Shown piece by piece: positions 1 through 34,026 of a stretch of DNA of 34,026 nt. This DNA is from Candidatus Aenigmatarchaeota archaeon. GTDB taxonomy: Archaea; Aenigmatarchaeota; Aenigmatarchaeia; CG10238-14; SpSt-28. Position numbers and translations under genes: made by a program. The stretch spans positions 1 to 34,026 of the forward strand of contig JAVVFY010000009.1 in assembly GCA_032249395.1 (NCBI GenBank), given 5' to 3'. Every line of letters starts with the position of its first letter. Position 1 is the stretch's first letter. The notes under the pieces are model-generated. The model was given only the letters and a program-made list of their open reading frames with translations. It was not told where the DNA came from and ran no database searches.

Positions 1-87
1 TATTGGGTTTAATTCTACAAGTAAAAGACCGATAATAAGGATAAGTGAGGGATAAGAGTTGTTTCTACTTATCAAACATTACCAGAC

Positions 88-864
88 TCAAAACAAGATT
101 CTTGCCTTTATCTTTTCTTTTTCAATAAGGCTCAAAATCTCTCTTTTAATCTCACTGTAATATTCATTCATTTTCTTTTCTTCCATTTCTTCAAAATCTT
201 CAACTTTTCTAATTTTTTCAATCAAACCTGGCTTGAGATTCAATTTATCAAAATAAAATTCGTCAGAAAACTCTTTTGTTTCTTCAACTATTCTTTCTAT
301 TTCCTCAATACTTGTAAAAGGAATTATAGGTCCTATAAAAACAAACGTTTTTATTCCAGCTTCTTTTAAAATTTTCAATGCTTTTACTCTTTCTTTTGGA
401 GATGAAGCAAATTTCTCTAATCTTCTTGTTTTTCTCCCATCTAAAGAAGTTATCGTAAAACCTATTTCGATGTTACTAAATTTCTTCAAGATATCTAAGT
501 CTCTTAGAACTAAAGGAGATTTAGTTTGAATTACTACAGGCCAATCATATCTAGCTAAAATTTCCAAAATTTTTCTTGTTATTTTATACTTTGCTTCTAA
601 TGGTTGGTAAGCATCTGTTAAAGGAGAAATGTAAACGATTCCTTTTTTCTTTTTACCAATTTCTTTAAGTAAAACTTCTGGAGCATTAATCTTAACATCA
701 ACGTAACTTCCCCATTCTTCTTGATGTTTGGAGAACTTCCTTGTGTAATAATCAGCATAACAATAAATACAGCTTATCATACACCCAACATAAGGATTTA
801 TGCAATAATCTCCGATTGAGCTTTTACCAAGAATTGACTTTACTTTGATCTCGTTTACTCTCAT
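88..864 (-). CDS. Radical SAM protein, SplB/Rv2578c-like (spore photoproduct lyase-like) family
   Basis: CxxxCxxC motif in INPYVGCMISCIYCYA, plus TDAYQPLE, IQTKSPLVLRD and FIGPIIP motifs typical of the family. Confidence 0.85.
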   Translation of the reverse strand: MRVNEIKVKSILGKSSIGDYCINPYVGCMISCIYCYADYYTRKFSKHQEEWGSYVDVKINAPEVLLKEIGKKKKGIVYISPLTDAYQPLEAKYKITRKILEILARYDWPVVIQTKSPLVLRDLDILKKFSNIEIGFTITSLDGRKTRRLEKFASSPKERVKALKILKEAGIKTFVFIGPIIPFTSIEEIERIVEETKEFSDEFYFDKLNLKPGLIEKIRKVEDFEEMEEKKMNEYYSEIKREILSLIEKEKIKARILF

Positions 865-924
865 AAAACTATTGGAATTTTAAAGTTAACAAGATAATTT
901 AAACTTTCTTTCGAATAAAAACTA

Positions 925-2718
925 ATGAAGATCGTTCCCGATACCTCTGCAATAATACATGGAATATTGCTAGAAGAATTGAAGAAAATCAAGAAAAAAG
1001 TAGAAGTCATTATACCTTTGGCGGCTTTAGACGAGCTACAAGCACAGGCTTCCAAAGGGAGAGAAGTTGGTTTTATTGGTTTGGAGCAATTGAAAGAAGT
1101 AAGAAATTTTTGCGATAAGAAAAAAATTAAGATTAGGTTTGAGGGAGAAAGGCCGAGTTTAGAAGATATAAAACTAGCCCATTCTGGTAGAATAGATGCG
1201 ATTATAAGGGACGTAGCTAAGAAAAACAATGCTTATTTATATACTTGTGATTATGTACAAGCTTTGGTTGCTGAAGCTGAAGGTGTAAAAGTTAAGTATT
1301 TCGAAATTCCTGTTAAAACTTCTGGTCTAAAATTCGAGAATTTCTTTACCGAGGATACAATAAGCGTTCATTTGAAAGAAAATTGCGTTCCATTAGCTAA
1401 AAGAGGAAAGCCTGGAAATTTTAAGTTAGTTGAAATTGGTGACAAGAAATTAACCTATGATGAAATCAATGAAATAATAAAGGAGATTTCTGAAGCTGCT
1501 AGAATAAGCGAGCATGGAAGCATAGAAATTAACAGAAGTGGAGCTTTAGTAATTCAACTAGGAAATTATAGGATTGCAATCGCTAGACCTCCCTTTTCTG
1601 ATGGTTTAGAAGTCACTATTGTTAGACCAATTGTTAAGCTAAAATTAGAGGATTACAAACTTTCTGATAAACTTATGCAAAGACTGAAAGAACAAGCAGA
1701 GGGGATTATAATAGCCGGACCTCCTGGTAGCGGAAAAACAACTTTTGCCGCTAGCTTGGCTGAATTTTATAGAAGCCTGGGAAAGGTTGTTAAAACCTTA
1801 GAATCACCTAGAGACATGCAAGTTAGTGACGAAATAACTCAATATGCTCCTTTAGAAGGAGATTTTGAGAAAACGGCAGAAATATTATTGTTAGTTAGGC
1901 CAGACTATACAGTTTTCGATGAGGTTAGAAAAACAAAAGATTTTGAGATATTTAGCGATTTAAGATTAGCTGGGGTTGGAATGATTGGAGTAGTTCATGC
2001 AAGTAACCCAATAGATGCGATTCAAAGATTTATTTCAAGAGTAGATATTGGAATTTTACCCCATATTGTAGATACTGTTATTTTTATTAAAGAGGGGGAA
2101 ATAAAAAAGGTTTACGAGCTTTCTTTGAAAGTTAAAGTTCCTACTGGTATGACTCAAGAAGATTTAGCAAGGCCAGTAGTTGAAGTCAGAGATTTTGAAA
2201 CTGGCAAACTAGAATACGAAATATACACGTTTGGAGAAGAAAATGTTGTTGTACCTATAGAAAAAGAAAGAGTTGATGTTATTAAAAGATTGGCAGAAGA
2301 AAGAATATTGATTGAAATAAGGAAGTATGATCCTGGGGCAAACGTTGAAATAATTGGTAATAAGGCAATAGTTAAAGTTGATAATAGGGTTATAGGCAAG
2401 TTGATTGGGAAAGATGGAGAAAATATAAGTAGATTAGAAAAAAAGCTAGGTCTAAGAATAGAAGTAATTCCAAAGTATTATACTTTAGGAAAAGAATTAT
2501 CTTTTAAAATTTCAGAAAGTGGCAATAGCTTGGAATTCGTATTTGATAGGTTGCATGCTGGTGAGGTTGTAAGCTTTTACGTTAATGGAAACTTTTTGTT
2601 TTCCGCCATGATTGGAAAAAAAGGAACAATTAAGATTTCAAAAGAGTCAGATATAGGCAAAGAATTGTTAAAAGCTATTTACGAAAAAAGAGAAATTAGG
2701 GTTTTTGGAAGAGAATAA
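925..2718 (+). CDS. PIN-domain P-loop ATPase with C-terminal KH domain (PINA family)
   Basis: N-terminal PIN motif VPDTSAII, Walker A GPPGSGKTT, RPDYTVFDEVR, and KH GxxG loop GKLIGKDG. Confidence 0.9.
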   Translation: MKIVPDTSAIIHGILLEELKKIKKKVEVIIPLAALDELQAQASKGREVGFIGLEQLKEVRNFCDKKKIKIRFEGERPSLEDIKLAHSGRIDAIIRDVAKKNNAYLYTCDYVQALVAEAEGVKVKYFEIPVKTSGLKFENFFTEDTISVHLKENCVPLAKRGKPGNFKLVEIGDKKLTYDEINEIIKEISEAARISEHGSIEINRSGALVIQLGNYRIAIARPPFSDGLEVTIVRPIVKLKLEDYKLSDKLMQRLKEQAEGIIIAGPPGSGKTTFAASLAEFYRSLGKVVKTLESPRDMQVSDEITQYAPLEGDFEKTAEILLLVRPDYTVFDEVRKTKDFEIFSDLRLAGVGMIGVVHASNPIDAIQRFISRVDIGILPHIVDTVIFIKEGEIKKVYELSLKVKVPTGMTQEDLARPVVEVRDFETGKLEYEIYTFGEENVVVPIEKERVDVIKRLAEERILIEIRKYDPGANVEIIGNKAIVKVDNRVIGKLIGKDGENISRLEKKLGLRIEVIPKYYTLGKELSFKISESGNSLEFVFDRLHAGEVVSFYVNGNFLFSAMIGKKGTIKISKESDIGKELLKAIYEKREIRVFGRE

Positions 2719-2719
2719 G

Positions 2720-3181
2720 CTAGCTAACAAAGTTTATTTCGTTAGAAGATATCTTTGCTGTTATTGGAGGGTTTGTGCAGTTAGTAGACACATATATTAA
2801 ATTGATGTTTGGCTGTATATTATCAAAATAAAAATAAGCTAAGTTAGAAGGCAGTAATACATCTATAAGAAGATTTCTTGTTTCTGTTCCATTCGTATAT
2901 AAAATTTGAAAGCTTATATTGCCGAGTGGGACGTTTCCTGTATTTCTTAAATATCCGAATAGTAGTTTAGATGTAGAATTATAAATTACGCTTCCGTAAA
3001 AATCTATCCCCGCATAAGTACATGCAATTTGTGTCTCAGCTTGTGCACCAATAGTTTTTGTTGAAGTTCTAGTAAATCCGGTAGCCCAAAGAATAATTAT
3101 TGCGGCGACAGCAATAGTAAATCCTATTAAAAGTACTTCAGCGATTAAAGGACTAATTCCTTTTTTCACTCTATCCCCCAT
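2720..3181 (-). CDS. Archaeal type IV pilin-like protein (class III signal peptide)
   Basis: KKG|ISPLIAEVLLIGFTIAVAAIIILW cleavage motif and hydrophobic helix; the true start may be the GTG four codons downstream. Confidence 0.85.
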   Translation of the reverse strand: MGDRVKKGISPLIAEVLLIGFTIAVAAIIILWATGFTRTSTKTIGAQAETQIACTYAGIDFYGSVIYNSTSKLLFGYLRNTGNVPLGNISFQILYTNGTETRNLLIDVLLPSNLAYFYFDNIQPNINLIYVSTNCTNPPITAKISSNEINFVS

Positions 3182-3588
3182 TAAGATCTAATGTAAATGT
3201 TTGGACAATTTGTTGAAATAATAAAACTTGTATAGTCTCCTATGACGTTGTTTATTGATCTAACTATAACTTGCCCTGGGGATATTTCACTGTTTATTTC
3301 TTTAGACTCGGCTCTATCAGCGTAAATGAAAGTTATATTATTTATAACAAGCCTTTGTGTACCATCGTTGTAAATTGTAATGGTGAATGTCTGTGTATTT
3401 GAATCGTAGCTTGAAGATATTAGCTTTATGCTTCCGCCACTACAAGCCTGTAAAGCTTGAGTTTGATTTTCTGTTGGCAAACTTGTTCTAACAAAGCTAG
3501 AACCCCAAAAAGCTACTATCCCGGCTAAAGTCATAGTTATTGCAATTAACAAAACTGTAGCAACCAATGGGCTGATACCTTTTTGCAT
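3181..3588 (-). CDS. Archaeal type IV pilin-like protein (class III signal peptide)
   Basis: MQKG|ISPLVATVLLIAITMTLAGIVAFW; its stop overlaps the start of the next pilin (TAATG). Confidence 0.85.
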   Translation of the reverse strand: MQKGISPLVATVLLIAITMTLAGIVAFWGSSFVRTSLPTENQTQALQACSGGSIKLISSSYDSNTQTFTITIYNDGTQRLVINNITFIYADRAESKEINSEISPGQVIVRSINNVIGDYTSFIISTNCPNIYIRS

Positions 3589-3723
3589 TAATATTTTTTG
3601 ATTATTTAAATAAATATTGTTTTTAGTTGAGTTCAGATCATTCTATTTTATAAGAAGTAAATTGAGATAATATTGATCTAAAAGACTTCTCTAAAACAAA
3701 GCAACATAAAATAAAAATCTTAA

Positions 3724-5352
3724 TTAATAGTTCCCATTTTTTATGCAAGCTTTTATAAATCCGTTAAATATAGGATTTGGTCTTAAAGGCCGAGATGTAA
3801 ATTCAGGATGAAATTGTGTTCCTATGAAAAATTTATGACTTGGTAATTCTCCAATTTGTACTATGTTTTCTTCTATTTTTGAAAATCCAGAAAAAACAAA
3901 ACCATTTTTCTCTAAAACGTTGATATATGAAGGATTTACTTCGTATCTATGTCTAAATCTTTCCATCACTTCTTCTTTTTTATAAAGATTATAAGCTAAT
4001 GTATCTCTCTTTATTCTTACTATTTGTCCACCTAAACGCATTGTAGCTCCAATCTTCTTTTCTTTTATTAATGCTTTTTGCCAAGGCAATAGATCCACTA
4101 CGGGATGTGGTGTATTTAGATTTACCTCAGTAGTGTGAGCCTCTCTTAAACCACAAACATTCCTTGCAAACTCTACTACAGCCAACTGAAAACCGTAACA
4201 TAAGCCTAAAAAAGGAATACTATTTTCTCGTGCAAACTTTATAGCTAAAATTTTCCCCTCTACACCACTAGCTCCAAAACCGCCAGGAACAATAATACCA
4301 TCGAATTCCATCAAAATTTCAACTTTTTTGTTGTCTCTTTCGAAATCTTTAGAATTAATCAAATGAATTTCCGCTTTAACTTCATTATTAGCTGAAGCAT
4401 GCTTTATTGCCTCTATTACAGATATGTAAGAATCGCCAATTTCGAATTCTCCGATATCAAAGTATTTTCCAACTATTGCTATCTTAACTTTTTTAGTAGA
4501 GTATTTTAATCTGCGAACAAATTCCTCCCAATCTTCTAAATTCGATTTCCTACTTTCTAATCCAAGCTTTCTCAATATTTTATTTCCAAAATCTTGCCTC
4601 TCAAAAACTAAAGGTAGTTCGTAAGTGTATTCTAGATCTGGAGCAGAAATTATATCTTCTTCTTTTATATTACAAAAAATAGAAAGCTTCTTTCTCCTAA
4701 CTTCATCTATTTCTTTTTCCGCCCTAGCAACTATGAAATCAGGTTGAATACCTAATCTTCCCAATAATTCGACACTTTGCTGAGCTGGTTTAGTTTTCAT
4801 TTCCCCCAAATGTCTTAGAATAGGCAAATATACTACATGTACAAAAACTGTTTTTTCTCCTTCGCTTTTCATCAACCTAGCAGCCCTATAGTAAATTTCA
4901 TTTTGATATTCTCCAACAGTACCGCCAATTTCTACTATAACAAAATCTGCATCGTCTCTTCTAGCAATTTCCTTTATTCTTGCTTTAATTTCATCAGTTA
5001 GATGGGGAATCGCTTCAACAGTTTTTCCTAAGTATTCTCCTCTCCTCTCTTTTTCTATAACCGACAAATATATTTTCCCTGTAGTGATGTTATGATCTTT
5101 TGTTAGAGTTATGTCTAAAAACCTTTCATAATGGCCCAAATCCTCATCTGTTTCTCCACCATCTTCAGTAACAAACACTTCACCGTGCTCCGTAGGTCTT
5201 AACGTTCCTGCATCAAAATTCAAATAAGGATCAATTTTTATTGCAGTTACGTTGAAACCTTTTGATTTTAGTATCTTGCCAATAGAAGCTGAAACTGTAC
5301 CCTTGCCAATACCACTCATTACTCCGCCAGTAACAAAAACGTAAAAGACCAT
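3724..5352 (-). CDS. pyrG: CTP synthase
   Basis: VTGGVMSGIGKG, KIDPYLNFDAGT, glutaminase GLCYG and QFHPEF motifs. Confidence 0.97.
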   Translation of the reverse strand: MVFYVFVTGGVMSGIGKGTVSASIGKILKSKGFNVTAIKIDPYLNFDAGTLRPTEHGEVFVTEDGGETDEDLGHYERFLDITLTKDHNITTGKIYLSVIEKERRGEYLGKTVEAIPHLTDEIKARIKEIARRDDADFVIVEIGGTVGEYQNEIYYRAARLMKSEGEKTVFVHVVYLPILRHLGEMKTKPAQQSVELLGRLGIQPDFIVARAEKEIDEVRRKKLSIFCNIKEEDIISAPDLEYTYELPLVFERQDFGNKILRKLGLESRKSNLEDWEEFVRRLKYSTKKVKIAIVGKYFDIGEFEIGDSYISVIEAIKHASANNEVKAEIHLINSKDFERDNKKVEILMEFDGIIVPGGFGASGVEGKILAIKFARENSIPFLGLCYGFQLAVVEFARNVCGLREAHTTEVNLNTPHPVVDLLPWQKALIKEKKIGATMRLGGQIVRIKRDTLAYNLYKKEEVMERFRHRYEVNPSYINVLEKNGFVFSGFSKIEENIVQIGELPSHKFFIGTQFHPEFTSRPLRPNPIFNGFIKACIKNGNY

Positions 5353-5381
5353 AGAAAAGTTGATATTCCTTATATAAAAGT

Positions 5382-6437
5382 TTACTTTCCTTTTTTTATT
5401 TTAGCTTCTTCATCAATTTTTTTAATTCTTTCCATCTGTTGTTTTATTAATTCTAAATTTCTCCTCCAAACTTCTTCGTCTCTAACCATCATAACTACTC
5501 TACTTGCACTATCTGTTAATTTTATTTTATATCCTGTAAGATTGCATATTTTATTTGCAAATTCTATTAATTCTTCTAAAGTTGGCATATGTTCTTTTGT
5601 CAATCTCTTTCTAGATTCTCCCGTCCAAGTATATCCTTTTAACTCGACAAATTTTGGTTCAGATAGCTTTATTAATTCTGCAAATCCTTCAGCATCGTGC
5701 ATATTCAACCCTTTAACGCATGTTATCCTAAAAATAGTTCTACAGTCAGTTTTGTTAAATTCTTTGAAAAGCTTTAAGCTTTCAACAACTCTTTCAAAGG
5801 GATTTGGAATGAACGAATTAGTAATTTCTTTATAGTCTTTTTCATTCGTTGCATAAACGCTTATATAAAGGTTTGTTGGTATGGCGTCTTTCTCTAACAA
5901 TTCTTTTAATCTATGTGGCATAGTCCCGTTGGTTACTAAAAATGCTGTGTATCCTCTAGACTTTATTTCCTTTATTAGCTCGGCTATGTAAGGATATAAG
6001 GTTGGTTCGCCGTCTAAACTAATAGCGAAATGAACAGGTCTCATAGCTTGTTCAAAGAGTTCTCTAGGTGTTTTTGGATTGCCTTTAAATCCTATTAGCA
6101 ATTCTTGCTGAGCTTTTATTGCCTCATCAACAATAGTTTTTGGATCATCCCATTTATTCTCGCTTTTAAACCTGTCTTCGCTAAAAATCCTCCAGCAGAA
6201 CTTACAACTAAAATCGCAAAAGTCTAATGTTGGTGTCATTTGAATGCATCTATGAGAAAGTATACCATACCACCTTTTATAGCAATTTCTCCCTCCTCTC
6301 AAAACGGATTTTGTCCATCTACAAATCTCTACTGCAGAATGCTTATTATTACCTATAATTCTATATCCAGCCTTTTTATATCTTCTAATCCTTTCTGGAG
6401 TAAACTTGACAAATTGCTGACCAGCTAAATCTGACAT
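5382..6437 (-). CDS. taw1: tRNA 4-demethylwyosine synthase (Taw1/TYW1, radical SAM)
   Basis: HSAVEICRWT, CYK.WYGI.SHRCIQMTP, CDFSCKFCWR, AISLDGEPTLYP and FVELKGY motifs. Confidence 0.93.
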   Translation of the reverse strand: MSDLAGQQFVKFTPERIRRYKKAGYRIIGNNKHSAVEICRWTKSVLRGGRNCYKRWYGILSHRCIQMTPTLDFCDFSCKFCWRIFSEDRFKSENKWDDPKTIVDEAIKAQQELLIGFKGNPKTPRELFEQAMRPVHFAISLDGEPTLYPYIAELIKEIKSRGYTAFLVTNGTMPHRLKELLEKDAIPTNLYISVYATNEKDYKEITNSFIPNPFERVVESLKLFKEFNKTDCRTIFRITCVKGLNMHDAEGFAELIKLSEPKFVELKGYTWTGESRKRLTKEHMPTLEELIEFANKICNLTGYKIKLTDSASRVVMMVRDEEVWRRNLELIKQQMERIKKIDEEAKIKKGK

Positions 6438-6736
6438 AATAGATGTTGGTTGTTTTGAAATTTAAGTTCTAATCACATTAACAGATCGTAGTTTGAACTT
6501 TCATATTACACAATTTTGAGTAATCTTTTGTATTTTTGAGATATTTTCAAAATTTTCAAAACTTAGGTTATACATCCTTGGAAGCCGAACAAGAATTAGG
6601 AAAGAATAACTTTCATGCTAATATAAAGCGTATAAAGGAGATTTATAATTGAGTGATGAGTGAAAAAATTCTTAAGCACATTTTTTGCTCTTAGTCCTCA
6701 TCTTTTCTAGCAAATTCAAGCACTCCAACTAAAATA

Positions 6737-6808
6737 TGGACCGGCCGGGATTCGAACCCGGAGCCTCCGCCTTGCCATGGCGGCGATCTACCATTGATCT
6801 ACCGGCCC
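6737..6808 (-). tRNA. tRNA-Ala(GGC), intronless, CCA not encoded
   Basis: Reverse complement GGGCCGG TA GATC AATGGTA GATC G CCGCC AT-GGC-AA GGCGG AGGCT CCGGG TTCGAAT CCCGG CCGGTCC A forms a full cloverleaf with the G3:U70 Ala identity pair and A73. Confidence 0.95.
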
Positions 6809-6851
6809 ACATATGATAATAAGTTTTATATTCCAAATTTAACATTTTATC

Positions 6852-7484
6852 ATGTTTAAAAAGAAAAAATGTCCAAGATGTGAGAAAGAAGTGAAAGAAG
6901 ATTGGGAGTTTTGTCCTTATTGTGGATATTCTTTGAAAGAGAAGTATAAAGAGGAAAGGTTTTTTGAAGAATTTGAAGATTTCGATAAAATATTCGAAAA
7001 AATGGAAAGAGAATTTGAGGAAATGTTTAAGATACCAACTTTGAGAATTCCAAGAATAAAAATTTCCTCTCCAGGATTTTCAGGCATTAGCATAACTATT
7101 CATAGTGGTACTGGAATGAAACCAAAAGTTGAGGTTAAAACGTATGGAGAATACAAAAAACTTGAACCAGAAATAAAAAGAAGACTTGGATTTAAGGTTC
7201 CAATAGAAGAAGTTGAAGAAGAAAAAGAAATTGAATATAATCCACCAAAAACTACTGAGGAACCGGAAGCAAAAGTTTCAAGAGAAGGGAACAGAACAAT
7301 AATAGAAATAAAGTTGCCAGATGTTGAAAAAGAAGAGGATATTAACGTTAAAAAATTGGAGCAAAGTATTGAGATTAGAGCAAGAGCAAAAGACAAACTT
7401 TATTTCAAACTCTTACCGATTACCGGAGAAATTGTTGGGAAAAGTTTTAAAGACGGAATATTAAAAATAGAAATAGAGAGGTGA
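6852..7484 (+). CDS. Zinc-ribbon plus Hsp20/alpha-crystallin-like domain protein
   Basis: N-terminal CPRC...CPYC ribbon, F/E-rich linker, and C-terminal IEIKLPDVEKEEDI...FKDGILKIEIER alpha-crystallin signature. Confidence 0.8.
   Translation: MFKKKKCPRCEKEVKEDWEFCPYCGYSLKEKYKEERFFEEFEDFDKIFEKMEREFEEMFKIPTLRIPRIKISSPGFSGISITIHSGTGMKPKVEVKTYGEYKKLEPEIKRRLGFKVPIEEVEEEKEIEYNPPKTTEEPEAKVSREGNRTIIEIKLPDVEKEEDINVKKLEQSIEIRARAKDKLYFKLLPITGEIVGKSFKDGILKIEIER
7478..7484 (+). promoter_or_regulatory. Shine-Dalgarno site for the TIP49 gene overlapping the Hsp20 stop codon
   Basis: GAGGTGA ending 4 nt before the TTG start at 7489; its TGA is the upstream stop, suggesting translational coupling. Confidence 0.7.
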
Positions 7485-7488
7485 TTTT

Positions 7489-8859
7489 TTGGCTAGAGTT
7501 AAAGAAATTGCAGCGGAGAGCATCAGAGAGTGGGAAAGAGTTTCTGCTCATAGCCACATAACAGGCTTAGGTTTAGATGGATTAAGAGCAAAACCAATAG
7601 CTGATGGGATGGTTGGTCAAACTGAGGCTAGAGAAGCAGCCGGCTTGGTAGTTAGACTAATTAAGCAAGGAAAATTTGGGGGTAGAGCTGTTCTACTTGT
7701 TGGTCCTCCGGGAAGCGGAAAGACAGCTATTGCAAATGCGATAGCCAAGGAATTAGGTAAAGATGTTCCTTTTGTTCAACTTGCAGCTAGTGAAATTTTT
7801 TCTACTGATATAAGAAAGACCGAATTTCTAACTCAAACTCTAAGAAAAGCAATTGGTGCGAGAATTCATGAAATAAGAAAAGTTTATGAAGGTGTGGTTA
7901 AAGAACTAGAAGTCGAAAAAGCTCCTCACCCATACAATCCTTACCAGCAAATTCCAATTGGAGCGAAAATAAAGATTGCAACAAAAGATCAAAGCAAAAC
8001 TTTAAAAGTTGACCAAAGTTTTGCTATTCAAATTTACCAGCAAGGAATTGAAAGCGGTGATATAGTTCAAATAGATCCAGAGCTAGGAAGAATTGTTAAA
8101 CTTGGAAAAAGTGAAGAAGCAGTTAAGGAAAAAGGTTATGATATAACAAGAGAAAAGGCTTTGCCAATTCCTTCTGGAGACGTTTTAAAGGAAAAGGAAT
8201 TTGTTTATCCAGTTACATTACATTCTTTAGATTTAGCTTTTGCAAGAGAATCCGGAAGTGATATATTTTCTTTGTTCTTTGGAGGAAAAGAAAGCAAGGA
8301 AATAGAGCCAGAAATAAGGCAGCAGGTTGATGAATACATAAAAGAATTAGTCCAACAAGGAAAATGTGAATTGTTGCCTGGAGTTGTTTTTATAGATGAA
8401 GTTAGTATGCTTGACATAGAAACTTTTGCTTTCTTAAATAGAGCAATGGAACAAGAACTTTGCCCAATATTGATATTTGCAACTAATAGAGGATTAACAA
8501 CTGTGAGAGGAACCGACATCGTTTCTCCACATGGAATTCCGCTAGACTTGTTAGACAGACTTTTGATAATAAACACTAGGCCTTATACAAAAGATGAAAT
8601 TAAAAAGATTTTGGAGATTAGAGCAGAGAAAGAGAAGATAAAAATAGAGAAAGATGCACTCGAGTATTTGACACAGATCGGAGAAAAAACTAGTTTAAGA
8701 CATGCTATACAATTGATGGCTCCAGCTTTTGAAGTAGCTAAAGAAAATAAAAGAGAGAAAATTAGTGTAGAAGACGTGAAGTTTGTCGAAGAAAGATTTG
8801 TTGATGTGAAGAAAAGCGTTGACTATATGAAAAGCTTAGAAGAAAAATTTTTGAAATAA
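7489..8859 (+). CDS. RuvB-like AAA+ ATPase TIP49 (RuvBL family)
   Basis: SAHSHITGLGL, GPPGSGKTA, PGVVFIDEV, ATNRG, SPHGIPLDLLDRLLII and TSLRHAIQL motifs. Confidence 0.93.
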   Translation: MARVKEIAAESIREWERVSAHSHITGLGLDGLRAKPIADGMVGQTEAREAAGLVVRLIKQGKFGGRAVLLVGPPGSGKTAIANAIAKELGKDVPFVQLAASEIFSTDIRKTEFLTQTLRKAIGARIHEIRKVYEGVVKELEVEKAPHPYNPYQQIPIGAKIKIATKDQSKTLKVDQSFAIQIYQQGIESGDIVQIDPELGRIVKLGKSEEAVKEKGYDITREKALPIPSGDVLKEKEFVYPVTLHSLDLAFARESGSDIFSLFFGGKESKEIEPEIRQQVDEYIKELVQQGKCELLPGVVFIDEVSMLDIETFAFLNRAMEQELCPILIFATNRGLTTVRGTDIVSPHGIPLDLLDRLLIINTRPYTKDEIKKILEIRAEKEKIKIEKDALEYLTQIGEKTSLRHAIQLMAPAFEVAKENKREKISVEDVKFVEERFVDVKKSVDYMKSLEEKFLK

Positions 8860-8896
8860 CTTAAAAAATTTAAGCTGATTGAATATTATATTATTT

Positions 8897-9262
8897 ATGC
8901 GAAATATCTCAAGGGAGTACGAAAAAGAGGCAACTATTGTTCTATATGAATGTGCCAAATTTCCAAAAGATTTTAAGGAAATGATTGAAATTCTTAATAA
9001 TATAGCTGAATTGGCAAATGTAAGAATTGTAAGTTATTGTGAACATCAGCATAGTAATGGGGCTAAAAGTTTAGCTGCTATTGTAGAAGAATCTAATATA
9101 AATTTAAGTGAATGGTTGGAATACAACACTTTTATTGTTAGAATATCCAGTTGTAACCCAAACTCTAATTTTGAAAAAGTAAAGAGTTATCTCGAAAAGA
9201 GGTTAGAATGTAAAGAAAGCAAAATTGATGAGAGAAAAGTACAACTGTATTTAAATAAATAA
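8897..9262 (+). CDS. Divergent S-adenosylmethionine decarboxylase (pyruvoyl, SpeD/SpeH-type) family protein
   Basis: GAKSLAAIVEESNINLSEWLEY...ISSC aligns with the consensus [21 protein letters not shown]...FTC; ATG at 8897 preferred over the TTG at 8879. Confidence 0.65.
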   Translation: MRNISREYEKEATIVLYECAKFPKDFKEMIEILNNIAELANVRIVSYCEHQHSNGAKSLAAIVEESNINLSEWLEYNTFIVRISSCNPNSNFEKVKSYLEKRLECKESKIDERKVQLYLNK

Positions 9263-10480
9263 GAATGATAAAAAAGTATTAGTAGCACCATAAAAGAAAA
9301 TCATGCTTGGAACGAGTAAACAACCCATACAATGACTCCTTCTAACGTTTAGTTCGGCTGCTAAAATTCCAATAGCTCCACAAGTGAAAAACACTAATAA
9401 ACCAATAAAGCTTGTAAAAATAAAAACGAGAGAAGAAAGAAAAATAATTATTACAATGTTTAGGATTGAGTAGTTCACTTTTAGAAGAAGCTTATGAAAC
9501 TTTTTTGCAAAAAATAAAATGAAAACTATTGTTAGAGAAGATGAAATTAAAATTGAAGCTACTATTGCTAGAAAATCTTGAAAGTTCATTTCTGGTAAAA
9601 TTCTTTTAATAGCTACAGATGCTCCAGACCTTGGATTGTTAATCAAGTATAAACTGTTCAAAGAGAAAATCTCATTCGCCACATTTATTGCCCCTATCGT
9701 TACCAAAAAATTTCTTGGGTCTCCAAGTCCGGCTAAAGTTTGTGCTATTACTGCAGCTTGACTAACTCCGACTGCTGGTAGAAAACCAACAATCAAACCA
9801 AAAATTGAACCTAACAAAGAGGATTTAACAAAATCAATTTTCTTTATTTTTAACTTTTCGTCTATTTTTTGTCTTGGCAAAAAAGATTTTTCCTCTAGAC
9901 TTATTATTAATGTGCTTAAACCAAAAAATCCAGAAAGCATGGGGAAAAGAATATTCAGAGACGATAGAGAAGAATTTAAGACTATTATTCCAACGAATCC
10001 AGATAGAAGAAAAATTATAAGAGAGAATAGAATTTTATTTGATTGATTCTCTGAAAGAATCATGAAAAGGGAAACGAAAAAAATTAGATAGAAAACATAA
10101 GGTCTTAAAGTATAGTAAAAATCCTTAAAGAATGGAGAGAGAATGAAAACTAAAAATAAAGAGAAAAATATAGAAAAAATCGCTCCACTTAAACAAAGTT
10201 TTAAAGCTTCATAACCTCTTCCTTCTAGCAACAGTTTATGTCCGGGTAAAACAGAAATCGAAGTTTCGCTACTAGGAGCACCAAGAAATATAGAAGGAAA
10301 AAAGTTTGTAAGTAATTGAGAGATAGCAACGCTTGCGATAAAAATTGCTAACATTTCTGGCTTAAAAAATGTAAAAGTTAGGAAAATTGGCAAAAGATTG
10401 TTAATGCTCATTCCCGGTAGCAAACCAGTTAAAATACCAATGAAAGTTCCGAAAAATATAGCTAAAAAATACTCAATCAT
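9251..10480 (-). CDS. Tripartite tricarboxylate transporter TctA-like (DUF112) membrane protein
   Basis: GILTGLLPG, PSIFLGAP and SVLPGHKLLLEGRG motifs with many transmembrane helices. Confidence 0.85.
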   Translation of the reverse strand: MIEYFLAIFFGTFIGILTGLLPGMSINNLLPIFLTFTFFKPEMLAIFIASVAISQLLTNFFPSIFLGAPSSETSISVLPGHKLLLEGRGYEALKLCLSGAIFSIFFSLFLVFILSPFFKDFYYTLRPYVFYLIFFVSLFMILSENQSNKILFSLIIFLLSGFVGIIVLNSSLSSLNILFPMLSGFFGLSTLIISLEEKSFLPRQKIDEKLKIKKIDFVKSSLLGSIFGLIVGFLPAVGVSQAAVIAQTLAGLGDPRNFLVTIGAINVANEIFSLNSLYLINNPRSGASVAIKRILPEMNFQDFLAIVASILISSSLTIVFILFFAKKFHKLLLKVNYSILNIVIIIFLSSLVFIFTSFIGLLVFFTCGAIGILAAELNVRRSHCMGCLLVPSMIFFYGATNTFLSFLFI

Positions 10481-10842
10481 TCTATCACTTTTATATCGCT
10501 AGCTTTTCTTGGGATAATTTGCAATTTTCCTTTATATTCATCTACAACTCCGCTAACAACAATTTTTTGACCTTTTTTCAAGTTAAAATCCAAATACTTT
10601 GCTACGTTAGAGAAAATCGGAACGTTAATGGAAGAATTTTTATCGTATATTGTTAGAAAAATGTTGCCCTTATTATAATTTACGTAAACTATTTTGCCGC
10701 TAGTAGAAATAGTTTTTCCTATATATGTTGAATCTATTTCATTCAAAGGAACAAATTTCGGTTTTGAAGTTCTGGCAATATAAAAAAGTAAAATTATACC
10801 AAAAATCGTCATTGCAAAGCTAACTATTAAAATTTTCTTCAT
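10477..10842 (-). CDS. Membrane-anchored OB-fold protein
   Basis: N-terminal transmembrane helix followed by an OB-fold pattern (GKTISTSGKI...LKKGQKIVVSGVVDEYKGKLQI); 4-nt overlap with the TctA-like start. Confidence 0.75.
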   Translation of the reverse strand: MKKILIVSFAMTIFGIILLFYIARTSKPKFVPLNEIDSTYIGKTISTSGKIVYVNYNKGNIFLTIYDKNSSINVPIFSNVAKYLDFNLKKGQKIVVSGVVDEYKGKLQIIPRKASDIKVIE

Positions 10843-10909
10843 TAGTGATTTTGCTACAATAAAGAAAGTTAATTACCATAAGATAGTTTTATCTTTCTTA
10901 TAGTTTACT

Positions 10910-11170
10910 TCAAATGGTAAAGTATTTTTTGATTTCTTCAGAAATTTCTAAAAAACCGAAATGTAAACAAGCATCCAAATATGCCCAACAAATAACTATT
11001 GCTTCAAAAGCTCTCACAAAATCTTTTTTACCCAAAAAATGTTTAGCGTCATTAAAATAGCTTAAAGCGAGATTATAAACTTCCAAAGCCTTTACATCTT
11101 TTATTTTAACTTCTTTTAAAACCTTTTCCATTTTTTCGATTTCTTTTCTTGCCAACTCTTCAATCTCCAT
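10910..11170 (-). CDS. DUF357 family protein
   Basis: YFNDAKHFLGKKDFVRAFEAIVICWAYLDA matches the archaeal DUF357 pattern. Confidence 0.75.
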   Translation of the reverse strand: MEIEELARKEIEKMEKVLKEVKIKDVKALEVYNLALSYFNDAKHFLGKKDFVRAFEAIVICWAYLDACLHFGFLEISEEIKKYFTI

Positions 11171-11204
11171 AACTATTTATAGAGATATTTTTAAATTAAG
11201 AAAA

Positions 11205-12401
11205 ATGGAAGAACTTTTAATAAAAATCTTAATTTCTTTAGCTTTAGGGGCATTGATTGGGATAGAAAGAGAGAAGAGAATGAAAGAAAGCTTTGCTGGT
11301 TTTAGAACATTCATGTTGGTTTGTTTATTCGGTCTAATTTCAAGTTATTTATCAAACATCTTAAATAGCTTAATTCTTATTATTTCGTTTCTAGCAGTAA
11401 GCCTATTATGTACTCTAAATTTTTATAGAAGAGTTATACATAGAATAGGGAAGGGGATAACTACAGAAATTGCTTTTCTCTTAACCTTTCTAATAGGAGT
11501 TATAATATACTACGAAAGTTATCCTTATGTTATATCTTTGTTTATAGGATTCTTACTTACGTTAATTTTAGTATTGAAAGAAAGCTTACATGAATTTGCC
11601 CATAAAGTAACTAGAAGAGAAATAGAAGATTTTATAATTTTTGGATTGGCAGCTTTAGTTATTTATCCTATTTTGCCAGATTATCCCATCGATCCATTCA
11701 ACTTACTAAAGCTTAAGTTCATTTGGAAGGCGCTGGTAGCTATATTTGGATTGAGCTTTCTAGTTTATTCTATTTTCAGAATATTAGAAAAGAAAGCAAT
11801 TTTAGTTAGCTGCGCTCTAGGTGGGTTAATAAATTCTATCTACATGTCTTTTTTGCTTTCCTCAAAAATAAAAAAACCAGTTATAAGTCCTTTACTAGTA
11901 TCCGTTTCTTCTATGCTTTTAAGAGTTTATATATTAGTCTCAATAATTAACTATAAACTATTATTTTCCGCTATTTTCCTTCTTTTATCTTCTGCTTCAG
12001 GATTTATAATTTCGTATTTAATCTTCAAAAAAGAGAAAGAAATACTAAAGGATGTAAACATAAAATTAACTTCCCCAATCTCTTTTAGATTCACAACAAT
12101 TTACATTGTTTTCTTCTCTCTCCTGTACTTAGCAGCAAACTTAATAAATAATAAATTTGGTCTTTATGGCTTTCAATTATTGGCTAGTTTGATAGGATTG
12201 ATAGATGTTAATTCGCTAGCTGTAATATTCTCTTCTTTCACACTAGAAAAAGCTAAACCTTTACTATTAATTTTAACATGCAGCAACATAGTTGGTAATT
12301 CACTGATAATACTAAGAAATAACAGACAAATGTTCTATCATAGCTATAAGTATTTTGTGCTCTTGATTTTATTAAACATTTTATTTTTCTTGGTATTATA
12401 A
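11205..12401 (+). CDS. MgtC/SapB family membrane protein with DUF4010-like C-terminus
   Basis: LGALIGIERE, AGFRTF, GITTE and YPILPD motifs; polytopic membrane protein. Confidence 0.85.
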   Translation: MEELLIKILISLALGALIGIEREKRMKESFAGFRTFMLVCLFGLISSYLSNILNSLILIISFLAVSLLCTLNFYRRVIHRIGKGITTEIAFLLTFLIGVIIYYESYPYVISLFIGFLLTLILVLKESLHEFAHKVTRREIEDFIIFGLAALVIYPILPDYPIDPFNLLKLKFIWKALVAIFGLSFLVYSIFRILEKKAILVSCALGGLINSIYMSFLLSSKIKKPVISPLLVSVSSMLLRVYILVSIINYKLLFSAIFLLLSSASGFIISYLIFKKEKEILKDVNIKLTSPISFRFTTIYIVFFSLLYLAANLINNKFGLYGFQLLASLIGLIDVNSLAVIFSSFTLEKAKPLLLILTCSNIVGNSLIILRNNRQMFYHSYKYFVLLILLNILFFLVL

Positions 12402-12568
12402 TCTAGTAGAATAAACCATCTTTATTAATATTATAAACCAAGAAATTGGAAAAGTTGCTCGTCGCTTTGCAAATAAACTTATATCTAATTATTAGGAGTG
12501 CAAAACGGGATTAAAACAAGATTTTAAGTTTATATTTAGAGTAAGTTATGGAAGACTACTTTAACGAA

Positions 12569-13501
12569 CTAAAATTTACTATTAAGTTTCAAAACCCCAT
12601 TCCTCATTATTTCTTTTTCGTCAACAAAGATTGTTGGATCTTTAATTATTCCATCCAAATGAAAGCTAACATCATTTTTACCACCAAAACTAACATTATT
12701 TCCTAAAGCGAAATGGCAAGTTCCTAAAACTTTTTCGTCTTCAAGAATATTGCCTATAATCTTGGCTTTTGGATTTGTACCAATCCCGAACTCGGCAATT
12801 TGTCTTGCTTTTTCTCCAAGCTTTATAAATATTTTCTCTAAATTTTCGGAATCTCCTTTAACATCATAACATTTCCCATCTTTAACTTTCAATACAAGTT
12901 TTGAGCTACTTAACGGAAAACTATCAAAAACGATCGTCCCATTAACACTATCTTCTATTGGAGCAACGAAAACTTCACCAGCCGGTAAATTGCCCAAACT
13001 ACCCATTTCATTTAACCACCCATCATCTTTGTACCACTTTCTACCTTCAACAGAGAATTCAACATTCGTCCCATTTCTTGCTACTACTTTCACTTTTCTA
13101 GAATCTTTTACTAAATCCAAAAGATTTTTTGTAATTTCTTGTATTTGCTCGTAATCAGCTGTTAATCCGCCATTTGTTATACTAAATTCGCTCAAATTTG
13201 GCATGCTGGCAATTCTTTTACCTTTTCTAATACAATCTCTAACAGTTTTTGTGTGAGTAATAGAATAAAAAGTAATAGCAAATATTACATCTGATTCAAG
13301 CATTAGCTCTCTCCCTCTTCTTGTAGGTTCTTCCCCATCTCTACTTCTAGTTTTCATTACAAAAAGCTTTACACTTGCTTTGTCTTTCAATTCCTCGTAA
13401 ATTTTTCTTCCAATATCTTCTTTTTTAAAATCTGTAAGCACTAATACTTTTTCCCAAGGTTTTACACCAAGAAGCTTTATTAAAGTTTCGCCTATTTTCA
13501 T
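12569..13501 (-). CDS. Aminopeptidase, M29 (thermophilic metalloprotease) family
   Basis: GNLPAGEVFVAP, AEFGIGTNP, EDEKVLGTCHFALG and HLDG metal-ligand motifs. Confidence 0.9.
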   Translation of the reverse strand: MKIGETLIKLLGVKPWEKVLVLTDFKKEDIGRKIYEELKDKASVKLFVMKTRSRDGEEPTRRGRELMLESDVIFAITFYSITHTKTVRDCIRKGKRIASMPNLSEFSITNGGLTADYEQIQEITKNLLDLVKDSRKVKVVARNGTNVEFSVEGRKWYKDDGWLNEMGSLGNLPAGEVFVAPIEDSVNGTIVFDSFPLSSSKLVLKVKDGKCYDVKGDSENLEKIFIKLGEKARQIAEFGIGTNPKAKIIGNILEDEKVLGTCHFALGNNVSFGGKNDVSFHLDGIIKDPTIFVDEKEIMRNGVLKLNSKF

Positions 13502-13582
13502 AAGATAATTTCAAGATGAAAATAAAATTTTATATTAAAATTTCGTGTTGTCTCCTTTCACCTATTTTATCACTAGACCCTA

Positions 13583-13945
13583 CTATTTACTTAAAAGCAA
13601 ATACATACATACTATCCAAACTATTCCCGAAGTTAGCATAAATATCGCTAAACCTATATTTTCTCTTGATATTGTTCTAGGGTAGTTTCTAAAAGCATAC
13701 TCAATAAGCTTTCTATCCTTTTCTGTCGGCATGCGAAGTACATCTAGGTAGATTGAAGTCGGACGTAGAATTCCTGACACATTATCTCCCCTAACATGTA
13801 AATAAGTTACTATTTCTCTAATTTCATTAGGCGATTTTATTTCTATCTCTTTACCCATTTCTATCTCTATACCAAGTGGCTCTAATTCTTTTGCAATTTC
13901 ATAAAGGTTTTTGGATCTCCAACTATACCTTATAAATCCAGTCAT
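13583..13945 (-). CDS. Hypothetical protein with C-terminal transmembrane helix
   Basis: 120-aa ORF with an ATG start, a TTTAAA-like element upstream and a hydrophobic C-terminus; no family recognised. Confidence 0.6.
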   Translation of the reverse strand: MTGFIRYSWRSKNLYEIAKELEPLGIEIEMGKEIEIKSPNEIREIVTYLHVRGDNVSGILRPTSIYLDVLRMPTEKDRKLIEYAFRNYPRTISRENIGLAIFMLTSGIVWIVCMYLLLSK

Positions 13946-14241
13946 ATTAATTGTTCTTAGAAGAAGATTATTTAAACATTAACCTCTACAATCATTTTTT
14001 CAAAATAATTATTGAGTGGAGTAGATTGCCATCCTTTTAGTTTTCTATAAATCTACTTCTACTTTTCGCTTCAAAAGTTTAACTGAACTAACTCCTAAAT
14101 TCATAAATTAAATTTGAGTGAAGTTATAAAATCGTAAACTAATGATTTAGATGATTTTTTATAAACAGCTTATTCATAAAGTAGATATAGAGTTGTTTCT
14201 CCACGAAACTACGCTTGTTGGTAATAAAATCTAAAAAATTA

Positions 14242-14718
14242 TCATTTAAGCTTTACATCTTTAGAAATCTCAAGCAATATTTTTTGCTCACACTTATCTT
14301 TGTATGTTGATACGAGTTTTTCTTTCCTTTCAAGAGATTTAACTGCTTGTTCTTTTGAAAAGTAAAAATCAACTTTTCCTTCATTAATTATATGTGCAAT
14401 TTGTTCGCATTCGTAGGATACATAATAACTACTTAGCGGATTATATAAAATAATTAAATAATACACAGGTTGTTTATGCATAATATAATTAACTATAACA
14501 ATATCATCTTTTTCTACTATTGGCACAACTTTTTCTTCACTAAACCCTTCCTTTTCAAGATTTTCCATTGACTTATAGAAATATAAAAGAATTTCTTCAT
14601 GCTCCTCAGAAATTGGAACTATGTGTGTGGGTATTTCCGAATCACTATCAATCTCTTTGACCAAAAACCCTAATAGTTTGTTCCCCTTCTCTATAGCATA
14701 ATATTTTCTTCCCCTCAT
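14242..14718 (-). CDS. Hypothetical protein
   Basis: 158-aa ORF with composition like neighbouring genes and a TATA-like element upstream; no family recognised. Confidence 0.6.
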   Translation of the reverse strand: MRGRKYYAIEKGNKLLGFLVKEIDSDSEIPTHIVPISEEHEEILLYFYKSMENLEKEGFSEEKVVPIVEKDDIVIVNYIMHKQPVYYLIILYNPLSSYYVSYECEQIAHIINEGKVDFYFSKEQAVKSLERKEKLVSTYKDKCEQKILLEISKDVKLK

Positions 14719-14817
14719 TTAATGCATGTTATAGAAAAATTATTTAAAGTTTTCAAGAGTGATTACCCATAAACTCATCAAAAGAAAAAAATTTAAAGCT
14801 TTAATTTTAAAGATAAT

Positions 14818-15114
14818 ATGAGGAGAAATTCAGAAAGCGACCTATCAGTAAATTATCATCTATATACAACGAATGATATAGATTCTTTTGATATAAATTC
14901 TTTGCTTTGGCTTAGATATTTTTATATGACGGATAACAGAGAAAAAGAAATTAAAAAACAAATTAGAGGAGAACAAGGAGAACAACATGAGATATGTATA
15001 TACAATACTCCACAAACCTACAAAGGAAACTTATTTTCTTTATTAAGGGAAGATCCAAAAAGAGTATATGGATATATTAGAAAAAATAAAGTCATTAAGA
15101 GGCATTGGCTATAG
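14818..15114 (+). CDS. Hypothetical protein overlapping the ATPase start by 47 nt
   Basis: ATG preceded by AAAATTTAAAG about 25 nt upstream; fills an otherwise empty gap; no motif recognised. Confidence 0.4.
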   Translation: MRRNSESDLSVNYHLYTTNDIDSFDINSLLWLRYFYMTDNREKEIKKQIRGEQGEQHEICIYNTPQTYKGNLFSLLREDPKRVYGYIRKNKVIKRHWL

Positions 15115-16801
15115 AAAATTAAAAGAAATCTCTTCTGAAAGAAAGATAGAACTTCCAGGCTTTTATATAAAGAAGGTAGGAATTATAAAAGAGTTACCAA
15201 GTATTATACAACCAAAAGAGCTGGATATAACCTATCCTGTATTAGAGCCTTTTTCTTATGTTAGAATTAAGTGGGATGATACCCAAAGAATGCTAATATA
15301 CAATGTAATCGAGCCTGAATTGAGCGAAGAAGAAAGAAAGAATCTCGAAAAAATTTCTAAAACTCTTATAGAATTAGTGGAAGTGGGTTTTGAAGAGATA
15401 AAAGAAGAAAGTAAAGCCATAGAATATATAAGGCAAAATGTTGATAAAATAATAAAAGATCTAGGAATGAAGCTTTCTGTAAACTCTTATTTAAAGATAA
15501 TGTACTACATTTATAGGAACTTTATTGGATACAATGAAATACATGTTATTTTGAATGATCCGTACATAGAAGATATTAGTTGTGATGGGGTAGGCATCCC
15601 TATTTATGTTATTCATAGAAAGTACGGTTCTCTTAAAACTAACGTAGTTTTTAAAGATGGAGAAACATTAAGAAAATTTATAGCAAAATTAGCTACTAGA
15701 TGTGGAAGATATGTTAGTTATGCTGAACCTATTTTAGATGCTACTTTGCCGGATGGAAGTAGAGTTGCCGCAACTATTGCTAGCGATGTAGCAACTAAAG
15801 GAGGTACATTTACTATTCGAAAATTTACGGAGAAGCCTTTTTCTCCAATAGAACAAATCGAGTTTAAAACGGCAAATGAAGAAATTCTAGCTTATATTTG
15901 GTATTTATTGGAACACAGAGCTTCTTTACTTGTTGTTGGTGGGACGGCAACAGGTAAAACTTCTTTTTTGAATTCAATTTGTATGTTCATTAAACCAGAA
16001 GCAAAAATAGTTTCTATTGAAGATACTAGAGAATTAAGGTTAACTCATGAGCATTGGATTCCAGGTTTGGCAAGACCAGGTTTTGGAATTCCTTTACCAA
16101 CCGGGGAAAAATACGGTAGTGTTACCCTTTTTGATTTACTAAAAGAAGCTTTTAGGCAGAATCCAGATTATGTTATTGTCGGTGAAGTGAGAGGACAAGA
16201 AGCTTATGTTTTGTTCCAGGGAATAGCTTCTGGTCATGCATCCTTAAGCACTTTCCACGCCGGTTCAGCTAGCGATGTTGTTAAAAGATTAATTTCTCCA
16301 CCAATTGAACTACCACCGCTATTGTTAGAAGGCTTAGATGCTATAATTGTTATGACTTTTGCAAAAGAAAAGGGGGGCTCTTCAAGAAGAGTAAAGGAAA
16401 TAGAAGAAGTTGTTGGGGTTGACGAAAAAGGAAACGTCAAAACAATTTGCGTATACAGGTGGAATGCTGTTACCGATACCTTTGAAAAAGTTAACGAGAG
16501 CTTTAGACTTAAGAAAATTGCAAATTATCTAGGAATTAGTTACGAGAATGTGTTGGAAGAAATAGAAAAAAGAAAGAAGTTTTTAATATGGCTTAGAAAA
16601 GAAGGTATAAAAGATTATGTAGAGTTTACTAAATACATAAGAGAATTTTACAAAAATCCAGAGAAATTTAAAGAAATTTTAGGTGAGATAAAAGTTGAGG
16701 AGAAAACGGAAGAAATAAAAATAGAAGAGAAAGCTAAGAAAAAGAAATATCCTTTGCTTTCTTTATTAGGTTTTAAACTTATGAAAGAAGAAGTTAAATA
16801 A
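15068..16801 (+). CDS. Type IV pilus/type II secretion assembly ATPase (TadA/ArlI/VirB11-like)
   Basis: DPYIEDISCDG, LPDGSRV, FTIRKF, Walker A GGTATGKTS, SIEDTRE, RQNPDYVIVGEVRG and GH...STFHA motifs. Confidence 0.93.
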   Translation: MDILEKIKSLRGIGYRKLKEISSERKIELPGFYIKKVGIIKELPSIIQPKELDITYPVLEPFSYVRIKWDDTQRMLIYNVIEPELSEEERKNLEKISKTLIELVEVGFEEIKEESKAIEYIRQNVDKIIKDLGMKLSVNSYLKIMYYIYRNFIGYNEIHVILNDPYIEDISCDGVGIPIYVIHRKYGSLKTNVVFKDGETLRKFIAKLATRCGRYVSYAEPILDATLPDGSRVAATIASDVATKGGTFTIRKFTEKPFSPIEQIEFKTANEEILAYIWYLLEHRASLLVVGGTATGKTSFLNSICMFIKPEAKIVSIEDTRELRLTHEHWIPGLARPGFGIPLPTGEKYGSVTLFDLLKEAFRQNPDYVIVGEVRGQEAYVLFQGIASGHASLSTFHAGSASDVVKRLISPPIELPPLLLEGLDAIIVMTFAKEKGGSSRRVKEIEEVVGVDEKGNVKTICVYRWNAVTDTFEKVNESFRLKKIANYLGISYENVLEEIEKRKKFLIWLRKEGIKDYVEFTKYIREFYKNPEKFKEILGEIKVEEKTEEIKIEEKAKKKKYPLLSLLGFKLMKEEVK

Positions 16802-16805
16802 TTTT

Positions 16806-17678
16806 ATGACACTGCTATCTTTTCCAGTAAAGTTTTTATCCCCCACTATAGAAAAAAATGAAAATCTATTTCTACCTTTAAAAGAAGCTCTTCAAAAAGC
16901 AGACATAAAAATGCCTTTTATTTACTATGCTAGTATTATGATATTTCTTTCATTGCTTACATTTTTCCTCGTCTTTTCTACATCTTTTTTAGTTTTCTAT
17001 TTCTCACTTAAAAGAAGCTTAATTATCTCTTTATTTTATTCTTATTTTTCTGCACTCTTGTCCTCTTTATTAATTTTTTTAGTAGCATATTTTTATCCTA
17101 TCCAAAAAGCTTCATCTAGAAGTAGAAACATCGAAGTTAATCTTCCATTTGTAGTTATTCACATGGGTGCACTAATGGAAACTGGTCTACCACCTTACCA
17201 AGCATTTAAGCTAATTTCTTCTTTTGACGAATATGGAGAAATAGCAAAAGAATTTAAGAAAATAGTTAGGAATGTTGAACAATTTGGTTTAGACCCATTA
17301 ACGGCAATAAAAGAAGTAGCTATTAGGTGCCCTTCATACGAGCTTCAGCAACTACTGATGGGTTTTGTAACTACAACTGAAAGTGGTGGTAATATAAAAC
17401 TTTATTTGAAGACTGTAGGTGAGCAGACTCTCTTTGAATATAGGAAAAAAAGAGAAAGATATATTAGAACTCTAGATATGATAACAGAAATTTATACTGG
17501 TGTTGTTATTTCGGCGCCTCTTTTTATGGTTGCTATGTTGGCAGTAATGAATATGATTCAACCAACTATAGGAGCATTTAGTATAAAAGATTTGGCTTGG
17601 CTAGGGACGTATGTTTTAGTACCTGCTTTAAATATTGCTTTTATTCTATTTCTATTTAGCCGAGAGGTCGAAATGTAA
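16806..17678 (+). CDS. TadC/type II secretion system F-family platform membrane protein
   Basis: IEVNLPF, YGEIAKEF, GLDPLTAI and TTESGGNI motifs with transmembrane helices; directly follows the ATPase. Confidence 0.88.
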   Translation: MTLLSFPVKFLSPTIEKNENLFLPLKEALQKADIKMPFIYYASIMIFLSLLTFFLVFSTSFLVFYFSLKRSLIISLFYSYFSALLSSLLIFLVAYFYPIQKASSRSRNIEVNLPFVVIHMGALMETGLPPYQAFKLISSFDEYGEIAKEFKKIVRNVEQFGLDPLTAIKEVAIRCPSYELQQLLMGFVTTTESGGNIKLYLKTVGEQTLFEYRKKRERYIRTLDMITEIYTGVVISAPLFMVAMLAVMNMIQPTIGAFSIKDLAWLGTYVLVPALNIAFILFLFSREVEM

Positions 17679-18529
17679 TGGAGAAAAAAATTATCATTCT
17701 TCAAGCTGTTATTGTTGTCTTTGTAGGTTTGCTACTTTATATAAACTTTACAGTAATAGCAAAAATAGAGGAATTAAGAATTGTCTATACTATTTTAACA
17801 TTTCTTTCTCTCTTTATGCTAGCATTACCAATTTTAATCTACTATTATATGAAGTATACTAAACTTAAGCACATAGAAGAGGCTTTCCCAATTTTTCTAA
17901 GAGATTTTGTTGAAGCAGTAAGGGGAGGTTTAACTATTCCTCTTGCATTTAGATCTCTATCAAAAAATGATTACAAAGAACTAACTCCATATATTAAAAA
18001 GATTTCAGCAAGGCTGGATTGGGGTATGCCATTAGATGATGTTTTAATGAGTTTTAGTAGAGAGGTTGGGTCAAAAACTATTTCGAGAATAGTAGCTTCG
18101 GTTGTGGAAGCACATAAGCATGGTGGTAATATTGCTGATACCTTTCAATCACTTTCTAATGTTGCCATTGAAATAGATAGATTAAGGAAAGAGAGACTCG
18201 GATATTTACAAGCTCAAATTGTTACAGGCTATATAATATTTTTTGTTTTTCTGGCAGTAATAATTGGAATAGAGAGATTTTTAATGCCAGCTCTATCTCA
18301 AGCTAGTAGCGTTACATTAACTACTGTAGGACAAGAGGCACAACAAGTAACTCAATCTGATCTAGGTATATTCTTTAAGAATTTATTTAGGAATTTAATA
18401 ATAATTCAAGGAATTTTTTCTGGGTTGGCAATTGGGAAAGTTAGTGAAGGAAGTTTAATTGCTGGTTTAAAACATAGCTTTTTCTTGAGTTTTATCGGTG
18501 GTTTGGTCTATTTGATTGCTGCCGCATAA
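17678..18529 (+). CDS. Second TadC/type II secretion system F-family platform membrane protein
   Basis: IEEAFPIFLRD, WGMP, HGGNIADT and GLAIGKVSEGS...GLKH motifs; TAATG overlap with the previous gene. Confidence 0.88.
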   Translation: MEKKIIILQAVIVVFVGLLLYINFTVIAKIEELRIVYTILTFLSLFMLALPILIYYYMKYTKLKHIEEAFPIFLRDFVEAVRGGLTIPLAFRSLSKNDYKELTPYIKKISARLDWGMPLDDVLMSFSREVGSKTISRIVASVVEAHKHGGNIADTFQSLSNVAIEIDRLRKERLGYLQAQIVTGYIIFFVFLAVIIGIERFLMPALSQASSVTLTTVGQEAQQVTQSDLGIFFKNLFRNLIIIQGIFSGLAIGKVSEGSLIAGLKHSFFLSFIGGLVYLIAAA

Positions 18530-18560
18530 ATCTTTAATTTATTTAGTCAGTAATGAATCT

Positions 18561-21281
18561 ATGATTAAAAAAATAAAAGTTACAAAGGAAAGAGACAATA
18601 AAAAAATATTGAAAACTTTAAAGCCTTATGTAGCTTATTGGTTAGAGAAAAATTTCAAAACTTTAACTTTGCCTCAGCAATACGCTATTCCTTTAATAAA
18701 AAATGGTAAAAACGTTTTGATAACAGCACCGACTGGAAGCGGAAAGACTTTGGCAGCTTTTTGTTCAATAATAGATGAGCTATTTTCTTTGGCTGAAGAA
18801 AAGAAGCTAGAAAATAAAGTTTATTGCATATACATAAGTCCTCTTAGAGCACTAGATAACGATATTAAAAGAAACCTTTTGATACCTTTAACAGAAATTC
18901 CGAAAATTGCAAAAGAAAATTTTAATGTGGAATTAGAAGAAATAAGAGTCGGAATTAGAACTGGAGATACCTTACCGAGCGAAAAGCAAAAACAACTTTT
19001 AAAACCACCTCACATACTGATAACTACACCAGAATCAATTGCAATAATTTTGACAACAAAGAAATTCAAAGAAAAATTGAAAGATGTAAAATGGGTAATA
19101 ATAGATGAGATTCATGAGTTAGCGGATTCTAAAAGAGGAGTTCATTTAAGCTTGAGTCTAGAAAGACTGGAAAATTTTGTTGGTAGAAAAATTCAGAGAA
19201 TTGGAATGGGTGCAACTCTCGAACCGCTTGAGGAAGCTGCAAAGTTTTTGGTTGGAATGGAAAATGGAAAACCAAGAGAGTGTTATATTATAGATGCAAG
19301 ATTCGTTAAGCCAATTGATATTAAAGTTTTAATCCCAACTAAAGATTTGGTTTATAGCAGTGCAGAAGAGATAAATAAAAATCTTTATGAACTCCTAGAT
19401 GATTTAATTTCTACGCACAGAACAACTCTTGTTTTTACTAATACGAGAAGCGGGGCAGAAAGGGTTCATTTTCATCTGAAGCAAATGTTCCCAAGCAAGT
19501 ATTTGGATGAAGTTACTGGCGTACATCATTCAAGCGTAAGTAGAGATATAAGGTTCGAGGTTGAAGAAAAGTTGAAAAGAGGAGAATTGAAAGTGGTAAT
19601 TTCATCAACCTCTTTGGAACTTGGTTTGGACATTGGCTATATTGACTTAGTGGCACAAATCGGTTCTCCAAAAAGCGTTTCAAGGTTGATGCAAAGAATA
19701 GGAAGAGCTGGCCACTCTTTAAAAGAAGTTTCAAAAGGCAGAGTCATTTGTTTGGATAGAGATGATTTAATAGAATGTTTAGTTATGGTAAAAAAATGCT
19801 ACGAGTATTGGTTGGACAAATTTACTATGCCAAAAAATTGCTTAGATGTTTTAGCTCAACATTTACTCGGAATGGCAATAGAAAAAAAGTGGAATGTAAA
19901 AGAAGCTTTTGAAGTTGTAAGGAGAGCTTATCCATTCTCGACTTTAAAATTCGAAACCTTTGTTAGAGTTTTGGAATATCTAGCTGGTAAATATCATACG
20001 CTTAAAGACTATAAAGTTTATGGAAAGATCTGGTTTGACGAAAAAGATATGATGTTTGGAAGAAGAGGAAAGTATGCAAGAGTTATTTATTCTTTGAACG
20101 TTGGGACTATTCCAGATGAGGTCAAAATAAAAGTTAAGAGTTTAGATGGAAAATTCATTGGTTTTATAGAAGAAGGTTTTCTAGAAAGGCTAACAAAAGG
20201 AGACATTTTTGTTCTAGGAGGTAAAACTTACGAGTTTGTGAAAGCTAAGAAAAGCACAGCCTTTGTTTTACCTGTAAAAGAAAAAAGGCCAACGATTCCA
20301 AGTTGGTTTTCTGAGCAATTGCCTTTATCTTTCGATTTAGCCTTAGAAGTTGCAAGATTTAGAGAAAGAATAATGAAAGAAATTGAAAGAAAGAGTAAGA
20401 GAGAAGTTATCGAATTTTTGAAAAAGGAGTATTTAGCTAATGAAGATGTTGCTAGAAATGTTTATGATTATTTGAAACTAGAATTAGAGTTTTTAAGAAA
20501 GTTCAAAGCCAAAAGGTTGCCTAGTGATAAGGTTATTTTGGTTGAGAATTTTATAGATGAAGAAAACAATCAAAATATAGTTTTCCATACTTTATTTGGT
20601 AGAAGGGTTAATGATGCTTTAAGCCGAGTGTTTGCTTATGCGTTAATGAAAAAAATTGAAAGAAGTGTTAGGGTTAGTATTAGCGACAACGGGTTTATTC
20701 TTACAATACCTCCAGAGATTATACAAGAAAGATTTTATTCTTTGTTAGAAATCAAAAAAATTAGTAAAGAGAATAGAATAGATCCAAAGGAATTAGTCAA
20801 GCTAGTTAACACAAAAAACTTCGAAGAGTTGTTAGTTAAATCGTTGGAAAACACAGAACTTATAAAGAGAAAATTTAGACATGTAGCAAATCGTTCTCTA
20901 ATGATTTTAAGAAATTACAAAGGACATGAAATAAGCGTAGAAAAACAGCAAATGAGTGCAGAAAGGTTGATAAGGATTGTAAAAAAAATTAAGGGATTTC
21001 CTGTGTTGGAAGAGACTTACAGAGAGATATTGCAAGATTTTATGGATGTAGAAAATGCAAAAATGATAATTGAAAAAATTGAAAAAGGTGAAATAAAATA
21101 TGAATTTTTACCATTGTTAGATTTACCATCACCTTTCGCCCATAATTTGTTTGCTATTAGCGAAAGCGATGTAGTTCTAATGGAAGATAGAAAAAAGCTA
21201 TTGTTGAAGCTTCATGAAAAAATAGTTAAAAAGTTAGGAATAAAACAAATATATGAAACCAAACATAGGAGCCGGCGATAA
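18561..21281 (+). CDS. lhr: ATP-dependent helicase Lhr (archaeal Lhr-core)
   Basis: APTGSGKT, ISPLRAL, RTGDT, ITTPES, DEIH, SLELGLD, QRIGRAGH and GTIPDE motifs; ATG at 18561 preferred over the overlapping TTG at 18516. Confidence 0.92.
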   Translation: MIKKIKVTKERDNKKILKTLKPYVAYWLEKNFKTLTLPQQYAIPLIKNGKNVLITAPTGSGKTLAAFCSIIDELFSLAEEKKLENKVYCIYISPLRALDNDIKRNLLIPLTEIPKIAKENFNVELEEIRVGIRTGDTLPSEKQKQLLKPPHILITTPESIAIILTTKKFKEKLKDVKWVIIDEIHELADSKRGVHLSLSLERLENFVGRKIQRIGMGATLEPLEEAAKFLVGMENGKPRECYIIDARFVKPIDIKVLIPTKDLVYSSAEEINKNLYELLDDLISTHRTTLVFTNTRSGAERVHFHLKQMFPSKYLDEVTGVHHSSVSRDIRFEVEEKLKRGELKVVISSTSLELGLDIGYIDLVAQIGSPKSVSRLMQRIGRAGHSLKEVSKGRVICLDRDDLIECLVMVKKCYEYWLDKFTMPKNCLDVLAQHLLGMAIEKKWNVKEAFEVVRRAYPFSTLKFETFVRVLEYLAGKYHTLKDYKVYGKIWFDEKDMMFGRRGKYARVIYSLNVGTIPDEVKIKVKSLDGKFIGFIEEGFLERLTKGDIFVLGGKTYEFVKAKKSTAFVLPVKEKRPTIPSWFSEQLPLSFDLALEVARFRERIMKEIERKSKREVIEFLKKEYLANEDVARNVYDYLKLELEFLRKFKAKRLPSDKVILVENFIDEENNQNIVFHTLFGRRVNDALSRVFAYALMKKIERSVRVSISDNGFILTIPPEIIQERFYSLLEIKKISKENRIDPKELVKLVNTKNFEELLVKSLENTELIKRKFRHVANRSLMILRNYKGHEISVEKQQMSAERLIRIVKKIKGFPVLEETYREILQDFMDVENAKMIIEKIEKGEIKYEFLPLLDLPSPFAHNLFAISESDVVLMEDRKKLLLKLHEKIVKKLGIKQIYETKHRSRR

Positions 21282-21807
21282 AGGCAAGACTAATATAATA
21301 GGATGTTGTTTGGATAAAACTTCTCCTATTATCTCTCTTTTAGGTCATCTAGATGAATTAAACAGCTATATCGGGTTTTCAAGAAGTTTATTAGCTAGAG
21401 AGGGTGAAAAACTAAATATAGATGATTTGGACAAAATAATGAAAGAAATACAAAGCCACATATTTTTGATAAGTTCTGAATTAGCAGGAGCTAAATTAAA
21501 AGAAGTTGTTGGGGAGAAAGAAGTTAAGTGGCTTGAAGATACTATTAGAAAGTTAGAAGCAGAGTTAGAACCTATAAGTCACTTTGTTTATACTTCAGGA
21601 AGTATGGCTTCGGCCTCTCTGCAGGTAGCTAGAGCTGTTTGTAGAAGAGTGGAGATAAAGGTTTTTAGATTCTCTAAAAAAGAAAGAATAGTTAGAAATG
21701 AAATTCTTTCCTATTTGAATAGACTTTCTGACGTTCTTTTCACCTTAGCAAGAGTGGTAAACAAAAGAATGGGATTTAAAGAAGAGTTATGGAAAGTTCA
21801 GAATTAA
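21253..21807 (+). CDS. ATP:cob(I)alamin adenosyltransferase, PduO type
   Basis: GDKGKT, G.LDELNSYIG, ARAVCRR.E and YLNRLSD.LF.LAR motifs. Confidence 0.88.
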   Translation: MKPNIGAGDKGKTNIIGCCLDKTSPIISLLGHLDELNSYIGFSRSLLAREGEKLNIDDLDKIMKEIQSHIFLISSELAGAKLKEVVGEKEVKWLEDTIRKLEAELEPISHFVYTSGSMASASLQVARAVCRRVEIKVFRFSKKERIVRNEILSYLNRLSDVLFTLARVVNKRMGFKEELWKVQN

Positions 21808-21875
21808 ATATATTCTCTACTATACAAAACTTTTTAAATTAAAGAATTAACTTTTATTACTTTTGCTGTGATGTT

Positions 21876-24467
21876 ATGATTGAATTGATTAGAAAGAGAG
21901 ATGGTAGAATTGTAAAATTTAATAAAAATAAGATTACTGAAGCTATTTGGAAAGCGATACAAGCTGTTGGTGGTAAAGATAGGAATTTAGCAGAAAGTTT
22001 AGCTAATGAAGTTGTTTTACTTCTTGAGCAACAATTAAAACCTGGTGAAATTCCTCACGTGGAGCAAGTACAAGATTTAGTAGAGAAAGTTTTAGTAAAG
22101 AGCGGTAATTATGAAGTTGCTAAAGCGTATATAACTTACAGAAAAAAGAAAGAAGAAATTAGAAATGAAAAAATAGCAATACTGCAAGGATTTTACGAGG
22201 AAGAAATTGCAAAAAAATTCTCTTTGAATGCCTTGAGGCTAATGGCTAGTAGATATTTGCTTAAGAATGAAGAAGGAAAATTAATAGAAGGACCGAAACA
22301 AATGTTCGAAAGAGTAGCGATGCTTGTTGTTATTCCAGATTTGCTCTACGACTCCAGAGTTTTTGATAAAGACGGAAAACAAGAGGTCAAGCCTTTTGAA
22401 AATTTCGAACCAGAGAAATATGAAGGAAAGATAGGATTTAAAACAGAAAACGGATTTTTAGCCTGGAATAAACACCATCTCGAAAGAATGAAAAGTCTAT
22501 ACGATGAACTGAACTCTCAAGGTAAGATGAAAGTCAGTTGGAGTGATTTCTTGAAAATGTTGGAAAATGGAGAATTCCAAGAATATTACAAAAACTTCAG
22601 AGAATATTTTGATTTGATGGTTAGCAAAAGATTCTTGCCAAATTCTCCAACTCTTTTCAATGCCGGCGCAAGATTGGGACAATTAAGTGCTTGTTTTGTT
22701 ATAGGCATTGAAGACGATATGGGAAGTATAATGGATGCTGCTAAGGATGCAGCTCTGATTTTCAAGTCTGGCGGCGGAATAGGAATAAATTACTCAAAAC
22801 TTAGGCCGGGAGGAGATATAGTAGCTAGTACTAGTGGTGTGGCGAGCGGCCCCGTTTCTTTCATGAGAATTATTGATGTTGTTACTGATGTGGTAAAGCA
22901 AGGAGGAAAGAGAAGAGGAGCCAATATGGGAATTTTAGAGAGTTGGCATCCAGATATTCTAAAATTCATTCATGCGAAAGAAAAAGAAGGCCAATTTGAA
23001 AATTTCAATATTTCTGTAATGTTGGATGAGAATTTCTGGAGATGTTATGAGAATAATGAAAAATATCCTCTAATAAACCCTAGAAACGGAAAGGTTGTTG
23101 ATTATATTGATCCAAAATTCTTGTTGAACGAAATTGCAACCCTAGCTTGGAGGACTGCCGATCCAGGTGTTTTGTTTTTGGATAACATAAACAAAAGAAA
23201 TGTACAAAAAGAAAGTAGAGGGTTGATAAGGGCGACTAACCCTTGCGGTGAACAGCCTCTATATGAATATGAGTCTTGCAATCTTGGTTCGATAAATCTT
23301 TATGCAATGATAAAGTTTGATGAAAATGGAAATGCTTACTTTGATTGGGAAGATTACAAAAAAACGATAGAAGTTGCATACAGATTTTTAGATAATGTTA
23401 TAGATGTTAACAAATACCCAATAGAAAAAATTGATAAAGCTAGTAAAAACGTTAGAAGAATTGGTTTGGGTTACATGGGATTAGCTGACGCTATGTTTGC
23501 ATTAAGAATTCCTTACAATTCTGAAGAAGGTTTTGAATTCATAGGGAAAGTTACAGAATTTTTAACTTACTATGCTATGTATTATTCTGTTGAAAGAGCT
23601 AAAGAAAGAGGAGTATTTCCATTATACGAGCAAACTAGTTATAAAAAAGGAGAAATGCCAATAGAGGGATTTTACCATAAGGAAATTTGGAGTTTAAATT
23701 GGGAAGAACTAAGGCAAAATATTTTGAAATATGGTATAAGAAATGTTGAAGTTACAAGTATTGCACCTACAGGAAGTATAAGCATGTTTTTTGACGTTTC
23801 TAGTGGAATAGAACCGCAATTCTCTTTAGTTTTTGAAAAAAGAGTGACCGTTGGAAGATTCTTTTATACAGACATAGAGTTAGAAAGACAATTAAAGAGG
23901 GAAGGATTGTACAACGAAACTATACTCAAGAAAATAGCAGAAAATGGAGGTAGTATACAAGGTATAGAAGAGATTCCAGAAAATTTGAGGAAAGTTTTTG
24001 TTACAGCCTTAGATATTCCATGGTGGGATCATGTAAGAGCTCAAGCCGTAGCTCAACTTTGGATAACAACTTCAATAAGCAAAACTATAAATATGCCATC
24101 TTTTGCTACAGTTGAAGATGTTTTAGAAGCTTACATTACAGCTTATAAAATGGGATGTAAAGGAATAACAATTTACAGAGAGGGCAGCAAATCAAAACAA
24201 GTACTATATACACCATCCCAATCAGAAGAAAAAAGAATAGTTGAAGTTTTAAGGTTAATCCAAAACGATACTTTAAAAATTATGAAGAAGCTTGGATTAA
24301 AAGAGCCAAGATGGATATCAGAATTAAAGAAAGGAGGGAAGATATCTAGGATGAATGAAAATAATAAAATAGAAAGATGTCAAAATTGTGAGTCTGAGAG
24401 ATTGATCTACCAATCTGGTTGTGTAACTTGTTTAGATTGTGGTTGGTCTGCCTGCTTAATATCCTAA
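21876..24467 (+). CDS. nrdJ: Adenosylcobalamin-dependent (class II) ribonucleotide reductase with N-terminal ATP cone
   Basis: ATP cone IRKRDGR, PNSPTLFNAG, QLSACF, QGGKRRGANM, TNPCGEQPL, CNLGSINL, IAPTG and C-terminal CxxC...CxxCGWSAC; adjacent to PduO with no nrdB in the window. Confidence 0.93.
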   Translation: MIELIRKRDGRIVKFNKNKITEAIWKAIQAVGGKDRNLAESLANEVVLLLEQQLKPGEIPHVEQVQDLVEKVLVKSGNYEVAKAYITYRKKKEEIRNEKIAILQGFYEEEIAKKFSLNALRLMASRYLLKNEEGKLIEGPKQMFERVAMLVVIPDLLYDSRVFDKDGKQEVKPFENFEPEKYEGKIGFKTENGFLAWNKHHLERMKSLYDELNSQGKMKVSWSDFLKMLENGEFQEYYKNFREYFDLMVSKRFLPNSPTLFNAGARLGQLSACFVIGIEDDMGSIMDAAKDAALIFKSGGGIGINYSKLRPGGDIVASTSGVASGPVSFMRIIDVVTDVVKQGGKRRGANMGILESWHPDILKFIHAKEKEGQFENFNISVMLDENFWRCYENNEKYPLINPRNGKVVDYIDPKFLLNEIATLAWRTADPGVLFLDNINKRNVQKESRGLIRATNPCGEQPLYEYESCNLGSINLYAMIKFDENGNAYFDWEDYKKTIEVAYRFLDNVIDVNKYPIEKIDKASKNVRRIGLGYMGLADAMFALRIPYNSEEGFEFIGKVTEFLTYYAMYYSVERAKERGVFPLYEQTSYKKGEMPIEGFYHKEIWSLNWEELRQNILKYGIRNVEVTSIAPTGSISMFFDVSSGIEPQFSLVFEKRVTVGRFFYTDIELERQLKREGLYNETILKKIAENGGSIQGIEEIPENLRKVFVTALDIPWWDHVRAQAVAQLWITTSISKTINMPSFATVEDVLEAYITAYKMGCKGITIYREGSKSKQVLYTPSQSEEKRIVEVLRLIQNDTLKIMKKLGLKEPRWISELKKGGKISRMNENNKIERCQNCESERLIYQSGCVTCLDCGWSACLIS

Positions 24468-24478
24468 TTCTTTTTAAT
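24468..24478 (+). promoter_or_regulatory. T-tract/TATA element between nrdJ and aIF5B (possible terminator and promoter)
   Basis: TTCTTTTTAAT directly after the nrdJ stop, with TTTTTAAT 21-28 nt before the aIF5B ATG at 24499. Confidence 0.45.
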
Positions 24479-24498
24479 TGAAAAATTATCTCAATTTA

Positions 24499-26261
24499 AT
24501 GAAAGAAGAAATTAGAAGCCCAATAGTAGTAACTGTTGGTCATGTCGATCATGGAATGCTTTAAGGTATAAAACCTTAAAGCCCAAAAAGACGACTTTGC
24601 TAGACTGTATTAGAGGTACTGCTGTTGCTAAACTAGAGCCTGGAGAACTAACACAACACATAGGTGCAAGTTTTATCACTAAAAAAGTGATTGAAGATTT
24701 ATCTAAAGATTTGTTAAAAAAGATGAAAATATCTATAGAAATTCCAGGTTTGCTTTTTATAGATACTCCGGGGCATGCGGCTTTCATTAGCATGAGAGAG
24801 AAAGGATGTAACGTGGCCGATTTAGCTATATTAGTAGTAGATGTTAATGAGGGTTTTCAAGAACAAACTTATGAAAGCTTAAAGATATTGAAAGAATATA
24901 AAGTTCCTTTTATTGTTGCTGCAACGAAAATAGATAAGATTCCTGGTTGGAGAGATCAAAAAACGACATCTTTTCTTGAAAGCATTTCTAAACAAAGCGA
25001 AGATGTTGTTGAAGAATTAGACAAAAAAATTTACATGATTGTTTCTTCTTTAGCTGAATATAACTTTGATAGCGAGAGATTTGACAGAGTTACAGATTTT
25101 ACTAAACAAATTGCAATAGTTCCTGTTAGCTCTATAACAAAAGAAGGAATAGCCGAATTGTTAGCCATATTAGCTGGTTTAGCAAAAAAGTTCTTAAAAG
25201 ATAGGATAAAATGTTCTGGTAAAACAAAAGGAATAATACTGGAAGTTAAGGAAGTTAAAGGTTTGGGACTAACTCTTGATATAATACTTTATGATGGTAA
25301 ATTATCAAGAGAAGATTACCTGATTATTGGTGGTAAAGAACCAATAGTTACTAAAGTTAAAGCTTTACTTTTGCCAAGGCCTTTACAGGAAATTAGGGTA
25401 GAGAAAAAATTTATTAATGTTGATGAAGTCAACGCAGCAGCAGGAGTGAAAGTCGTAGCTCAAAATTTAGAGAAAGCTATAGCAGGCATGCCAATAAGAG
25501 CGACTAAAGATGAAAAGGAGATTCCAAAGCTTGTAGAAGAAGTTAAAATAGAAAAGTATGTTGAATTTGAGAAAGACCCAAATGGAGTAATAATTAAGGC
25601 AGATACTGTTGGAAGTTTAGAAGCCATGGTTAAACTTTTGAAAGAAGCAAATATCCCAATAAGAAAAGCAGATATTGGAAGTATAAATAGGGAAGACTTT
25701 ATAGAAGGCGAGCTAATTCAAGATAAATATAGAAAGGTTATACTTGCCTTTAATATAAAAGTTGATGAAGAAACAATAAACGAAGCAAGAAACTTTGGGT
25801 TAAAAATATTTAGCTCCAATGTAATTTATAGAATAATCGATGAATATAAGAAATGGATGGAAGAAGAGAAAAGAAAGGAGATAGAAACTAAACTCGAAAT
25901 TTTACCAAGACCTGTAAAAATAAGAGTTATTCCTGGAGCGGTATTCAGGAATAGCAAACCTGCAATTTTTGGTGTTGATGTTGTGGAAGGAACTTTAAAA
26001 CCAGGAATAACTCTTAAAAGAGAAGGAAAGATAGTCGGAAAAGTAAAAGAAATTCAAAGCGAGGGTAGAACGATACAAAAAGCAATAAAAGGAGAAAGAG
26101 TTGCTATTAGTATAGAAGAAGCTGTCTTTGGAAGAAATGTTTTTGAAAACGATGTTCTAATAAGTGAGTTAAGTAGAGAGGAGGTAGAAAAATTAAAAGA
26201 AGTTATTGATTATTTGAGAGAAGATGAGAAAAAGCTATTGATGGAAATTATTGGAAGTTAA
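24499..26261 (+). CDS. infB: Translation initiation factor aIF5B (IF-2), split gene: exon 1 24499-24556, exon 2 24589-26261, 576 aa after splicing
   Basis: Exon 1 encodes MKEEIRSPIVVTVGHVDHG; the downstream frame reads KTTLLDCIRGT...TQHIGAS...DTPGH...TKID...KADTVGSLEA; joining restores GHVDHGKTT. Confidence 0.92.
24557..24588 (+). other. Putative 32-nt BHB-type intron in the aIF5B mRNA
   Basis: Perfect 10-bp hairpin GCTTTAAGGT/ACCTTAAAGC (24558-67/24573-82), 3-nt bulges AAT (24555-57) and AAA (24587-89), central helix ATGG/CCAA with one mismatch, and an exon-exon stem; contains an in-frame TAA at 24562. Confidence 0.8.
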
Positions 26262-26891
26262 TTTTTCTTTAAACAACTCTATAACTTCTTTGAATTTTTT
26301 TCTCCCTGGCATATATCCTATTGGTTTCTTTGGAGAGATGTAATAAAATAAGGAATTCTTAACAATAGTTAAATCACAATTCCTCGAAAACTCAACGTCA
26401 TTTGGGCCATCGGCAAAACAAATTTTTGGACCATCGTAATTTTTAGCTACTTCACTCTTTGTATTTGATGTAACAAATCTATATTGAGAAGATGCAATAA
26501 TTTCAATATTTATATTTCTTCCGTATTTCTTTTCTAATTCACTAAAGAATCCTCTAATTATTTTTTCTGAAGAAGAGCTAACTATTTTTACATCATAACT
26601 TCTATTTTCGGTTAACTTTATAATTAAATCCAATAAATTCTCATCAACGTATAAATATGCTCTCTTTTTCATTCTATTCAATATCTCATCACTCCTTTTG
26701 TCCTCTTCTAGAAGGAAATAGTAAATCAAGTATAATAGGTCTATATTTCTGTATCTAAGAGCATATTTTAGAAAGTTTGCTACTGAATAAACTAGATTCT
26801 TTATAAAAATATCTGGATTAAATAGATAGAAGTATGCAAGATTCACTAAAGTTTGTTCATAATCTACGAATACTCCAATTCTTCTACCCAT
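26235..26891 (-). CDS. Divergent HAD-superfamily hydrolase-like protein
   Basis: Start at ATG 26891 (MGRRIGVFVDYEQTL, degenerate DxDxT), motif II IVSSS, a candidate motif III Lys (TK) and motif IV ADGPND; 27-nt convergent overlap with aIF5B. Confidence 0.6.
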   Translation of the reverse strand: MGRRIGVFVDYEQTLVNLAYFYLFNPDIFIKNLVYSVANFLKYALRYRNIDLLYLIYYFLLEEDKRSDEILNRMKKRAYLYVDENLLDLIIKLTENRSYDVKIVSSSSEKIIRGFFSELEKKYGRNINIEIIASSQYRFVTSNTKSEVAKNYDGPKICFADGPNDVEFSRNCDLTIVKNSLFYYISPKKPIGYMPGRKKFKEVIELFKEKLTSNNFHQ

Positions 26892-27070
26892 AAAAAAGTT
26901 TAATAGTAAAAAATAAAAATATATTAAGTGGAAGTTTCGGTAACTTACATTTGTATAGAACATTTGAGTGAAAAAATCTTCAATTAATAATAAATAACTT
27001 GCTATCTAAACCATGAAAACTTTAATTAAACATATGTAATCAAGATAAAAATTTTTATCGAAATAAAATT

Positions 27071-27340
27071 TTATTTCTTCAGACTTTCGACAATAATTGT
27101 TTTTCCGCATTTGCTACACTTAAACTTTGGTCTCTTAAATTTTGTTGGGTCTGAAGCGAGCTTTTCTAAATCAATTTCCTTAATTTCATAAAACTCGCAA
27201 TAAGGACAAATGTATTCTACCAACGCTTTTTGACCGACTAACTTTCCAACGACAAGATTTTCTCTATTTGTAAAAAACTCAAAATCACTAACTTTCAAAC
27301 CTTGAGACAGCCATTCTTTCAATAATTTACTATCCTTCAT
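27071..27340 (-). CDS. Small zinc-finger protein
   Basis: CPYC...CSKC pair in an 89-aa ORF downstream of L40e. Confidence 0.7.
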   Translation of the reverse strand: MKDSKLLKEWLSQGLKVSDFEFFTNRENLVVGKLVGQKALVEYICPYCEFYEIKEIDLEKLASDPTKFKRPKFKCSKCGKTIIVESLKK

Positions 27341-27370
27341 TAAATTTAGTAGTTAAAGTTATTTAAAAAA

Positions 27371-27544
27371 TTAAACTGCAGGTTTTCTCTTTGGCCTTAA
27401 AGCTGTAGAACCACAGTGCCTACATTTAACTTTCTTTGCTCTAACTTTAGCAGGGTCTGCTCTCATCTTATGCTTACAAACTCTGCAAACGAAAACCCTA
27501 TCAAAAATTCTTTTAATCGCTTCTGGAGCAATCTTCTTAACCAT
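27371..27544 (-). CDS. rpl40e: 50S ribosomal protein L40e (missing from the ORF track)
   Basis: Manual translation MVKKIAPEAIKRIFDRVFVCRVCKHKMRADPAKVRAKKVKCRHCGSTALRPKRKPAV* (57 aa) with CxxC...CRxCG...LRPK signature. Confidence 0.88.
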   Translation of the reverse strand: MVKKIAPEAIKRIFDRVFVCRVCKHKMRADPAKVRAKKVKCRHCGSTALRPKRKPAV

Positions 27545-27594
27545 TACTTTATATTTTAGTTTAAAATTTAAAAGCTTGGTTTTGAACTAAAAAA

Positions 27595-28071
27595 ATGTAC
27601 TTAAGCTACTTATGGACAAATAGGATGAAATGGATAAAAAGAAGGAAAATAAAAGGATGTTTGTTTTGTAACATAGTAAACAAAAAAGAAAAATCTCTCA
27701 TTTTGAAGGAGGGAGAAGTTTTTGTTGTAATGAATAAGTTTCCATATAACACTGGACATCTGCTAATTTTTCCTAAGAGACATGTGGAAAATATAGAGGA
27801 TTTGAGGAAAGAAGAAACTGAAAAAATTTTCGCTACCATTCAAAAATCAATAAAACTTCTTAAGAGAGCGTTAAAGCCTATAGGATTTAATGTTGGAATT
27901 AACATAGGAAAGGTTGCAAGTGCGAGTGTTGACCATCTTCATATTCATGTTGTTCCTAGGTTTGGAGCTGATGCTGGCTTCATGGAAGTTTTCGATTCAA
28001 CAAAAGTCATGCCTGAACCTTTAGAAGAAACATTCAATAGATTAAAGAAATTCTCTTCTTTGTTAGAGTAA
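27595..28071 (+). CDS. HIT (histidine triad) family nucleotide hydrolase
   Basis: CLFC, NKFPYNTGH, GFNVGINIG and HLHIHVVPR triad. Confidence 0.92.
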   Translation: MYLSYLWTNRMKWIKRRKIKGCLFCNIVNKKEKSLILKEGEVFVVMNKFPYNTGHLLIFPKRHVENIEDLRKEETEKIFATIQKSIKLLKRALKPIGFNVGINIGKVASASVDHLHIHVVPRFGADAGFMEVFDSTKVMPEPLEETFNRLKKFSSLLE

Positions 28072-28086
28072 AAAATCTTTTTAAAT
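28072..28086 (+). promoter_or_regulatory. BRE/TATA promoter of the probably leaderless Sm gene
   Basis: AAAATC-TTTTTAAA with the TATA element 23-30 nt before ATG 28108; a similar motif precedes nrdJ (~21826) and tRNA-Lys (~29155). Confidence 0.55.
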
Positions 28087-28107
28087 ATTTGCAATAAACA
28101 TTTAAGT

Positions 28108-28329
28108 ATGGCTGATAGACCTATAGATGTTTTAGATAAGGCAAAAGGAAAGAGAGTTTTAGTAAAATTAAAGAATGGAGAAGAAATATCAGGAGTGTTA
28201 AGAGCTTTGGATCTTCATTTGAATCTATGGTTGGATGATGCAGAAATCAAGAAAAATGGAGAAACAAAAGCAAAAATAGGAACTATATTAATAAGAGGAG
28301 ATACAATAGTTTATGCTTCTCCAGCCTAG
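28108..28329 (+). CDS. Sm-like archaeal protein (SmAP/LSm)
   Basis: RPIDVL...VLVKLKNG.EISGVLRALDLHLNL.L (Sm1) and ILIRGDTIVY.SP (Sm2). Confidence 0.93.
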   Translation: MADRPIDVLDKAKGKRVLVKLKNGEEISGVLRALDLHLNLWLDDAEIKKNGETKAKIGTILIRGDTIVYASPA

Positions 28330-29150
28330 AATAACTTTCGGCACAAATATATGAAAGATATATTATCACATGAGTTTGTGCCCTTTAAATATTCAATAAT
28401 TTCATTCCTTGATAGATAGGCGGAATTGGTTGTTTGAATATAAATCATGTTTCTTGAGGAATTGTCTTGCCAATGTTCTACTTCTCTTTCTATTCCATTT
28501 TCTATTATCGTCCAAGTAGGTCTTCTAACTTTTAGAACAAAAAATTTACTTCCAGTTATTTCTGAATAAATTTGCAAATTCCTTATCATATTTTCATAAA
28601 CGAGGCTAGCTTCTGGTATTATAGCTATTCCTTTTCTTCCCACCCTTCTTGATTCCTCTAGTACTATCAAAGGATAGGTTAAGATTAGAAGTTTTCTGTA
28701 GTCACTTTCATTAAGATAAGAAATTCCAATTTCTTTGTATTTATCTATTATTGAGTACTTTATTTTACCCCAGCTGTTTAAGGCGCCATCGACAAGCTTC
28801 CAGAGAGTTTTAACGAAAAGAATGTTATCGCTACTCTTCGACTTTAAAGGTAATTGGTGTGCTAATGAATTAATAGCTATAATATTGCCAGGCATTTCGT
28901 CAAGAAATTTTTTCATTTTTCGAAAATACTCCATTATTCCTCCTCTTTGATTAAAATTCTCTAATGCGTCGTCAAAAGTATTAGCACCATCTATCGCTAT
29001 GTAAGCTTTTGGGTGCACATTTTGAAGAATCGAAATCGCAGGATAAATGTAAGTACCTGGACCTACTTCTACTATTATTTCATTCTCATTAAAAAGTTTT
29101 TTTACTGCTTCAGTGAAATTATTGTATATAGTCGTCATATTCATCTTCAA
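28326..29150 (-). CDS. Hypothetical protein, possible class I SAM-dependent methyltransferase fold
   Basis: IVEVGPGT glycine loop, YIAID, AHQLPLKSKSSD and ESRRV resemble Rossmann methyltransferase motifs. Confidence 0.5.
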   Translation of the reverse strand: MKMNMTTIYNNFTEAVKKLFNENEIIVEVGPGTYIYPAISILQNVHPKAYIAIDGANTFDDALENFNQRGGIMEYFRKMKKFLDEMPGNIIAINSLAHQLPLKSKSSDNILFVKTLWKLVDGALNSWGKIKYSIIDKYKEIGISYLNESDYRKLLILTYPLIVLEESRRVGRKGIAIIPEASLVYENMIRNLQIYSEITGSKFFVLKVRRPTWTIIENGIEREVEHWQDNSSRNMIYIQTTNSAYLSRNEIIEYLKGTNSCDNISFIYLCRKLF

Positions 29151-29201
29151 TTCAAAAAACTTTTTAAGTTTTTATTTTCGAGTTATTAAAAATAGTGAAG
29201 G

Positions 29202-29327
29202 GGGCCTGTAGCTCAGCCTGGTAGAGCAGCGGAAGTTTGCTGCTGAGGCTTTTAAGCCAGCTGAGCAAAAAAGCTCTGATATAATGAAGAAACCCGTTGG
29301 TCGTGGGTTCAAATCCCACCAGGCCCA
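29202..29327 (+). tRNA. tRNA-Lys(UUU) with two introns (29233-29247 at 30/31; 29255-29291 at 37/38)
   Basis: Spliced form GGGCCTG TA GCTC AGCCTGGTA GAGC A GCGGG CT-TTT-AA CCCGT TGGTC GTGGG TTCAAAT CCCAC CAGGCCC A is a full cloverleaf; intron 1 has a strict BHB, intron 2 has helix CTTT/GAAG plus an AAA bulge. Confidence 0.85.
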
Positions 29328-29350
29328 TCTTGAATAATAAAAATGAATGG

Positions 29351-32300
29351 ATGATAATAATGATGAATATATCTAACAACGATAGTTTAGAAAAAATAGA
29401 TATCATCAAATTATCCGAAAAGATAAGGAAATGCGCTTCTGAGTCTTCTAACGAAGAGGAACTAAAAATAGCGGTAGAAAAGCTGCTAGATCCTATAGTA
29501 AAATCTTGGGGAATCAGAGCCTTCTATGAGCATAAAACAAGAGACGATATTTCTGGTTTGAGGGAAGACGCACTTTATGGCCATGTAATTATTGAATACA
29601 AAAAACCTGGTGAGTTAGAAAGTAAGACGAACTTTGAAAAATTTAAAGAAAAGTTGAAGGAATATTTAACAAAAGAAGCTGGAGATCAAAAGAATCTAGG
29701 AAAATGGTTTGGAGTAATAACGGATGGTTATAAAATTGCCTTTATCAGATTTAGGAAAAATAAATGGGAAGAGAAAGGACCGCATGCTATAAACAAAGAA
29801 ACAGTAAAAATCCTCTTAAGAGCAATTAGAGGTTTAAATCTTAGAATTATAGAACCTGAAGCATTGGTTAAAGATTTTGGTCCCGGAGAATTGAGTAAAA
29901 AAGTAATTTATCAATTCTACACTACTTTGATAGAATCAAAATCTAAGAGAACAAACATGCTTTTTGAAGATTGGAAGAGAGTCTTTCAACAAGTATGTGC
30001 TTATTCACCAGAAAAGCTATCCGCTTTAATCGAATATTATGGGTTAAAACACTATAAAATACAAAATGTAGAGAAGCTAATGTTTGCAATTCATACTTAT
30101 TATACATTGGTTATGAAATTTTTGACTTCCGAAGTAATATCCTACTTCAACCCAATATTTGGATCGTTTTTAGAGAGGGTAGAAAGCGCTTATTTAAAGG
30201 GAATAGATGAGATGAAAAAAGAGTTAGAAAATTTGGAAGAAGGAGGAATTATAACTCAATTGGGTATAAGAAACTTACTTGAGGCAGATTATTTTGCTTG
30301 GTATTTGGATGAATGGGACGAAAAGATTGCTGAGGCTATTTTTTCTATTGTTGAAAAGTTGAAAGAATATGATCCAGGAACATTAGAACTATATCCAGAA
30401 AAAGTAAAAGACCTTTTCAAAAGATTATATCAAAATTTAGTTCCAAAGAAAGTAAGACACGATTTAGGGGAATACTTTACTCCAGATTGGTTGGCAGAAT
30501 TGCTTTTGGATGAGATTGGCTATGATGGAAATCCGGAGAAGAGAATTCTAGATCCATCATGCGGTTCTGGAACATTTTTGGTTTTGGCAATAAACAGAAT
30601 AAAAGACTGGGCTGAAAGGGAATTCTATCCAGATAAAAAAGAATTACTTAGAAAGATATTGCAAAATGTGGTAGGTATAGATTTAAATCCATTAGCTGTA
30701 TTAGCAGCTAGAGCAAACTTCATTTTGGCTTTAGGTGAATTGAACAGGTTACTACCAGGAGAAAATGTGGATATTCCTGTTTATTTGGCAGATTCTATTT
30801 TAGTAAGTAGGAAACCAACATTTTATGGTGAATGGGAAGTTTATTTGAAGACGAGTGTAGGAGAATTTTGGATTCCACATGAAGTTATTGACAAAAAACT
30901 TTTAACAAAAGTTTTAGCATTGATAGAAGATGGTATTAAAGGAAATTATAACAAAGAAGAATTTATCGGCTTATTAAAAAATGAATTGAAATGGCTAAAA
31001 TCATCAAGCGTAGATTCATTGGCTAGACTTTTCATGTTTATAAGGAAATTGGAAAGAGAAGGCAAAAATAAGATTTGGACTAGATTGTTGAAAAATTCTT
31101 TTGCTCCTTTATTGTTGGAAAAATTTGATTTTGTAGTAGGAAATCCACCTTGGATAAATTGGGAGAGCTTGCCAGAAAAATATAGAGAAGATACTAAAAA
31201 ACTTTGGGATAGTTATGGTCTCCTCGAGAGAACAGAAGGCGCTGGTTTAGGAAAAGTTAAGAGAGATATGGCAATGCTATTTACGGCAAGATGTTTAGAT
31301 AGATATGTAAAAGAAAAAGGAAAGCTAGCTTTTCTAATTCCTTTTACAGTTTATAAAACACAAGCAGGTGCAGGTTTTAGAAAGTTTTTAGCAAATGGAA
31401 TAGAAAATGGGGAGAGAAAAATTCCTTGTAAAGTTTTAAAAGTTCATGATTTAGTTACGCTTTATCCATTTGAAGGAGCAATCAATAGGACATCTTTGAT
31501 AGTTATAGAAAAGGATGGAAAAACAAAATTTCCAATTCCTTGTGTCATGTGGCATAATCCAAGAAGCAAAGGTATTGACCAAGAAGCAGAATTAGAAGAG
31601 GTTAAAAGAAATACAAAACAATTTGAATTAATTTTAGCGCCTATAAGAAAGGGAAAGCCAGAAACTCCATGGATGATAATTAGTGAAAAAGCATATAATA
31701 CGCTCGAAAAAGTTATTGGAGAATCTCCATATAGGGCATACGAGGGAGTAAATATGGGTGGTTTAGATGGCGCATATTATATAAGAATTCTCTCCATTCA
31801 AACAAAGAATTTTGTTTTAATCGAAAACTTATTCGATATTGGAAAGAAAAAAGTAAAAAGAGTAGAAAGTGTTGTTGAAAGCGATTTAATATACCCAATA
31901 ATTAGAGGCAGGGAGGTTAAAAAGTGGTATGGCATTTATTCAAGTTATGTAATTTTACCAACAGATAAAAAAGGAGAAAATTTAACCGAATCTATTATGA
32001 AGGTGAAGTTTCCTAAGACCTACAAATACTTTTTAGAATTTAAAAAAGATTTGGAAGAAAGAAGTCTATATAAGTTAGCTGGTAAAGACAAGATTTGGTA
32101 TGGTTTATATGTGAATATAGGAGATTATACTTTCGCGCCATATAAAGTAGTATGGAAGAATATAGCCGGTAAGATTTCCGGCAAGGCAGAGTTTTCTGCT
32201 GCAGTGTTAACCCCCGCAAACGATAAGTTTTTAGGAGTTAAGGTGATAATTCCAAATGTTAAACTAATGTTAATTCCTTTTGATGATGAAAGTGAAGCTT

Positions 32301-32638
32301 ATTATGTTTGTTCTGTGTTGAACTCTTCAGTGGTACAGCTAATTGTCTCTTCATATGTAATTGAAACTGGAATATCGACACATATTACTAAAAATGTCTA
32401 TATTCCAAAATTTAATCCTAAGAATAAGCTTCATATAAAACTTTCTGAACTTTCTAAAAAGGCTCATGAATTAGCTAAAAGATATTATGAACAAAATGAT
32501 GAAGATGCTAAAAAGGAATTAGAAAAGATCGAAGAGGAAATTGATAAAACTGTTGCTGAAATTTATGGAATAAGTGATGAAGAACTTGAAGAAATAAAGA
32601 AAACTTTGAAAATTTTGAAAGAAGGAGAAGTTGAATAA
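29351..32638 (+). CDS. Type IIG-like fused restriction endonuclease/N6-adenine methyltransferase
   Basis: N-terminal D...EYK nuclease-like motif (EDALYGHVIIEYKKPG), GEYFTPDW, motif I DPSCGSGTFL, motif IV GNPPW and a C-terminal target-recognition region; start moved to an ATG (29351/29360/29363) because the TTG at 29297 lies in the tRNA. Confidence 0.85.
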   Translation: MIIMMNISNNDSLEKIDIIKLSEKIRKCASESSNEEELKIAVEKLLDPIVKSWGIRAFYEHKTRDDISGLREDALYGHVIIEYKKPGELESKTNFEKFKEKLKEYLTKEAGDQKNLGKWFGVITDGYKIAFIRFRKNKWEEKGPHAINKETVKILLRAIRGLNLRIIEPEALVKDFGPGELSKKVIYQFYTTLIESKSKRTNMLFEDWKRVFQQVCAYSPEKLSALIEYYGLKHYKIQNVEKLMFAIHTYYTLVMKFLTSEVISYFNPIFGSFLERVESAYLKGIDEMKKELENLEEGGIITQLGIRNLLEADYFAWYLDEWDEKIAEAIFSIVEKLKEYDPGTLELYPEKVKDLFKRLYQNLVPKKVRHDLGEYFTPDWLAELLLDEIGYDGNPEKRILDPSCGSGTFLVLAINRIKDWAEREFYPDKKELLRKILQNVVGIDLNPLAVLAARANFILALGELNRLLPGENVDIPVYLADSILVSRKPTFYGEWEVYLKTSVGEFWIPHEVIDKKLLTKVLALIEDGIKGNYNKEEFIGLLKNELKWLKSSSVDSLARLFMFIRKLEREGKNKIWTRLLKNSFAPLLLEKFDFVVGNPPWINWESLPEKYREDTKKLWDSYGLLERTEGAGLGKVKRDMAMLFTARCLDRYVKEKGKLAFLIPFTVYKTQAGAGFRKFLANGIENGERKIPCKVLKVHDLVTLYPFEGAINRTSLIVIEKDGKTKFPIPCVMWHNPRSKGIDQEAELEEVKRNTKQFELILAPIRKGKPETPWMIISEKAYNTLEKVIGESPYRAYEGVNMGGLDGAYYIRILSIQTKNFVLIENLFDIGKKKVKRVESVVESDLIYPIIRGREVKKWYGIYSSYVILPTDKKGENLTESIMKVKFPKTYKYFLEFKKDLEERSLYKLAGKDKIWYGLYVNIGDYTFAPYKVVWKNIAGKISGKAEFSAAVLTPANDKFLGVKVIIPNVKLMLIPFDDESEAYYVCSVLNSSVVQLIVSSYVIETGISTHITKNVYIPKFNPKNKLHIKLSELSKKAHELAKRYYEQNDEDAKKELEKIEEEIDKTVAEIYGISDEELEEIKKTLKILKEGEVE

Positions 32639-32685
32639 TTTATACGCACCGATAAGCTTTTAACAATGATATTTACATTAAAAAC

Positions 32686-33126
32686 ATGGTAGAAGAGGAT
32701 ATGAGAAGCATTGACAAGATATTGAAAGACGAAATCGCTGAGGAGAATTTAAAAGATTTTCCCCTTTGGGTCGCTTATGCAAAAACCTTTAAGTTGACTT
32801 TTCTTGACGAGAGAGATGTAGCGGTTTTGGAAAATTTGTTTGAAGCTGAAGTCTGCAGACTTTTAAGAAGTTTACCTCCGTCTCAACAAAAACCAGAAAT
32901 TTATCGAAAAATTGGACAGGCTAGAATGTTATTTTATGCAAATATTAGAAGGAGCTTAGGTAAAAACGGTATCAACGAAAGATTGTTAATATCTAATTTA
33001 ATTGATATCAAGGAAGTTAATGTTAAGAAATACTCAAATTTAGAGTTTTTGAAAACTCTATCTAAGTCTATAGAAATTTTAAAAACAATTTACAGAATCG
33101 CGCTTGCATTTATAAAAACGTTTTAA
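32686..33126 (+). CDS. Hypothetical protein
   Basis: 146-aa ORF with an upstream TATA-like AAGCTTTTAAC; no family confidently recognised. Confidence 0.6.
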   Translation: MVEEDMRSIDKILKDEIAEENLKDFPLWVAYAKTFKLTFLDERDVAVLENLFEAEVCRLLRSLPPSQQKPEIYRKIGQARMLFYANIRRSLGKNGINERLLISNLIDIKEVNVKKYSNLEFLKTLSKSIEILKTIYRIALAFIKTF

Positions 33127-33185
33127 GAATCTTAGGTTTCCTTATATCTTCATCTCATCCTATATTTTCTCATTTTAAAAAGACA

Positions 33186-33995
33186 TCAATAATATGCTAC
33201 TAAAGCTCCATATCCTACAACATTTGAATAATCTCTGTTTATCTCAGCAGAGGTAGAATGTCTAAGCAGTTCGATCTTTCCATCTAATTTTTTCATTAAA
33301 CTCATTAAAGTAGCAATACCACCATATCCACAAGCAGAAACATTTAACTTTTCCAAAGTTTGATAAAACTTTTTCAAATCAAGAGAAATTATTGCTTTTA
33401 TCAATTCCATATCCTTTCTTTGAGTAATCTCATAACTTTCATAATGGTTTAAATCGCTGCTAGCTACAACCAAAAACTCTTTTTTTATTTTAATTAAAGC
33501 GTTTGCTAAGCATTCAGCCACCTCTAATGATTGATTCATCAAGCAAATTGGAACTATTTTGAAATTATTACCATATAAAAACTGGAGAAATGGAAGCTGG
33601 ACCTCTATTGAATGTTCATAAATATGAGCTGCCTCATCTTTTTCAACAAGCTTGCAATTTTTTATCAGCTCATCAGCAAACTCCTCATCAACTTCTATTT
33701 CACCAAGAGGGGTTTTCCACTTTCCATTTGGATAAACTGAAACTTCACTTCCATAGCCAGTGTGATTTGGTCCAATTATTACAATTGTTTTCTTCGGACT
33801 TTTTGGTAAAGATGCATAAGAATAAGCTGCTGTTAATCCAGAATAAATGTAGCCAGCATGTGGGGCAATAATTCCAATAGCATTTTCTCTTTCTCTAACT
33901 TCCTTTCTAGCCTTCTCAAAAAAAGCTGTCAACATTTTTTCTAGTTCTTTTCTATCAGAGGGATAAAAGTAGCCAGCAACAGCTGGAACTCTCAT
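33186..33995 (-). CDS. MEMO1 family protein (AmmeMemoRadiSam system protein B)
   Basis: PAVAGYFYP, PHAGYIYSG, GPNHTG, EHSIEVQLPFLQ, SSDLNHY, ACGYG and VVGY motifs. Confidence 0.93.
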   Translation of the reverse strand: MRVPAVAGYFYPSDRKELEKMLTAFFEKARKEVRERENAIGIIAPHAGYIYSGLTAAYSYASLPKSPKKTIVIIGPNHTGYGSEVSVYPNGKWKTPLGEIEVDEEFADELIKNCKLVEKDEAAHIYEHSIEVQLPFLQFLYGNNFKIVPICLMNQSLEVAECLANALIKIKKEFLVVASSDLNHYESYEITQRKDMELIKAIISLDLKKFYQTLEKLNVSACGYGGIATLMSLMKKLDGKIELLRHSTSAEINRDYSNVVGYGALVAYY

Positions 33996-34026
33996 ATATT
34001 ACCTTACCTTCAACATTAAATTTAAG

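Follow-up and report, generated by a model that had tools for sequence, protein, structure and literature searches.

The gene for the translation factor aIF5B in the archaeal DNA described here is broken within its P-loop (G1) by an insert of 32 nt that contains a stop codon. Here, the window refers to the whole stretch of 34,026 nt that was analysed, which belongs to an Aenigmatarchaeota genome of 752,806 bp in 25 contigs (89.5% complete); the sequencing runs that contain this genome are hot-spring metagenomes. The insert is very probably a BHB mRNA intron of the cbf5 type, placed in the P-loop Lys codon of aIF5B and likely excised by the tRNA splicing endonuclease and a ligase.

Starting at ATG 24499, the aIF5B frame continues into the G1 motif as far as DHG, followed by Met, Leu and the TAA at 24562-64. 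A first-pass annotation, made from the sequence alone, had placed the ATG, the TAA, the hairpin, the bulges, the central helix and the exon-exon stem where they are found; its reading of the unspliced frame was correct as far as DHG and omitted the two further residues (M, L) before the stop. The downstream frame (from 24597) matches PRK04004 (E 4e-209) with profile positions 1-26 absent, and exon 2 is a full open frame. The intron stem comprises 10 bp (24558-67 with 24573-82) and a loop of 5 nt, the central helix consists of three pairs and an A.A mismatch and is flanked by two 3-nt bulges on opposite strands, and A24548 is bulged from the exon-exon stem. This BHB is both the MFE and the centroid fold of the region (-21.8 kcal/mol, z -4.60), and 0 of 200 shuffles equal it. 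Features are collected in Table 1.

Table 1. Features of the aIF5B locus (positions in the window)
Feature	Position	Strand	Description
NrdJ, class II ribonucleotide reductase; gene upstream of aIF5B	21876..24467	+	
aIF5B exon 1	24499..24556	+	Start codon to base 1 of the P-loop (G1) Lys codon; agrees with the N-terminus of intronless relatives
Whole BHB domain	24544..24595	+	Closed by exon-exon stem 24544-50 with 24590-95
Central helix 5′ strand (24551-54) and 5′ bulge (24555-57)	24551..24557	+	Predicted cut after 24556
BHB intron, 32 nt (very probable)	24557..24588	+	In-frame TAA 24562-24564; 10-bp stem; fold, RNA contig, DNA contigs, homologue register
Central helix 3′ strand (24583-86) and 3′ bulge (24587-89)	24583..24589	+	Predicted cut after 24588
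aIF5B exon 2	24589..26261	+	Remaining Lys-codon bases to stop; 576 aa with exon 1; PRK04004 E 4e-209; Pfam GTP_EFTU, IF-2, GTP_EFTU_D4

EndA cuts after the second base of the bulge (PMC12397907), and the earlier proposal that this rule removes 24557-24588 and leaves a 576-aa aIF5B with an intact G1 motif was reproduced. The splice point falls between bases 1 and 2 of the P-loop Lys codon, although with the window sequence an excision shifted by -1 or -2 yields the same protein. The P-loop Lys is essential for GTP binding. Unspliced RNA would yield a peptide of 21 residues, so that expression of this core gene would require splicing.

BHB geometry by itself is common, with 660 folds recovered by a strict scan of this genome, and it was rejected as evidence when taken alone, as a loose scan gave mainly noise (40,973 candidates, of which 1,807 rows join a frame). 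What gives the aIF5B insert its significance is the motif restored on its removal, together with its homologues and the RNA contig. Short-word BLAST detected neither a second copy of the intron nor a likeness to the tRNA introns of this genome, and no Rfam match was obtained across 24000-25000 (E up to 1). Other classes of intervening sequence were considered and rejected. A group I or group II self-splicing intron needs a ribozyme core of well over 100 nt, to be set against an insert of 32 nt that matches nothing in Rfam; an intein is incompatible with 32 nt that shift the frame and contain a stop; and a box C/D guide RNA within the intron is opposed by the occurrence of the motifs in 0/11 inserts at the Lys codon and of a lone CTGA in 5/28 at a second site, the His codon described below.

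The proposed pathway has three steps, wherein the aIF5B pre-mRNA would fold into the BHB, an epsilon2-type EndA would cut after 24556 and after 24588, and RtcB would ligate the exons to give the 576-aa protein. From the geometry, the register, the RNA contig and the gene content, we infer that EndA and RtcB are the cutting and joining enzymes. The genome encodes, on contig C3, an epsilon2-type EndA of 400 aa that matches the EndA of ARMAN-2 (4fz2, E 3e-89), and alignment of the two shows conservation of Tyr, His, Lys and the YK loop; these three residues are catalytic in EndA, and the YK loop has been linked to broad specificity (PMC12397907). A second EndA, an alpha-type paralogue on contig C2 (L191:1474-2145, minus strand), has the Tyr and the His and carries Ala at the position of the catalytic Lys. 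RtcB is also encoded (E 9e-173).

Introns were reported by Aragorn in about 17 of the 45 tRNA genes of the genome. Within the window, a tRNA gene with an intron lies at 29202-29327 (plus strand), where the default scan missed it and aragorn -i calls 'Stop(tta)' with a 32-nt intron; this call is probably a miscall of a gene with more than one intron. The gene for a 1113-aa Eco57I-like adenine methyltransferase/restriction protein (29297-32638, plus strand) starts at the tRNA gene. Several inserts with strong BHB-like folds are also encountered in the rRNA genes of this genome (G000:C13 and C11).

Splicing of the insert predicts that it is present in DNA and missing from RNA. Contigs from four of four DNA runs keep the insert and none has the joined form, the comparison having covered four of 15 runs, none of which is flagged as a run that the window may have come from. 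Run X10 holds two strains, each bearing the intron, and a separately deposited contig (L046) has the identical insert; the possibility of an assembly error, raised at first pass, is thereby answered by independent DNA. In the RNA run X17, one contig of 275 nt (depth 3.6) skips exactly 32 nt between 24554 and 24587; the junction is ambiguous by 2 nt, and the BHB register is among its options. The joined form anticipated by the first-pass annotation is thus seen in this RNA contig. The arms of this contig differ from the window at 1 position in 121 nt (left) and at 11 in 154 nt (right), corresponding to a strain about 96% identical to the window. Mean depth at the X17 bin is 2.39, the share of the skipping contig alone, so that no intron-bearing X17 contig contributes. 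The RNA comparison used four of five metatranscriptome runs and the site was covered in X17 alone, being outside the coverage of X16, X18 and X19; the RNA support is a single low-depth assembled contig, as opposed to raw reads, and has no matched DNA run.

Intronless alleles exist within the genus, in sister species (6 of 9 genomes), and the origin of the X17 contig has to be weighed accordingly. Measured against the window, the six nearest alleles without the intron show 7-9 differences over 58 bases to the left and 28-35 over 152 to the right, from which it follows that the RNA contig is none of these six. Three letters in its right arm agree with a sister species that bears a 31-nt intron, so a chimera or a third strain is possible. 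There is a residual chance that the skip reflects an intronless strain outside the sampling, a chimeric contig, or a reverse transcriptase skip across the hairpin.

Comparison with orthologues, also suggested at first pass, provides the second line of evidence, as relatives carry Lys-codon inserts with covarying stems. Inserts of 18-32 nt at the Lys codon were found among 190 aIF5B loci, and an exact pattern applied to 371 genomes of the phylum produced 22 Lys-site hits, eight of which are introns, distributed over four families; the 14 hits dropped comprise ten intronless aIF5B genes with a D-A/S-G loop, three other genes and one gene cut by a contig end. Within the genus the Lys-site intron occurs in 3 of 9 genomes. 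Introns within the genus are homologous: their alignment, over six homologues, has 92.5% of cells paired and three pairs changed on both sides, although the relatives are not independent and two of five covariation measures are not beyond shuffles (60/500 and 164/500). When the 11 distinct Lys-site inserts are considered together, the first four stem pairs are formed in 43 of 44 cells, compared with 27 for shuffled halves, and 0 of 2000 shuffles reach this value; here and at the second site below, the pairing involves several types of base pair. Register 0, which corresponds to the BHB cut, alone restores the Lys in all 11, and the junction that is ambiguous from the window alone is thereby fixed. 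Most homologues have 4/4 pairs in the central helix, as against 3/4 in the window, and the BHB is missing from the MFE fold at one of eight Lys-site loci.

A second aIF5B intron site is located 15 nt upstream, after base 1 of a His codon. The exact pattern for this site gave 30 hits in the 371 genomes, 26 in aIF5B and four in another GTPase, which we take from its motifs to be aIF2-gamma-like; His-site BHB introns of 30-31 nt are present in this aIF2-gamma-like gene at L306, L323, L324 and L326. Among 28 distinct His-site inserts the stem is formed in 110 of 112 cells (84 for shuffled halves, with 0 of 2000 shuffles reaching the observed value), register 0 alone restores the motif in 28 of 28, and the BHB is missing from the MFE fold at 4 of 26 loci. 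Inserts whose length is a multiple of three, at either site, contain a stop in 16 of 16 cases. Overall, among the 371 genomes of the phylum, no fewer than 34 have an interrupted G1 loop (8 Lys and 26 His), a lower bound given the exact patterns, with 336 genomes having a match to the aIF5B N-terminus. None of the 34 has both sites occupied, no long ORF-bearing intron at the Lys or His site was noted among the pattern hits, and short inserts were found in 0 of 48 readable aIF5B loci from other archaeal groups. On a tree of 94 aIF5B sequences, enriched for intron carriers, the 12 tips with the Lys-site intron require 6 changes and the 26 with the His-site intron require 11. The aIF5B introns are clustered on the tree, yet have been repeatedly gained or lost.

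It could be argued that the spliced insert is no selfish relic but is retained for regulation, by making aIF5B synthesis depend on tRNA-splicing capacity or temperature, a proposal that would account for the stop that every insert forces within 1-5 codons, for the retention of the His-site intron by the majority of family f5 (23 genomes with 13 pattern hits, of which one falls in another GTPase), and for host genes that, as found so far, act in translation and RNA processing. Such gating is nonetheless unlikely, as presence is patchy among species that are about 90% identical, two different codons are occupied, the intron sequence is not conserved outside the stems, X17, the run covering the site, yielded no unspliced RNA contig, and the Lys-site introns lack the C/D-box motif.

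Programmed bypass is known from T4 gene 60, where the ribosome moves between matched take-off and landing codons. An unspliced aIF5B mRNA might likewise be translated by ribosomal bypass over the hairpin, or by restart at TTG 24597, with the RNA contig representing an intronless strain or a reverse transcription artefact. The Gly codon, the close stop and the hairpin do resemble a bypass signal; however, take-off and landing codons agree in just 1/11 Lys-site and 0/28 His-site inserts, and the insert lengths span all three frames while the BHB geometry is constant. Restart would use an ORF of 554 aa from TTG 24597, but its product would be without the entire G1 loop. Sister species without the intron do exist, yet the left arm of the RNA contig is that of the window's species, and we regard both versions as very improbable. 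That the insert is an assembly error, or the gene a pseudogene with a functional aIF5B elsewhere, might be entertained for a draft genome of this completeness and contig number, but it is barely credible: the DNA contigs described above refute the former, exon 2 is fully open, other species have homologous inserts with compensatory changes, and a single aIF5B match lies above the family cut-off in the 89.5%-complete genome, where the second intact copy named at first pass as a possible refutation was not found. The intron reading of the first-pass annotation is accordingly upheld by DNA that keeps the insert, an RNA contig that skips it, covarying stems that recur in relatives, and the presence of genes for EndA and RtcB.

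The first-pass annotation also suspected a wider set of mRNA introns in this lineage, and beyond the second aIF5B site across the phylum, a scan of this genome for broken core genes with BHB inserts produced two more candidates; the set is small and patchy, falls on invariant codons of core genes, and the three found are a lower bound. When strict folds that rejoin a broken frame are ranked by energy per length, RNase HII, ValRS and aIF5B are the top three of 30. The candidate RNase HII intron (G000:C7:16205-16183, minus strand; L360) has 23 nt and directly follows the Asp-Glu codons, and no ATG, GTG or TTG start is evident for exon 1 of L360. An insert at the Asp-Glu site occurs in 2/29 loci, being common to this genome and G005, and a second site, in an Arg codon, is occupied in 3/29 loci (G019, G023, G027) and in G039. 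The RNase HII intron escaped a comparison with G006 (about 557 of about 700 kb) and G039 (800 of about 876 kb), because the G006 gene lies beyond the part compared and the G039 gene is itself interrupted. The candidate ValRS intron (G000:C1:85549-85568, plus strand; L267/L271) has 20 nt and is located immediately before the HIGH-like motif; it is one of two inserts in 30 loci, the other being a similar sequence of 21 nt in G033, a member of a different family, and it is absent from eight genomes of the same genus. The proteasome alpha-like gene of G039 has a BHB insert of 31 nt (G039:C2:501645-501615, minus strand). Judged from their sequences, the ValRS, RNase HII and G039 proteasome alpha inserts are candidate mRNA introns. 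Separately, a P-type-ATPase-like gene (G000:C4, about 36769, plus strand) has an apparent frameshift without a convincing BHB.

The means by which such introns are spread may lie in the neighbouring genes. In six intron-bearing loci (L049, L101, L318, L330, L341 and L343) a LAGLIDADG-like ORF of 380-475 aa, cut by the contig end in L101, ends beside the aIF5B start. Pfam LAGLIDADG_3 matches are weak and were obtained for two of the six (E 5e-4 and 8e-4), and in the Atlas the L343 ORF falls with clusters of LAGLIDADG_3 (score 0.93), 22% of whose members carry that family. A profile built from the six ORFs detected no upstream homologue in any of the 119 intronless rows that offered 700 nt or more; these rows include duplicates, related genomes are not independent of one another, and the profile derives from the six positives themselves. 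The family is found upstream of only 6 of 39 distinct introns. Neither this genome nor its genus has an endonuclease gene beside aIF5B, the place being taken by nrdJ, and LAGLIDADG_3 matches in this genome number 21. Two of four aIF2-gamma-like loci (L306 and L326) have a LAGLIDADG-motif ORF of 460-476 aa directly upstream. A different family of ORFs, of about 400 aa, ends at the aIF5B start in L301, which has an intron, and in L088 and L091, which are intronless with a D-A-G P-loop; these are possibly decayed endonucleases beside resistant targets.

The same P-loop codons are also occupied by inteins. In L008, L020, L065, L177, L183, L187, L188 and L190 an aIF5B intein of 145-575 aa sits at GK|T, at a distance of 2 nt from the Lys site, and no examined aIF5B locus has both intein and intron. 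Across 118 genomes of the order, a pattern for the intein junction gave seven hits, and a His-site intron accompanied none of them. The aIF2-gamma-like gene of the present genome (G000:C1, about 103978, minus strand; L359) has a LAGLIDADG intein of about 525 aa at GK|T, a site homologous to the one next to the aIF5B intron.

Phages are known to practise 'collaborative homing', and a comparable process can be envisaged here. The endonuclease would cut the intronless G1 codons, and the intron, by destroying the target, would make its own allele immune; the intron would spread by co-conversion with the free-standing LAGLIDADG-like gene just upstream and would persist once that gene is lost, since only exact loss from an invariant codon would be tolerated. 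Whether the aIF5B introns have spread by co-conversion with the upstream LAGLIDADG-like endonuclease is, in our estimation, an evenly balanced matter. Even chances are likewise given to the broader proposal that Aenigmatarchaeota harbour recurring mobile mRNA mini-introns in invariant codons of core genes, as two-part elements (an upstream LAGLIDADG gene and a shielding intron) that compete with inteins for the same P-loop codons, with EndA-dependent mRNA splicing being routine in the phylum. The hosts named for this proposed class are aIF5B (two codons), the aIF2-gamma-like GTPase, ValRS, RNase HII (two codons) and proteasome alpha.

If a universal translation GTPase has a spliced intron at one or other of two codons in about one tenth of the genomes of the phylum, with further host genes in each genome, then splicing of archaeal mRNA would be more than the peculiarity of a single gene. 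Annotation may also wrongly record core marker genes of DPANN archaea as truncated. With sister species that differ in the intron, an intein 2 nt away and adjacent endonuclease genes, the entry and spread of ORF-less BHB introns becomes testable.

Among known systems the cbf5 intron, reportedly the subject of studies by Watanabe in 2002 and Yoshinari in 2006, is the closest. A report on cbf5 pre-mRNA (PMC2738675) describes BHB introns of 16-44 nt in Desulfurococcales and Sulfolobales and their omission from annotation. The aIF5B intron is likewise short, ORF-less and bounded by a BHB, lies between letters 1 and 2 of an invariant active-site codon, and has a lineage-specific presence. Unlike cbf5, aIF5B is a universal GTPase, here in a DPANN phylum with an epsilon2-type EndA; it has two sites 15 nt apart and a presence that differs between sister species; there are several host genes per genome; and its intron is 2 nt from an intein site and sometimes beside a free-standing LAGLIDADG-like gene. 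In two reports (PMC7714728, PMC2738675), cbf5 is the only archaeal coding sequence named as having a BHB intron, and no published account of such an intron in aIF5B or in Aenigmatarchaeota mRNAs was found among the titles and abstract openings of non-subscription papers, though supplements to genome papers may contain such inserts. With high confidence, the present case adds a new host gene and a new lineage to the cbf5-type mRNA introns, with comparative and first RNA support. HVO_1309 of Haloferax volcanii is an mRNA substrate of the splicing endonuclease with a BHB intron in the 5′ UTR (PMC7714728), whereas the aIF5B intron breaks the reading frame. Short hairpin introns of Thermoproteales 16S rRNA move through co-conversion, together with a homing endonuclease encoded nearby (Pog.S1205 with Pog.S1213; PMC4496867). 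Pog.S1205 and the aIF5B introns are alike in being BHB hairpins of less than 50 nt without an ORF of their own, for which an endonuclease encoded close by helps, or in aIF5B may help, the spread; they differ in that the host is here an mRNA and the candidate endonuclease a free-standing upstream gene, not one in a neighbouring intron. At GK|T, the aIF5B/IF2 intein shares its G1 target codons with the Lys-site intron but, unlike the intron, is in frame and removed at the level of the protein.
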